In this document: positions 1 through 64,000 of the stretch, piece by piece
Position numbering within the stretch: the first letter of the stretch is position 1
How the letters are laid out: each line of letters begins with the position of its first letter
Assembly: GCA_004022145.1 (NCBI GenBank)
Contig: RCNU01000001.1
Reading direction: 5' to 3' (one strand)
DNA length: 64,000 bases
Source of the DNA: Paecilomyces variotii
Lineage: Eukaryota
Position numbers and translations under genes: made by a program
Notes under the pieces: generated by a model
Database searches by the model: none
The model's input: only the letters and a program-made list of their open reading frames with translations
Told to the model about the DNA's origin: nothing

Positions 1-243
1 GGCGCAGGCGCGTACCTCGGCGACGCGGAACGTCGCAGCGTTAGAGAAAAGGATCGTGATCTCCTCGAGGGCGCAGAAGTCATCAGCGTCAGAGGCACAT
101 CCATGCTCGATGGAAAAGAGGGAGGACAGGCCTCATCATCTCTACCCGAAGGACATGATGCAAGCCCGCCTACCAGCAGCTCATCGAAAACCCCCACTAC
201 AAACGAAAGCGTAGTGAGCAAAGTCGTCGAGTTCGACTCGTGA
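1..243 (+). CDS. 3' end of a gene entering the window (product not recognised)
   Basis: Frame 1 is open from base 1 to TGA at 241-243 (GAGAYLGDAERRSVREKDRDLLEGAEVISVRG...VVEFDS*). It is followed by AT-rich, UTR-like sequence. Confidence 0.55.
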   Translation, partial: GAGAYLGDAERRSVREKDRDLLEGAEVISVRGTSMLDGKEGGQASSSLPEGHDASPPTSSSSKTPTTNESVVSKVVEFDS

Positions 244-1361
244 TGAAACACGCAACCACCCCCTGCCCGGTTTCCTCATTGTACCATCCATCCATCAATC
301 CATCCTACCATCCACATCCATCCATCCATCCCATCTGTTCTCTCTTTACAATAATACTCCCTCTATTCCCTTTGTCAGGTCAAGGATCCGGTCGGTCAGC
401 GTTTCCCGGTTTGGCTTTTATATCTTTCCATGTTGTGAGGTAGATCAAGGTCAGGCTTAGCTATGTTAGGTAGAGGTCAACTAGTGAAAGGAACCTCTTT
501 TTATTTTCGTATCGTCATATTATAGTCTCTCTCTTCTATCTCTCTCTTTGTCCTATATTCGATGTAAATCTTTAAGCTGCATAAATCCCGTGTTAGTCAG
601 TCATCTATTAATAAGGACGCTGGACTCAATCGCCTAAGACAAAAAAAAAAAAAAAAAAAACAAAAAACAATAGACGCCTGTGGAAGAGATCTGATATCAT
701 CGGATAGTTAACCCTTCGTTTCTCCAATCCTGGACACAAGAAGCTAACGCGGAAGAAGCTACTCCTCTACTTACCCAACGCAATGTACATACATACATAC
801 TAGAAGGAGAATCCTAGTTTAGGTAGTGATACCAGCCACTGATAGTCTAAAAGAGAATCATCGCTCTGCTATCTTTTTTCTTTTTTTGGAAGAAGTTGAG
901 AATGATTATATGAGATCGATAATTGAGCCTTAGACAACACAAAAAGGGGGATATTAGAAAGATAAAAGAAGATGGACAATGGAAGTTTCAGAGCAGAAGT
1001 GGTAAGTAGTAATATTGATGGTATCACTTTGAAACGAAAAACAAAAAAGCGGGGGCGAAGCAAGAGTCAGAATATGAAGAGTATGTAAAGGTAGATAGAT
1101 AGGTACGCGCCAGACTAGGAAAACGTAAGGGAAAGAGAGAATCAAAGGGAAGTCTGGGGTATAATAATGTGGTCCAAACAAAAGCCAAAAGAAATAGCGC
1201 CCAGTCGGCAAGATAGGGAAGAAAGGTCGTAGAAGAACGATAGACAACTTTTTTTGCCAGATGCAAAGAGACTCGAAACAACGAGCCTTTCATTTTCTTT
1301 TTTTATCATCCAAACATGGCCAGAATCTCCCAACGCAGATATAGTAACATCGAGAAGGAAT

Positions 1362-4300
1362 CTAATCTTGTTGCAGCTCATTCTCAACAAGCTCAACGAC
1401 GATCTGACAGCGCTCAAATTCTGGATGTTGCATGCAGACCTTGACAGTACGTCCACTACTAGTAGCAGATGTGCCGTTGGCGCGTCCGCCTGCTCCGCCA
1501 GAAAAGTTGACATTGCCACCCATGGAAGAGCTGCTGACGCCGCTGTTTCCAGAGCCAGGCATACTGCTTCCATCATCTAAGCACACGACATTATGTCCCG
1601 GAATGACCTGTCTTAGCCGCCCGTTCATGGCATTGCGAACCTCAATGAAGTCTTCGTTGAGAAGGATAAGGAACTTCCCACACAGACATGCAGTGTGAGC
1701 ACGCCCAACAAACTCCATAACCACGCTGCGAGAGACATCGCCATGTTTGTTGACATAGACGGCGCACTCGGAGTATGCAACCAAAAACTCGCTGTCGCTT
1801 AGTCGGAACATGCCCAAAGGCCGCAAGTCCTTGATCCGATTGGCTATGCTTGTCAGATACGGTTGCGCCTCCGGGATGTCTGACCGCAGATTGGGCACTG
1901 TCCATGGCAACTTTTTATCGAGCGTGAGAACTTCTATACCACGCTGAGTCGAAATAGCAAGTGATGAGTGGAACATGTTGATCCCGTAGCTTTCTGCGGG
2001 GATGTAGAACTCGTCATATTCGCGGAAGAATTCGGTCTGTCCGCGGCGCAAGTTGAAGAAACGGTTGCGGCTTGATGTGGATTTCTGAAGCACCGGTTCG
2101 AGGACCTGTACAAGTTAGAATGATAGGTCGGAATGGACACTAATTCTAAACAAACCTTGAATGTAGATGACATGCCATCCCGCTTCTTGTACATGATAAG
2201 GGTGCGATCTTTCATGCGTCCCGCAGCGAAGAAACCGATCTGATGGCTGCCAGACAACTTCTGCGGTGCTTTCCTGGCTGAATCATTAACCGTAGCTTGA
2301 GTGGTCACTCCACTGGCAGGGCAAACGGCGTCGAGATGATACGCTATCAAGGACTTGTCTGCGATCACGAGGAAAAGATTGAACTCTTCAAATACCGCAA
2401 TCTGCGTCACGCGAAGAACCGATATCGTCATGGCCTAAACGCAAGTGTTAGAGACCGGATTATTTTATTGGCGTGGCAAAACATACCTTTTTCCATCCAC
2501 GGGCGTCGTTGTAGTCTGATATATACACACCATAGTCGGTACCGATTGCACACATCATTCGTCCCTGCGGCTGCTGGAAGACTGTGGCACAATTGACTGG
2601 TGCCCTGCAAATAGGCGGTGGCCTAGGCCCAGCCGGCGCATACCGGTATTCGACATCCTTAATAGCACGATCAAGAGGTGTGCCTTCAATGACAACGCTT
2701 GAGTAGCCTGCAACTTGGTCGGAATAACCGAAAGCTGCATCTGCAAGCACGCGTAGATGAAATGGTTCTGCATTCTGAGCAAAGAGAGATGCGGCATGTT
2801 TTGTCTTGGCCTCAATGATCTTATCGCACCAGTCTTGTCGATTCTGCGCGGTGGATGCATATAAGGTGTATGTTCCGGTTTTGCCCAAATGCTTTATTCT
2901 GAATGGATAAAGTATATTGTCATCCCTGGAGCTATCAAGCGTCGTACTTGGGACAAGTGTAGAGTTGCTGTTTACATGGCTGATTGTATTAGAACCTCCC
3001 GTCCGTGACATAGCTTGCGGCTGTCCCGCCACGGCCGAAATGCCCTTGAGAGCGGACTTCACTACAGGATCGTCATTCGTGCTCTCCAGTACCAACAAAT
3101 CCATCGGAATTGGAAGTTTCGACACGTCGTATGTCTCGTACTTAAGCGTTCTCGTAGGATCCCGCGTTGTGACAGCTTTTGCCAAAACAAGGTAATGATC
3201 AAACAGGATGGCATGTGTGTCCACAAGATTAAATCTCGTTCTCGAACCTGGACGCTGCAGTTCGCCCTCGAAGATGATCTGTCGGCCCAAGTGCTCGAGG
3301 TTGAGTTCGACTTCCTTCTTCATCTCTGGTCGGAGTTGTAGTTTGGATGATAGTTCCATGAGCTCTACCTTCTTGCTCATCTCGCCAACCTTGGCGTCAC
3401 AGTCCAATGCTACCACTTTGATTTCCTCAATGGCTTGAGCAAGGTTCGTTTTCTCTTCTGAATCTTTGACCATGTTCTTATGCACCGTAGCCAAAAGGAG
3501 AGTATACCGCTGAATTCGTGTGATAGGAGCCTTGAGATAGGTATCCCAGCTGAGGCGGTTGGACATCTTATTGTCACGCGCCTGATTAAGGAACGTACGG
3601 AAATGAATATTCCTTTCAGCCTCCTTCCGGATGAGATAGTTCGCATGGGGGAAAGTGGCAGCATAGTCGATATATACTGTTTTGGCTTTGCGGATCCACT
3701 CGCGGAAAATATCGCTGAATCCGACAATGAAGGGCCCTTGTTCTTTCTGACGATACTTGAGCTGCGCAAGCAGATGATCTTCGTTAACTTGTTTCACTGG
3801 ATCAACCTTGCCAAAAACGTCGTTGAGGAACTTGTTGAGGCGCTTCGGATTCATAACCGCGGGCTCCGCGGTGGCCAGCTGATCACGATACAGCTCGCGC
3901 AGAACATCCAACTGTCCGATGTACAAATCCTCTGTTGTTACGATCTCGTGCAAATTGTTCTGACGATCAATCTCTTTCCTCGGGTACGATTCCCAGACTT
4001 CTTTCGGGACCTTATAGAACGTCACCCAGTCCTCTGTCTTCTTTTCGGACTCCATCACCTGCGCCTTTAAATCGACTTTCTTCAAGGTTCTCATGCAATG
4101 ATGCGAATAACAGCGACCGAAGACCTCCGTTTCTTCTTCGTGCAACTTCGAGGAGTAGCACCCTGTCCCTGTGATCTGGAAAAGGACCCCTGACAAGGAC
4201 CCTGGACCAAACTTAACCCATTCCTCCTCCTTCACCAGGGCTTGTTCAGCGAGCATATTCTTGACGACTCGAGCCCCTAGGGTCTCCGCATCTGCTGTAT

Positions 4301-6806
4301 TCATAGTAGGAACTTTATGAGTGAAAAGAGCAACGATAGCGTCAATGATCGCTTGCTCTTTCAGATCGGTCTCATCTTCACTGAGATCCTTGATCCAGGC
4401 GACGACGGAGCTCAGAGCCCAAGGCTCACTGCACCTGTTGAACTGTTCAGAAGATAGCTTGGCCGGATTGAACTTTTTACGCCGCCCAGCAGGAATGGTA
4501 GGCAGATCAAGAGCGACAGCACTTGGCTGGAGGGTGGCATCATAACCGAATGACCCAGCCTGCTGCTGACGCAGGAGTTCCTGCTGTTGCTTGTACTTTG
4601 CCCGATCGGAATCCGTCTTTGACCTGATAGGGGGGTCAGTGCGAGGAGTGCTACTGTGACTTGATAACGACGCCGATCGCGGGACCTGTGGCTGTCCATA
4701 GATGTCCGGAGAAGAAGGATATGGAGGCTCTCTATATTGGGCCCCTGGCTGCGCGTTTCTGGATTCCGCGTGTCGATAAGTGCCAGCAGGCATCAAGTGC
4801 GGACGTAGGACTGCATTGTCCGCAGGTTCAACCGGAGCCGGTGGAAGCGGTCTCATGCCAGGATGGAAGAAAAGGTCTTCAGGTTCACCGTTTTCTGGTC
4901 CCTGACTGTCCGACATATCTTCGTCGTAAGACGCCATATACGTCTCTTCGGTCTCTTCTCCATCATCAAAACTAAGTCTTCGTCCAGTAGGATCGGGCTC
5001 TGACAGACCACCGGTACCTCCGGTATCAACCCGGGCATCCGAAGGAAGAGTCGAAGACTGGTAGTAGTACTCATCCAACAAGGCAGGATGGCCATCGACA
5101 GACGCACTCGAGCTGTGGAACGACCCTGATGTAGTAGGGGGCCTGCTTCGATCGTAGAGACCCGGACTGGTATCGTTATTGTCCCCGTAATGGACATGTC
5201 CCTCGTAGCCACCTCCGTACACGGAGAGATCATGACTCACATACTCATTATCATCGCCGCCGGTGTCTTGATATGTCGAGGCTCGTCTATCTGAGGAGTG
5301 CGATCCGTAGGCGCTGAATATTGACGCAGCGGTGCCACTGTAAGTTCGCTGGCGTTCCGCCATCGCCTTTTCCTCTTCATCTGCCATTTGCAACATGGCT
5401 AAACCTGCTTCGGCCTCTGCATCGCTGTCGTCACTATATGCACCATAATTCACGTACTGCCCTGTTCCGGTGGCTATACTGCCGTTGGTATGGGTGTGCC
5501 TTTCGTCCGGAGAGAGGCGCAAGGCTGAGGACGGGATGTGTCCATTGACCTCAGCATGATCAGGGACTCCTTGTCCGAAACGTGTCTCTCTCGAACCGCG
5601 CCGTACACTCACGGCAGCCTCCACCTCCTTCAATAGATCGTCGTAACTCATATCTTCCGATTGGTGTCGATTCCCAATGCCATTGTGCAAAGTCGTTCCG
5701 TCGTCAGAATCCACTGGGGGCCCAGGCAGGGGGCGCGCCTGTGGGTGGCGGGTCAATGTGTCTGTCCTTCGCGGGGATGATGGTGTTGAGGTCGGATAAG
5801 TCGGTGTGGTAGGAAGAGAGCCCCTCCCTGGCAGATTAGAAATACTCAATCGTTTTCCATGAAAATTTTCGTTGCGCGGTACATGCGCAGGAGGTGCTGG
5901 GAACTGTGAGAGTGACGGAGACGACGGGACTCGGGATTCATAGGGATACGGCTGTGGCACAGACCCTGGATCTGATCCGCGATGAGGCCCAACAGAAGGA
6001 TGACCGGGAGCCGTTCCGTAGACGGATGATCTTCGAGGAGCAGTCGGTGAGCTTGCGTGGTGGGTGGGAGACGGGTAGTTATACTGCGGATCAGGCGAAG
6101 AATTGGCGTATCGATTCGGTCGACGAGCACCGTATGGATGTTCCGGCCCTCGAGGCGGCGGGGGAGGGGGTGCCTGGGCTGAATTCATCACGTATGGTTG
6201 TCGCTGGGTACCAGCATATCCACCCAGGCTCGTTGACTGATACGCGGCCGGGTTATACGAGGGATGAGCAGAGCCGTTGTACTGCGAATTCGTCATCCCA
6301 GTATACCCTTGAGGGTTGTATCCTGTAGGTACTTGTGGCTGAATGTGCGGCCTCGCGAATTGCTGCGGGTTGTACACAGATTGAGTGGGAGACGCAGATG
6401 AAGGCCCTTGGTACGGACGTTGATAACCCGACAACGCTGAACCGTGAGACGATGCTCGACTGGGTTGCGATTGTTGCGAGCTGTCTGCAGAGAACTGTGA
6501 TCGTCTCGAACCCAAACTGCCCTGTCCGCTGCTAGCGTTGGTATAGGCATATCCTCCGCCGACACCGTGCCCACCTTGTACTGGATACCCAGCGTTTTCT
6601 GGTGGCCTCATCCCTTGTCCCTGTGCATTTTCGAAATACTCCGTATCGTCTCCTGGATCGTAACTGGGAACTCGCCGTATGTGCTGGTCCTGTGGAGGAC
6701 CGTAAGCGCATTGGGTCTCGTATGGATATGCCTGCTGAGGCGGCACAGCGGGAGAGTTGCTGGACCGCCCATAGTAGGCTGACTGGCCGTTCTGGTAATA
6801 TGACAT
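1362..6806 (-). CDS. Rho guanine nucleotide exchange factor (DH-PH-CNH; Tus1/Rgf3/Rom-type)
   Basis: ATG at 6806 (MSYYQNG). Long low-complexity N-terminus, DH domain (EIDRQNNLHEIVTTE...APITRIQRYTLLL), PH domain and C-terminal CNH domain. Introns at 2435-2486 and 2106-2155 (GT..CTAAC..AG) join the three ORFs. Confidence 0.92.
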
Positions 6807-8776
6807 GGATGCGGCGTCTAGTAACACGGTGTAAGATACTTGAATCTCCGGATCAGAACGGCGCACGTGTCGTCTCGAGGATGAAGGGTAGCCGGAGAGA
6901 TCTCCGGGTGTTGGTTGTTCGATCAAGCAGCCTGAGGAACGATTGATGGGAAGTCACGATGATAGCAGGTTTGATGGAGCATCAGCGAAGGTCACTCAGA
7001 CGTCCAACAGCTGCGCAAAGGAAAGATGTTCGTCCGTGAGGAGGACAAGTCGAGAGCAGCTGTCCACGCTTCATCCAGTCGGTTGGTGAGGCGCAATAAT
7101 AATGAAAGATGAGTGATGGAGCAGTTCGTCGCTGTGGGCATCCCCACAGCAGCTCCCACGCGAATTAGCGGAACTTAACAGTCGTCGAGACAGCGACGAC
7201 CCAACGCAGAGGTGGTGGGAAGATGAAAAAGATCGGGCTAGCAAAGCAGAGGCCGGGATAAGAGCAGCGCGTGCGCCGCGAGGTTGACAGCAGACCGACG
7301 GGCCGGAGAGTAATAATCCAGCCGGGGAGTACCTGGTACCTCCCGCGGCCCCCAAGCTTGGCGCCCAGGGGAAGTACCAGGTACCACTGCTACAGCCTGC
7401 AAAAGGGGGATCTTCCATCGAGGCTCAGACTAAGTCAACAAGGCTGACTGCGCCGTCTTCAACAATAATAATGCCCTTCTGCCTGTTGCTGCCATCGCAC
7501 TGACCGTGTCATTCATTAGCATTATTATTGCAGAGACATCGATCGCTGCTTTCCTCCAGATCTATCTAATTATTACCTTTTTGGCCTGAGCAGTCACGTC
7601 TATCTAATAATTACTCCGTACACCTCACAGCCGTTGTGCCCCAGTTCTCCCCCCGCATCTGCAAAACGGTCACTTTTACGCGACACAGAGTGGCCCGAGT
7701 CCAGGGTTCAAGGGCGGAAATGACCAAGGATCGCCATCGAAAACTAGAATAGGGCGTATCAGAATCTATTCTGGGAGCCGTCCGGAACCATGGCTGGCGA
7801 GCCGCTTGGCGTGGACGTGGATAGAAAGATACACCTTCTTTTCATATCCGTTGTTGTTGTATTTTTCGTGCGGCATTATTGATCACCAAGACGGATGACA
7901 ACATTCAACAGAGAAGTATTGGAACCGTATTTGAGTATTGACCTTGAATACAGACGATGATTTATCATGTTGACCATGCTGTTGCTACAGATTATCTCTC
8001 GGTCAGAAATATCCTGGTCCATGTTCCGTTACCGTAGTCTGTATACAGACTATGTATGGTGTCACCGAAAGACAGAGACTCAAAAGACTCGCGATTGGAA
8101 CTCCCATCTCATCGAATTTCCGTTTTCCTAGTTCCGTTCAAGATTTACACCTGATTTCATTTCAACCTAGGGAACAAAGGAAAGGGCATTTTAGCGGTTG
8201 ATCTGTGCCACCAAATTGGGATCCCCAAATTGATACTGGCCCTGTCGAGACGTGTGGAGTTTGATAATGTCGTGGTTCGCATACAGCGTATCGCTGCCAT
8301 ACAAGATATGACCAGGAAGTCCACCTCTTTGAGACTGAATACACGTTCTTTCGGGCCTCATTCAGCTTAAAGTTCATGCTTAAAGCCAGAATGAATCTGG
8401 AACAAAGTCATTGCAGAGGAACTATATAAAATCATACAAGAACAAGACTGATTTTAATTGTCCCATCATCCCCTTCTGCTAAACAAAAAGTCGGAAACCG
8501 CCAAGATAAGCGGAGCCTGGTCACCGTCGCTTAATGGCTTGGCGTGCCTGAATACCCTCAGATGTTGCCTACGGGGTAATAATAGATAAGTCTAGACTAA
8601 TTTTCAATAATAATAATTCTACAGCACTAGTAGTAGACTAACTCTTCCGGCTTCCAGTTCTTAACTAGAACAATTTCCATCAATTTGATTCTTGTTTTTC
8701 TTTTTTCTCTAATTTTGTCTTTAATTTGCGTTTTTTTTTTTCCTGCACCCGCGTGGATCTTATCACATCGCCATAA

Positions 8777-9601
8777 ATGGCTTCTTCAATAACAACTGCC
8801 GTTCCTTCAGGGATAATAAAGAACTGGTGTTTAGCTGATTTATCAGACTTCGGAAGCGGACCATATGAATGTGCCAACGAAACCGTTGGCCAGAAACCGG
8901 CCGACTTCCAGACCATTTGCTGCGATGGCGACATAATCGATACCGCTGAGAACTTGTGGCAACCATACCGCCCGAAATCCGCAGGACCCTTCTATTTAAA
9001 CATAGACGACCTCGTCTGCTGTCGTCTTGTAGGCGCGCAGCAAGGCGGGCTACAAGCAATTGATCCAGATCAGACGCATTGTACTGCTGGTAGCCCCACG
9101 CCGCTTGCAAGTCTGGCGGCGACAAATACGGAAAATGCTGCAGATTACTTGGTGACATACACCAGTGCGTCGTTTGGAGAAAGCACAACTGGGGATTTTA
9201 TTCCAACAGCGACTCCAAGATGTTTGTGGATGAATACCAACACAGCGCAATCGGCTGGTGTTGGTGTGAAAACAGTGACTGTGCCGGCTGCCAGTATCAG
9301 CACATTACCGGCTGCTACCACGGATATGTTTGGAAGGCCAATAGCAACATCTATATACAGTTCAACGTCTCGGTCTCATATGGCGTCCACCCAAGCAACA
9401 CAAACAGGGAGCTCACCATCGTCATCAGCATCGTCATCAGCATCATCGTCATCTGAAGACTTATCCCAATCAACAGAGGCCTCGCCATCGGCGGCTGCGT
9501 CTACTTCATCTCGAGTTGCCTCCAGGGGCTCACTCATCTCAAAATCAAACGGTCTTTTTGTACTTTGTTTGTGGGCTGTGATTTCGACCTTTCTTCAATG
9601 A
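8777..9601 (+). CDS. Cys-containing, Ser/Thr-rich protein with hydrophobic C-terminus (cell-surface/GPI-like)
   Basis: 274-aa ORF with a Cys-rich N-half, a Ser/Thr-rich stalk and the C-terminal hydrophobic stretch GLFVLCLWAVISTFLQ. Confidence 0.7.
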   Translation: MASSITTAVPSGIIKNWCLADLSDFGSGPYECANETVGQKPADFQTICCDGDIIDTAENLWQPYRPKSAGPFYLNIDDLVCCRLVGAQQGGLQAIDPDQTHCTAGSPTPLASLAATNTENAADYLVTYTSASFGESTTGDFIPTATPRCLWMNTNTAQSAGVGVKTVTVPAASISTLPAATTDMFGRPIATSIYSSTSRSHMASTQATQTGSSPSSSASSSASSSSEDLSQSTEASPSAAASTSSRVASRGSLISKSNGLFVLCLWAVISTFLQ

Positions 9602-12030
9602 ATTCATTTCAAACATGTATAAATATTTCCAATGAGTGAGACAATAATAGAATACTAATGTTTATCATTTGCTCCTGACAGAAATAGCTCACGGCCGCGC
9701 AGTACCTTTAAGAACGTCCACTTGAGCATAAATCACAGAACACTTCGTGTCCTGCTGATTGTCGGCGCTCACGGCTTCTTTGGAGATGAGCTGCAAACGG
9801 CTTGTACTACCCTATTGAAAGAGGGGTAGGATAAGAAACGCGAAGCCTCATTGATCTACCTATATAGGATCAAAGAAGATACGCCGGAATTAGCAAAGCT
9901 CAAAATTAGTGGCGGAGGCAGTGCTCCAGGCAGCTGAATTCTAGGATAGAGTCCGTGGGTATAAGAGCTGATAGATTCCGGTATCCTCTAGTTCTCCAAG
10001 CAATCAAGAGATTATTCCTGTTTCAGATGCTCCTTCAGAACCTTTGCTTCCGTAATCCTAGATCTTCATACTGATCGACACGAAGTTCAGGAACAGACAC
10101 CTTTAGTCCCAGCATACTCAGCCACATCCCTCCTTTAGCATACAGGGTGACATTTCCGGCGGCTGAGCTGTCGATACAATCTGGCATCGATCGGAAGCGA
10201 GTAGATCAGCTACCGTCAGGTACGGAGCACTTTCTTTGCGGCTGAGCTGTCGATTATACAACTTTAGTGCTGTGACTCTAATTCGTTGCCTGATGGCTTT
10301 CTGCTACTCGACCAAAAAGGAGCACTCCTAGTTGGTCTACCTGGATCTCTAACATTGCCTACCTAGTCGAAAATGAGAAACGATGCGATGCAACCATCAC
10401 GGATATGCCTGGAACTACATGTCCGCTTTCGACTGACCGTGTTCAGATGCATATTATTGTTATTGCAAGGCCGATGCACAATTCCAGTTTGGGTAAGGCT
10501 TACTTACTATAGTAACGATTGCCACAAGGCTGCGGAAGATAGCGCAAGATCAAAGCGTTAAGTTAGCCCGATAGTGAGGTTTATTGGAGTAGGTAGTCGA
10601 CTGATGGGGTGCCCTTCGGGTAAGTAGTGCTCTCTAGGCTCTTTTCGAAGATGTTGACTGTCATCTTGTAAGGCCGTCAAAATGTCGTGTCGATACATAT
10701 TAACCACAACCCTCGAAATCGGCTCATGTACGAGCTATTGAAGAGTCTGCCATATGGGCCATTTTTTTCCGAATATTTCAAAATGGACCAAAGAACGCGC
10801 ATTCAATCGCTTCACAGCCATCCATCAATTGGAATTCTTAATCACTTTCCGCCCCCAACTTGCCAGATCCACCATCCTTGACCACGTGGTTAGCAAATGC
10901 TCATGAATTTTGGCCAAACCCCTGACCCACGGATGCTCTCCTCGACGTCAGGTACGCCCGGAAATACTTCCCTTGGGATCTTCTGGTGATCCTCATGTCG
11001 GTTGCTTCCGTGGTATCTTAGTCCTCTATTACAAACCACGGATGCTCTCTGGCAGGCGCTATCTACCTGGGCTGCAATGTTTCCCCGGCACCTGCCACGT
11101 GTGTTTTAGGAGTTTAGCTTGGTGGTACTAGAATTCTGCTCTTCGATATGGCTTGCATAGATGTGATAAAATAACTAATCAAGCCTCCTTCGCTCGGCAG
11201 TTGTTATGGATTGGCCTCCGGGGAGTGGAGATAGATCTACCACAATTTTTGGCTTTATATCCTGATCCTACCAATCGTTATCACTAATTTGCGGTGAGAA
11301 AGAGAGATCCAAGATAAGGTGAGAAGATTGGTGCATCCAGCGGCTTCTGAGGCTGAACACTAGGTTGCCTTGTCTTTGCTTTGTTGAGAATTCAACGTCT
11401 CAGCCTTGCGCTATCTAAATATAACCTCCTCGTCTTTGCTTTTATGAGAGTCCAGGAATAAGAGACGTCTCAGCCTTGCGCTAGATATCACCCGGGTGTG
11501 CCTCGCGCCTTGAACTTGAACGGGATTTGCAGTCCTGAGTCCACAATGCCTTTCCAGAAAATTACCAGGGTTGCACAATTGTTGATCATTACTTACACTA
11601 GATACTAATCTGCAGGCAACCAATATGAAAGTGACCAGCTCACCCTGTTGGGACCAGGGTGAATACACGCCCAGTGAAGGTGATAACTCCGGAATCCGTG
11701 CTCTTAGACAGCTTTGATCATTGCCATTCCTGACATTATCGTCTAATCTCTCATTTACACTGCCGCTGAAATATAAACCTTGAACACTTTTACCCCGTTG
11801 AACAAAAAACAATCATCTGAAAATCTATATTGTGAAACGTTCTTTGACCTCCAAATTCGTCCTTTACCTGAGTTGCATGAGCACTGAGTCTTGTATCACC
11901 GACAGGCTACCACTTCAGACCACACAGCACAGCAGTTGGTAGCAAGACGGCAGCTCTTCAAAACAGATTCCAGGCCAAGATGCTTGAGGCAGAAATCCGT
12001 CATGATGCTTCTTCCTGGAGTACCCTTACC

Positions 12031-14403
12031 ATGTCTGAGACGTCATCAATCAGAGTCACCGAATTCACTGTCGGCTGGATTTGCGCTCTGACGGACGAGT
12101 TTATCGCAGCCCGACAGATGCTAGATGAGATTTATACAATTAAAATTGCCAAGTCACATCTGGATGAAAACGTCTACACATGCGGGCGGATTGGGAGACA
12201 TCGGGTTGTGATCGCCTCCCTACCACAAGGTCGTTATGGTCAAGCATCCACTTTCAAAGTGGCATCAGGGATGATGACTACATTTCCATCAATTAAAATT
12301 AGTCTGCTAGTCGGAATTGGCGGCGGAGCGCCAAACTTGAACGTCGAGGGCAGGGATATACGGCTCGGCGACATTGTTGTCGGAACTGCTGTGCTTCAGT
12401 ATACTTCCGGGAAGCGAACACACCACGGACTCGAGAACTTTTACCCTGTCCGTTACATGGATAGTAACCTTCTCGGTCATTCGCAAATTCTCGAAGCGCA
12501 TATTTTCGAAGATAAGCTAAACCTCCAGAGAGCTGCAGAGGAAATGATCAAGAAAACAGGCAAGGCCAAGTTTCAACGCCCTGACCCAGAATCGGACCGT
12601 CTTTACGAATCGGATTACGTTCATGCAGGTAAAGCTTGTGACTGCTTGGGCATTCATTCTAAATGTCAATCCCATGTGGTCGATAGAGAGCCACGTGAAG
12701 AGAACGAGCTGGTTCAAGTTCACGTCGGCAAAATCGGTTCCGCCGATCAAGTCATGAAAGACGCCAGTACACGAGACCAGCTTACCAACGCTCACGACAT
12801 CATATGCTTCGAAATGGAATGCGCTGCTCTGGTGGACAACTTGCGTTGCATAACTATTCGTGGAATATGCGATTATTCGGATTCACACAAGAACGACCGA
12901 TGGCACGGATATGCGGCTGCTGTTGCTGCTGTCTACGCTAAAGCTCTGCTAGAAATCATGCCTTCCTTGGAGGTAGAAGGTCCCCGGGGCATTACTCAGC
13001 AGATTCAGGAATCGATCGATAACGTTGCCAAGAGAGTAACAGAACTAGAGGGACAGGGTGGTCAAAAGGACAAGCTCAGGATCACGGAGGAAGCGGTCGA
13101 GTCCCTTCGAGATGGGATCAACTTGATTGAAAAAGAGCAACAGGAGCTATTGGATACACATCTAGACCACTCTGATCAACTACGCGAAATGCAGGAACAA
13201 CATAGACAGTTATGCGAATCTCTACAAGGGTTGGATCAAATCATCGATCAGCGGATAGCTGCTAGTACGGACGAGCTCAGACAAGAGTGGCAGACTCTAA
13301 AGGACAATGTGGAGGACCAATCTTCGAGACTGGAAACATTACGAAGAGGGTTTGCTCATTGTTCTCGGGCAATTGAAGATACATCATCTGTGTTACGAAT
13401 AATTGGTGATACGATAGGGAATAAAGGAGTTAGCGATGCTGGAAAGATAACGGGAGGGATAAACAACGTCCTTCAAGACACCATTTCTGGAAACGCTCGC
13501 TCAAAGTCCCCTGGACACGCACCGACGCAGCCTAAATTGAATGGTGGAGATAGAGCAACCGACCATCTACATCAGCTCTTACCTCCAAAGGATGTTTTCT
13601 CGAAGAGCAACCTTCGTTTGAAGAATTTCCTAAAGTCAGCAACATCTATCACTATCAGACGATCTGGGCATAGCGGAAGAGAAGATTCGCAAATCCAGAC
13701 AGGCGGTACCATTCCGAGGATCGAAAACCAATATTCGCCTCGATCTTCTCCATATATTCTCAGTCCAGCAGATGTATCAATTCGCTCGTCGCTCTCTTTA
13801 TCTTCTCATATTTCGACTGATCGTGCCTCAGAACGACGTACATATCATGGAGCCATGAACGGCAATGCCGAGAATGGACAGAGTCCAAGAAATTCTGTTG
13901 AATTCTTCCAACCACGAAGGAAGCAGCTGACGGAGCTAACCGATCATTCCACAAAGGTCCGCGATGAAAATCCAGGTAGACCAACAAGGACTCCTCCTTC
14001 GTGGTCGACTGGCAGAAAGCCATCAGCCCGCCAACCCCTGACCCCACAAATTCGACGAGATCGCCCGGAGGTTCAACAAATCAACATGAATGCACGGACA
14101 ACAAGGACAAGTATAGAAAGCTCTTCCTCTTCCTCGAGGTGGCAACAAACAAGCCACTCGTCCATCAACGAAGCTACGAATGGGGTGTTGTCAAGCTATA
14201 CGCCGCGCGCACCAGGCTCCAGATACAGTTCAACGAGGCAAACCCAGGGAGCGGTGGATGCGAATCGTCGCCATCCTCCAGATGAGACATACCAGGCCGA
14301 AGCTGAACCCACTCCCTCTTTCGCGAAGAGACGAGAGTTTTTTGAGCAAATGCAAGATGATAGAAGACCATCGCTATATCGGGGAGACTCGCCGAATACC
14401 TAG
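12031..14403 (+). CDS. PNP_UDP_1 (Pfs/nucleoside phosphorylase) domain protein with coiled-coil and disordered C-terminus
   Basis: Motifs FTVGWICAL, LLVGIGGGAP, DIRLGDIVV, CFEMECAAL and IRGICDYSDSHKNDRWHGYAA are typical of fungal PNP_UDP domains. First ATG in frame is at 12031. Intronless. Confidence 0.88.
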   Translation: MSETSSIRVTEFTVGWICALTDEFIAARQMLDEIYTIKIAKSHLDENVYTCGRIGRHRVVIASLPQGRYGQASTFKVASGMMTTFPSIKISLLVGIGGGAPNLNVEGRDIRLGDIVVGTAVLQYTSGKRTHHGLENFYPVRYMDSNLLGHSQILEAHIFEDKLNLQRAAEEMIKKTGKAKFQRPDPESDRLYESDYVHAGKACDCLGIHSKCQSHVVDREPREENELVQVHVGKIGSADQVMKDASTRDQLTNAHDIICFEMECAALVDNLRCITIRGICDYSDSHKNDRWHGYAAAVAAVYAKALLEIMPSLEVEGPRGITQQIQESIDNVAKRVTELEGQGGQKDKLRITEEAVESLRDGINLIEKEQQELLDTHLDHSDQLREMQEQHRQLCESLQGLDQIIDQRIAASTDELRQEWQTLKDNVEDQSSRLETLRRGFAHCSRAIEDTSSVLRIIGDTIGNKGVSDAGKITGGINNVLQDTISGNARSKSPGHAPTQPKLNGGDRATDHLHQLLPPKDVFSKSNLRLKNFLKSATSITIRRSGHSGREDSQIQTGGTIPRIENQYSPRSSPYILSPADVSIRSSLSLSSHISTDRASERRTYHGAMNGNAENGQSPRNSVEFFQPRRKQLTELTDHSTKVRDENPGRPTRTPPSWSTGRKPSARQPLTPQIRRDRPEVQQINMNARTTRTSIESSSSSSRWQQTSHSSINEATNGVLSSYTPRAPGSRYSSTRQTQGAVDANRRHPPDETYQAEAEPTPSFAKRREFFEQMQDDRRPSLYRGDSPNT

Positions 14404-14731
14404 TATTTCGTCGGCGATAAACTTATTACTAAGGTGTTTTGTAACATTATATTCTTGTAATCCAGTTATTCAGATGTTCTTTAACGATGGACTTCGTCTC
14501 TCCATATTTGAATATAGATCCGACTCTTAGTTAAGTAGTAATTACTCAGGACTTCTGCTTAGATCCGGGGAACCAGTCTCCCCCGCCCACACGGGAGGTT
14601 CTACAGATGGTTTGCATGCGAAGTCATCTCTGTAAATAATAGACTCCGCTGTTTTCATGTATATCATTCGAAAGGGAATCTCAAAATCTTTTCTCGAGCG
14701 GTTGCGTTACGCTGTGATTCTTTATGGAATT

Positions 14732-15919
14732 CTAATTACCCGCAGTTTTATCTGTGGTAATTTCGCCATCTGCTTTGCGCTTCTTCGCTATTCTTTTACT
14801 GCGACGCCTGTGTTCCCCGAAGCGCCTGCAGGCGATGCACTGTCCGTCGTCGTCAAAATAGTGCTCATCCCTAGATCAAGTGGGCATTCAACATTAGATA
14901 TTGTTCCCGTCGACATGATTACACAATGAAAGTAGAACTTACAGCTCTATCTCGCAGTTTTCGTGCGGCACGTTATCCCAGCAACCATCACAGCTACTTA
15001 TGCGATAGGTACAATCATTCAGGGCGGAAGTATGAAGGTTGTACCAGTTGTCAAACAGAGTCCCTTGGAACTTTGGACCTTGAGATGATCCATGTTCCAA
15101 GTTCCTCCCAACGGGCGTGAATTCTGCATCAGTGTCCTTGTCCACTGATACACGTTTGATGCTGACTGGAGGGCCGTAATCGACTTTATCTACCCACACC
15201 CACTCCACGCCATCCTCAAGCATATCTTCTTCATCGAGGTCTTCGTATAAACACGTCTCCATGGCCGGAGTCACATCCTGATCAAAGCGCACGAAGAAGA
15301 GTCCGTTCTGCTGAATATCTTCCCATGACCGACATTCCTTGGGAACAACAATGATAAAGCTGCGGTACCTCCTATCATATGGATGTAGATTCTCTCTCCA
15401 AAATTGAGGTGCACAGCACCAAGAGGGAACGATATGCGGTAGAGGCTCTTTCCCTCTTAGATTGAGGACTGCCTCCTGTGCAGCCTCCGCGACATCCTCT
15501 TCATCCATGCCAGCTGCTCTGGCAGTTGCTTCTGCGGCTGACGCTACCTCTCGATGTAGGTCATGGACAGCCTGTCGTCGGTAGATCTTCTCACGCCGAT
15601 GATGCTGTATGCACTCATCAATACTGTCTAAAGGCGCATATACGTCTATGCGCGGCCAGTAATTCCGCATATTGCCCGCCTCGCATATGGCCTCGCTCTG
15701 TAATAAATTCTTTCCAACCTCGCAGGGGCTAGGAACCAGGTCGTTGAAGCAGTATAGGTGGATGCTTAGCTTACAGATAGCCGAGGAAGGGGGACGCGTG
15801 CCGCCGACAACGGTGTAAGGTCGACCGGCATGATCATTGAACTGGTGAGCTTCGACCTCGACCTTCCTTGGACCCCTGCCACCGGTACTTTTGCGTGCTG
15901 TCTGTTTGGTGCGCGCCAT
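14732..15919 (-). CDS. Non-histone protein with histone H3 N-terminal tail, C-terminal Cys/His cluster and NLS (~371 aa)
   Basis: ATG at 15919 gives MARTKQTARKSTGGRGPRK. The ORF 'stop' lies inside a GTAAGT donor (intron 14871-14942, branch CTAAT, acceptor TAG). Exon 2 reads LDEHYFDDDGQCIACRRFGEHRRRSKRIAKKRKADGEITTDKTAGN*. Confidence 0.8.
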
Positions 15920-16835
15920 GCTGGAACTGGAGGTATAAAAAGAGAAGTAGCTGGCTTGCGCTCGCAACACTGCTTGGCGCTAAGTACCTAAGTAGTGACT
16001 TTCCACAATGATAAACTCAAAAACACATATTGAATCAACAGTCACAATAAAGGAAGCACATGTGCTGATTCAGAGCAAGATAGAGAGTCGTATACTCTTA
16101 TTTCTTCTCTATCAACATATACTCTCCTCTTTTGGAAAACTAGAAGCCCTGAGGCTTTACTGCCTGCTTGGCGGCCGCTGCTGCCTAGACAGATCTTCAC
16201 TTCAGTGTTAATAATCTGCGAGTCAAATCCTAGAGTGAGAAGGAAAACAACAAATGGAAGGTAAACTTGAGACAGATTCAGACCACCGCACCTGAAATGA
16301 GAAGGAAAGAATAAAACTAAAAGTACTGTCTGGCTTTTGCCTTTAAATATAGCATTGCCCTAGCAAGCATAAGCAATTTGGTAAGATCACTGAGGCACTG
16401 AATTGCTGGCCTAGATCTCAGATCTCAACTATTACATAGAGGGGTTGAGGTAAGGGTAAATATGCTCTCAATACTTGCACCTCGCGGGCGATCGTCGGGA
16501 CGCACTCTCTTACATTATATGTGATAGGTCTATAGTTGTTGAGATATTCAGGTTTAAAGAATAGCTATGTTGTATGTGAGACGGCACTGGCCAGGTCGCC
16601 CGGGAAATACGTTAATCTGTTAAGAGACTTGAAACTCCATAACGCCCTCGCTCATCAATCATAACTTCGTGGCCGCATATCACCAAACACAATCGTCCAA
16701 TGCCCATAATCAATATATAGGCATGAGAAAAGGAAGAAAACACAAGCAGAAATGCTAACAATACCCGAGATTCCAAATAAGGAAAGGAAAAAGCATAGAC
16801 AAGGGCATCACAAGTAATCATGGACGACAGTGCAA

Positions 16836-19326
16836 TTAGTCGCCGCGGTACTCGACACTTGCAGCATCGAAGACTCCCTTCTGTCTCTCCTGGCCACTGA
16901 CATGGTCTGGTTTCACGTATCGTGCTGTCAAAGCGAATCGAAGCTTCTTCTCTTTGTCCGGCTGAACGGCATGCTAGTGACGGGTTAGTGTGCTCTTCAT
17001 TGCCAAATATATTTAGTGTCTTACCTCGTAGTACTTCTGCAAGTTCTCACCGTGCATCACAACAAAGTCACCATGATGGATGCTCATCTTGATAAAGGTT
17101 GGAGGTTCTCGTCGTTTGTCGATCAGAGCTCTTCGCTGTTGTGCGTACGCCTCCTCTGTGATCTCTCCTCTCATGCGCTGGTCCTTAAGGATTGCTCTCT
17201 TGTCGTGCTGACAGCAGTGATCCAGTACAGGGTCCTCGGCAATCAGATTCTTGAGTTTGCTGCAACCGTAGTAGTATTTATACTTCATCCGGATACTCAT
17301 TGTCGCTTTCGCGCCGAGAGAGAGTGTCGCAATTGTCGGCCCAAGTGATGACTCTCCATCATCATGAAACTGGGACAAGGTTAGTCATAGCCTAGATGTG
17401 GTCTAGAGCGTACCTACTCCGATGGCCATGTCTTCGAAGTATCCTAGCATGAGAAGCTCGTTCGGGTGCAGCACAGAGCCTCCAGCAGCAGAAACAGCTT
17501 GCTCAGTCGCCCAGGTTAAGCGTCCTAGAGCGTTCATGATCTCAGGAGGCGCTTCATCGAATCCCTTGGAGTCAACCGAAACCACGTATTTGTACGGCAT
17601 GCCCTGGAGTAGTCTCTGGGTCAGCAAGCGGCCAAAGAGATTCCAGGTAAAGACGTACGTAGTTCACCGCGAAGTGAGAGGTCAGTGTACCTGCAACTTC
17701 TCGCGTATCAATGTCAGTGAACACAAAATTAAAACAGTAAGAATTGCACTTACCAACACTCTGCTGCAGGGGATATCGCCGCAAGCCGACATCCGCCACC
17801 TGTAGCTGCCGGAATAGGTCGTTCGGCCCATCTGGACGCGCTGTGGCCGCCTTGTTTGCAACGAAATGGGTGATAGTACCAACCCCATTCAGCGTATACG
17901 TGACTCGAGTGTAGTACGGAGCCAATGAACCTTTATCGACGTTTACCAGTGCATACCTGGAGTCGGCAAGGATAGCGCGTTGAACAGGACCGAGTTCGAA
18001 GTCATCAGAGACGGATCTTAACGAGATCGGTGCCATCCTCATCGTTTTCTCAAAGGTGCAGACTCCTGAAGGAGCTGCGTGGCGCTGGTCGATAGCGTCA
18101 GAGCACTTCCACCCCTTCCAGAACTTCCTGGAGATGCACTTTTTGCATTGCGGACACACGATGCCTTTCCAGGCCATGCGAGAATAGGTGGCGTCTGCAT
18201 CGTCTTCAGGAATCGTGGACAGGAGATCCGGAACAAGGCTATGTTCTGGTTGGGCCGTCGGATCAGGAGGGGTGCGTGAATTAAGGAAGTCGGGATGGTA
18301 GGTAAGGTTGGCAGGGGCGGGAGAACCGTTGAGCGTCCAGAACCGTGCGCAGGTCGAGTAAAGGCACATCCAGCCTTCGTTGAATATACGGAGGCTGTGG
18401 TGCGAGCACTCCGCGCACTGGATGCTTTCAGGCCGCGTGCTGAAATCGCGCGGCCACGCGGGAGCGGGGGTGCCCGGGGCTGCCCACCAGCTCTTCTCCG
18501 CCAGATCGACTTTCTCGAAACGGATCTTGGCCCCTTTTTTGCCGCCGACCTTCTCATACCATATGTTCGTGATTCGGAAGAAGGCCATCACGTTGTAACG
18601 GTGTGGGAGTTTCCTCCCAAGGACCGTGTTTCGGTCACCTGAAGGACGTCAGCAGATGTCAGGGGTCATGATGACTGTCAAAGCTATATATACCGATTAC
18701 AATCCCGACCGGCAGGCCGATCCTCCGGCTGTTCTCCAGAGCCCGGAACGCAGGCCCCTGCCCGTCCTGGTCTTTTATAGGGACCAGGTTCCCCTCCGCG
18801 TCCCTCTCGCACCCACCACCACTGTGAAGCAAGTTAGCAACTGTAGCAAAACTGATTTTGCAAGGAGACATACATCCTGGTGATGAGGATCTCCTCATCT
18901 ATATACGAGCGGACCCCGCTGTCCGCGTCCACCAGACAACCCCAGCACAGCTCGTCCCTGTAGTATATACCTCCCTGTAACGAACGGAACCAGGGCAGAG
19001 CATCGCAGAGGTCTGGTCGACTCTGGAGAAATGTCTTGTTAGTGAACGCTATCACGAAGACGGACTAGGCACTAACCTCTGCCCATGCTGGGGGCTGCCC
19101 GTGGACGGGCGCGGGGTCTTCCCCTCCCTTGGCGATTGCCGCAGCCGCTGCGGCGGAGACTGTAAATATTAGCAAATATTCAAAGCTAACTAGCATATCT
19201 GATGGATGAGCTTGAAATAGAGTGTAAGGACGATCACTTACCCCCTTTGCGGGCAGGTCTCGCCCGGGTTATACGGCCGGCGAGAACAGGGCCGGCGGCC
19301 TCCACTTGGCTAGTCTTCCTAGCCAT
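16836..19326 (-). CDS. Fungal AlkB-like 2OG-Fe(II) dioxygenase with N-terminal SAD/SRA-like region and Cys clusters
   Basis: Nine exons, with introns at about 19160-19241, 19023-19076, 18822-18873, 18639-18693, 17697-17753, 17604-17658, 17370-17417 and 16974-17024. The HxD motif is FHDDGE, the distal His is in QKYYEHAV, and the terminal motif is RFALTAR. Cys clusters are CAEC..C..C and CPQC..C. The N-terminal GQPPAWAE..LCDALPWFRSLQGG..ITRIGGG region resembles the SRA-like module. The start at 19326 is tentative. Confidence 0.85.
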
Positions 19327-19424
19327 CTTATCGGGAGGCGTCTATAATCCGCCGAGGAAGGGTCTGGTCAGATGCAATCGTAAGGATTGTGAGAACTCTC
19401 GGAAGGTTAAGCACAGGACAGGAG

Positions 19425-19725
19425 GAGATTCAGGGAAGAATAACAGGAGCAGGGGAAAGAGAGGCGTGGCCAAGGACAGTACGAGTTCAGGGAGAAGATA
19501 CGTGCAGGGACAGAACCAGTCCAAGAAGAGGAGTAGTTCAAGGACAGGAGTCAGAGACACAAGTCAGGGGCAATAGTGCGGGAACAGGACGAGTCTAGAG
19601 ACAGAGATAGTTCGGGGACAGAAGTAAGCAGGAACAGAGGTAGTGCACGTATAGAAGTAGTCCAGGGACAGACGTGGTTCATGGATCGAAGTCAGAGACA
19701 GGAGTAAATCCAGGTACAGAAGTCA
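19425..19725. repeat. Degenerate 17-bp tandem repeat (consensus about GTYCAGGGACAGAAGTA)
   Basis: Successive units include ggccaaggacagtacga / gttcagggagaagatac / gtgcagggacagaacca / gtccaagaagaggagta and gtgcgggaacaggacga / gtctagagacagagata / gttcggggacagaagta ... gtccagggacagacgtg. Confidence 0.7.
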
Positions 19726-21010
19726 AGGCCAGTGATTCAGGAACGGCAGAAGTGCGAGTATAAGATGTGTCTCGATCTGGAGCGGCTATCTGTGTGAATA
19801 GGCAGGTTCTGCAGTCACGCAAGGTCTACCGAAGCACGCAGTTCTGTATGAGCACGCGTCCGTGATCGCACAGTTCTCACAGGTTCTGAAGTTTCCCAAG
19901 ACAGACAGTGTGTATACAGGAAGTTTCAATGTAGAAATCGAGGACAAGTCAGTGCTGGAAGGAGAGATGATAGTAGACGTGCATGTGAAGGGTGATACTA
20001 GTGCTGGATAGGGGATGTGCTGTTGGGAGAGATCTGCTGCTCGCAACTGGACCGGGAGAAAGAAAGGGAAGAAGAGAGAAAGAGAATGGGGTGCGAACGG
20101 GGGGTTTAATAGACGCGTGGGATCAGTCACTTTCAAGCACGTGCTTGGATGCTGTCCGTCACTGAGGAAAGGGGAAGCGAAGACACAGTGACGCGAAGGA
20201 GGGGTGTGAGTGGAGTGCAAGTGACGTGAAATTGTGGTTGAATCCAATCCTGCCAGGGTGGAGAGCTTTTCAGCATCTCGCCCTGCTTGTGAAGATGGGG
20301 ACTGCTGGCATAAGGGGGGCAACAATTGACGAGTTTGCGAAATCAGACTCACCTCCCTGCACCCAAAGTCAACAATTGCACAGTCTGGTTGATCACCCCG
20401 TTCAACAGGAGGGTATCGCTTCATTGACTTACCTGTATATATAAAAATAAAATAAAATAAAAAAGGTGTGTATATAAAAAAAATATAAAAAAAAAAGAAG
20501 AGAAAAGAAAAAAGACAAGGCAAGCCGGGAGGGCCCTTCGGAGGGCAGCGCAGCCCGGCGGTATATAGGATACCCACACCACCTTTCTCCCACCCACCCA
20601 AGTCGGGTATCCACTCGAGAACCTATGCAGACTCACCGGTCAGCTTCTTTCAGATATATCTCGCCATTCTCGCGTTCGATTCCCAGGAAGGAAACCTGCT
20701 CATGCGCGCGGCCCACCGTGCCTCGTCTCGGTCTGTGCCGATACCCGCGCAGTAGACGAGAACCACCAGCAATGGAGACAAACGATGGGAAATCATATCA
20801 CTTACCAGTGTATAATAGGTATTTATACCTATTTTCAAGATATATTATATAAAGACGTTGGCAGGAAAAGAAAAGAGAAAGAGAAAGAGAAAAAAAGAGA
20901 AGCAGGAAGAAGAAAGGAAGAAGAAGCTTTATATACCAACGGAGTTTGCCTCACGTCTCAGGTACCGCAGGAGAAGGGTATATATACTGGGGATATATTC
21001 CCCAGGCGAA

Positions 21011-21074
21011 TGGAGTCGGCAAGGATAGCGCGCTGATCAGGACCGAATTCGAAGTCGTCAGAAACGGATCTCAA
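21011..21074. repeat. 64-nt direct copy of AlkB coding sequence 17958-18021
   Basis: Ungapped alignment by eye gives 58/64 identity. Confidence 0.9.
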
Positions 21075-24000
21075 GCAACAAGCTGACGACACGAAAACGA
21101 AATATACAGTATATAAAAGAAGAAGAAAAAAGAAAGAGAAAAGAAGAAGAAGCAAAAAATGCACGGCAGAAAGTGCGTTTATACGGGCCTCAAAGGTGAG
21201 CTTGGGAAAAGCACATAACCATTAAAGCCACGTGCATATATACCGCAACAGACTTTTCGTTTGGTCAACATCGGCTGAAGCCTTTCAGCACTGGGTCTCT
21301 ATACTCGAAGACCTATAAAATGATGATTGCAAGACGGAGAGAGAGGATTAGAAGCTGGTGACTGGAAAGAATGAACCGGGAAAGAGTCGAAGTCAGAGAA
21401 TGTGTACGACAGGTTTTCAGATCGACAACGCGCTGACTTGTCCACAGAGTCTATGACTGGGTTTCTCGTCACCCATCTTCTCGTCAGATATTCCATTTTG
21501 GAGCCTAGCAGTCAGAATGGGACTAATGCCTCTTCTGTTAGCCATATTGTGGTAGCGTCCAATGCTGGAAACCTAATTTAGCGGATGTCTCCGAAGATGA
21601 TGTTCTGACTAGTTCGCAGGAAATAAGTTAGCTCAATGAGCACAAGTCTGATATATCATTGACATACAAATCTGGAAGCAGACAGTCCGAACCGAGATCT
21701 ATGAAACAGTCCTCCCCGGTACGGATCTATGGTCGTTGAACGTAACTCGGATGATCTGCGTGCCAAGACGTTCTAAAGGAAGCTAAGCTTGGACACGAGC
21801 GGGTATGAACCTTGCGCTAGAGATCGGTCCGATCACCGCAAATGCAGCGGACAAGAGGTTGATATGATCTTGATGTCTTCGTCGACTTGCGGTATTCGCA
21901 GAAAGTAAGAGAGGAGTTTCGGCAGAAGGATGTAGGGAGGCAGAGATGATCCGGATGATCGCGAAATTCCGACAGAAGTCCGAGCAGTCTCCCGTCGATG
22001 AAAACGTCTTATGATTCCCCGGCCAAGACGATGTTGGCCAAGTTGTCAAAGGAATGATGTCTATCAAAGGTTCATGGATGAAGATGATGAGTTTAGGACG
22101 AAGGAAAGGTTCCAGATATGAGCGTGATGGAGTGGTCTTCGCTCAAGACAAGAACTTGATCTCGACAAACGATAAGCGAGGAGATATGGAACACAGCAGA
22201 CGTCAGATATTTAAGAGCCCTTGTCTCGCTTTGAACCAGCTGCCACGTCTGTGTCTTCAGACCGCTGAAGCTGGCGCCTGTCCACAGGGATCAAGAAACG
22301 ATAATCTCAAACGCTGAATCCGGAGTTGTACGAGATGTTATGGGGTATTGTGACGAGGCTCCAAGTCCGGATAGAGTATCAGAGATGGTCCTCTATCCGA
22401 AGTAGTTGAGTGACATGAGCAGAGAGGAGGAAAGGATCAAGAGCTGGAGGAAGAAGAAATAAAATCAAGACCGGAAGTGAGGTGAACCTCTCTTCTTGAT
22501 CACAATCGCAGCTCTTTGTTCACTGGTGGTCTCGGCGGCGGCAAATATGATGCAATTGGCTGCATATACCATTCAATTTCACGGAGACCCGCATGAAGTA
22601 GAGTGCGGAATCTCACGGATGTTGCACAGCAGGTGGCTAGTGAGTTGTTTCAGGAAATGCGGCTCTGAAATGCGTGTACACATGTACAGTGTGCTATAGA
22701 AGCTATAAAACAAAGGATAGACTTGTTGAATAGCTATCAAGCGCAGTCCCACAGAAGAAGGTTATAATACAAACTCTTTGGGGAGGATAGAGTCTCTATA
22801 TTTCTCTAGTAAAGGTAGCTGATAGTGGAACTACTAACCCAGAGCTGTCAGTACTGAGGTACAGACCCAGAGAGAAAACCTCAATTGTTCAGGACACTTA
22901 CACTATCGCCGAGAGACCCTGGGTGACTAGTATATCAAGGAGGAATGTCCTGTTCTTAAACCCGGGGTTCTCCGCGAAGAATTCTCTGTTGATAAAAGCT
23001 CCGTTATCTGGAAGATGCAGGATTCATAAGGGAGTCAGCTTCGTGTTGAAAGCTTTTTAACTGGATGTATTGAGATGTCGGTATCCTAATGCAGGGATTT
23101 ATTCCTTCTACGAAGACCCGTCTGCCCAAAATAAACAGTAAGTATCTTACTAATTTCCCATGAGTTCACAGCTAGACTAAGATATACTGATTATGGAGTC
23201 CATCCGTGAGTCAAAAGGAACCGGGAATATGTTGGCAGAAACCGATTTTCCAGATGATAGATTCTGTATCGTATTAGAAAAGGAGCTAGCGTTCAGTATA
23301 ATACATGATGATGGCTAGGACGATAAGAAAAATAGCGCTATCAGTATTGCCCTACAACTATACGTATATGCATCCCGGATCGAGGCTACAATGCACCTAG
23401 ATTCTAATTAAAACAATACCATAATGTTACTATAAAGACCAGCTCGGCAAAACATGTAAATCCCGTATTATCTCAAATGGGTAGATATGAAGATAATCTT
23501 CCAACCGTATGTGGTGATCTATTTTTAAATCCTAGTACCCATCCGAGTGACATTAAAAAGTTTGCGAGTATATCAATATATGTTTCTCTCTAGAATAATG
23601 AATTAGTGTATGAGAATAACCGGCGGAACCGCCATGCTTATCTAATCGATGCGGGGAGCCGTCAGGGAGAAAACGCGGGGAAAATCCGGGGATTCGAACG
23701 CGATCTCCGTCCAGGGATGGTAGATGCGCCAGATCACGCCGCAGGATCAAGGCCGGGATCGCAGGGATATACTGAACTTTTAACCTGGAAAAGTAATATG
23801 TTTCTCAGCGGGTTATTCGCTTACGATATATGCCGTAAGCAGCTGCAGAGGGGATAACTACTTCGATCCATAAGAGGTCCGTGAGGCGACAAGATTACCG
23901 AGAGCCGAGAGAGGCGTTAGTTATGCTTAGTACAGGCAACATGCCAATTCGTTGTTTCTGGTGAATAAATGCAAAGTTAGCCCAGTAGCGATATGCGAAG

Positions 24001-24197
24001 AATCTTCCAGTCATCGTGCATGTAAAGAAAAGACAGGCCCCGTTATTGATATTATTGTGGAACAAGCTCCGTGATATAGTTACCCCGGCGAGTTTACCGA
24101 TACCCGGTAGATCAGAACCATCCCTTATGTCACCCGCCAATCGCACGGACAGAATGTGGTGAACGGCATCTTCCCCGCTTCAACATGGAGAAATTGA

Positions 24198-24203
24198 CCT
24201 CGG
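24198..24203 (+). promoter_or_regulatory. Possible FarA/FarB site (CCTCGG)
   Basis: CCTCGG lies about 195 bp upstream of an acyl-CoA ligase with a PTS1-like end. A single 6-mer can occur by chance. Confidence 0.35.
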
Positions 24204-24396
24204 TCTTTTCTCCAGGCCCCTGCCTCCTGTTTTCTCTGCTATCTCTTGTTCATGTCTTTCCCCTGGTTGTAGGTAGCTACAGTTTCTGTCATAGATTTTG
24301 TATTGCAATTGCCCTGCGATTGCGATCGTGGCAAGTCTTAGTCGTATCTGTTGCACTTCCCAACGCAGATTTAGTTCCAGCTAGGAAAGCCCGAAG

Positions 24397-26443
24397 ATGG
24401 TCTTCTACCCGCCGTCGTGGACGAAAAATGTCCCTCACATCCCCGATGATGTCCCTATTTGCGATTTCATGCTTCAAGATCTCCACGGCCGCCATCCACT
24501 AGGTTATTCGCGGGACCCTTTCACTTGCGGTTTAACAAAGAAGTCTTACTCCGCACTCGATGTTGTCGACAGGGTCGATTACCTATCCAGATCCCTGGCG
24601 AAGGAGTTTGGCTGGCAGCCTAATCAAGGCACTGAGTGGGACAAGGTTGTTGCAGTATTCAGTGTCAACACAGTAAGTGGCCAATCGAGGTGGTGGAAGC
24701 TTCCTCCCAAAAGTCGGTGCTAACAATTTGTTACTGCAGATTGATACTGTCCCATTGGCATGGGCAGTCCATCGATTGAATGGCCTCGTCACCCCGGCAA
24801 ATGCAGCATATTCCGCCGAAGAGCTCACGCACCAACTGAGAGATTCGGGGGCTAAAGCTCTTTTCACATGTCTTCCGCTGCTGTCAACCGCGCTCCAGGC
24901 TGCAGCTAAGGCTGGCCTTCCAAAGGAGCGTATTTACTTGTTGGAAGTACCTGAAATCATTCTAGGTGGCGCAAAGCCACCGGCTGAATATAAGACAGTT
25001 TCCTACTTTGTCGAAGAAGGGAAGTCTCTCCGAGCACTGGAGAGAACGAAATGGAGTAGTGGGCAGGGTGCTCGACAGGTGGCATTCCTCTGTTATTCGA
25101 GTGGGACATCTGGTTTGCCGGTAAGTGCGGAATGTGCAGTCAGTATTATTATATGCCAGAGCTAATAGCGAGCAGAAAGGAGTTATGATTTCTCACCGTA
25201 ATGTGATCTCAAACGTGCTTCAAATCGCGACGTACGAGAGCGACTGGCGTGAAAGGTTGATCGAACCGGGAAATCAATCTGCGTATACAGATATTGTGCT
25301 CAACCTGTTGCCTCAGAGCCACATCTATGGTCTAGTTGTCATCTGCCATGCGGCTCCTTTCCGTGGAGATCAGACTATCGTACTGCCAAGGTTCGATATG
25401 AAGCAGTTCTTATCTGCTATTCAGGATTTCCGTATCTCCAGCCTGTTTCTGGTACGCCTCTGCCCGTAGAAGAAGCAGCTGAAACCGTGCTAACCATGCC
25501 CCTGCCAGGTTCCACCAATCATTATAAATATGCTTCGTAATAAAGAACTCTGTAGTAAATACGATCTGAGCAATGTGAAGGGTATCTTTACTGGGGCCGC
25601 ACCATTGGGTGCGGAGACAGCTGCAGACTTACAAAAGCAATACCCGAAGTGGCTGATCAGACAGGGTTACGGTTAGTTTACTCTCGGAACCCTCCATCAG
25701 ACACAGACCTTACGTGCTGACTTCACCAGGCCTGACAGAAACATGCACAGTCGTATGCTCTACTCATCCTGACCACATCTTTCTTGGTTCTTCCGGCTGC
25801 CTACTTCCGGGTGTCGAGGCCCGTATAGTGTCAGCAGATGGAAAGGAGGTCACGGAATATGATACACCTGGGGAATTGTTGATTCGCTCACCAAGTGTGG
25901 TGCTGGGTTATCTCAACAACGAAAAGGCCACGAAAGAAACGTTCCAGAACGGATGGATGCACACAGGCGATGAGGCGGTTATCCGACCTAGTCCCAGTAA
26001 AGAGGAACACGTATTCATCGTTGACCGCATCAAAGAACTGATCAAAGTCAAGGTATGTATTCGCTTCATAGACTATGGCCCATCATCGGATCAGTGGCTA
26101 ATTACCTTCCCAGGGACTGCAAGTCGCGCCGGCGGAGCTGGAAGCTCACCTTCTCCTGCATCCCGCGGTGTCAGACTGCACAGTGATTGCCGTTCCCGAT
26201 GATGCAGCTGGTGAGGTCCCCAAGGCATTTATAGTGAAGTCGTCCTCAGCAGGTAGTGATGATGCAACGACTGCTGCGTCCATCGCCAAGCACGTCCAGG
26301 ATCAGAAGGCGCGTCACAAATGGCTGAAGGGTGGAGTTGAGTTCATCGATGCTATCCCAAAGAGCCCCAGCGGCAAGATTCTTCGCCGTATGCTTCGTGA
26401 CAGAGAGAGGGAATTACGGCGCAAAGCGGGTGTTAAGCTATAG
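24397..26443 (+). CDS. pclA: Phenylacetyl-CoA ligase / 4CL-like adenylate-forming enzyme
   Basis: The N-terminus (MVFYPP..IPDDVPICDFML..SRDPFTCGLTKKSYS..EFGWQPNQGTEWDK) resembles Penicillium PclA/Phl. Motifs are YSSGTSGLPKG, QGYGLTET, GWMHTGD, IVDRIKELIKVKG and IPKSPSGKILRR. Five introns. Ends -VKL. Confidence 0.88.
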
Positions 26444-26970
26444 ATTCACATCCTGGTTTGATTTTTATATATCTAGAGCTTCTTGTTATCTGTCTCTGTT
26501 AATATATATACGCGCACTTTTCGGCAGTCTGTACACTCTGAACATATCGATTATTGTAGATTATTAGTTGCAAAGACCAAATAAGCTCTATTATTATGAG
26601 GAGAAGAGCGTTAAGCAACAGAATCACTTATCAGAAACCGGAGATAAGATGCATTTCCCGGTGTTTGCAGAGTTTGCTTCCAAAAGCGGAAGAAAAAAGA
26701 AAAGCGGGCAACTTGAATTTCTAAGCTCGACGGAAGTAACTATTGATTATCAACACGCAGCGCAGAGTCTGCGATCTCCAATATCTGCTTTCCAGTTAAC
26801 ATATCGCTGTCGAAAATTTCCTGCAGAACGCAATCCGCTCAAAGGCAATCTTCGATCGAGTCAAAAAGGGCTAGTGAAGTCCCGTTCTACCCCTCATTGC
26901 CCCTCCAGCAGTGCGCTGTGCGCGACTGAAATACTCTTTCGAAATTACGACAAGAAGAAGAAATTGAACA

Positions 26971-28545
26971 ATGTCTTCCTCGCAGGATCCTCATCATGAG
27001 GAAGATGTGTACCTCGATGCCGACGAAGCTGCGGAAGAAATCGTCGCCGATGAGGATCATCCTATGGACTCGGATGACGACGACCAGGATGTAGTCTTCG
27101 AGGACCAGGAAATCACACTGCAGAACGACTCTCTCGCGCATTTCGACAAGCATAACGACTCCATTTTCTGTATCGCCAACCACCCTGTTCACCCTTCGAT
27201 CGTCATCACCGGTTCTGGAGATGATACCGGTTACGTCTTCGATGCTACTCCCACGGACGAGAGGCCTCTCTTGCCACAAAGCTATGAATCGAACCCGCAG
27301 CCGAAAGGAGAGCGGAAGTCGCTAGAGCCGCTGGCGAAAATGGATGGACACACGGACTCCGTCAACGCTGTGGCATTTACAGAGCCAAAGGGTGAATATG
27401 TCGTGACTGGCGGACTTGATGGACGTCTGCGCGTCTGGCGCGACACGACGTCGCAGTTGACAGGACTCCAATGGGCGTTTGTCGCGGAGGCGCAGGAAGT
27501 TGAGGAGATCAACTGGATTGCTGTTTGCCCTTATCAGCAAGGAGAGGAGGAGACTCGCAACGTGATCGCCCTGGGTGCAAATGATGGTAGCGCTTGGGTG
27601 TTCCGTATTGACCACAACGACACCGCATCCCCCATTACGATCATCCAGAGTTTCTTCCAGCACACCGGTTCTTGTACTGCAGGTGCGTGGACCCCGGATG
27701 GCAAGCTGCTTGCAACTGTTTCGGAGGACGGAACCTTCTATGTCTACGATGTCTTTGGTGCGGCTGCGGCAGCAGGCATCTCTTCATCTGCTGGAACCAG
27801 TGCTGTTGTCGGTATGACCCCGGAAGACCAGCGTTTCGCTGTTGAGGGTGGCCTGTACTCTGTTGCCATCGCCCCGACTGGTGCCTTCGCCGCTGTCGGC
27901 GGTGCAGAGGGTCATATCAAGGTTGTCGGCCTGCCCCGCCTGCCTTCGTCCACATCTGCCGCCACATCAAACAAGCCTTCCTCGAAATCCAAGTCTAAGT
28001 CTTCTGCTGGAGGTTCCCAAGCAGCCGTCGGTGCCGGAGGTGCAGGCACTCTCCTTGCCTCTCTTCAGGCGCAGTCTGAGAGTATCGAGACTCTGTCGTT
28101 CTCTGCACCACCTCTTACACTCCTTGCGGCCGGGTCCGTGGACGGTTCAATTGCTCTCTTTGACACGGCACACCGGTTTGCCGTTCGTCGCCATATCAAA
28201 GAAGCCCACGAAGGTGCTGCTGTAGTAAAGGTGGAATTTGTTCGCGAGGCAGCATCTGGCCCCGCCTTAGTTCCCCGCCCGGGCCCTGCGGCGCTTACTG
28301 CTGGCCAAGGCCGATCATGGCTCCTCACGTCTGTCGGACTTGACGGTGTTGTTAGACGATGGGATACGCGGGGTGGCACAGCTGCGGCCGGCCAGGGACT
28401 TTTGAAGGAATGGAGAGGCCACACGGGTCTCCTGGAAGGCCCAGAAGGAGAGCAGTCTGGAGGAATCCTCGGTTTTGTGCATGTCGGCGGCAAGCGGATA
28501 GTGACCGCTGGAGATGACGGAGTCGCCTTGGTTTTCGAGGAATAG
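26971..28545 (+). CDS. SQT1: WD40 60S ribosome assembly factor Sqt1
   Basis: Acidic N-terminus, then LQNDSLAHFDKHNDSIFCI and WD repeats ending RIVTAGDDGVALVFE. Confidence 0.88.
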   Translation: MSSSQDPHHEEDVYLDADEAAEEIVADEDHPMDSDDDDQDVVFEDQEITLQNDSLAHFDKHNDSIFCIANHPVHPSIVITGSGDDTGYVFDATPTDERPLLPQSYESNPQPKGERKSLEPLAKMDGHTDSVNAVAFTEPKGEYVVTGGLDGRLRVWRDTTSQLTGLQWAFVAEAQEVEEINWIAVCPYQQGEEETRNVIALGANDGSAWVFRIDHNDTASPITIIQSFFQHTGSCTAGAWTPDGKLLATVSEDGTFYVYDVFGAAAAAGISSSAGTSAVVGMTPEDQRFAVEGGLYSVAIAPTGAFAAVGGAEGHIKVVGLPRLPSSTSAATSNKPSSKSKSKSSAGGSQAAVGAGGAGTLLASLQAQSESIETLSFSAPPLTLLAAGSVDGSIALFDTAHRFAVRRHIKEAHEGAAVVKVEFVREAASGPALVPRPGPAALTAGQGRSWLLTSVGLDGVVRRWDTRGGTAAAGQGLLKEWRGHTGLLEGPEGEQSGGILGFVHVGGKRIVTAGDDGVALVFEE

Positions 28546-29354
28546 AGATCTGCATCAGGGATCTCTGACTACTCGTGTTGATCTCGCTGTGATGGATATC
28601 CGATTGTATATACGTACCTGAGGGATGATTTGACCGAGGCCTTCGATGCAGGGGAGCCAGCGGATGCAGGATAAAAGTACCATATTAGGTTTCTACGAAT
28701 TTAATGACACTATAGAGGTTTATGCATGCATTCAAGATGTTGTGAAGTTGCCACTCATTCATTCTTTCCCATCGAACGAACATATTCGGTTCCGGTTCGG
28801 TTGCAGCCGTCTAAGACTCGTAGCCAAAAATTGGCGGCCAATAAATAGCTTAAATAGAGAAAGCAATATACTTCTGACTTCCAACTAGTATATGGCATCA
28901 ATGGACGATGTTGAGCCTTCACTTGAATTGCCCCTAATTTACCCAATGCTTGGCGGTTATTAATCCCAAAGAGCGGATTGGGGCGGGTCTTGAAGGCTTC
29001 CCCATAATTACAGAAGACAACAAGAGAAGGTGAAAATGCACCAAACAGCGTAATAGGAATATCGAGTAAAGTTGCAAACGTTGGTATTTACATACATTCC
29101 GAAACGAAAAAAAAAGTAGTAAAAACATTTCAGACCCCAAGCGCCATATATACAGCTGGACCTCGAAGCAGTCTGAAGACTTCGAGAGTCTGCCTGAATT
29201 TCAGCCGCGTCCATCTTGCGATGCAAAGACATGGTTGCCATAGAGGCAGATACGCATGCTGCGCGAACCCTTTGCTTTCCATCCATTCTCCTTCTTCCAG
29301 TCCCGTTCTTCCAGTTCCCGTTCGTCGTTCATTCCGTTCCGGCTCCGGTTGAAT

Positions 29355-29671
29355 CTAGTGGTGCTCCTCGCCGTGGTGGTGATGGTCATTCTTGAGGAAG
29401 AAGTGCTCATAGGTGCAGTATCCAGCAAAAGCGACGGTGGCCCAACCCAAACCGGGGAAAAGGCCCTTGAAGCGGTTCCATCGAGTGAAGGGACCGGTGT
29501 ATCGCCAAGTCTCGCTGGTGGTGGAATTAGCACAAGTGCGAAGACGATACGCTCTGGTATAATAAATGCTTACTGTCGAGCCCATGGGTCTTTCTTTGCC
29601 CAGATGGAGTTGGGAGAGGCAGCAGCCTTGAACTCCTTCATATCGAAGCCGGTGGGGTTGCGGTGGACCAT
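29355..29671 (-). CDS. NADH:ubiquinone oxidoreductase B12 (NDUFB3-like) subunit
   Basis: Intron 29515-29573 gives KDPWARHETWRYTGPFTRWNRFKGLFPGLGWATVAFAGYCTYE. Confidence 0.9.
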
Positions 29672-30167
29672 TGTGGGCGATATGTGCCGTGAAACGGCGG
29701 ATTGAAGGTCAATTGGAAGGGTGAAGGGTGTAGATGAACCGGCAAGGCTTTCGGAACCGCCTTGACAGGTCAAAGCAGCTTGTCTGGCAGGAGCAGCGGT
29801 CGTGGAATGCTGGAGGAATCGAAGAGTCGCTGCGCAGAATGAAGCTGTCGACGAGGTCCGACGATGCTTGGCGGTCCCGTGAGCAGGCTAATCCCGATCG
29901 GGGTGCTCTGTACCTGCGGCGCCCTCCAGGCCTGTCGTTCGCGACTCGCCTTTGCGATCTTGGACAATCGAACGCTCACCCGCTAAGTCAATGACTGAAG
30001 TATCAGACCAGCGCCCATCTAAACGACTACAAGAAACCAGCGCCAGTCCTTGCCTTGAATCTCGTCTCCGGGCGGTGAGAATATCATTCCGCCGACCGAG
30101 AAACCCATGTTCATAAACTGTCCGCTCAACCCCTCCGACGACCAGAGACCACTTCACAGATAGCAAA

Positions 30168-31725
30168 ATGCCACCTCCCGTGGGCAGATATGGCCCGTCT
30201 GCGCTAAGTCAGCCCTTCTCTCACCTTCAACAAGCACACCTCCAGCAACAACAGTCACAACAACACCACCCGAGCCATGCACAATCTGCAAGCGCCGGGC
30301 TGCCTCCCCCTTCTCTCGGGGGACACCCTGGCTTTGCACCGGGCAATCCAAACTCAAATGTGAATCCATTCACATTCTCCGGTGCAGGTCTCATGAACGG
30401 CATGTCAGTGGGCGGTTTTGGAGCGGCAGCAGCTGATGGTGGTGGAACGGGTTTGGCCAGCCATGCAGCACAAATGGGATTTGTCAGAGGCGCTCAGATC
30501 CAGCAGCAGCAGCAACTACATCAAGGACACGATGGGCGGTTAGCGATCGAGGGAAAGGCCGGATCTGTCAAGACAAGGATACGCGATGTCTGGAGGCACA
30601 ACCTAGCTCAAGAGTTGGCCGTTCTGCGGAGCTTGGTTGAGCGATATCCGTACATCAGCATGGTAAGATATCCTCCTCTACGGTCTACTAGGCTTTTGGA
30701 TCTTGCTTCTTACACCTTTCTAGGATACAGAATTCCCCGGTATCGTTGCTCGTCCCATAGGTTCATTTACCAACAAGGCAGACTACCATTACCAGACGCT
30801 TCGTTGCAACGTGGACCTCTTGAAAATGATCCAGCTTGGCATTACATTATTCAACGCAGATGGGGAGGTCCCGCCTCCAACAGCAGCTGATACAAACGGA
30901 GGTTATGCGAACGGTCTTGTCCCAGCTCCTTGTACATGGCAATTCAATTTCAAGTTCTCTTTGGAGAACGACATGTACGCGCAGGAATCGACGAGCATGT
31001 TGGCCAAAGCTGGCATCGACTTCGCCATGCACGAAAAGAATGGTATCGATCCCTTCGAGTTTGGTGCCCTCCTCGTTAGCTCCGGGTTGGTCTTACTGGA
31101 CGATGTCCACTGGATCTCGTTTCACTCTGGATACGACTTCGGTTATTTGATGAAGATCATGCTGTGCAAGCCTCTCCCAGATGACGAAGAAGAATTCCAC
31201 AAACTCCTCAACATCTTTTTCCCTTCATTATTCGACATCAAGTACCTCATGAAGCACGCTGGGAGGAATCAAGCCGTCAACGATTCTCCATTGACTCCAG
31301 CCGCTGCACAGATCCTTACCAACCTGGGACAGAAGTCGGGTCTGCAGGATATTGCTGATGAACTGGGCGTCAAGCGCGTCGGTATTGCTCACCAAGCCGG
31401 TTCAGATTCTCTCGTGACAGGAGAGATCTACTGGAAGATGCGTCAACTTGTCTTCAACGGAACGATCGACGAGAGCAAGTACTCTGGCCAGATTTGGGGA
31501 CTGAATGGGCAGATGCCTGCTCTGACTTACCACGGTGTCCAACAAACACCAAATTTGAACGGTGCCACAATTTACTCCAATGCTGGTACCCCTAACACCC
31601 CAAATACAGCCCATGCAGTAACTGGGAACCAGACACCACACCAACATGCAAATAGCGGCGTAGGTGCTCTGACTCCTGGAGGGGGTGGGGGTGTCTTCGG
31701 TACATTCCAGATGGGAAAGGTGTAA
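30168..31725 (+). CDS. CAF1: CCR4-NOT deadenylase subunit Caf1/Pop2
   Basis: Intron 30663-30723 gives YISMDTEFPG. Other DEDD motifs are FHSGYDFGY, FDIKY and HQAGSDS. Confidence 0.95.
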
Positions 31726-32606
31726 GACTTTGCCTGGAAGGAATATCAAAGCGGGTTGCAGTAAGGACATCTCGAGGTCACACTGTCCCCATTCGATATA
31801 TAACCATCGTCAATTTGAGATTGGTCTTTCGGTTTCAACTTGTCCTTGGTTCTCCTTTTCCTCATACTTTCTTTTATCATCTTACCATTCGGGGGGGAGG
31901 GAAAAAAAGAGAAAGGGGTACGGGTTCGGCGTATGTATGTACATAAACGACACTATTAGCGTCTGGTGACTTGCTTTCCGCCACGTTCTCCCTGTCATGT
32001 ATTTTCTCCTTGTCACTTGTCTGTCCATGGACTCCTCGGTAGCTTTGGAGGAGGGTGTTGCGGAGACGGGGGCACGGTGTTTGCTTTTTTTATCGTTTCT
32101 AGTTTCTAGTTTCCTCTTCTTGGCCGGAGTTTGTTTCCCCTACATGGTGTTAGGCAGCTTTTTCCACTTTTCACTCGTAACGCTCGTAACGTTGACGTCT
32201 TTTCTCTTCATATTTCGTCGTGTTTCTTCCTTTCCTAGAGTCTTACGTACAGTATGGCTTTGCAGGTCGTTCCTCCTTTCGTCGGCTGGTGTGGAGTTTT
32301 GTTTCCTAGAGCGTTACTCTTACCTAGGTATGTAGACTTTCCTGGTCCATTTTCCCCGCTATAGTTTTCCTCGTTCTATCGTGCTACGCCGTGACGATCG
32401 AGAACAGGAAATCAGAGATAGTATAAATGTACAGAACCAATTACATAGCCCTAGTAGTATATCTGAAGCGAGGCTCATTTTAGCAGCATGTGGTAAATGA
32501 TTTGTCTATATATGCAGCAGACCACGTGTATATCTAAGCTATGGAAGCAACGATTTCATTATCTCCTCGTTGGAAATTGAATATAGTATCTGCGTTAGCT
32601 TTCTCT

Positions 32607-34386
32607 TCAGGCAAATGATGCCCGCGAGAGCCATCTGCTGATCATATCTAATGCGATTTCTGGTTGATCCTGGGGAACCTACAGTATGCCGGAGGAGTAA
32701 TATCAGCTAGCCATTTCACATACTCATTACGCTCCTAATCCAAAAGAGTAGGAAGAACATAAATATCAGAGAAGAGAAAGCTAGCTACTCACCATATGTC
32801 CTGATCCATCGATCGTAACAAGTGCGAACCTCGTAGTGTTCGAATTTGAACCAGCAGCTCCGATCTTAATGTTAACTTCCTTGAACGTTCCGGCTTTCAC
32901 TTTCTTTCCTCCAACAACGCTCGTCCATGGAGTAAGGCTCTTTGATGCGAACGCCGCTTGACCTTTCCACGGCATGGCGTCCATCCATCGCTTCGAACTG
33001 GCCGTGTTACAGGCCAAGTCCAGATTGCCGGAGTAGATCAGGACGTCGATCTGGTTTTGTAGGAGGTACTGCACGGAAGAGACCGTAGCAAGCGTGATGT
33101 CACTTGTGGCTTTGAATCGGCCATACACGTCGTCAGAGTTGATGGTGTAGTTCTTAACAGCGGCGGGTACGCTGAGTGCAGACCACGGTGCTGGTGAGTT
33201 TAGGTAGTCGTTGATAAGGGCACTTTTGGTGTAGCAGAACACGGCACTCTCGCATGGTCGAGTTACTATGCGCTTCTTTAGCTTTCTAATCTGTAGTCAA
33301 ACATCGCTAATGGGGGGAAAAATCACGTACTATCAAAACGATTGCGACTTCCCGGCAGACCGTCAGCTTCACTATCATAATGGCCAATCACGCCGTCCCA
33401 GCAGACCGTACTAGCTGCCTCGCAGATCGCCGGGTCCGGGAACGTATTGCATGTCTTGATGACTTCCAGGCAGCGAGGGAGATTTTCCGCCATGATATCG
33501 CATCGTGTCTCATTAAACACAGGTTCTGAGACGCCCGGATTCGTCGTACATAACGTCTCCCAGTACCCGAATGCTCTATCTGCATCGCTGACAAGAGGGT
33601 TGCCGACAGCGATGGATTTCAAGTTCACATGTGGACGAGTGGGGTGAAGACTGTTCTGACGGACGATCTCAGCCCCCAGAGTGGGAACATAGTGACCCTA
33701 GAGAGAGGCATCTTTCGTGTCAGAAAATAGTATAGTTCCCATTAATGTGCAAGTGGCAAAGATAACGTGGGAAAGCCTACACCATAGCTCTCACCCGTTA
33801 AAGTGATTGGGCCATTGCGATGCACAGGAAACACCTGGCTCACGAACATCTGGAGGAAAATATACATATCGGCGGCACTGGCGTAGGAGTCTCCAGGCTG
33901 CTCTTCCAGAGAATCGCCATCATAGTACGAAAATCCCACTCCAACTGGCTGGTCAACAAACAATAACGCAGTTTCCTTGTTCCAAGAATATGGATTCATG
34001 ACGGTTCTATTCCCATATTCATTAATTAGACAAGGGCCAAGCTCTTGCAGTAACCCGAGTATACTCGAGGCTCCAGGACCACCATTCTGCCAAAGCATAA
34101 GAGGTTGTTCATCCTGTGCAGCAGTAGAATTCTTATTCTCGCTCTCGAAGTACCAGAAGAATAGATGTTTGTGTCCATTATCCAACCACCCCGTGTATTG
34201 GTTCACGGTGGTGTTGCAGAGCGTTGCATTTTGGCTCTTGATGCGGAGGGAATGGTGCGGGGAAAGATCGCTCCGATAGATCTGGAACGAGGAGTCGATC
34301 TGCGTATCCAGATCTGATCGTAGGATTGTCTGCTGGGACACTGCCAACGCAGCCCCCAGTGGGAGTAGGAGACTAGATGAGCGCAT
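32607..34386 (-). CDS. Secreted serine carboxypeptidase (S10)
   Basis: Signal-like N-terminus [15 protein letters not shown]. Motifs are [42 protein letters not shown] and GSGHM|VPQDQP. Three introns. Confidence 0.9.
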
Positions 34387-34749
34387 TGTTCCTACGCACA
34401 ACAGCCGAATACAGAAAGTTTTGATATCGATGAAGAGCAGAATAATAAATAAATTTGACGCTCAGATTGTTCTTTAAAATAGCCTCATGGCGCAATACGA
34501 CCTTCTTAATACTGCATGGTGCGCGTCACGTGAATATGGCTTTGAAGATAAGAAAGTATTTGATTACTTGCTGATAAAAGAACAGAATATGAAGATTAGA
34601 TTGGTATGCATTTGTTGATATCCTACAATTAATTTGGAGGAACTGGGTTGCTAGTGGGAAATGTCCGCTCTGAGTAAACCGAGTCCTGTTGTGTTTATTT
34701 GGATGGTGTTATAGATGGCTGAATTGACGATTCTGTCACATACTTATTT

Positions 34750-34780
<31 letters not shown>

Positions 34781-34781
34781 C
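34750..34781. repeat. (CTTT)n microsatellite
   Basis: About 7-8 tandem CTTT units. Confidence 0.85.
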
Positions 34782-37124
34782 ATATAGTTGCACATATGAT
34801 AAGTAATACTCCCGATTAAGGAACCCTATGTAAGCTTGATCAACTGTATGTATAACACCCATTATAGATATGGGTATAACCTCTAATCAATCATCAGTTA
34901 TATATACCTTTGCTAGTAGATCTCTCAGCGAAGTTAACATGAACGCAAAACCCCAACAAGACAATACCGTAGAGTATATAAACCTTATTACTGTTAAATG
35001 GGAAAATAATGAGCATGCTGTCTTCAGACAGTAGCGTGGAAACTAGAGTGCAATGAAGCTATAAAAGAGTAGCAGGTGGATCTTCTACTTTGAAATCCTA
35101 TCCTAAAACCCCCCCACAGCCCAAATGCCACACGAACCGTCTCTTCTGTCTTCTTTATAGATGGGCTGTGACTTAAATCACACTCCACTGTCACCAAATC
35201 TATCCCTTCACTCTTCGCCCCATCAGTCATGAAATACTGAACTACTCCTCCGGGTTTGTTGACTCCAATTGACTACAAATTACTAAGTAAGTCGATGCAT
35301 TATACCGTACTAAATCAACCTCAACAGATGAAATAAGGAAGTGGGTCAAGTCTGAACTGCGTGCATTAAGTAGGCGGCGATCTCAAAAGATGAGATACAA
35401 CAGGTGATAGAACGAACGTATTTACTTGTCGTCCGGGATTGATATCCGTCTGTCCTTGCAGAAGTGACTTCTCCCAATATAGGCGATGTGATTGTCCTCT
35501 TCCCATCCCAAGTCCCATATATTGCATCTACGGGTCGTCTGAGTACGCTAAATGGATGTGACCTTCGGTGGTATTCACCTCTCAAGAGGATCCACGTCTG
35601 TTGGCTGTCGCGATCCAAACGGTGTATTTGCCTGAAACTCGACATGCAGGAATAACTGGACACTGATGATTCTCTTATTCGCCATTTATCTGCTGCATAG
35701 CACGGCGCCATTGTGAAATCCTTGACTTCAGAGGTGCAGCCGTATACGAACTCTGCGATCGGGGGTCGGCGAGCGGATTTTCGCGTCTTCGACTTCGTTT
35801 CGCTCGATGTGTTGCTGGGATCAGTCAGTGCTATTCGAGGTCGATTGATGGTTTCTGTGTCTAAGAACCTGAAGGCAAATCTCAATCGCAGTTAGCTGCT
35901 TTGCACTGCTATGTATATCGCGTGATCACGGATTTCCCTCATTTTGTTGTTCTCGGTAAGTTCTATTCCAGGATCGCACACTGCGACTGTTGACGACCTT
36001 GGAAATCTACTCCAACATGAGAAGCTGCAGGAAATGGACCAGTGGTGGGTTCAACACGCTATCTTGCAAGAGCGATTGCTGAGGGCTTCTCAATGAAGGC
36101 GTGGAAAAGCTGATCTCGCGCGAAGCAGTAGCAATCAGGAATTCCAGTGGCAAGGCCTTAATGTTGAAGTGGTTCATTGCATCTGAAAAGTTGCGACGCC
36201 TTTGAGAGCCCTAGACCGGATGAGGATGTCTTATCTCAATGATCGGTCAATTGCTTCTGAGATATTCGAGGGCCAGGCCGGACCGATATTGAGAGCGCAT
36301 ATCACGAAGTCATAATTCATAATAATATTGGCGAAAACATCGGGCCAGCTCCGTCCGCGGCGGTCGATAGGCATGATTACCTACTTATCAAAAAACTACC
36401 TAATTGGATTAGCTACGATGAGCTACACTGATGGATACGTTGAAAGGGTCCACGCGAGTAGTTACTATCTACTGTGCACACGGACGCAGTGGCGAGGAGC
36501 CCTAACCTAGCCACGTTCCGGCCAGGGTAACTGAAGCACACGAGCTTAATTGCTTAACAAGCGCTTGGTTTTTCGGGCAGGAGATTGCGACTTCGCAGTA
36601 TCCCGCACAGATCGGTCATGGTTTTTCTTCAGAATGGGAAGCTCGACGCTGGAGGGCAAAAGGATTCACCTGCCGCATTCCGAAGTGAAAAGCGAACGGG
36701 ATGGGGAGAAAGAGAGATCGCGGGGCGGGAGTTGCGCTATCCCAGGATAGGCGAACGCACCCGGTCGTGCTTATCGTTATCGCTATACGAAAAGACCCTC
36801 CGCAAATCGCAGCTGTTGAGAGGATCAAAATGGCCGAGATGCTCTTCCCTCGTTGACAATAATAATGGAGATAAATACCACAGTCGCGGCCTCTCTGGCG
36901 GTTCCTTCATCATTGCGTATCCGTCGTCACTTCTTTCCCTCTTGTGCACCGGACGCTTCGACTTGGACAGCTATATAACACTGTCCCGGGAGCTGCAAGT
37001 CCATCTCCAATACACACTTCCACAGCTTTTCCAAACCAAAGACACACGTTCGCTTCTATCATCTATCATTTCAATCGATATCTGAGACGACTTTTATTCC
37101 CAACATCCACATTTCGCTGTCACA

Positions 37125-39290
37125 ATGGTCCTCGACCGCCTCCAGCAGTTGACCCTCCAGGTCAACGCCTCCTCTCCTCCCCCGTACCCTCTCGATCCCC
37201 TTTCCACGTCCGAGATCGATACTGCAGTTGCCATCATTCGTGCGGAACATGGCTCTGTCAACTTCAATGCTGTGACTCTGTACGAGCCGCGAAAGGCAGA
37301 GATGCTAGCTTGGTTGGCAGACCCCGAGAAGGCACCACGCCCTCTGCGTGCGGCCGACATCGTGGCCATTGCTCCTGGCGGCAAGATCTACGATGGTGTT
37401 GTAGACCTTGAGAACAAGAAAATCCTGCAATGGAAGCACACTCCCAATGTCCAGCCTCTCATCACGATGGAGGACCTGCAGGAGGTTGAACACATCGTCC
37501 GCCAGGATCCTGCCGTCATCGAGCAGTGTGCCATCATTGGTATCCCCAAGGAGGACATGGACAAGGTGTACTGTGACCGTAAGTAAAACAAGTGGAACCA
37601 AGGGTAAAGTGAGACGCTAATGCTGAACCAGCTTGGACCATCGGATACGACGAGCGCTGGGGCAGCGGCGTCCGTCTGCAGCAAGCACTGATGTATTACC
37701 GGCCTCACCTCGATGACTCCCAGTATACCTACCCGCTGGACTTCTGCCCAATCTACAATTCAGAGACCAAGAAGATCATTCACATCGATGTTCCACCGGT
37801 GAGACGGCCACTCAGCAAGGCTGCTCCAAACAACTATCACCCGGCCGCCATTGAAAAGGAGGGTGGATACCGCACCGACATCAAACCCATCAATATTACC
37901 CAGCCAGAGGGCGTCTCGTTTACGATCAATGGCCGTATTATTGAGTGGCAGAAGTGGAGCATCCACGTTGGCTTCAACTACCGCGAGGGTATCGTTCTGA
38001 ACAACATCACCTTCAATGACAAGGGAAACATCCGTCCCATCTTCTACCGTCTCTCTCTGGCAGAAATGGTGGTCCCGTACGGTAATCCTGAGCATCCTCA
38101 CCAGCGCAAGCATGCCTTCGATCTGGGTGAGTACGGCGGTGGCTACATGACCAACAGTCTATCGCTGGGATGTGACTGCAAGGGCGCCATCCACTACATG
38201 GATGCTGCCTTTGTCAACCGAGCTGGCGCTAGCACCATCTTGAAGAATGCCATTTGTATCCACGAGGAGGATGCTGGTATCCTCTTCAAGCACACTGATT
38301 TCCGCGACGAGTCAATTATTGTCACCCGAGGACGGAAGCTTATAATCTCTCAAATCTTCACCGCCGCCAACTACGAATACTGCGTCTACTGGATCTTCCA
38401 CCAGGACGGCACAGTTCAGCTGGACATCAAGCTTACCGGCATTCTCAACACTTATGCCATGAACCCCGGCGAGGATACTAAGGGCTGGGGAACCGAAGTC
38501 TACCCTGGTGTCAATGCGCACAACCACCAGCACCTGTTCTGCATGCGGATAGACCCTAACATCGACGGCCCCAACAATACCGTTTTCCAGGTGGACGCTG
38601 TCCGGGCCGAGGGCGAAGTTGGCAGCGCCGAGAACAAGTATGGCAACGCCTTCTATGCCAAGAAGACCAAATTCACGACCCCTCGTGAGGCAATGTCCGA
38701 TTATGATGGCAGCACCAGCAGAACCTGGGAGATGGCCAACACGAACAAACTGAATCCCTACAGCAAGAAGCCAGTCACCTACAAGTTGGTGAGCCGTGAG
38801 GTCCCCCCGCTCCTCCCCAAGGAAGGTGGCTTGGCTTGGAAGCGAGCTGGATTCGCTAGACACGCCGTCCATGTTACGAAGTGTAAGTTTTCCTGTAGAA
38901 TGTTTTGTTTCGGAGCTTCAGTTTTGCTGACGATAATGCGCAGACTCCGATGACCAGATCCACCCTGCTGGTCGCCATGTGCCCCAGACCTCCGGTGAAC
39001 CTTCTCAAGGTATCCCAATGTGGATTGAGCAGGCCGGCGAGGATTGCTCCATTGAGAACACCGATATTGTCCTATGGCACACTTTCGGCATCACCCATTT
39101 CCCGACGCCAGAAGATTACCCCATCATGCCTGCAGAGCCGATGACGCTACTGCTCCGGCCTAGGAACTTCTTCGACCGCAACCCAGTCCTGGACGTGCCT
39201 CCCAGCTATAGCCGCACTCCTACCCAGATCGCCTCGGGCCAAGGCGACTGCTCCTGCAAGAAGGGTGACGGAACCAGTGTGCTGGTCTAA
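37125..39290 (+). CDS. Copper-containing amine oxidase (TPQ)
   Basis: TPQ consensus TAANYEY, Cu ligands HNHQH and HTFGITHFP. Introns 37579-37631 and 38883-38943. A TATA at about 36972 and several GATA motifs lie upstream. Confidence 0.95.
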
Positions 39291-40028
39291 GTTCAGACCA
39301 TGACATTCCTTTGAAATTGTATGATGATATGATCTCAATCGCGCAAGAGTCGCATACATTGCATGTTGGTCCTCTGTAAGGGCCTCACTTTCTTTTGTTC
39401 GGCAGATTGATTATTACGGTTGGCATGATCACGTTTTAGGATTAGTTCTTGATGTATATATATATTCTTCTTAAGGCGTCTCTGGGAAATTCCTTTATCA
39501 GAATGCATAAACTTGATTCAAAGCACGTCATCTCTGTGGATTACAATAGAGAATAAGCCTCTGCTCAGTAGAGGGGACTTCGAGAATGGTGATCAACATG
39601 TGATGGTTAAGGAAACGACAGTGCTAGGAGAAGTTGTTGCACCCTTGCTAAAGACGATGTCTTCACTGCTCGTTGCCGTATATTGACCACCTACTACTAC
39701 CCCATAGGCCCCAACACGGAATAGTCACGCGATGTACCGACTGATTAACTCTCCACACAAGCCGGACTTCTACATGGTAGACTCGTGCTATTTGTATGTC
39801 AACCCACCTGACGCTACTAAGGTTTACAGCCTGCAGTGGTGTGAATCTACATGGATGAGGAGGCGACGTGCATTTTGGTTCTCCACAAAGTCTTCTGCAA
39901 CTTTTCCGATAACTTATTTTCTACGCCCCCCAAAAAATATGGATCTTCTCCAGTGAAAGGAAAGATTTTGGCTGAGAAGCACAGGGAGAAAAAAATGATA
40001 CCCGACTTATTTGGTCGGATTGTTGCAA

Positions 40029-40100
40029 CTCCGATAGGGGGAATCGAACCCCCGGCTGCTGTGTGAGAGACAGCGATGTTAGCCACTACACCATATCGGA
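40029..40100 (-). tRNA. tRNA-Glu (CTC)
   Basis: TCCGATA acceptor stem pairs with TATCGGA. Anticodon arm is GCTGT-CT CTC AC-ACAGC and the T-loop is GGTTCGATTCC. No intron. Confidence 0.96.
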
Positions 40101-40541
40101 TGATGATGACATCAGTTTCGGTTTAGCGCTCTTTGTTGCTGTTCTTCCTCTTGTGTTTCCCTCTAGATAGTACTTATTATTAGCGCTTCAATCCTCCTTC
40201 CTGACCATCTCCCTGCTCGTGAAGAATTCTTGCTATTCGTATGGATTGCAGAGCTGTACACACTCCTTGTCTAATCTAATCCTCGATGAGAATTAACACC
40301 CAATGTCTTCATTACCTCGCACCCTGAAGAGGGTGCTGTAAGCATTAGAAATGCTTTTCTTCTGATTAGGAATCCCATCGCTAGTCCCTATCATAACTAC
40401 GAAGTATTTTCGGTATGAGCACATAGTAAAAGCTGTCGTACGAATACTCTGTGTACGGGAATCGTTATTCCGATGCCTTATATACAGCTGACGGATCACT
40501 AATTCATCAACAGTATCCGATAATCGACAATCAGTAGCAAC

Positions 40542-42098
40542 ATGAATCTACGAGTGGGGTTGACCAAACCTCCGCGTCCTGTTATCGCGATTGCGGGGTT
40601 GGCATGCGAAACCTCAACTTTCACACCGTCACGCACGCTTGCTCCGGCATTTAATCCAAAGCGCGGGAAGGAGATAATTGACAAATATGCATTCATCCAG
40701 CCTGGAACAGTCCTCGCTGAAGCCGCTGATTGGCATGGTGCCCTCATCGGCCACGCGCTACCCGGCGGAATCGTGACGAGGGCTGCTTTTGAGGAACTCG
40801 CAGAGGAGATTATTGCTCGCCTTAAGAATATTCTGACCTCAGTTCCAGTATTACATGGTTTGTGGTTCGATATCCACGGTGCCATGTGCGTCGAGGGACT
40901 CGACGATGCCGAGGCTGAGCTTCTTCGTCGCATCCGGGCTGTTATCGGGGGCGACGTGATCGTTTCCGCATCAATGGACCTGCATGGCAATGTTTCTCGA
41001 GAGTTGGCTCATCAGACTGATCTGATTACATGCTATCGAATGGCACCTCATGAGGATGCGAGAGAGACCAAAAGGCGCGCTTGTAGTAATTTGGTTGAGC
41101 TATTGCAACAAGTATGGGAAGGAGGACCTTCCCGACCGATTAAAGCGTGGGTTCCCATCCCAATTCTACTGCCAGGAGAGCAGACTTCTACACGAGTCGA
41201 GCCTGCAAAACATATATATGGTACTATCCCTAGCGTTGAGGACAGAGAGGGAATCATTGATGCTGCAATATGGGTTGGTTACCCCTGGGCAGATGAGCCA
41301 CGAAACCGTGCATCTGTCGTTGTAACAGGATGGGACAAAGACACGGTGGTAACCGGTGCTCAAGAGCTAGCCCATCTATTCTGGGATTCGCACACAGATT
41401 TCAGATTTGTTGGGCCTGCCGGGTCATTCACAGAATGTCTAGACAAAGCCATGGCCTCATCTGCCAGACCCTTTTTCATATCAGATTCGGGGGACAACCC
41501 GACGGCCGGAGGTTCAGGGGACATGACCTGGGGGCTTATCAGACTGCTTGAACGACCAGAATTCAAGAACCCTTCAGGACCCACTGTCATATATGCGAGC
41601 GTCCCAGGACCGAGAGCTGTTCAGACTGCTGTGGAGGCAGGAATCGACGCCATCGTCACTGTAACTGCAGGTGCAGAGGTGGACAATATCCACTCGGGAC
41701 CGGTCACCCTTACTGGTCGAGTGCATTATATCAAGCACGGTGATAGAGATGCAGTGACAGAGGTGGTGATTCAAGTGGGCAGTATATTTGCAATCCTGAC
41801 CAAGCTCCGTAAACCGTATCATTACGAGCATGATTTCACAGACCTCAACCTCCAACCCAGATCGGCCGATATAGTGATTGTGAAGATAGGCTACCTCGAA
41901 CCAGAGCTGTATGATATGGCAGCGGACTGGATGCTTGGGCTGACTCCAGGTGGAGTAGATCAAGATCTGGTACGACTGGGGCATTGTCGAATTCGCCGCC
42001 CGATGTGGCCGTTTGATAAACACTTTGCACAACAGCCGAATCTAAGTGCACGAATCATCCCTATGTCTAATGAGCCATTAACTGGACCAGATGATTAA
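40542..42098 (+). CDS. MlrC-family (M81) metallopeptidase-like protein
   Basis: Motifs ETSTF, DIHGAM, MDLHGN, YRMAPHED, DSGDNPTAGGSGD and RIRRPMWPFD. Intronless 518-aa ORF. Confidence 0.88.
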   Translation: MNLRVGLTKPPRPVIAIAGLACETSTFTPSRTLAPAFNPKRGKEIIDKYAFIQPGTVLAEAADWHGALIGHALPGGIVTRAAFEELAEEIIARLKNILTSVPVLHGLWFDIHGAMCVEGLDDAEAELLRRIRAVIGGDVIVSASMDLHGNVSRELAHQTDLITCYRMAPHEDARETKRRACSNLVELLQQVWEGGPSRPIKAWVPIPILLPGEQTSTRVEPAKHIYGTIPSVEDREGIIDAAIWVGYPWADEPRNRASVVVTGWDKDTVVTGAQELAHLFWDSHTDFRFVGPAGSFTECLDKAMASSARPFFISDSGDNPTAGGSGDMTWGLIRLLERPEFKNPSGPTVIYASVPGPRAVQTAVEAGIDAIVTVTAGAEVDNIHSGPVTLTGRVHYIKHGDRDAVTEVVIQVGSIFAILTKLRKPYHYEHDFTDLNLQPRSADIVIVKIGYLEPELYDMAADWMLGLTPGGVDQDLVRLGHCRIRRPMWPFDKHFAQQPNLSARIIPMSNEPLTGPDD

Positions 42099-42234
42099 TC
42101 TTTTGTTTACGGGCAATTCTGGAATGATATACTGTTGTGGCTTTTCTAACAGACAAGGAGAATGATTGAGATTAAACTAAACTACCATATTGTGATGCAT
42201 ACCTGCAATAACCCCAACTCACTATCACTCCACG

Positions 42235-43186
42235 TTAATCCGCCAAATCCGTATTGATAGCAATAATATCATCATCACAAACGGACTCTTTGCCGCTCTT
42301 TGAGAGTGCTTCTGCCATGGCTGCCTGGAGCTTCTCTGCAAATCTCGCCTCACATGGTACATCATAATCCAATTCACGACCACAGCTGACCATACTAATG
42401 AACGCCCTCTTGGCCGCCTTTGCTGCCGTCAAGTCTCTGCTATGACTGAGTTTTTTTTAGGCGCTCTCTCCAGAAAAGCCATCTTTTCAGGCTAAAGCCT
42501 CGCTGGGAGATATTCGCTCTCCGTGCTAGCTCCCCGGGAGTTGCCAGGTGAACTTTGAACTGCTCCCCATAGAATCTGTTTTGAACTGAGAAGGCGAGAA
42601 GCATGTGGCGAGAATCATCGATCCAAACCGCAGCTGCAGGAAGCAGTGCGATTGTCTTCGCCTCTTCATCTGTCTCGAGAGCTTCGCGCAGATACCGGAG
42701 TGCTGTTAGAGAAATTTCATCTCGACAGATGCCCGCTGACAGGACCTTAGCTGAAAAGGAAGCAAGGTTGCACTGCTGCGAGGTAGTGCCAGTATTGATG
42801 ACCTCTTCCCATGTAGCTTGCAAGCTCTCGCCAAAACGGTATAAGTCCCAGGCGCAGGCGACAGTCTCTGTACAATGGATGCTTCTATGAAGCGAGTCAA
42901 ACTCCTTCGTCCACAGAAGTAATGAAAGAAGCTTTTCTTGAAAAGGGTGTCCCTCTTCAAGTATCTTTGCTGTTTCCAGAAACATACTCCACAGTACACA
43001 CAATTGTTGTTGGATCTCTTCGGACTCTGGCGAAGGTCTGGGGGAGATATCATTGGTAAAGTGAAAGCTGAAACTGTTGATGGAAACTAATACATCCACC
43101 TTGTCTACTTCGCTGTAGATATTGCGGAGCCCTGCATTGAATGCCTCTAGAACCTCCTGTCTGAACCGTTCATCTTGGTCTGTCAT
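42235..43186 (-). pseudogene. DUF3632-like protein interrupted by a 1-nt frameshift
   Basis: Motifs NLASFSAK, ALRYLREALE, AAAVWI and GFSLKRWLFWRERL. The A8 run at 42451-42458 breaks the frame, and removing one A joins it to ORF 42235-42432. Confidence 0.65.
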
Positions 43187-44174
43187 TATTTAGACGTAGA
43201 TGATGGCTATCACTAAGATAAGGTTAGGTTACTGCCTCAATCGCTTCCAACAATGACTGTGTTTTCTGGACCTGGATTAGTTTAAATATTGACAGAAATC
43301 AGATAGAAGCTGCTTTTTAGGCACTATTTTAGGCAGCAGGAGCTTCTAGGCACACAAGTTCATGCATGAGCGGTAATGTGTACGAGTCGAACTACTTAAT
43401 GAAATCTGCCACCGGGTTAACCTAAGATTCTTGAAATTTATAATCATCTCAATACTCTATAGGAGGCAGAGAATCAATAAATACCATGAATGATTGACAT
43501 TTATCATGCCTATTCGGCCGGTAATGAGATCCTTGCATCAGACACGAGGATCTAAGTAGGTAAGCGAAGTGTGACAGGTGATCGACCTATCTTTCCGTGT
43601 AACATTGGCACTATGCACCATCTTCATTCAGAGTCCTAACGCCGCATTAGCAGTTCATGGGGCTTATCTAGATAGACACATGAGCGCGAGGATAAGCTGA
43701 TCTCCGGGAGTTCTCCGAGGGTTCAAGGAGGATATTTATCTTCCGGGGGGGAACATTCCATAACATATAATCCGGGTCAAGGACATAGCAACTCGTAATA
43801 TAATACATACTAATGTTTTTCAGAGATTACCGATGTCGTGTACTTCATTGTTTTCTGCAATTTCAGCAGCACAAAGATAGACCCCTCATGAGCACGTGAT
43901 GTACTGTACGACGGAAGTCAATTCCAGCGCTGTCGCGTCCTCACGAAGTTTGTACTGTAGCCTTCGAAATAATCCCTCTCCCATAACAAGCAATCAGTTT
44001 CATACCACCCCACCAACGAATGGTCCCTTAAGTTGCATTGGACGAGTTATTGATACATTTGCTTCGTATGGCTATTTTGGGCGGGTTCTAGTCGACTCGA
44101 CCGATCTTATCCGCCTTTCTATCTATTACCCAGATCAGTAGAGAGCTGCCTTCGGCCCTCTTTGCTATCATAAT

Positions 44175-45995
44175 ATGACTTCCTCAACTTCTGCCAGTGA
44201 GAAACATGGTAGAACCGCAGATGAAACCACGCCTCTTCTTTCATCATCAGGAGAGGCTTCAGCCACCAATGACACGGAATCTGCTTCAAGCGCATCCAAT
44301 GCAGATGACGATGACAAGCCATTGCCAGTCGGCCAAATCGTACTTCTCTGCTATGTTCGCCTTCTAGAACCGTTTACTTTCTTCTCGATATTTCCATTCG
44401 TCAATCAGATGATAATGGAGACTGGAACCGTCAAGGAGGCTGATGTTGGCTTTTACAGCGGGTTGATAGTAAGTGATAACTACAGCAGTTCTTTGACAGT
44501 AGATGCATTCGCTGATAAGAGCTAGGAATCTCTGTTTTCTTTTACCCAGATGCTCTTGATGATTCCGTGGGGTAGAGCAGCAGACCGTTTTGGTCGTAAA
44601 CCAGTGCTCGTGTTCTCCCTTGCGGGGTTGTCTATCTCCGCAGCGATGTTCGGTCTCAGCAAGACAATTTGGCAGATGGTTCTCGCTAGATGTGCGGCTG
44701 GGATTTTCTCAGGGACTATTGTGTAAGTAAACACGTATACATGTTAGGAGTGCAAAGTCATTAAACAATCTATAGGGCTGTCCGCGCAATGATCTCTGAG
44801 AACAGCACACCGAAAACCCAAGCTAGGGCATTCAGCTATTTCGCATTTGCTAACAATTTAGGCATCTTTCTTGGGCCTCTGATAGGTATGTGCGCTTTAC
44901 TATCTTCTATAATAGTGATAATCTCTAACTCTTCAAAAGGAGGCGCACTTGTCCATCCAGAAAAGCAGTACCCATCGGTGTTTGGCGGGATCAAATTTTT
45001 CGAGGACAACCCATATGCGCTGCCAACGTTTGTCACTGGCGTAATTGGAGTCAGTGCATTCTTAGTTTCAATTTTCTTCATTAAAGAGGTATATTATTCC
45101 CAGCAAGAGAAACGTTTCAATCCGCTCACGTCGCTATAGACTCTTCATTTGAAAGGCGATCCTCAAACTGCAGAAGCAGAGCAGAAGTCCATCATAGAAC
45201 TCCTTAAATGGCCTGGAGTGGCGATGGTGCTTTATGTCTATTTCCACGTCTTGTTCATGGGCCTGGGATACACAGCCAGTATGTTTCACCGAACCCTATA
45301 TACTCATAGGGTACGATTAATTAACCACTTCACCAGTTCTGCCTGTATTCTACTTCACCAGTCCCAAACTGGGAGGCTTCGGCTTCCAGCCCTCTCAGAT
45401 ATCGCTCTTCATGGCACTGGCAGGTTTTTCGCAGTCGCTTTGGATCCTAGTCATTTTCCCTCCCCTCCACCGCAGGCTCGGAACGGGAAATCTCTTGCGT
45501 ATCTGCACCGTTGCTTTCGCCTTCTTCTTTGCAATAAACCCTCTCTGCAATATGCTCCTTCGCTGGGGATTCATCACCGCATTTTGGGTCGTGGCAATCA
45601 CATCTCTCAGTATCGGTAGCGGCGTCGCTATGATATACAGTAAGCCACACCTACCGCAGAATCCGACTCCCCTGATCCGTCGCATAAATACTAATCAACC
45701 CTCTGAAGCTTGCATCCAACTCGCAGTGAACGACATCTCACCCTCTCACACAACACTCGGTACCTTGAACGCAGTGGCTCTAGCATTAGGAAGTGGTATT
45801 CGAGCCGTTGCGCCAGCGCTCTTCTCAAGCCTCTTTGCTACTGGTGTTCGAAAGCAGATTCTCGCTGGGTACCTGCCTTGGTTGATTCTGATTATCCTTG
45901 CTTTGTTACTTGCTTTTATCATGCGATGGTTTCCGGAGAAGGCGGATAAGAGAGTTGAACCGGTGGCTGATCAAGAGGAAGGGGAAGTGATATAG
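44175..45995 (+). CDS. Major facilitator superfamily transporter
   Basis: Motif A is WGRAADRFGRKPVL. Also DVGFYSGLI and NNLGIFLGPLIGG, with multiple TM segments. About 6 introns. Confidence 0.9.
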
Positions 45996-46434
45996 ATATT
46001 GGTCTGACAATGTAGAATGTCGTCGATGATAGTCGGGTTCTGAGTATATACTGTTTGATAATAACCCATTTTTATAAGATTGGATTGTTTCACTGAGACT
46101 CTGATATTTCCACACCGCGATCAAATAGAGGATCATATACTGCCGGACAAAAGATTATAATATAGTATATTATTCCTTCTATGCCCCTAAAACGCCCTGC
46201 GAGGAAGAGAACAATACAGCATAAGAGACCCCATCATTCGAGACCCCCTTCTTCTTGCCGATCTCAATAATCGACGCTCAAGCAAGTCGTGATAATAATC
46301 AAAGATAACAACGGGTATGCTAGCAGTAACGAACAACAATCCCATAATGCAAACAGACATAGAAAGAAAGGCAGAAGGCACATTCCCCCAACGATTAAAA
46401 AAAAAGAAAACCCCTACAATCGAATTTTAATCTC

Positions 46435-47079
46435 TCACGCCACCCTCTTCAAAGCATCATCAATATCAACCATCAGCGCAACCAACTCTTTCCCACTCTC
46501 TCCATTCTTCCCTTCAATCTCCAACGCCCGTTCCACCCACTCCTTCGCCTCTTCCCATCTCCCCATCTCACTTAAACATTTCCCACCGCGCCACCAACCC
46601 TTCGCATTCGCAATGGGCTTACACTCCACGCTTGACTTCGCATCCACCCATCCCTCAGGCCACTTCTGCTCCGCCATATGCGCCTGCGCACGATTCGCAA
46701 ACAGACCCGACAACTCGTCCCGGACGAGCGACACAGGCTCCCAGCCCGGTCGACCCATGGCCATGTCGATCGAGAGGCTGTACAGCTTGATGGCTTCGCC
46801 GTAGTTTCCCTTACGGTAGGCTGTGTTGGCGGTATCGCGAAGCTTGGTGATCTGGGCGCTGCGCTTCGGGTTGATGGGGAGAGGGGGCGGAGGGATGTTC
46901 GGAGGGTCGAGAGAGATGAGAGAGCGGTGGAGTGTATTTAGAGATTGGAGCTCTTCTTGGAGGGATTTCGTTTGTGATGGCGTTTGGCCGGACGTTGTGG
47001 CGAGGGAGATGGCTTTACTGGATGGGTCCATTTGGAGAGGGTATTGGGTGAAGGAGTCGAGGGCGTCGATGGCGGCCAT
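46435..47079 (-). CDS. SEC72: Translocation protein Sec72 (TPR)
   Basis: Motifs PPPPLPINPKRSAQITKLRDTAN, DMAMGRPGWEP and LFANRAQAHM..KGWWRGGKCL. ATG at 47079. Confidence 0.88.
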   Translation of the reverse strand: MAAIDALDSFTQYPLQMDPSSKAISLATTSGQTPSQTKSLQEELQSLNTLHRSLISLDPPNIPPPPLPINPKRSAQITKLRDTANTAYRKGNYGEAIKLYSLSIDMAMGRPGWEPVSLVRDELSGLFANRAQAHMAEQKWPEGWVDAKSSVECKPIANAKGWWRGGKCLSEMGRWEEAKEWVERALEIEGKNGESGKELVALMVDIDDALKRVA

Positions 47080-47990
47080 GGTTGTTGTTGTTGTGGTTTG
47101 GCCTTTTTTTTTGGCTATTTTAGATAAATTGTAGTTCTGAGTTTCTTTTGATGTGATTCTTCTAGGCGTTTTTGTTTCTGATTGCAGAATGGAGTCAGTA
47201 CCGAGGTCATTCAAGCTAGGAGATGGGAGCAAGGAGATCCAACTTAAAACCTACCAACTGATATTCTCACGTTGCGGACCCCTGACCTCTATGCTCTTGT
47301 AGCCTTTTCGTCCCGGATCGAACAGAGGAGAACAGGTTTGTTTAACTTGAGATAAGAGGACTGTTTTGGGCCAGTGAATTATTGACGAGCTGCGACCAGT
47401 TGTCCAGAAGCATTGGAAACCCGGAGGCGGTGTGGATGTATTTTGCCGGCAGATGACAGACTCGATTTCATGCGGCGGTGAAGTCGATCAACGCTCGATC
47501 CATCATATAAATTACATAAATTACTGTACTCGTATGTCGGTTAATGCATGCTCATGGAATAATCAACAGTGTCCGTTTAGACGATGTCATGGAAAGCTAA
47601 ATAATGCAAAATTGCTATTAAATGCTTATTCGGATCGGGCGTCACTTCACTAACGTAGCCACATCATCCCTCAGTTAAGTCAGTCGGTACATGGGTATGA
47701 GATACGACTGCACACAAGATAATCAAACACGAAGCATGGACCATGACCCAGCCTGAAACTGGCGTACTGCTTTAAAGATACAGAATTGACCACTTTTCGA
47801 GCGCAAAACACAAGCTGATATGAGAACATGCAAGAACAAATATGACACTGGACCGTTGTACATACACCGCCGTAGTTTGATCACAGGTAAACAAGGAGAT
47901 ATAGAGAGAAACCAGAAAAGGAGATACTAGTTGAAAACATCGCTTCATAGTCGTCTGGGAAACGGACATCTCGCCATGTCGAAGGAGACA

Positions 47991-49016
47991 TCAGTGTCCG
48001 TATTCTGAAGTTGCAGGAGGCGCCCAATGCTGTCCGTAAGCACCACCATAGCTCGTGTCATAATCATGCATCACTCCTCCGGGAGCAGGAGCGGTGGGGT
48101 CATATGCTCCACTGACTCCAGCTCCAGCATGCGAACCGAGGTCATCTATTTCACTCTGTTGCAGAAGGGCATAGTCCTCGTCGCCATCCAGACGAGAACT
48201 AGACGCCGCATCATTGACGCGTCCAGAACGGAACTCGTCCTCTTCCTCGTCGAAGTCATGGGCAGGATTCGACGAGAAAGCCGCTTTGGTCTGAGCAGCG
48301 AATGTCGGATCCGAGATAGTATCAGGCATAGTTCCCGTGCGACGGAAGTGAGAAACATTTCGCATAGAGAGTAGACTGGTCCCGACGAAGGCGAGGCTGG
48401 ACAAGACAATGTTAGCAAGATGAAGGAAACCAACATAAGTAGAGCAACTTACAAGATAACGACACCAACGATCGTAGTACCCGTGGCCAGTTTGCATTTG
48501 CCAGGGCTGCCATACGCAAAGGCATCGCAACCAGTCTTGTTTTCCTTGGTTTTGTCCTTGCTATTCTTGCTGTCCGATTCGCCCTTGGACTTCCCTTCAG
48601 CGACATAGGAAGCAGTACATACCCAGGCGGAGAACCATAGGATGGTGAACAGGCAGTCGATCGTCGCGAAGGCGTAGACATTACCGAACCGCCGAGCACG
48701 AGGAAACATCGGGACACCGACCAAGTAGATCAACGCGGGGATCGTAACCCAACACTATAACAGGCAGAAATCCCATTCATTAAAACTTGGATCCCAAAAA
48801 AAAAAGAAATCACCGAGAAAGAAAGCTCATGTTCGACCATCCCCGCCGAAAAGAACGTACCAGTGCAAAGTACCAATCTATCCTCCCATCGTTAGAACCA
48901 GTCCTTGTGAAAATGGCCACGGTCATAGCCCATGCGATGAATATGACAAATCCTTGGAATCCATGGATAAAGTTCTTTATCCGCGTGGGATTTGCGGACA
49001 GTCGTGGTAGTGGCAT
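47991..49016 (-). CDS. MARVEL-like membrane protein
   Basis: Three exons encode four hydrophobic segments (IHGFQGFVIFIAWAM; CWVTIPALIYLV; IDCLFTILWFSAW; TTIVGVVIF) and an acidic/Tyr-Gly tail. Confidence 0.75.
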
Positions 49017-50131
49017 CTCTGCGCAAGGTGCAGATGGGGTCGATATCAAAGGAAGTCGGCTGCCTTTTATCCTGCCGTTCACAGGTCCCACTCAAGGTCG
49101 CCCGAGTAGAGCGAGAGAGCCTTCCACCTCTCACTAGACTTTATCTCCGTAGTTTTCGTCTCTTGCGTCAACAGTGATGTGTCGATAGCGTTTTCAGGCA
49201 CGAGGATGAGGGGTGATTGTTTACACACGGCAAGGTGAAGCTAGGCAGCCTGTGAGTGTCGCAGAAGAGGAAAAAAATGGAAATGCTCCGCTGCGTAAAC
49301 CCTCGTATCGATGAAACTGAGAGAAAGAAAAGGGAAGTATAGAGACCTTCAAACGGTTCTTTTGGCGGAAAAAAAAAAGATAGGATGGTGCAAAGGAGTC
49401 CACGAAGGCGACGTCAGCTTGTAACACTGGGCTACGAGAGGTGGATTCCGCACTGTCCAGACCAGTTGGCTCGCGCGGACCTCTCGGGCATCTTTTTCCT
49501 GTCCAGGAATTGTCCAAGCCACACTTGGCGCTCGCAACGCCGTCTCTCGGGATATATCAGACTAACAGTCAGACTAGACCACAGCGGTCTGTTGCGATGG
49601 AGTCACCAGCCACGCCAGGTAGCTCTGAAGAATCAATTGGCTGCTAACTTGCTTCGAATGACGGCCGGGATATGCCCATGTTATCGAATAAGCTATCGCA
49701 AACACGAGGCATCACCGTTACATCTATTTATGGAAATGGTGCTTCAGCCACAATCATGGGCATTTTCTGTGCAACTTCAGCTCAGCCCTACAACAGCAGA
49801 AAGTCACGCATGACATCTTCGAGACCTCAGAGGCTCAGACCCATGAGTGTAACTACTGGAGAAAAAGCAAGGAGACTACTGTTTTTATATGACACATTAG
49901 GTTTGTATGAATAATGACAAAGGAAATCGTCAAGACGTGTCTCTGCGCGCCGTACCATAATCGCGATACGTCGGTACACAGCTTACACTGCAATCGAGCT
50001 CATTCCAACGCCACGCTATGCTATCTTCAAACCATGCCAAACACCGCAACATAGGAAAGAAAACCGATAGGAAACACAAAGGGAATATCGAAACAGCGGT
50101 CGCAGATACCTATCACCAATCCCATCGCGAG

Positions 50132-51832
50132 TCATGACGTCTTGGCAGCTTTAGTCGCGTTCGAGAGCTCGTTGAACTCCTTCAGCGGCCGACACACATG
50201 CGCTTCCCACCACCAAGGAAGCGGATCGAGTCGCCAGAAGCGCGGGTCCTGCCAGATGAACAGGTGTTCGGTCTGCCTAGCCAAGGAACTGACGACCTTG
50301 GAGACCTGGCGCGTCGGCAGGAGCTTGGTAATGTAGCCGTCCACTGTTGTCGAGACGCTGCTGTATTCCTGATGGGTGGTCGACATAAAGGCTTTGATCG
50401 GGTCATGTTCGGGCCTGACAGGACCGGCCTTATGGACGCCATTTACGTGCGGGGTTAGCGCTGATAGGTAGGCGGGCGCTAGATTGCTGGTAGGGTCTTG
50501 GAGGAGGCTCTTGACCGCAGCCGTGCCCTGCTCACAGTCTCCAATATAGATAACATGCTTGACAGAATTGCCGGTGATCTCTTCATCTACCAGCAGCTTG
50601 ACTGAGAGATGACCCGTCATCCGGGATCCTCCTTTGGCGGCCAAGGTTTGCATGACATTGTGCATAGCCATCGATAGTCCTTCATCGAGGCGGGATTCTC
50701 CAAAACCCGACTCAGAACGTGCGGGGCGTGCCTTGAAAGCCTTTATCTGACCGTGAACCAAGAGCATGTCTGCAAAGTACTCTCCCGCTCGCACTTGCTG
50801 GTACAGGGCCCACGGTTCATCCTTGGTGACCTTTATGACGCTTACATCCGAATATGTCTGGCTAGGGGTCCTCTTCGGTAGACTGAGAGCATCAAGTTTG
50901 TCTGCTTCCGCGGGTTTCATCTTGCGCATGAGATACGTCTTGGTCGGAGACCGATGTAAGATCTTGTGTACCGCATCTCGAGAACGGACCTGGTGTCTCT
51001 CGAGCAGAGGCAGCCCCTTTTCGAAGACCCATTGCGTGAAGGTTTCTTTTTGACTGAAGACGGTTGCTAGATCTGTGCCGAAATGAATGCACTTGCACTC
51101 GGTTCTACTCTCGACGATCTCCTTGGCCATAGCGTCCTCTGTGGCCGATGGCATGTCTGAACATGGGATCCAGAGATCGACCTTCTCCCTGTTGATAATG
51201 TCGAGAAGACACGACACGTATTGGGGTTTGAGGATGTGATAGTATGCGCTTATGGTTTTCGACATACTACCGGCCGAACGTACGGCGAGATTGCCGACGT
51301 CCGCACCTACCACCCGATGGCCCGCATAGTACCAGAGCCGTGCCAGTGCCAGGCCATGCGGTGTGTCCACTCCTGTGATAAGGACCGTCTTGGGATAGAA
51401 CTGAGCGTCTTGCAAGACAGTATGTCGTCGCAGGTTGGGGCCATCTCCGGGAAGCGGAAGGGACCCCAGCAGATAAGATGCCAGGAGAATCGAGGTATCG
51501 ATCGGGAGTAGAGCGACTGAGATTGCTATTAGAAACAGGTGGTAGAAAGGATCTGGGACCGAATTATCATGGCAGTCAGCTACGCTTATCGGGAGCGTAT
51601 CCAGGGCTCGCGCGGCCCGTAGAAAAGCACGTCTGGCCATGGCTGCGGGCGTGCTCGACCTCAACTCTGTAGCGGGTTTGGCTTTGGTTTTCGAGGAAAC
51701 AGACTCCATCCTGATGGACACGCGGAGGTTAGCTAACAATATATCTGATTCTGTGTCGAGGAGCGGTGACGAGGCAGGGCCGTAGCTGCGATAGTCAAAA
51801 TAGACAGGTGGGCAAGCAGCAACGTGGACCAT
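50132..51832 (-). CDS. Divergent ATP-grasp-fold protein, MysC-like
   Basis: Motifs KTVLITGV..GLALARLWYYAGHRVVGAD, LLDIINREKVDLWIPCS, MTGHLS and DPLPWWW. The true start could be a downstream Met. Confidence 0.7.
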   Translation of the reverse strand: MVHVAACPPVYFDYRSYGPASSPLLDTESDILLANLRVSIRMESVSSKTKAKPATELRSSTPAAMARRAFLRAARALDTLPISVADCHDNSVPDPFYHLFLIAISVALLPIDTSILLASYLLGSLPLPGDGPNLRRHTVLQDAQFYPKTVLITGVDTPHGLALARLWYYAGHRVVGADVGNLAVRSAGSMSKTISAYYHILKPQYVSCLLDIINREKVDLWIPCSDMPSATEDAMAKEIVESRTECKCIHFGTDLATVFSQKETFTQWVFEKGLPLLERHQVRSRDAVHKILHRSPTKTYLMRKMKPAEADKLDALSLPKRTPSQTYSDVSVIKVTKDEPWALYQQVRAGEYFADMLLVHGQIKAFKARPARSESGFGESRLDEGLSMAMHNVMQTLAAKGGSRMTGHLSVKLLVDEEITGNSVKHVIYIGDCEQGTAAVKSLLQDPTSNLAPAYLSALTPHVNGVHKAGPVRPEHDPIKAFMSTTHQEYSSVSTTVDGYITKLLPTRQVSKVVSSLARQTEHLFIWQDPRFWRLDPLPWWWEAHVCRPLKEFNELSNATKAAKTS

Positions 51833-52867
51833 TCAGACGCTTGCAGCTGCAACCAACGGATTCGGAACGTCAGGCCGCTTCCTCCAGAGCCGTGTAGCTT
51901 TTGGGTTGGCCACTGCTTGTAGTCCGGTCTGCTGCCATCGGGCTTCAATACGTTGCGGAATCATGACGGTTAGGAGATGGAGCTCCATCTATGCGGCCTC
52001 ATCTGTTGTAGACCTGTCGTGGTTCTAGCGCTGGACCTTTTTGTTTCACATGTCTGCCGTGAAGAGGCGTTGCGCCCGGTATGCCCCATTATTGTCCTGC
52101 TCGCAGACAATCGTCTGATCTTGCACTGACAATGCAAGCTGCAAAGCTAGCAGCTTCGAGGAGGCTGGCAATCAACAAAGCTATTTCGAGGTGAGCTCTA
52201 GAGTAGTTTGGTCCACTGGGATGGTCGAGCTAAGCAGCCTAACAGCAAAGCCGCCGAGCCGAGTGGAGGCTGGACAACGGCGCGCCAAGATGCGCGAAGA
52301 TCAGGATTCAAAAGCACGGATGCTCACAGAAGTTAGAATCCAATTCCCAGTGAGCTTATCATTATTCCTGTCCAAGAGGATTAGCAGCTGGCGTAGAAGA
52401 CAAGACAATCCTACTAGACATGGCTTTTTCCCTGGTCGCAAAAGGCCTGTTGTGTGTGTTGTGACGCAGTGCTCAAGTTTCTGATTCCATAAATTTGTTT
52501 CATGCGGCCTCATGCAGCGCGTTTATAGTTGGAAATTTAAGGCAAGCTTCGGCTGCTGATACTAGTCGGCATTCGCAGTTGGCGTCGATCTATATCCACT
52601 ATACGGAAATCTCGGTTCAGAGAACGGTAATATCCGTGCGACAATCCTGTGGAGTAAATAGGTATCTTAGTGAAAGTACGACTAGAAGGATACTCAAGGT
52701 GGTCACCTTTTCTTAGTCCAGTTGGTCAAGATTTCTCCCATCATTCCACGAGGAACGAGCAACAGGGAACCCTTGCGTCCATGTTGGCAATAGATGAGAT
52801 TTGCTGGGATAGTAACTGATTCTTGATGACCTGTTTCTGTCTGTCAACTGTCAAAGTGACTATCGCA

Positions 52868-53836
52868 AATAGCAGCCCTGCCTTTGATCAAAGCAAAGCG
52901 GACATCCCGCATTCTCCAGAAGGGCAAGCCTGGGTTCCTACTACTGCTACCTGTGCATGTACCTTTAGAGGATATTGTTTAATTCGTGCTTACTACTTAC
53001 TATAGTGCAGTTCGACGATGGAGAGGCGAGATTCAACTCCTCCATTTCGTCTACAACCAGCCAAATACTTATCGAAGAGATCCGCGGCAACCCACGTAAA
53101 GTGTTGGACGTCATCGATGGATTCGCAAAGTCCCAAAAGACCTGATGAATGCCAGCCATGCAAAAGGCAAGACTGTCATTGATTTAACTGTGGAAGCGAT
53201 GTCTCGCCACGATGCTCGAACTGGGTGTTTAAATTTCGTCGGTTACACCACGATCCTATTTCGAGACGCAGTGTCGCACACGCGGTAAACGATTTCTCCG
53301 TATCGAGAGAACCCCCAAGTCTACTTCGTTCGCACATTTATTGGACGCAGGGATCCATCCTCGCACAAGTTGTATACCAGCGGCGAGGTCAAACACGTTG
53401 AACTGATGTTCCTCGATCACTACAAGCCTGCCTATACGACCAACCTCAAGCTCTGCGAATACTGTGGCCTGATCTCGTCCGGTACAGTGCTTGCAGCTGA
53501 CAATGTTCTGATCCCGTGGAATTCGCCGCATCTCGAATACAGAAGGGCCAAGCAATCCGGGACAGAGCCGACAAGGGCTACAACTACGAAGGGATCAAGA
53601 AACGCACAAGGAATCAATACAAGAACAAGTAGGAATAACAGCAGCCTGTCCTCGATTTCCCCAGGATTCCCAATATCGTCTACGCAACCACCCTCCACAA
53701 CAGTTTCGAGCCAACTGGCGAGCCCGTAAGTTCTTACGTTCAATCTCAAACTCTCCTGATATGTACTGTGGACTCATGCACGCTCCAGGATGGTGTCGAA
53801 ATCACGAAATGTGTCGGCGTAGAACAGGAATCATAA
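52868..53836 (+). pseudogene. Catechol O-methyltransferase-type pseudogene
   Basis: Fragments in shifting frames with internal stops: AFDQSKA, FDDG, EIQLLHFVY, IRGNPRKVLDVIDGF, LMN..KGK, MLELG, VGYTTILF, LMFLDHYKPAY, GTVLAADNV and SFEPTGEP|DGVEITKCVG. Confidence 0.85.
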
Positions 53837-54401
53837 TTCCGGAGGATACAGAATACTAATTAATTCCGACCCGGAGAACGTTCCAGCAGGCGTTGCAAGC
53901 CACGCGGATAATGATGAGCAGTACCCAAGACGTTGCAATTAGTACAGTTGCTCTTTATCCATTTTTCCATAGCCGACACACGCCATCTCCAGTTGAGATC
54001 ACATCTACACAAAATTATTAAGCTACGTCGTTTTGTGATGAGATCGGCGATCGACAATATTAATGGATCGAAATGGTTCTCTCTAAGCTGAGCGAGCTAG
54101 ACCCCGCGCTTTTCATCTCTGCCCCGCTATTGCAAAGCTTCCGGCCGCGTTGACCTGCCCAGCGCCACTGCGACGTGAACCGCGGATTCGTCCATCTGGT
54201 ATTATTAATTTGCCTAATTAAAGCTCTGCGGTGTACATAGAGATAATCGCGTTTTCCCCGACATATAAAGCTGTTGGTGCTCCCCGGATTTAAAAGGGGT
54301 ATCAGATATCGCTTTTGTCTTTTTTTTCTCTTTTTTTCCCCCTCAGGGTTATCGTACAATCCAATTCAATCCAGTCCAAAGAAAACGAAAGAAAAAACAC
54401 A

Positions 54402-55771
54402 ATGGCGTCCAAGACCTGGAATGTCGGAATTATAGGCTACGGTTTCAGTGCCAAGATCTTCCACATTCCTTTCGTCAATGCGCTGCCCGACTACAAGCTA
54501 TATGCAATTGTGCAGAGAACACCCAAGCCCGATGACGATGCGGAGAAGGACTGGCCGGGTATCAAGTCGTACCGCAGCGCGGAGGAGTTAGTGAAGGATG
54601 AGAGTGTCGACGTGGTGATTGTGACGACGGCTCCGGACTCGCATGTTGCTCTGACCAAGCTGGCCCTGGAGGCGGGGAAGCATGGTATGTTTGCCAGCGC
54701 GATGGGTTTTCAATATCCGTCGAGGCCAATTGTATGGATGTGGTTGCAATTGACTGATACTGATGATTATTTGCAGTTGTCGTCGAGAAACCCTTCACAC
54801 CGACCTCCCAGGAAGCAGATGAGCTTGTTGCTCTGGCTAAAAAGCAGAACAAGCTGCTGACGGTTTACCAAAGTTCGTTCTATCTCCCTCACGTCTCCTA
54901 CTCATCATGTTCTCTCTAACAGACTATCTTTACAGACCGCCGCTGGGACTCTGACTTCGTCACTGCTTCTCAACTCATCAAGAACGGGACTCTGGGCCGT
55001 GTCGTTGAATACGAAACTCACTTCGACCGTCATCGTCCCGAAGTCCCTGCTAACTCGACCTCCTGGAAGACACAGATCATTCCCGCGGGTGGTGCCATCT
55101 ATGACCTGGGCACGCACCTGCTCGACCAGGCATACCACCTGTTCGGAAAGCCAGACAAGGTGACTGGATTCATCGGGACACAGAGAGAGAACAACACGAC
55201 TGGGTTCGAAGACTCTTTCACAGTGCTGCTGCACTATGCCAAGGGACCTTTGGTGACCGCCAAGGCTGCAGTTGTTAGTCCAGAGGAGAAACAGCTCAGA
55301 TTCTGGATCCGCGGAGACAAGGCCAGTTACAAGAAGGTAGGCCTTCTAGATATAGCACTACAGATGAGGCCCATACTGACTGCATCGCAACTAGTTCCAC
55401 CTCGACGTCCAGGAAGACCAGCTCAAGGCGGGCCTCAGACCAGGCAACAACGGCTACGCTGAAGAATCCCCTGACAAATACGGTATGTTTTTATCGCTCT
55501 CATATTTCTCCTTCGATCAATACTATTCGCGTAACATTGCTAACATCCCTCTCCATCAGGTGTCCTGACCACCATCAAGGACGGCAAGCCCGTCGCAGAG
55601 ACCTACCCTACCGTCCAGCCCCCGACATATACCGAATACTACCGCGTCCTTGCCCGCGCTCTTGCTGGCCAGGGCGAAGTCCCCGTCAAGCCTGAGGACT
55701 CTAGCGCTGTTATTCGAATTATCGAGCTGGCCAAGGAGAGTTCGAAGCTGGGTAAGACGCTGGATGTTTAA
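54402..55771 (+). CDS. Gfo/Idh/MocA family NAD(P)-dependent oxidoreductase
   Basis: Motifs VGIIGYGFSAKIFH, AGKH|VVVEKP, QNRRWDSDF and GGAIYDLGTHLLDQ. Four introns. Confidence 0.92.
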
Positions 55772-56145
55772 TTTGTCACGCCTGTATGTAATGAAATAAA
55801 GCGCACAATATACCCTGATTAGGACAATAGATAGCTATGTATATCTTTCTGAAACCTAGCATATAATTCATTATACAATATGAAGTTTCCTGACGTAGAA
55901 GCTTTCTTCTAAGCCATATCTATCTAAGTTACAGAATAAGTTAGTAAATCGCAAGCTCTATTTCGGCCCTGCGTCTCCAAATACACTTTGTTTACCAGAT
56001 TTCCTGCGTACGAAACAACAACCTCATGTTCGCATAGGATCTATAGTTGCTTAAACTGGCTTTGCGCGATAGCCTTCTTGACTCCCACTAATTCAAGCCA
56101 CTATCGTCGAATAGCCTACAGCTATGAATCGCTCCTAGTCTTTCT

Positions 56146-56850
56146 TCAATGTTTTCCAGCTCTGAAACACGGCCCGATGTCTCGCGTATATCCGTGCATC
56201 CTTGCTCTGTGCATTCTTCCCGTCAGGCCCGCGTACCAGTCTTCATAGACCCATGCCTTAGATGCAATTTCCTCGGGAGTGTCGGCCATCTCCTTCGCAG
56301 TAGCATCATTGGGAGTCCTGCAGTCTATGTTAGACCCAGGGAGACCAACAAACTCTTCTCCTTTTTGGTCGAGCGGTATGGAGTTCCTATAGTATATATT
56401 GGTGTCTTGTATTTCCACTGTTTGCATAACCAACTTTTTCTTGAAGCTGTGGTAAAAGAATTTCTCAAAGTTGCTTTGGCTCCCGCCCTGCACCATCAAC
56501 TATATGTGAATGTCATCTTTTATTGACATCATATTGCCCTGCAGGAACCTTGCGTGTATCTGGCGTGCGTGGGGTGATTGAATCCTTCTCTCGTACTGCG
56601 ATAATACGCTCCGATGCTTTAAAAAGAACACCTCTATGGTTCTCCAGCGTTGTTTTTTTTTTTTCTTGCAACTTCAGGAAAGAGCTTGTTCTTTCGATAA
56701 TATATCCTCGGAAGTTTCAGTCGCCCACCATTGTCGAAAGGTTATTGGTATTTTGCACTGGATCAGTGCTGCTTCCTAGTCCGGGGTCTTCGTCTGATGG
56801 CCGGTGAAAATTCCAATCTCCCTCGGGAGTATATGCATAGTCCATGAATT
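56146..56850 (-). pseudogene. Possible degenerate coding remnant, family not recognised
   Basis: Protein-like 117-aa ORF (56146-56499) preceded by broken, coding-like frames from about 56846 (MDYAYTPEGDWNFHRP). Confidence 0.3.
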
Positions 56851-57761
56851 CGTCAAATATTGCTATATCCCTATTGATTGTCGGCTGCAGCTATGGCGCC
56901 GCCATTAGGCGCGAAGATCTAAGTTCTTGTACGTCGTAGCGTACGTCGTAGCGGTAAGCGGTATAAATAAATCAACTCGAGAAAAAGTTCGTGCGCCTGT
57001 CTGCGCTATACAGGATTGCATTAATGCACAAAGGAGAGGAAGAGGAGGCAAATGAGTCGTGGATACTATGACGCTATGCGGCATTCGAATTGATCAGAGG
57101 TATTGAAAGGACAAAACGTATAAGATACTTCTGATTCAACGGGCTCAATAGTGCAAAAGCAAAGGAAAATGGAAATGAGGAGAGAGGATGAGAGGCAGTC
57201 CCGAGATCCAAAAAAAATCAATGGAGTGAATTGTTAGGAAATGGCAGATGATGGAAGAGGCAGCCGCGGTTTTGATCTTTAACTCTATTGTGAATGACAC
57301 AAAATTCAGTGATTATGTGAAATGTGAAATACACAAATAAGAAAGTTCCAAGGCTACTTCGGAATTTTTTTTTTATCTTCTTCTTTCTTCCTATGGAATG
57401 GTAATGGTAGATGAGACAATCAGTATTTCGGGCGCCCTCCCGCTTTCGCAAATAACGGGACAAAGCAGGCTTGTCCAATGACTACAGAACAAAACAACCT
57501 TAATTTTTTTACTTTTCTATTTTCATGAGCCTTTAGCAATGATTCTGGGTAGCCCTGGCACTTGATGCCTATTTGAGCATTCTATTTACTGTTAAATGTC
57601 ACGTGATGCTAGACGATATCTTCAGACGCCGCGGTAGAGATAAATTTCACTGGTCATATCTCACATTGTCCCAAATCTACCGCAGAATCATATCCCAAAG
57701 GGCATATAACTACTGCTTGTAGCCTTAGGTCATCTGTCGGACCAGTCTCTAAGTAGTCGCA

Positions 57762-60700
57762 ATGGCTCCTCCGCGCCCCGACCGCGTCGCTAGCATCATG
57801 CTGTCGTGGCACTCGCTCGACCTCGTCTCATGTACTAACGTAATTCCCTGCCGACCGGGTCACCCGCCCGGCCGGGTCACCTCTACCACCTAAATGAAAT
57901 ATTATATGATTTTATACCCAAATAGCAGCGTAATTTAACAATTTCTAATCGCTATATTAAACTAGGGCATCTAACCCTCGTATGACCCCTAGTATTACAA
58001 TTTAAACATATCGGCGGAGCTCGCTAGCGCTGCTGTACAGTCATAGTGCCTAATCCTTCTACAGTACTAATAGCAGCTTCAGTCGCTTCAGCATTGCTCG
58101 CTATTAAAGCTTAACCTTCTTCAATAAATAAACCCTATAGAGGACCCATTTAACACTTAGATCGTTGCTTTTTTTGCTGTAATTCATCATTAGCTAAGCG
58201 TAGATTCCGGATCTCTGCTGCCATAAGCGTTTTCTCGCTCACTAGGCATTCATATCATTAAATAAAACGATCTAGAACTAACTGGCTAGAAGACAGAGGA
58301 CTCTAGGTTCATCTTCTAAGCAAGCTTTAAATCATCATCCAATACTTCTCCAAATCCTTCCGATTTCACAGCGTCTTAGATAGGGAAATACTAGAAGCAG
58401 TTAACTGAGTTCCTGGTAGAGTAGGAGACTTTAATTAAATAGTAAACCGTCCAAGCACTTCCTCTAAATTAAAAGGGACTATGCCAGTAGCTCTAAATCC
58501 GCTTTTAATAATATCCAAAGTAAATGATTTCATATGAGCTCCAGGGTAAATGCTTAGGAAGTCAAGCTTATCAATATGGTTAAATCCTTATCGTTACTTA
58601 TCCTGAACTAGGCAACTATACGCCCCTTTTAAAGGACCGAAACAGCTGACATCTAGAGGTTAACAATAAGCTGACAAATACGCTGGCATACAGATTGAAA
58701 TAATATTATTTTCACTACATATTTTATCAAATTCCGGGGTTAAATAACTGCCGTGCCCATCTAGAATAAGGAGGCTATACTGCCCAGTTCTTCAATAAAC
58801 TGTTTAAGATATAAAAACCTTTTAAAGCCAGCGTAGACTAATCTGATCTATAGTCTAGCCATTATCGCTAATTTCAATTCTCCAATCCTTTGGTATATTA
58901 GAATCCTCATACCAAGCTTACATATAGGTCTTCACTTTAAAAATAATACATAAAGATAGAGCCCATCCTATAGCGTTGACGCATTCAATTAACATAACCC
59001 ATTCGCGATTCCCTGGCTGAACGACTTAACATCTTCCATAATATTCAGCTTATATTACTACCTTGGCAGTAGCAGTAAGGCCCATAGCATATCCAGTTTC
59101 ATCAAAGTTATAGATATCTTCATCCGCGATTCCATATTACATTCTAGTAATTTAAATACAGTCAAACCAGGGTTTAATTATCTTCAGATCTTCGCATTTA
59201 GCTTATTTATAGGTATATCATCTGGAGTAAACAGTCTTTAGCTCAGTATAACATTTAATAAAAGCAGAAGCCCAGTTCTTGCCCAGCTGAATCTCGCTAT
59301 CTTAGTCCATAAGAAGACTCGCCATGCCTCAAACCTAGATAGGTCGGGGACTTACTCCACATTAATCCATAAATAATATCTATTGTACAAACAATTCCTC
59401 CTATAATTTAGACAATATAAACACGTTATTTTATATATCATCACAAAACTGACGCCCTTATAATCGCGCTTGGAGAGTTATATAGGGAACTTCAAAAATC
59501 AATGCTGCTTTTTATATAGACAGAATTTAATTTTCATTTAAAGCCTAAATTGCTAATAGGACCCTCCCCTCTTGCTCAGTCAAATCTCTAGATGATTTAG
59601 GCTTTTTTGGTGGCATAGTGGGTGGTTAAATAAAACTGATTTAATGATCGCGAAGAAAGCTTGAGGGGTGACCCGGCCGGGCGGGTGACCCGGTCGGCAG
59701 GGAATTACGTTATCTTACAGACGTTGTGGGCAGGTTACGGACACATCTGCGCAATTACCGCCCGAGCTACCACCGACGAAGTCGCAGGGCATCTTAGCAA
59801 GCTTTGCGGGGTTGGATCAGGAGCCGCGGGGACCACTTATCCTCTGATCCTGAAGCTCATCTCACCTCCAAAGAAAAGCGCTGGCTATGAAGATAAAGAT
59901 GAGGGCCATCTGCGAAAGATGCTGAGTTACGAGGTGGAGCAGTTCTTTTACAGTGAGGTGGTTCCGCTGCTGGGCGACGAGATTGCTGTTGCCAAATGTC
60001 TTGCCTCGACGCGAGGCATGGACGGCAAGGAAGGCGAGGAGGAACTGCGAGGTCTGATGGCTACCATCATGGTCGATCTGCGTCCAAGGTTTCCAGTCGC
60101 AGGCGAAAAGAGGGGCGAACTGAACCGTACACAAGTGCATGGGGCGTTAGACTGGCTGGCCGGCTTCCACCGCCGTTCATGGGAACTGCTGCCAGATAGT
60201 CTTGATATTGACAAGTATGTCTTGCCACCGCTTGAAGAATCCAGTAGAAGACAGAGCGCAGCCAAGGATATTGAGAGCGGGCTGTGGCTCAACGGAGGGT
60301 ACACGTACCTTGCGACACGACGTAAAGAATACGCTTCTCTAGCTCAAGATACAGAGTCGGAGTGGTCAGAAGCCCTGTGCAAGGCTCCGGAAGGCTCCTC
60401 ATTATCTGTCGCTGAGATGGTTGCTTTATTTCTCACCCCCTGTGGAAGGTCGATTGAGTCGTATATTCATGGCGACGTCAAGTCGGAGAATCTCTTCACA
60501 ACAACTAATGGAGACGGGGTGGCATTCTTTGACTTCCAATACATCGGGCTGGGTCTGGGAGTCTGTGACCTCGCTAAACTGTTTACATGCTCGGTTCCTC
60601 TGCATATGCTTGTTGATGCCAACGAGCCTTTGCCCGAGCAGCTGACGATGCGTGATGGCGAGAGGCGACTGTTAAAGCGGTACCACACGATTCTCCTCCG

Positions 60701-60899
60701 GGATAAGGAACCAGCCCGGTATGAATGGGAAACATTCATACGACACTGGGAAACGGCCCTGGTTGACTGGTGCAGATTCCAGGCTTCCTGGGGCTTTTGG
60801 GGAAATACTGAATGGCTTGAGGCCCGTGTGAGATCGATTTTGAGCGACCCGGAGTGGAGAGAATGGCTGCATCAGAACATCAGCAGTCGGGATGGTTGA
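57762..60899 (+). pseudogene. Choline/aminoglycoside/ecdysteroid-kinase-like gene disrupted by transposon insertion
   Basis: 5' part 57762-57837 plus 3' part 59713-60899 rejoin in frame (MAPPRPDRVASIMLSWHSLDLVSCTILQTLWAGYGHI...). Catalytic motifs are HGDVKSEN and FFDFQY. Confidence 0.88.
57838..59710 (-). mobile_element. Fot1/pogo-family (Tc1-mariner) DNA transposon, 1873 bp, RIP-degenerate
   Basis: Perfect 44-bp TIRs (57838-57881 and 59667-59710) start ACGT, with TA on both flanks. The transposase relic runs from ATG 59616 with YNFDETG, QPGNREW, LILDGH and PLDV motifs and many stops. Confidence 0.96.
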
Positions 60900-61188
60900 T
60901 ATGAGATTCCAATCCCAATAAAGCAATTGGAGTTTCGAGGGCTTGAGCAGTACATTTTCACACACTTACTAAATGGTTAGTGTTCAGCACAGTTCACGGG
61001 TCTGCCGAGTTCCAGCTCGCCGTGGTTCGAATTAGAATATATATCAAGGTACATATAAGCTCGCAAGTAATTAGAAACGAATAGATCAAATAGTTAATAC
61101 TTAAACTAGTTATGAAATCTCTATTTATTAGTTTCAGACTGCAGAACAGGCTAATATAAGTAAGCTGGTCTCATCGAGTTTCCTGAAA

Positions 61189-61420
61189 CTAAACTCTGCC
61201 TGCTAATACTGGTTGCATCAAGAATTCGTCATGTGCGAGTTCCTCTGCAGTCGGCCGTTCATCAGGCAACCAACATAATATCTTCTGCACAAAGTTCAGA
61301 AATAACTGTTTATCTTCCCGTTCTTGATTTCTCTGGCATCGATACAGAACCTTCCAGTTGCCTGCAACAGAACTGCAAGAGGAGAGATCCAAATTATGGA
61401 TGGAAGAAAATACCTTGTAT
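61189..61420 (-). pseudogene. C-terminal remnant of an SRPK-like protein kinase
   Basis: EDKQLFLNFVQKILCWLPDERPTAEELAHDEFL matches kinase subdomain XI. No intact upstream kinase ORF is present. Confidence 0.6.
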
Positions 61421-62776
61421 ATCCCAGTATTGGTAACATTTCTTGCTCCTTTGCAGAAACCCCAAGGGTGGTGGCTCTATCAAAGAAACCATGTCAGCTG
61501 AATGTTGTTCATCGTCGAGGAGTCCTTTGTTCTTTGCGAAAAAAGAGGTGGCATCATTCCACTAGGTCCTAAGCCCTAAGGCATCTATCAGTGTTCATGT
61601 CCGATTCTGAAGACCAGAAATAATCTAGACGCAACGTACCATAGTCGCAATTGATCATAGATCAACCTTCCACTGAATCTCGAGCGTCGTAGATGTGTGT
61701 TCTTGCGTGAAGATTTCGTGTTACTGCGTTGACATAACTGCCAAAAGTTATGTTTCAGCGTATAGTCTACGATACTCATCAGTGTTACCAACTCGTAATT
61801 TGAAGAGTAAGCATTGAGATCGAGTTATCTCACTAGTAGGTACCTATTAATACGTTTGCAGATGAGTTCTACTGGATCTCGTGAGATAAGTTAGTTCCAG
61901 AATTTTCACGGGCACTTTACAATTTAATATACTCCGAATTTATATTAAGCTCATACTAAATAAAACTTTGATATAGGCTCATTATTTACTTTAGGAAGGC
62001 GGAAAATAATAATAGAATTTAGAACTATACCAAGGAATCTTTTAAACACGCCGTAATTACTTACCGTCTGCGGACTGGCAAATTGACTCGGATGCCAATG
62101 CCGGGATACTTAAGTACCCCGGATTGCCGACTACCTAGTGCCCGTCCTGGCGCCTAAGAGAACCCCCTGAAAGAAATAATTCAAGAGACTCGATCATGAT
62201 CTTTTCTTCTCTTCTCTTCTCTTCTCTTTCCTTGACCGATGCGGGGAAATAATAATAATGCCCTGTTCTCTATACAATATTCCCCTCATCTCCGCGGAAA
62301 AGTTCGCCAGGGACTTTAAGTACGCGGGCCGAGATGTACTCTAAGCTGAATCCGGAGTTTCTGTTACCAAACACCAAGCGCGCTGACTGGCTTCTGCTCG
62401 TTTTTCTCACGAAGATCGGCCGCCAGTGATTATAACTAAACCTACCAGATGTCCTGGCTGTGACGTGAGGGGAAGAAAACCTGAATAATGATTATTGAAG
62501 GCCAAAACGCGCCGCCCCAAGAACAATAATAATGGCAAAATGCTGTCCCAGATGCCCGTTCTCCTGGAAGACCCCGAGGGATGATGCGAGAGGAGGCCTT
62601 TTCCTGCAAGCGGAAGGTTCTGGGTCGGTACTTCTAGTGCCTGGTTCTTTTATAGGAGTCATCCCTGACGATGATAATTACCTTTCCTTCGATTGATTGA
62701 TTGATTCCTTGAACGAACACCAATCCCCTATCCACTAGGTGCTCATCTGCTCCCCGACAATCAACAGTCGGTGGCC

Positions 62777-63721
62777 ATGTGGTTACCCGATGCGGCCAGC
62801 TGGAATATTGATATTGATCGGTACCTGAACCCTTTTCTTCCACCTCCGCCGTGGAAGTACCTGCCCTATCCCGTCTCGTGGTGGTTTGGGTACCGGAAGA
62901 ACCCCCCTCGTGCACTGGGAAATGTCCTGATCGCTTTCTGGTCCTGCATCGGGATCTTTTGTGGAATCCTCTTGATCGAGGGCGTGTCGCGCCATGTGCA
63001 GGTGTTTCGGGACCATGGAGCGCCAATAATCGTAGCCAGTTTCGTAAGTTACCTGTCGTCTCTCTTCGGATCTCCTGTCGTTGCCCCGTTGCGGGCGGGT
63101 GAAGAGGTTGTATAATACTCATTCCTCCGGTCATGTACTTAGGGCGCGGGCGCTGTACTGCACTTTTCTGCTATCGAATCACCTCTGGCGCAGCCCCGAA
63201 GCGCTATCCTGGGCCAACTCATCGCCTCAGTCATCGGGGTCGGTATTGCCAAGTTATTTGCCCTGAACCCAGACGCGGAGAATCTGCGCTGGATCGCCGG
63301 AGCCTTAGCATGCGCCGCAGCCACCGTTGTTATGATTTTGACCAAAACCATCCATCCGCCCGCGGGCTCGACCGCTCTCCTGGCAGCTGTCGACGAGAAC
63401 ACGTTGGCACTCGGATGGTTGCTCGTTCCCATTATGCTGCTGGGTTGTGCGTTGATGCTGGCCGCAGCGTTGGTCGTGAACAACCTCCAACGACGCTTTC
63501 CTTCTTTCTGGTGGACGCCGGAGGACTTGACGAGACAGAAGCCGTCTGATCTGGAGAAGACGGAGACCAAATACGAACCCTCTCTGGGGAGCAGTAGTTC
63601 CCCGACGGAGACGCCAGAAGTGCAGTTGATCATTCGGAAGGGGGAAGTGATTGCGCCAGAGGGGTTTTATTTGACGGACGAAGAGCGACAGTATCTGGAA
63701 AGTCTTGTTGAACGAACATAA
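62777..63721 (+). CDS. HPP family membrane protein
   Basis: Intron 63044-63142 gives IIVASF|GAGAVLHF..ESPLAQPR, followed by TKTIHPPAGSTAL. Confidence 0.9.
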
Positions 63722-63738
63722 TAGTTAATATCTGTGAT

Positions 63739-63761
63739 TATATATATATATATATATATAT
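63739..63761. repeat. (TA)n microsatellite
   Basis: About 11 TA units in the 3' region of the HPP gene. Confidence 0.85.
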
Positions 63762-64000
63762 TATATACTATATATACGTTAATAAATTGATGGCCACGAA
63801 ACCGAGATATCTTTCCCTTTAAGCAATGGATCAGCAGATGTTTTCGTCCCTTCAGTCTCCAATACGCTAGCTATAGCCTGATGGGTAGTATCCTTCCAGA
63901 TATAGGGTAATTAATTTACAGATCTAGATAGACATCGAATATTGTCAACTACCATATGGTCCATCCAATGCGATCTATGGTATATCAGTTTGCCACTTCA

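Follow-up and report, generated by a model that had tools for sequence, protein, structure and literature searches.

The question raised by this locus is whether three neighbouring genes of Paecilomyces variotii, encoding a PNP_UDP protein, a protein that begins like histone H3 (the H3 mimic) and an SRA-like/AlkB protein, form a chromatin or anti-silencing module, with oxidase, H3 decoy and PNP_UDP protein acting jointly on heterochromatin or genome defence, as a preliminary description of the 64,000-nucleotide stretch analysed here (the window) had proposed. Mapping of P0324, P0001 and P0310 onto the window confirmed that all three genes are present and in the places reported (Table 1), except that the PNP start given as 12031 is the second in-frame Met of the ORF. 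The arrangement had also been described correctly: the AlkB and mimic genes are co-directional, with 916 bp from AlkB stop to mimic ATG (given as about 0.9 kb), the PNP gene converges on the mimic with 328 bp between the stops, and the patch is gene-poor, 19.4-24.4 kb of the window holding no convincing gene. A RhoGEF gene flanks the group at one side, and an AMP-binding ligase gene and a WD40 gene at the other; in other strains the CoA-ligase gene and AlkB carry consecutive locus tags. The three genes are real, and on balance we lean towards the view that they are separate rather than parts of one module.

Table 1. Positions in the window of the three genes and their parts.
Feature	Position	Strand	Basis
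PNP_UDP gene, NOD-less	11980..14403	+	ORF; tblastn of P0324, 100% identity over 11980-14400
PNP_UDP_1 domain, aa 57-308	12148..12903	+	Pfam E 2.7e-6, 27.4 bits against curated cut-off of 25.1
Coiled-coil stretch, aa about 322-463	12943..13368	+	borderline/sub-threshold Pfam: MAP65_ASE1, ATG17_like, Exonuc_VII_L
H3-tail mimic gene, 371 aa	14732..15919	-	sequence reading; tblastn; 100% identity to P0001
H3-like N-terminal tail, codons 2-20	15860..15916	-	phmmer against PDB histone H3, E 1e-6; family consensus
Globular body of mimic	14735..15859	-	invariant alignment columns; AF2 model, pLDDT 85.4, pTM 0.84
SRA-like/AlkB gene, 678 aa, nine exons	16836..19326	-	exact spliced mapping of P0310; tblastn
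SRA-like/AlkB exons	19326-19242, 19159-19077, 19022-18874, 18821-18694, 18638-17754, 17696-17659, 17603-17418, 17369-17025, 16973-16836	-	spliced P0310 mapping
Divergent SAD/SRA-like domain, aa about 50-205	18469..19097, introns included	-	Foldseek, family profile
AlkB-type 2OG-Fe(II) dioxygenase domain, aa 401-651	16920..17883, introns included	-	Pfam, motifs, Foldseek

The SRA-like/AlkB gene has its ATG at 19326 and its stop at 16838-16836, and its exons sum to 2037 nt (3 x 679 codons), which fits the 678 aa of P0310. The protein combines a divergent SRA fold, Cys clusters and an ALKBH2/3-like dioxygenase. Pfam SAD_SRA matches three of 40 orthologs (best 1.9e-5) and does not match the window protein at E<=1; the SRA-like assignment is upheld by the fold, for which Foldseek returned the SUVH5 SRA (E 7.2e-7, TMt 0.61), UHRF1 (9e-7) and NP95 (1e-6), while the family profile finds SUVH5 in the PDB at E 0.012. 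For the AlkB assignment, Pfam, motifs and fold agree: 2OG-FeII_Oxy_2 (PF13532) is found in the window protein at E 1.6e-20 and in all 40 orthologs; H520, D522, H634, R645 and R651, invariant across the 40 aligned sequences, coincide with the HxD, H and RxxxxxR motifs of ALKBH3, giving the HxD...H iron ligands and the 2OG-binding motif; and the jelly-roll matches ALKBH2/3 in Foldseek at E about 2e-9 (TMt about 0.7). SRA-AlkB fusions have already been published in fungi (Iyer, Zhang and Aravind 2016, PMC4738411), and the window protein is a member, with the same order of a divergent SRA N-terminal to AlkB; nothing material sets it apart from these fusions. Their predicted role there is m6A demethylation (an m6A eraser), whereas the sequence and fold of the window protein are closest to the repair enzymes ALKBH3 and ALKBH2. 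We would regard this as a conserved gene for a predicted nucleic-acid oxidative demethylase or repair enzyme, in which the divergent SRA domain may flip out or recognise a modified base that the dioxygenase would then oxidise.

Joint action of this enzyme with its two neighbours is what their domain identities, which fit a chromatin theme, would suggest, and within P. variotii the three genes stand on consecutive locus tags in at least four of the strains listed and within three or four tags in two more. Across species, however, the adjacency of AlkB and mimic is not kept. In three sister assemblies, those of two P. lecythidis strains and of P. variotii No. 5, the distance between them is 13, 13 and 10 genes, and the block of AlkB, CoA ligase and WD40 genes is inverted between P. 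lecythidis and P. variotii; AlkB sits beside the mimic in the P. variotii lineage only because of this local inversion. In all six Aspergillus assemblies having both, they lie on different contigs, a placement deduced in these draft assemblies from contig sizes and locus tags and not from the DNA. Their phyletic ranges also differ: AlkB, with one match listed in most species, mainly Eurotiomycetes, occurs in Penicillium and Onygenales with no mimic among the matches listed there, and the mimic occurs in Hypocreales with no AlkB ortholog among the matches listed there. Finally, P. variotii strains hardly differ in their AlkB alleles (median identity 99.3%), unlike in those of the mimic (94.9%) and the PNP gene (82.1%), both of which are unusually polymorphic. 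Lack of linkage in other genomes was among the things that the preliminary description had itself named as evidence against its joint AlkB-plus-decoy module, and we consider the three-gene module very unlikely.

The call of an H3-tail mimic, on the other hand, proved well founded. The gene reads from an ATG at 15919 through exon 1 (15919-14943), a 72-nt GT..AG intron (14942-14871) and exon 2 (14870-14732, with TAG at 14734-14732), and its product matches P0001, the annotated P. variotii protein of 371 aa, at every residue. Residues 2-19 are identical to the H3 tail ARTKQTARKSTGGKAPRK at 16 of 18 positions, the differences being K14R and A15G, and residues 1-20 align with PDB histone H3 chains in phmmer (E 1e-6); a search of all six frames of the window found no other H3-tail motif. 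The protein is not a true histone H3: the PDB H3 chains match residues 1-20 only, and the histone-fold core is absent. In the AF2 model the tail is disordered (pLDDT 51-63) and precedes a compact body comprising an N-terminal beta module with DHxG, a helix motif ECIxHHRREK, a PLPHIVPxW loop, a Cys/His cluster (C303, C310, C313, H319, C322, C337 and C340) and a basic C-terminal helix, RRRSKRIAKKRK. No Pfam family matched the protein at E<=0.05, no Foldseek match to the model was found at E<=0.001 in the PDB or BFVD, and no Atlas match was found; as modelled, the body appears to have a fold unlike that of any solved structure. The conserved Cys, His, Asp and Glu of this body could mark an enzyme, in which case its activity, and not the tail, would be the point of the protein.

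The family to which the mimic belongs is conserved in Eurotiales, Hypocreales and Dothideomycetes; we found no description of it in the literature searched, and it is apparently an old, undescribed Pezizomycotina family. Its consensus (63 members) starts MARTKQTARKSTGGxAPRK, and because the tail is the consensus of the whole family, the mimicry is stronger than could be seen from the window sequence. The two tail bins have conservation values of 0.72 and 0.62, level with most core blocks (core maximum 0.84). The 13-residue core of the tail has at most two mismatches in 26 of 81 family matches and at most four in 41; the remaining 40 have more than four ungapped mismatches, seven of these being gene models that lack the N-terminus and begin within the conserved core. 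Degenerate tails occur in the A. fumigatus group, A. alliaceus and P. lecythidis, and members of the Fusarium fujikuroi complex have L or P in place of K9. The mimic body must therefore work without a faithful tail in several lineages, and one could read the tail as what remains, functionless and drifting, of an H3 exon captured long ago. Yet drift would not be expected to leave it nearly exact in three Pezizomycotina classes on a vertically inherited tree, nor conserved within one species: 12 P. variotii alleles, though polymorphic in other parts, show tail differences only at scattered single positions. When tail columns were removed, Hypocreales formed one clade (SH-aLRT 99) and the rest of the tree followed taxonomy, which points to vertical descent and long retention. 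The relic explanation thus seems to us extremely improbable. Proteins of Aureobasidium (705-737 aa) have only the tail and the first 120 aa or so in common with the mimic (hhalign probability 98.7), and the tail therefore travels with that module.

Most likely, to judge from sequence, the mimic meets H3-tail-binding factors in the nucleus and is their decoy, their substrate or an adaptor for them. Once the initiator Met had been removed, a free, disordered tail would project from the compact domain, and the protein may be sent to the nucleus by RRRSKRIAKKRK, as the basic character of that helix suggests. There the tail would be an off-chromatin ligand or substrate for the enzymes and readers of the H3 K4/K9 region, and the mimic would either titrate these factors (decoy) or draw them to its own domain (adaptor). 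At H3 position 14 the tail more often has Arg than Lys (R in 21 and K in 9 of the 41 matches with at most four mismatches), and Arg would keep this site free of acetylation or ubiquitylation. Alternatively, one could envision the tail as an import or chaperone signal by which the protein would use a histone chaperone or the import route of H3 (Kap123 or importin-4 type). In H3, residues 1-28 serve as an NLS for Kap123, with K14 at its centre between small residues; K14R is tolerated in vivo (PMC5677370), and the mimic family keeps G-G-[R/K]-A at this place. However, the consensus for Kap123 calls for another Lys seven or more residues downstream (K23 in H3; PMC5677370), and the window protein has none after K18; the likeness of the family to H3 stops near residue 20; an importin signal has no need of residues 1-9, yet their conservation is on a par with that of residues 10-19; and the mimic has a classical basic cluster of its own at the C-terminus. 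We therefore hold an import or chaperone signal to be unlikely, and continue to favour the nuclear decoy, substrate or adaptor.

The PNP_UDP gene is a single plus-strand ORF of one exon encoding 807 aa (P0324), and its PNP_UDP_1 domain, as previously called, scores above the curated cut-off. That domain is 48% identical to A. alliaceus P0194 across 322 aa, and its nearest relatives are mostly N-terminal domains of NLRs, many relatives having a NOD and repeats. After the N-terminal domain come a coiled coil and a Ser/Thr/Arg-rich disordered tail; we read the matches to MAP65_ASE1, ATG17_like and Exonuc_VII_L as a composition or coiled-coil signal and not as homology. Pfam returned only PNP_UDP_1 and such coiled-coil-type matches, with no NACHT or NB-ARC. 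A fungal NLR (STAND) protein has a central NOD (NACHT or NB-ARC) and C-terminal repeats, and the window protein, which has neither by Pfam, is not one. PNP_UDP_1 is common to it and to the N-termini of fungal NLRs (PMC4986451, PMC9815663), as well as to bacterial PNP-family ATP nucleosidase effectors (10.1101/2023.01.24.525353); in contrast to both, it is without NACHT/NB-ARC and without ANK, WD or TPR repeats, carrying instead the coiled coil and disordered tail. We see it as related to the effector-type PNP_UDP domains found in fungal NLRs, though NOD-less, with a nucleosidase-type effector role predicted from its family.

The neighbourhood of this gene and the mimic permits another reading, in which the two form a conflict or allorecognition pair, the H3-tail protein serving as bait or decoy for an attacker or reader of H3 tails and the NOD-less PNP_UDP protein as the responding effector. 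Besides their convergence in P. variotii, the accession numbers of the mimic and of the only PNP match of A. alliaceus (among the best 120) differ by two in three strains, both genes share the high polymorphism noted above, and fungal NLRs commonly carry PNP_UDP at the N-terminus (PMC4986451). However, the link is known from two lineages only, in one of which, A. alliaceus, the mimic tail is degenerate. Other species of section Flavi, and Penicillium, have PNP orthologs with no mimic among the matches listed there; conversely, P. lecythidis and strain No. 5 have the mimic with no close PNP ortholog among the matches listed; and in Dactylonectria estremocensis the accession numbers of the two differ by 213. 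Microsynteny, moreover, can persist without a functional link. The conflict reading of the preliminary description thus gains some support in its mimic-PNP half, from the A. alliaceus neighbours and the common polymorphism, and none in its AlkB half; we give the pair a small chance. Bolder, and still less probable, is the idea that the mimic is an endogenous nuclear free H3 tail, kept for several hundred million years as bait or sensor for whatever reads, modifies or cleaves the tails of H3 (heterochromatin machinery, mycoviral or bacterial factors), with the hyper-polymorphic NOD-less PNP_UDP protein next to it acting, in P. variotii and A. alliaceus, as its effector, so that the pair would be a fungal immune or allorecognition system working by decoy and guard, as the integrated decoys of plants do.

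Most known cases of histone mimicry are short motifs in viral and a few animal proteins; known mimics include influenza NS1, G9a, LIG1 and the SNAG domain. Whereas known mimics typically copy about 4-8 residues, often internal or C-terminal, the family described here copies about 19 consecutive residues from the true N-terminus. The family is set apart in that essentially the whole H3 K4-K18 tail stands at a true N-terminus, on a domain without structural relative, and is conserved in three classes of filamentous fungi. The Sgo1 N-terminus, NOP16, EZHIP and a JC virus protein (PMC9253516, 10.1101/2023.06.13.544862, 10.1101/585729, 10.1101/2024.11.04.621823) are, like this family, non-histone proteins displaying histone-tail sequence of a kind open to recognition by histone-binding factors; in contrast to such mimics, the present family is endogenous to fungi and carries its tail on a domain without known fold, its binding being a prediction.

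As a general point, the suggestive adjacency at this locus is the product of a recent inversion. The mimic would offer a natural means of asking which interactions of the H3 tail are important away from chromatin. It may also be a regulator of heterochromatin and, through it, of secondary metabolism and genome defence in Aspergillus, Fusarium, Talaromyces and Clonostachys.

tblastn places the annotated protein of each of the three genes on the window, and the observation of the three genes is confirmed. The open reading frame of the H3-tail gene is 100% identical in a protein search to an annotated Paecilomyces variotii hypothetical protein (database handle P0001), and the nine exon lengths of the SRA/AlkB gene (P0310) add up to exactly 2037 nt. 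The SRA/AlkB stop codon is separated from the ATG of the H3-tail gene by 916 bp, and the H3-tail and PNP_UDP (P0324) genes are convergent, with 328 bp between their stops; given these positions and spacings, the coordinates and layout in the preliminary description were correct. The PNP_UDP gene had likewise been placed correctly, but the start proposed for it, 12031, is its second in-frame Met. A RhoGEF gene lies on one flank of the three, and genes for an AMP-binding CoA ligase and a WD40 protein lie on the other, ∼5 kb of DNA without genes separating the SRA/AlkB gene from the ligase. The WD40 protein (524 aa) and the CoA ligase (582 aa) encoded by these neighbouring genes fall into one and the same 90%-identity protein cluster, probably because some strain has a merged gene model, and membership of that cluster is thus to be read with care.

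Coordinates of genes and sequence features in the window
Feature	Position	Strand	Remarks
Arms of 57-nt inverted repeat	10290-10346 and 13970-14026		88% complementary
PNP_UDP gene, P0324 (807 aa)	11980-14400	plus	single exon, tblastn
H3-tail gene, P0001 (371 aa)	15919-14735	minus	tblastn
Intron of H3-tail gene, 72 nt	14942-14871	minus	GT..AG; precedes last 46 codons
SRA/AlkB gene, P0310 (678 aa)	19326-16836	minus	nine exons
Insert helix of AlkB domain (aa 575-600)	about 17142-17219		weak SHOCT motif match
64-nt piece of AlkB coding exon	17958-18021
Copy of the 64-nt piece	21011-21074		same orientation, 91% identity
tblastn match at the copy	21074-20982		37 aa at 59%
Degenerate copies of ∼63-nt unit, and purine-rich low-complexity runs	19502-19705 and 20488-21164		three copies, 67-74 nt spacing
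Strongly positive GC skew	19 to 24 kb

The N-terminus of P0001 is a near-exact copy of the histone H3 tail. PDB chains of histone H3 are matched by residues 1–20 with an E value of 1e-6, and 16 of the 18 residues from 2 to 19 are identical to H3, the exceptions being K14R and A15G. No Met codon precedes the ATG at 15919 in the open frame, and because an initiator Met should be removed when Ala stands second, the protein should present the same free N-terminus as H3. Across the 63 family members that were aligned (from 81 matches; the 18 left out are mostly truncated, merged or shorter models), the consensus start is MARTKQTARKSTGGxAPRK, and mean column conservation is 0.72 at residues 1–10 and 0.62 at residues 11–20, with 0.84 in the best core block. 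The 13-residue tail core ARTKQTARKSTGG is found with at most two ungapped mismatches in 26 of the 81 members and with at most four in 41; seven of the other 40 are N-terminally truncated models, and others carry a shifted [RK]STGG[KR]APRK piece. Decay of the tail is seen in the A. fumigatus group, A. alliaceus, P. lecythidis and the F. fujikuroi complex. Arg is more frequent than Lys at H3 position 14, both among the 41 members with at most four mismatches to the core (21 versus 9) and among the 63 aligned members (29 versus 15). P. variotii alleles differ in the tail at scattered single positions only.

Behind the tail lies a body for which Pfam returned no match. With the 63 aligned sequences as input, AlphaFold2 gave a confident model (pLDDT 85.4, pTM 0.84) in which the tail is disordered (residues 1–10, pLDDT 51; residues 11–20, pLDDT 63), and Foldseek returned nothing for it at E≤0.001 in PDB or BFVD; a likeness to alpha/beta hydrolases (best E 0.04–0.06, TM ∼0.12) was treated as noise. 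A search of the ESM Atlas gave no usable match, and the Atlas model of the protein is poor (pLDDT 0.35). Invariant or near-invariant in the family are D92, C103, H106, H107, E110, K111, R114, H162, W167, D213, C303, C310, C313, H319 and C322, and the conserved Cys, His and acidic residues may form a metal site or belong to an enzyme. A basic helix forms the C-terminal end.

The search with the H3-tail open reading frame returned 81 proteins at E≤0.001, whose named members come from Paecilomyces, Talaromyces, many Aspergillus sections, Dothideomycetes and Hypocreales (Fusarium, Neonectria, Dactylonectria, Ilyonectria, Mariannaea and Clonostachys). The family is small, since a profile search over 1.84 billion representatives gave only 73 matches at the same threshold. 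A second architecture on the same tail module is found in proteins of 705–737 aa (P0400, P0403, P0410, P0416 and P0398; the named ones are all from Aureobasidium), which hhalign links to the family with probability 98.7 and which share with it only profile positions 1–119, that is, the H3-like tail and first module. The C-terminal part of this long form has no Pfam match, and in the ESM Atlas that of the Aureobasidium protein matched only unnamed clusters scoring <0.9. A Fusarium austroafricanum protein joining an arrestin to the H3-tail protein (P0363) looks like a merged gene model, and the 224-aa extension of one A. alliaceus gene model (P0325) contains no Pfam match and has no similarity to the PNP_UDP protein of the window. 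A tree was computed for 42 named members without the tail (the first 40 columns of the alignment); unnamed rows were all excluded, as were most fragments. In it, Hypocreales form one clade (SH-aLRT 99) and the remainder follows taxonomy. This pattern fits vertical descent with losses, in which case the tail would have been retained since these classes shared an ancestor.

The SRA/AlkB gene belongs to a family that is already known. The preliminary description had called its product an SRA-like/AlkB protein, and this call holds: Pfam places 2OG-FeII_Oxy_2 at aa 401–651 of P0310 (E 1.6e-20) and in all 40 aligned orthologs, the family profile matches ALKBH3 chains in PDB (E 1.7e-7), and H520, D522, H634, R645 and R651, invariant in the ortholog alignment, fall on the HxD, distal His and RxxxxxR motifs when aligned with human ALKBH3. 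The SRA-like domain is divergent; P0310 itself has no Pfam SAD_SRA match at E≤1, three of the 40 orthologs do match (best 1.9e-5), and the family profile reaches the SUVH5 SRA domain in PDB at E 0.012. In the AlphaFold2 model of P0310 (40-sequence alignment as input; pLDDT 84.0, pTM 0.80), Foldseek matches the N-terminal domain to the SRA domains of SUVH5, UHRF1 and NP95, and also to the SRA-like endonuclease TagI, at E ∼1e-6, and the C-terminal half to ALKBH2/3 and AlkB at E ∼2e-9 with TMt ∼0.7. The alignment also shows two conserved clusters of Cys in the region between the domains. The 91 homologs listed are almost all from Eurotiomycetes (Eurotiales, Onygenales), about 630–800 aa long, and mostly one per species. 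This architecture is already published: Iyer, Zhang and Aravind report that several fungi join a divergent SAD(SRA) domain to an AlkB dioxygenase, and suggest that the fusion may be a protein of m6A recognition and demethylation (PMC4738411); a catalogue of Fusarium ALKBH genes (PMC10826363) has no SRA fusion in its available part. The N-terminus of P0310, MARKTSQ, has an H3-like look, but orthologs do not conserve it, and the protein is thus not a second mimic. The AlkB domain carries an insert that sets the HxD motif and the distal His 112 aa apart, and a weak SHOCT match to a helix in this insert occurs in nine of the 40 orthologs (best E 1.4e-5). The orthologs P0118 and P0123 (Aspergillus costaricaensis and A. 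vadensis), annotated as 961–996 aa, begin with a D-isomer 2-hydroxyacid dehydrogenase (PF00389, PF02826) and are either real fusions or merged gene models.

For fungal synteny, the evidence comes solely from locus tags, accession numbers and contig sizes. The tags of the SRA/AlkB, H3-tail and PNP_UDP genes are consecutive in at least four P. variotii strains (e.g., DTO166G4_1243, _1244 and _1245) and lie within three or four tags in two more. The SRA/AlkB and H3-tail genes are 13 genes apart in both strains of P. lecythidis (006550/006563 and 007029/007042) and 10 apart in P. variotii No. 5 (GAD91872, GAD91862). The order in P. lecythidis (MlrC 007025, AlkB 007029, CoA ligase 007030, then WD40, with the H3-tail gene at 007042), set against that in P. 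variotii (MlrC 1236, WD40 1241, ligase 1242, AlkB 1243, H3-tail 1244, PNP_UDP 1245), indicates that the AlkB-ligase-WD40 block is inverted between the two species. In all six Aspergillus assemblies that list both genes (A. ibericus, A. ellipticus, A. sclerotioniger, A. heteromorphus, A. ambiguus and A. terreus), they lie on contigs of unequal size, the A. terreus tags being HFD88_008323 and HFD88_007090. Penicillium and Onygenales are absent from the named H3-tail matches, and Hypocreales from the named SRA/AlkB matches listed. The adjacency in the window is lineage-specific. The preliminary description had proposed a joint chromatin/anti-silencing or conflict module, and had named lack of linkage in other genomes as part of what would refute it; with distances of 10–13 genes in sister genomes and different contigs in all six Aspergillus assemblies, the link between the SRA/AlkB and H3-tail genes is refuted on synteny, and the three-gene module is not supported. 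About 3 kb upstream of a 64-nt piece of AlkB coding exon, in the gene-free stretch, lies a copy of it, perhaps a scar left when a rearrangement set the SRA/AlkB gene beside the H3-tail gene. Degenerate repeats also lie just upstream of the AlkB start, with purine-rich low-complexity runs further on.

Unremarkable apart from its high polymorphism, the PNP_UDP gene is related to NLR effector domains but lacks a NOD. Of 8000 candidates scored in the search with its protein, 1926 reached E≤0.001, and many of the 120 relatives listed combine NACHT or NB-ARC with ANK, WD or TPR repeats, none of which Pfam detects in the window's protein. One could envision the PNP_UDP and H3-tail genes as a two-gene pair of the conflict type. 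In three strains of A. alliaceus they lie two accession numbers apart (H3-tail/PNP_UDP: KAE8391437/KAE8391439, ETB97_001524/ETB97_001522 and KAB8231345/KAB8231343), and among the distinct P. variotii alleles in the clusters, whose strains may include cryptic species and whose gene models differ in length, median pairwise identity over aligned residues is 94.9% for the H3-tail protein (minimum 88.0%, n = 12) and 82.1% for the PNP_UDP protein (minimum 73.0%, n = 8; the C-terminal half being most variable) versus 99.3% for SRA/AlkB (minimum 97.0%, n = 10). However, PNP_UDP orthologs occur in other section Flavi species and in Penicillium, where no H3-tail protein is listed, and the tail of the A. 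alliaceus protein has decayed, so this pairing is no more than a candidate. The only A. alliaceus matches among the 120 listed are P0194 and P0195 (48% identity over 322 aa), and neither P. lecythidis nor strain No. 5 contributes a close ortholog to the same 120. The two genes share a contig, 213 numbers apart, in D. estremocensis; in the remaining species present in both lists the contigs differ. An inverted repeat has one arm in intergenic DNA upstream of the PNP_UDP gene and the other in its variable C-terminal coding region.

The most economical reading of the H3-tail family, we infer, is that it displays the H3 tail off chromatin. The tail would serve as ligand or substrate for factors recognising the unmodified or K4/K9-modified H3 tail, which the protein might either titrate or recruit to its own domain; conservation in the family spans the whole tail, residues 1 to 18, rather than one epitope, and Arg at position 14 would prevent acetylation or ubiquitylation there. 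Alternatively, the tail could be an import signal, but this is the weaker explanation: the Kap123 signal requires K14 and a second Lys at least 7 residues further on (PMC5677370), the window's protein lacks that second Lys, and residues 1–9 are conserved though dispensable for such a signal. The literature searched, which did not extend to subscription journals or bioRxiv supplements, describes no such fungal H3-tail family, and no paper in it contains the locus tags of six members. As far as these searches reach, the family is thus undescribed; as histone mimicry, it is unusually complete.

What the first reader, a model, noticed from the sequence alone, without database searches (positions are those of the whole stretch)
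15863..15919. Histone H3 tail mimic at the N-terminus of a non-histone protein
Seen: the protein begins M-ARTKQTARKSTGG-RG-PRK. Established: H3 begins M-ARTKQTARKSTGG-KA-PRK, so 16 of the first 18 mature residues are identical. These include the free Ala1, R2, T3, K4, K9, S10 and K18, while K14 is replaced by non-acetylatable Arg. Seen: similarity stops there and no histone fold follows. The codons (GCG CGC ACC AAA CAG ACA GCA CGC AAA AGT) are A-ending rich, unlike typical highly expressed fungal histone genes. Inference: the peptide is kept by selection rather than being a fresh DNA capture. It could act as a decoy or recruitment tag for Set1/COMPASS, Clr4/DIM-5, Aurora kinase, or PHD/chromodomain (HP1) readers.
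Basis: partly seen in the sequence, partly recalled or inferred. Interest (0 to 1): 0.9.

Follow-up and report, generated by a model that had tools for sequence, protein, structure and literature searches.

The report
Conserved histone H3 tail mimic family
A fungal gene that is transcribed and spliced encodes a non-histone protein whose first 19 residues copy the histone H3 tail, and about a hundred relatives in other moulds keep the same copy, so it looks like a selected, previously undescribed kind of histone mimic.

Summary
The minus-strand gene (15919..14732, one 72-nt intron, 371 aa) starts MARTKQTARKSTGGRGPRK. That is 16 of 18 residues identical to H3 1-18. No histone fold and no Pfam domain follow. 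An RNA contig lacking the intron shows it is a spliced mRNA.

The tail is not a private capture. The protein (Paecilomyces variotii hypothetical protein) belongs to a family with no Pfam match, found in Eurotiales, Hypocreales and Dothideomycetes. Of 98 members with an intact N-terminus, 45 share at least 12 of 18 residues with H3 and 77 share at least 8. No member reached 12 with 100 shuffled motifs.

The tail is the fifth best conserved block of the protein and sits next to a fast-evolving linker. H3-like tails occur in every major clade of a tree built from the body alone.

The body has 13 near-invariant Cys/His and a basic C-terminus. The likeliest role is a soluble H3-tail surrogate for H3K4 and H3K9/S10 enzymes and readers. 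This is inferred, not shown. Ten literature searches found no description of the family.

The parts
15863..15919 (-). Start codon plus 18 codons encoding the H3(1-18)-like tail MARTKQTARKSTGGRGPRK
   Evidence: Searches give the sequence. One search gives 16 of 18 identities to H3 peptides, E 9.2e-6. Searches give family-wide conservation and the shuffle control.
15842..15862 (-). Codons 20-26 (VEVEAHQ), a fast-evolving linker between the tail and the conserved F-x-D-H-A-G anchor
   Evidence: mean column conservation is 0.22, against 0.60 for the tail; the distance from Met to the anchor has median 26 aa, range 11-46.
14943..15919 (-). Exon 1 (codons 1-325 plus 2 bases of codon 326)
   Evidence: RNA contig of run X1 is collinear over 14942..16149.
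14871..14942 (-). 72-nt intron, GTAAGT...CTAAT...TAG
   Evidence: joint table: the X1 contig skips 72 bases, with ends CT..AC on the + strand. One search gives the sequence.
14732..14870 (-). Exon 2 (last base of codon 326, codons 327-371, stop TAG at 14734..14732)
   Evidence: the translation DEHYFDDDGQCIACRRFGEHRRRSKRIAKKRKADGEITTDKTAGN* equals the C-terminus of P0002.
15920..16149 (-). 5' UTR, at least 230 nt, with three short upstream ORFs (ATGs at 16118, 16061, 16028)
   Evidence: the X1 contig ends at 16149 with a loose end that I read from memory as sequencing adapter, and the X4 contig ends at 16155. This is only a weak hint of the 5' end. One search lists the uORFs. One search places all 11 indels of X4 at 15933..16009.
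15575..15628 (-). Best conserved block of the body, residues 98-115 (family consensus GSIEECIEHHRREK...), holding near-invariant C103, H106, H107, E110, R114
15410..15463 (-). Second conserved block, residues 153-170 (LRGKEPLPHIVPTWC), holding P161, H162, W167
14828..15013 (-). Cys/His cluster C303, C310, C313, H319, C322, H329, C337, C340, which spans the intron. It is presumed to bind zinc.
   Evidence: each residue is 94-100% conserved among 61-89 aligned members. Zinc binding is inferred from the spacing only.
14774..14809 (-). Basic C-terminal stretch R347-K358 (RRRSKRIAKKRK), resembling a classical nuclear localisation signal
   Evidence: the family consensus is EYRRRSKR. The NLS function is inferred, not tested.

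Best explanation
The gene encodes one member of a Pezizomycotina protein family with no Pfam match and no description found in ten literature searches. The family's ancestral design has three parts: an H3(1-~20) tail copy placed exactly at the N-terminus, a short variable linker, and a ~300-residue Cys/His-rich globular body ending in a basic, NLS-like stretch.

The initiator Met precedes Ala, so it should be removed, leaving a free Ala1 as in H3. This rests on the established methionine aminopeptidase rule.

I infer that the protein is nuclear and that its tail acts as a soluble surrogate of the H3 tail. It would be bound, and probably modified, by the enzymes and readers that recognise A1-K4 (Set1/COMPASS, PHD and WD40 readers) and R8-P16 (the H3K9 methyltransferase DIM-5/ClrD, HP1, the S10 kinase, Gcn5). 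The outcome would be either titration of these factors away from chromatin or their recruitment to whatever the body does.

Shown: the sequence, its expression and splicing, family-wide conservation, and the likely ancestry of the tail. Inferred: nuclear location, Met removal, and any binding or modification.
For: 1. Identity to H3: 16 of 18.
2. Transcription: a spliced RNA contig covers the ATG.
3. Family size: 43 homologs with the tail excluded from the query, 50 by exhaustive phmmer and 99 by profile. They come from Eurotiales, Hypocreales and Dothideomycetes.
4. Tail identity across the family: of 98 members with an N-terminal region, 12 have >=16 of 18 identities, 29 have >=14, 45 have >=12 and 77 have >=8. 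No member reached 12 with 100 shuffled motifs.
5. Conservation by segment: tail 0.60, linker 0.22, body 0.49. The tail is the fifth best of the non-overlapping 18-residue blocks.
6. Distribution on the tree: tails with >=12 of 18 identities occur in all major clades of trees built from the body alone.
7. Best kept positions: R8 80%, P16 74%, G13 69%, K9 68%, G12 66%, R2 66%. R8-G12 is the segment that DIM-5 needs in vitro (PMC3248561, abstract).
8. N-terminal register: of 99 members, 55 start M-A-R and 48 fit the M-Z-R-x-K rule for PHD-binding H3 N-terminal mimics (PMC8166343, abstract and section 12).
9. Near relative: it shows 2 synonymous and 1 non-synonymous change in the tail, and its indels lie only upstream of the ATG.
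Against: No binding, modification or localisation was tested.

The body fold is unknown, so what the tail is attached to is unknown.

Constraint on the tail is moderate, not histone-like. Within Paecilomyces the tails differ at 4-5 of 18 positions, about the same rate as the body. Many lineages have decayed tails: 21 of 98 members have fewer than 8 identities.

Different clades keep different halves. Aspergillus section Fumigati keeps only ARTKQ. Fusarium keeps only RR[LP]STGG.AP.K. So one common target is not assured.

The gene was not found in many well-known species, which suggests it is dispensable. This is my reading of the organism names, and absence was not tested.

The sequences are cluster representatives and are not phylogenetically independent.
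Confidence: 0.55

Rival explanations
1. The tail is mainly a histone-type nuclear import signal. It borrows the importin that carries new H3 (Kap123/Kap121 type). R14 makes the signal insensitive to acetylation, and chromatin enzymes play no part.
For: Kap123 binds H3 1-28 through K14 and K23, flanked by small residues. K14R has only a minor effect on import, whereas K14Q abolishes it (PMC5677370, passages). The family prefers G-R-A at positions 13-15 (R 36, K 20 of 98). Talaromyces and Clonostachys members extend the mimicry to APRKQL[SG][SG]KA, keeping K23.
Against: Kap123 contacts only residues 12-17 and 21-26, yet the family conserves residues 1-13 as well or better. The window's protein has no lysine at positions 20-26 (VEVEAHQ), so it does not fit the bipartite consensus. 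The family already carries a basic C-terminal stretch that could serve as an NLS.
Confidence: 0.15
2. The body is itself an H3-tail-binding or H3-tail-modifying module, and the tail is a built-in pseudosubstrate or autoinhibitory ligand that is displaced when real H3 tails are met.
For: The tail is tethered by a very short linker: the distance from Met to the first invariant body residues has median 26 aa. The body has 13 near-invariant Cys/His, including an eight-ligand C-terminal cluster, plus invariant acidic residues, which would suit a zinc-finger reader or a metal-dependent enzyme. R at the Gcn5 acceptor position 14 in 36 of 98 members, and L at position 9 in 7 of 98, would suit a pseudosubstrate, which typically has a non-modifiable residue at the acceptor site (my recollection).
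Against: No similarity of the body to any reader or enzyme was found. Pfam gave 0 families. PDB searches by sequence gave 0 hits for the C-terminal cluster and 2 hits at E 0.5-0.8 for residues 27-326. The Atlas gave nothing usable. No structural model could be made.
Confidence: 0.15
3. The tail is a functionless relic of an ancient capture of the 5' end of an H3 gene and is slowly decaying.
For: Tails have decayed repeatedly: at least 12 changes of the '>=12 of 18' label are forced by well-supported branches. Within Paecilomyces the tail evolves about as fast as the body.
Against: After divergence that leaves the bodies 35-55% identical, a neutral 18-mer should be unrecognisable, as the adjacent linker is (0.22). 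Instead 45 of 98 members keep at least 12 of 18 residues, and members from three classes keep 15-17 of 18.
Confidence: 0.05
4. Annotation artefact: translation starts downstream (for example at Met84), or the gene is not expressed, so the tail is never made.
For: Three short upstream ORFs lie in the 5' UTR. One database model of a relative starts at the Met84 equivalent (P0007).
Against: The spliced RNA contig spans the ATG. 15919 is the first in-frame ATG after a stop and has a strong context. Residues 27-83 hold invariant positions D29, Y35, K50, L51 and L55. In the related contig all 11 indels lie upstream of 15919 and none lies in the 844 coding bases covered. 55 of 99 relatives begin M-A-R.
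Confidence: 0.03

Closest known systems
Human H3 N-terminal mimicry proteins (H3TMs: VRK1, BCL11A/B, SALL, FOG, PCLAF and others; Chen et al. 2021, PMC8166343)
   Same: A non-histone protein with removable initiator Met, a small residue, then R2 and K4 at the extreme N-terminus. The window's protein, and 48 of 99 family members, fit the M-Z-R-x-K rule (the rule is in section 12 of the paper).
   Different: As that paper defines them, H3TMs copy about four residues. Here 16-17 of 18 residues are copied, up to about 24 in some members, and the copy includes the K9/S10 region. The carrier is a fungal family with no Pfam match.
PAF15/PCLAF, Pfam PF15715 'PCNA-associated factor histone like domain'
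   Same: An N-terminus that imitates H3. 7 of 8 family members tested give sub-threshold PF15715 matches on residues 1 to about 30 (12-20 bits). That PAF15 binds the UHRF1 PHD finger is recalled, and only a search listing was seen.
   Different: All scores are below the gathering cut-off of 23.4, and the window's protein gives no hit at all. Only the first ~50 of the model's 121 positions were matched in any member. It is not a member.
EZHIP, a K27M-like pseudosubstrate inhibitor of PRC2
   Same: A cellular non-histone protein carrying a histone-tail-like peptide that could occupy a SET-domain active site. Only a search listing and the start of the abstract were seen (10.1101/585729). 7 of 98 family members have Leu in place of K9. 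[quoted passage not shown]
   Different: EZHIP mimics the K27 region, its peptide is internal, and it is restricted to mammals. The window's protein keeps K9. Inhibition was not tested.
Viral and autoregulatory ARKS/ARKT histone mimics (influenza NS1, SARS-CoV-2 ORF8, G9a and SETDB1 automethylation sites)
   Same: A short H3K9-like motif in a non-histone protein. Listings only were seen; the rest is recalled.
   Different: Those are motifs of 4-6 residues and are usually internal or C-terminal. This is a contiguous N-terminal copy of the tail in the correct register.
Histone H3 itself
   Same: Residues 1-18.
   Different: There is no histone fold. PF00125 is not matched, and PDB matches stop at residue 18-21.

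Membership tests
Histone H3 / histone fold (PF00125) | Histone-fold domain following the tail | tested here: not met
   Pfam gave 0 families at E<=10 and at E<=5 for the full protein. PDB matches to H3 chains cover query residues 1-21 only.
Histone H3 / histone fold (PF00125) | N-terminal tail ARTKQTARKSTGGKAPRK | tested here: met
   16 of 18 identical, E 9.2e-6.
H3 N-terminal mimicry proteins (H3TM, PMC8166343) | Initiator Met followed by A/G/S/C/T/P/V, then R-x-K, at the protein's N-terminus | tested here: met
   M-A-R-T-K. The rule was read in section 12. 48 of 99 family members fit it.
H3 N-terminal mimicry proteins (H3TM, PMC8166343) | Binding of the peptide to PHD, Tudor or NuRD modules, modulated by K4 methylation | not testable with these tools
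   This needs peptide arrays, ITC or pull-downs.
PAF15/PCLAF (PF15715) | Score above the Pfam gathering threshold over the PAF domain | tested here: not met
   The window's protein gives no hit. Relatives score 12-20 bits against a cut-off of 23.4, all on the N-terminal end of the 121-position model.
EZHIP-type pseudosubstrate inhibitor | Non-lysine hydrophobic residue at the acceptor position within a histone-like context | tested here: not met
   The window's protein has K at position 9. Leu occurs at position 9 in 7 of 98 relatives.
EZHIP-type pseudosubstrate inhibitor | Inhibition of the cognate SET-domain methyltransferase | not testable with these tools
   This needs an enzyme assay with ClrD/DIM-5.
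Kap123-type histone H3 NLS | Consensus small-K-small, then six or more residues, then K (PMC5677370) | tested here: not met
   The window's protein has G-R-G at positions 13-15 and no Lys at positions 20-26. The consensus was read. Some relatives keep K23.
This family (no Pfam match, no description found) | Conserved blocks F-x-DHAG-x-YTVV, WPRVDVY, ECIEHHRREK, LPHIVPTWC and DCTYR-x3-C-x2-C, and the exon-2 motif EHYFDxDGQCxACRR | tested here: met
   The window's protein is identical to P0002. It heads alignments A1 and A2, and all of these blocks are present in it.

The most novel reading that the evidence does not exclude
The family is an endogenous fungal regulator of heterochromatin that works as a soluble H3K9 pseudosubstrate or competitive substrate for the DIM-5/ClrD methyltransferase and as a ligand for HP1. 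It would be a fungal counterpart of mammalian EZHIP. In this reading the Fusarium members with RRLSTGG (Leu at position 9) are natural 'K9L' dominant inhibitors. The four-copy H3-tail proteins of basidiomycetes would be a second, multivalent solution to the same task.
Probability: 0.15. Interest if true: 0.9.

Novelty: new variant of a known kind. Interest (0 to 1): 0.78.

Why it matters
Histone-tail mimicry is known mostly from viruses and from a few mammalian proteins, where motifs of 4-6 residues are copied. Here a whole cellular protein family copies 18-24 residues of H3 in the correct N-terminal register and has kept the copy across classes of filamentous fungi. That points to a built-in way of competing with, or borrowing, the H3K4 and H3K9/S10 machinery, and it is directly testable.

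The fungi concerned are ones in which heterochromatin controls secondary-metabolite clusters and genome defence.

There is also a practical warning. Antibodies and mass-spectrometry searches aimed at H3 N-terminal marks could pick up this protein, about 42 kDa by my estimate from its length, in Paecilomyces, Talaromyces, Aspergillus, Fusarium and Clonostachys.

Tried and rejected
No model was made, so no fold search was run.

Tail-to-body docking. The complex-prediction job never entered the queue and gave no result.

Whole genome. None is held for this window, and the window has no H3 gene or second family member. The tail DNA could therefore not be compared with the host H3 gene.

Homolog DNA. 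The metagenome scan gave one locus, L001, which starts at residue 30 and lacks the tail. No codon-level dN/dS could be run across the family.

Body similarity. Pfam gave 0 families. The weak matches among 35 members (RXT2_N 3, Zn_ribbon_SprT 3, single hits otherwise) I treat as chance. The A1 profile against PDB matched 129 sequences at E<=10; the 60 shown were all H3 through profile positions 1-23, and the other 69 were not seen. The C-terminal Cys/His region gave 0 PDB hits. Residues 27-326 gave 2 hits at E 0.5-0.8. The ESM Atlas models have pLDDT 0.35 and 0.32 and gave no usable neighbours. One search found that the queried sequence is not held.

Internal repeat in the body: hhalign gave probabilities of 0.1-0.7%.

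Fusions. The search for longer forms gave 4 proteins. They carry an SNF2-related piece downstream or an LDB19 arrestin domain upstream. In the arrestin-type models shown, a Met stands just before the tail of one (P0102), and P0141 simply runs on past the basic C-terminus. I read them as merged gene models, not as functional fusions.

Genomic context. The neighbours are ordinary: RhoGEF, PNP_UDP plus coiled coil, WD40, CAF1, AMP-binding, S10 carboxypeptidase, copper amine oxidase, M81/MlrC, DUF3632, TPR and an EcKL kinase. GC is 0.40-0.55 with no AT-rich block near the gene. No transposon-type recombinase was seen among the 19 ORFs tested.

RNA runs. X2 and X3 laid nothing, which is no evidence of absence.

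Other. The bacterial-type promoter scan is irrelevant for a fungus. Supplementary files of the papers were not opened; Table S1 of PMC8166343 lists human proteins only and does not bear on the fungal family.

Full report
1. What is in the sequence

On the minus strand an ORF starts at 15919 and reads MARTKQTARKSTGGRGPRKVEVEAHQF....

A phmmer search of residues 1-40 against all PDB chains matched 136 distinct sequences at E<=10. The 60 shown are H3 chains or peptides, or constructs and peptide variants containing that tail. The best hit has E 9.2e-6. The printed alignment gives 16 of 18 identities to ARTKQTARKSTGGKAPRK, with R at position 14 and G at position 15. The matches end at residue 18-21.

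Pfam finds nothing in the exon-1 product at E<=10 or in the full protein at E<=5. No histone fold follows the tail.

2. Gene structure and expression

The stop-to-stop frame runs from 14939 to 15979, and 15919 is its first ATG. The ATG has A at -3 and G at +4.

A GTAAGT...CTAAT...TAG intron of 72 nt (14942..14871) joins exon 1 to a 139-nt exon 2. The product has 371 aa and is identical to database entry P0002, 'hypothetical protein C8Q69DRAFT_54671 [Paecilomyces variotii]'.

A 5670-nt contig of run X1 (labelled 'RNA?') covers 14500..14869 and 14942..16149 and skips exactly those 72 bases. The intron-less form is what shows it to be mRNA. The contig also runs on into the convergent neighbour, so it does not define a single transcript.

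The X1 contig ends at 16149 with a loose end that I read from memory as sequencing adapter. A contig of metatranscriptome run X4 ends at 16155. Together these are a weak hint of a 5' end about 230 nt upstream of the ATG. That leader holds three short upstream ORFs.

The X4 contig matches at 95-99%. It shows 19 listed substitutions in the 844 coding bases it covers, 10 synonymous and 9 non-synonymous, and no indel there. In the 236 leader bases it covers there are 12 listed substitutions, and all 11 indels lie there. In the tail codons it has two synonymous changes (T3, Q5) and one change, G15S, at a position that already differs from H3. This pattern places the start of coding at 15919. The two other RNA runs laid nothing.

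3. The tail belongs to a family

Three searches define the family:
- Residues 20-326 alone, so with the tail excluded from the query, returned 43 proteins at E<=0.01.
- An exhaustive phmmer search of 1.84 billion representatives gave 50 hits at E<=1e-3.
- A profile search gave 99 hits.

The sources name Paecilomyces, Talaromyces and Aspergillus (Eurotiales). They name Fusarium, Neonectria, Ilyonectria, Dactylonectria, Thelonectria, Mariannaea and Clonostachys (Hypocreales). They also name Saccharata and Aureobasidium (Dothideomycetes).

Most of these proteins begin with the same peptide.

For counting I took the 133 stored proteins other than the window's own translation. I kept the 98 that have both the F-x-DH anchor and a body motif. 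The 35 dropped were N-terminally truncated fragments plus five non-family hits that match only the tail. Among the 98, identities to H3 1-18 were:
- >=16 in 12
- >=14 in 29
- >=12 in 45
- >=10 in 55
- >=8 in 77

With 100 shuffles of the 18-mer the mean identity was 4.6, against 10.6 observed. No member reached 12, and the best single value was 11.

The family consensus is MARTKQTARKSTGGRAPRK. In Talaromyces and Clonostachys members the mimicry continues to about residue 24, as APRKQL[SG][SG]KA.

These sequences are cluster representatives, not independent samples.

4. Is the tail under selection?

In a 92-member alignment, mean column conservation by segment was:
- tail (residues 2-19): 0.60
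- adjacent linker (20-26): 0.22
- body (27-350): 0.49

The tail ranks fifth among the non-overlapping 18-residue blocks.

Trees were built from the body only. One is a FastTree of 93 rows. The other is an IQ-TREE quick search of 88 rows, after dropping eight long-branch rows and three merged models. Both place tails with >=12 of 18 identities in every major clade. The label needs 17 changes, of which 12 are forced by well-supported branches.

The trees are unrooted, so counts alone cannot tell gain from loss. Twelve or more independent inventions of the same 18-mer in the same register are far less likely than one origin followed by repeated decay. This step is inference.

The constraint is moderate. 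Within Paecilomyces the tails differ at 4-5 of 18 positions, about as much as the bodies, which are 75-77% identical.

Decay is modular. Aspergillus section Fumigati keeps only MARTKQ. Fusarium lineages keep only RR[LP]STGG.AP.K.

The best kept positions are R8 80%, P16 74%, G13 69%, K9 68%, G12 66% and R2 66%. Position 14 is R in 36 members and K in 20. Position 9 is L in 7.

At the extreme N-terminus, of 99 members 55 start M-A-R and 48 fit M-Z-R-x-K. Five start MRTK, with Met standing where A1 would be. The N-terminal register itself therefore seems to matter.

5. The body

No Pfam family matches. There is no PDB relative by sequence, no internal repeat and no usable Atlas neighbour.

Near-invariant residues include D29, H30, D92, C103, H106, H107, E110, R114, H162, W167, F212 and D213. 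There is also a cluster C303-x6-C310-x2-C313-x5-H319-x2-C322-x6-H329-x7-C337-x2-C340, which spans the intron. I read the cluster as zinc-binding from its spacing only.

Two acidic stretches (117-152 and 222-240) and a basic C-terminus (RRRSKRIAKKRK) complete the protein.

Structure prediction and the docking job were unavailable throughout the session, so the fold is unknown.

6. How it most likely works

Three things are established by others:
- Met before Ala is removed, which leaves a free A1 (general knowledge).
- PHD fingers need that free end, R2 and K4 (PMC8166343, abstract).
- Neurospora DIM-5 needs only R8-G12 in vitro. It is inhibited by S10 phosphorylation and K4 dimethylation but not by K14 acetylation. 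[quoted passage not shown]

The family's two retained modules, A1-Q5 and R8-P16, coincide with these recognition segments. I therefore favour a nuclear, soluble H3-tail surrogate. It would either compete with chromatin for these factors or, once modified, recruit readers to the body.

The rivals are:
- A histone-type import signal. Its support is that K14R barely affects Kap123-dependent import (PMC5677370, passages). Against it, Kap123 does not contact residues 1-11, and this protein lacks K23.
- A built-in pseudosubstrate for a reader or enzyme in the body.
- A neutral relic.
- A mis-assigned start codon.

7. Comparison with what is known, and novelty

The protein meets the sequence rule for human 'H3 N-terminal mimicry proteins', but it copies 18 residues where that rule requires four.

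It is not a PAF15 member. PF15715 matches are sub-threshold, limited to the N-terminal end of the model and seen in 7 of 8 relatives tested. The window's protein gives none.

It is not a histone.

Ten literature searches found no description of the family. They used phrases for histone or H3 mimicry with fungal terms, six locus tags, and the peptide itself. The library does not hold most subscription-journal papers.

I class it as a new variant of a known kind, namely histone mimicry.

Noticed in passing
Proteins P0080 (Daedalea quercina, a basidiomycete), P0081, P0082/P0135 and P0083 (environmental); not in the window: These are unrelated small proteins of 197-245 aa. Each carries four H3(3-17)-like motifs built on an ARKSTGG-type core, most reading (R)TKQTARKSTGG[RH]APR. 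In P0081, P0082/P0135 and P0083 the first copy sits at the extreme N-terminus. No copy has K at position 14; most have R or H. They look like a second, multivalent class of fungal H3-tail mimics.
   Followed up: partly
Family members P0054, P0111, P0112, P0114, P0116, P0121 and P0106 (Fusarium and environmental relatives): Lys9 of the mimic is replaced by Leu (RRLSTGG). Other Fusarium members have Pro or Arg there. [quoted passage not shown]
   Followed up: partly
window 15920..16149, minus strand: Three very short upstream ORFs of 6, 8 and 3 codons, with ATGs at 16118, 16061 and 16028, lie in the leader of the mRNA. Translational control is possible.
   Followed up: no
window 11980..14403, plus strand: The convergent neighbour encodes an 807-aa protein with a PNP_UDP_1 phosphorylase-type N-terminal domain and a coiled-coil-like region (weak MAP65/ASE1 match). 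From memory this architecture recalls N-terminal modules of fungal NLR-like proteins. The X1 RNA contig runs from this gene into the H3-mimic gene.
   Followed up: no
Database models P0003, P0004, P0005, P0009, P0010, P0013, P0015, P0025, P0033 and others: Many deposited gene models of the family stop at ...CE.E[LM], exactly at the conserved intron. They therefore lack exon 2, which carries H329, C337, C340 and the basic C-terminus.
   Followed up: partly
Proteins P0141 (A. thermomutatus, 938 aa), P0047/P0143/P0102 (Fusarium, 664-674 aa) and P0142: These longer models join the family protein to an SNF2-related fragment downstream or an LDB19 arrestin domain upstream. They are probably merged neighbouring genes.
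   Followed up: partly
Family members P0086, P0088, P0089, P0092 and P0120 (environmental): These start MRTKQTARK. The initiator Met stands at the position of H3 Ala1, so the R2/K4 register relative to the N-terminus is kept even without Ala.
   Followed up: no
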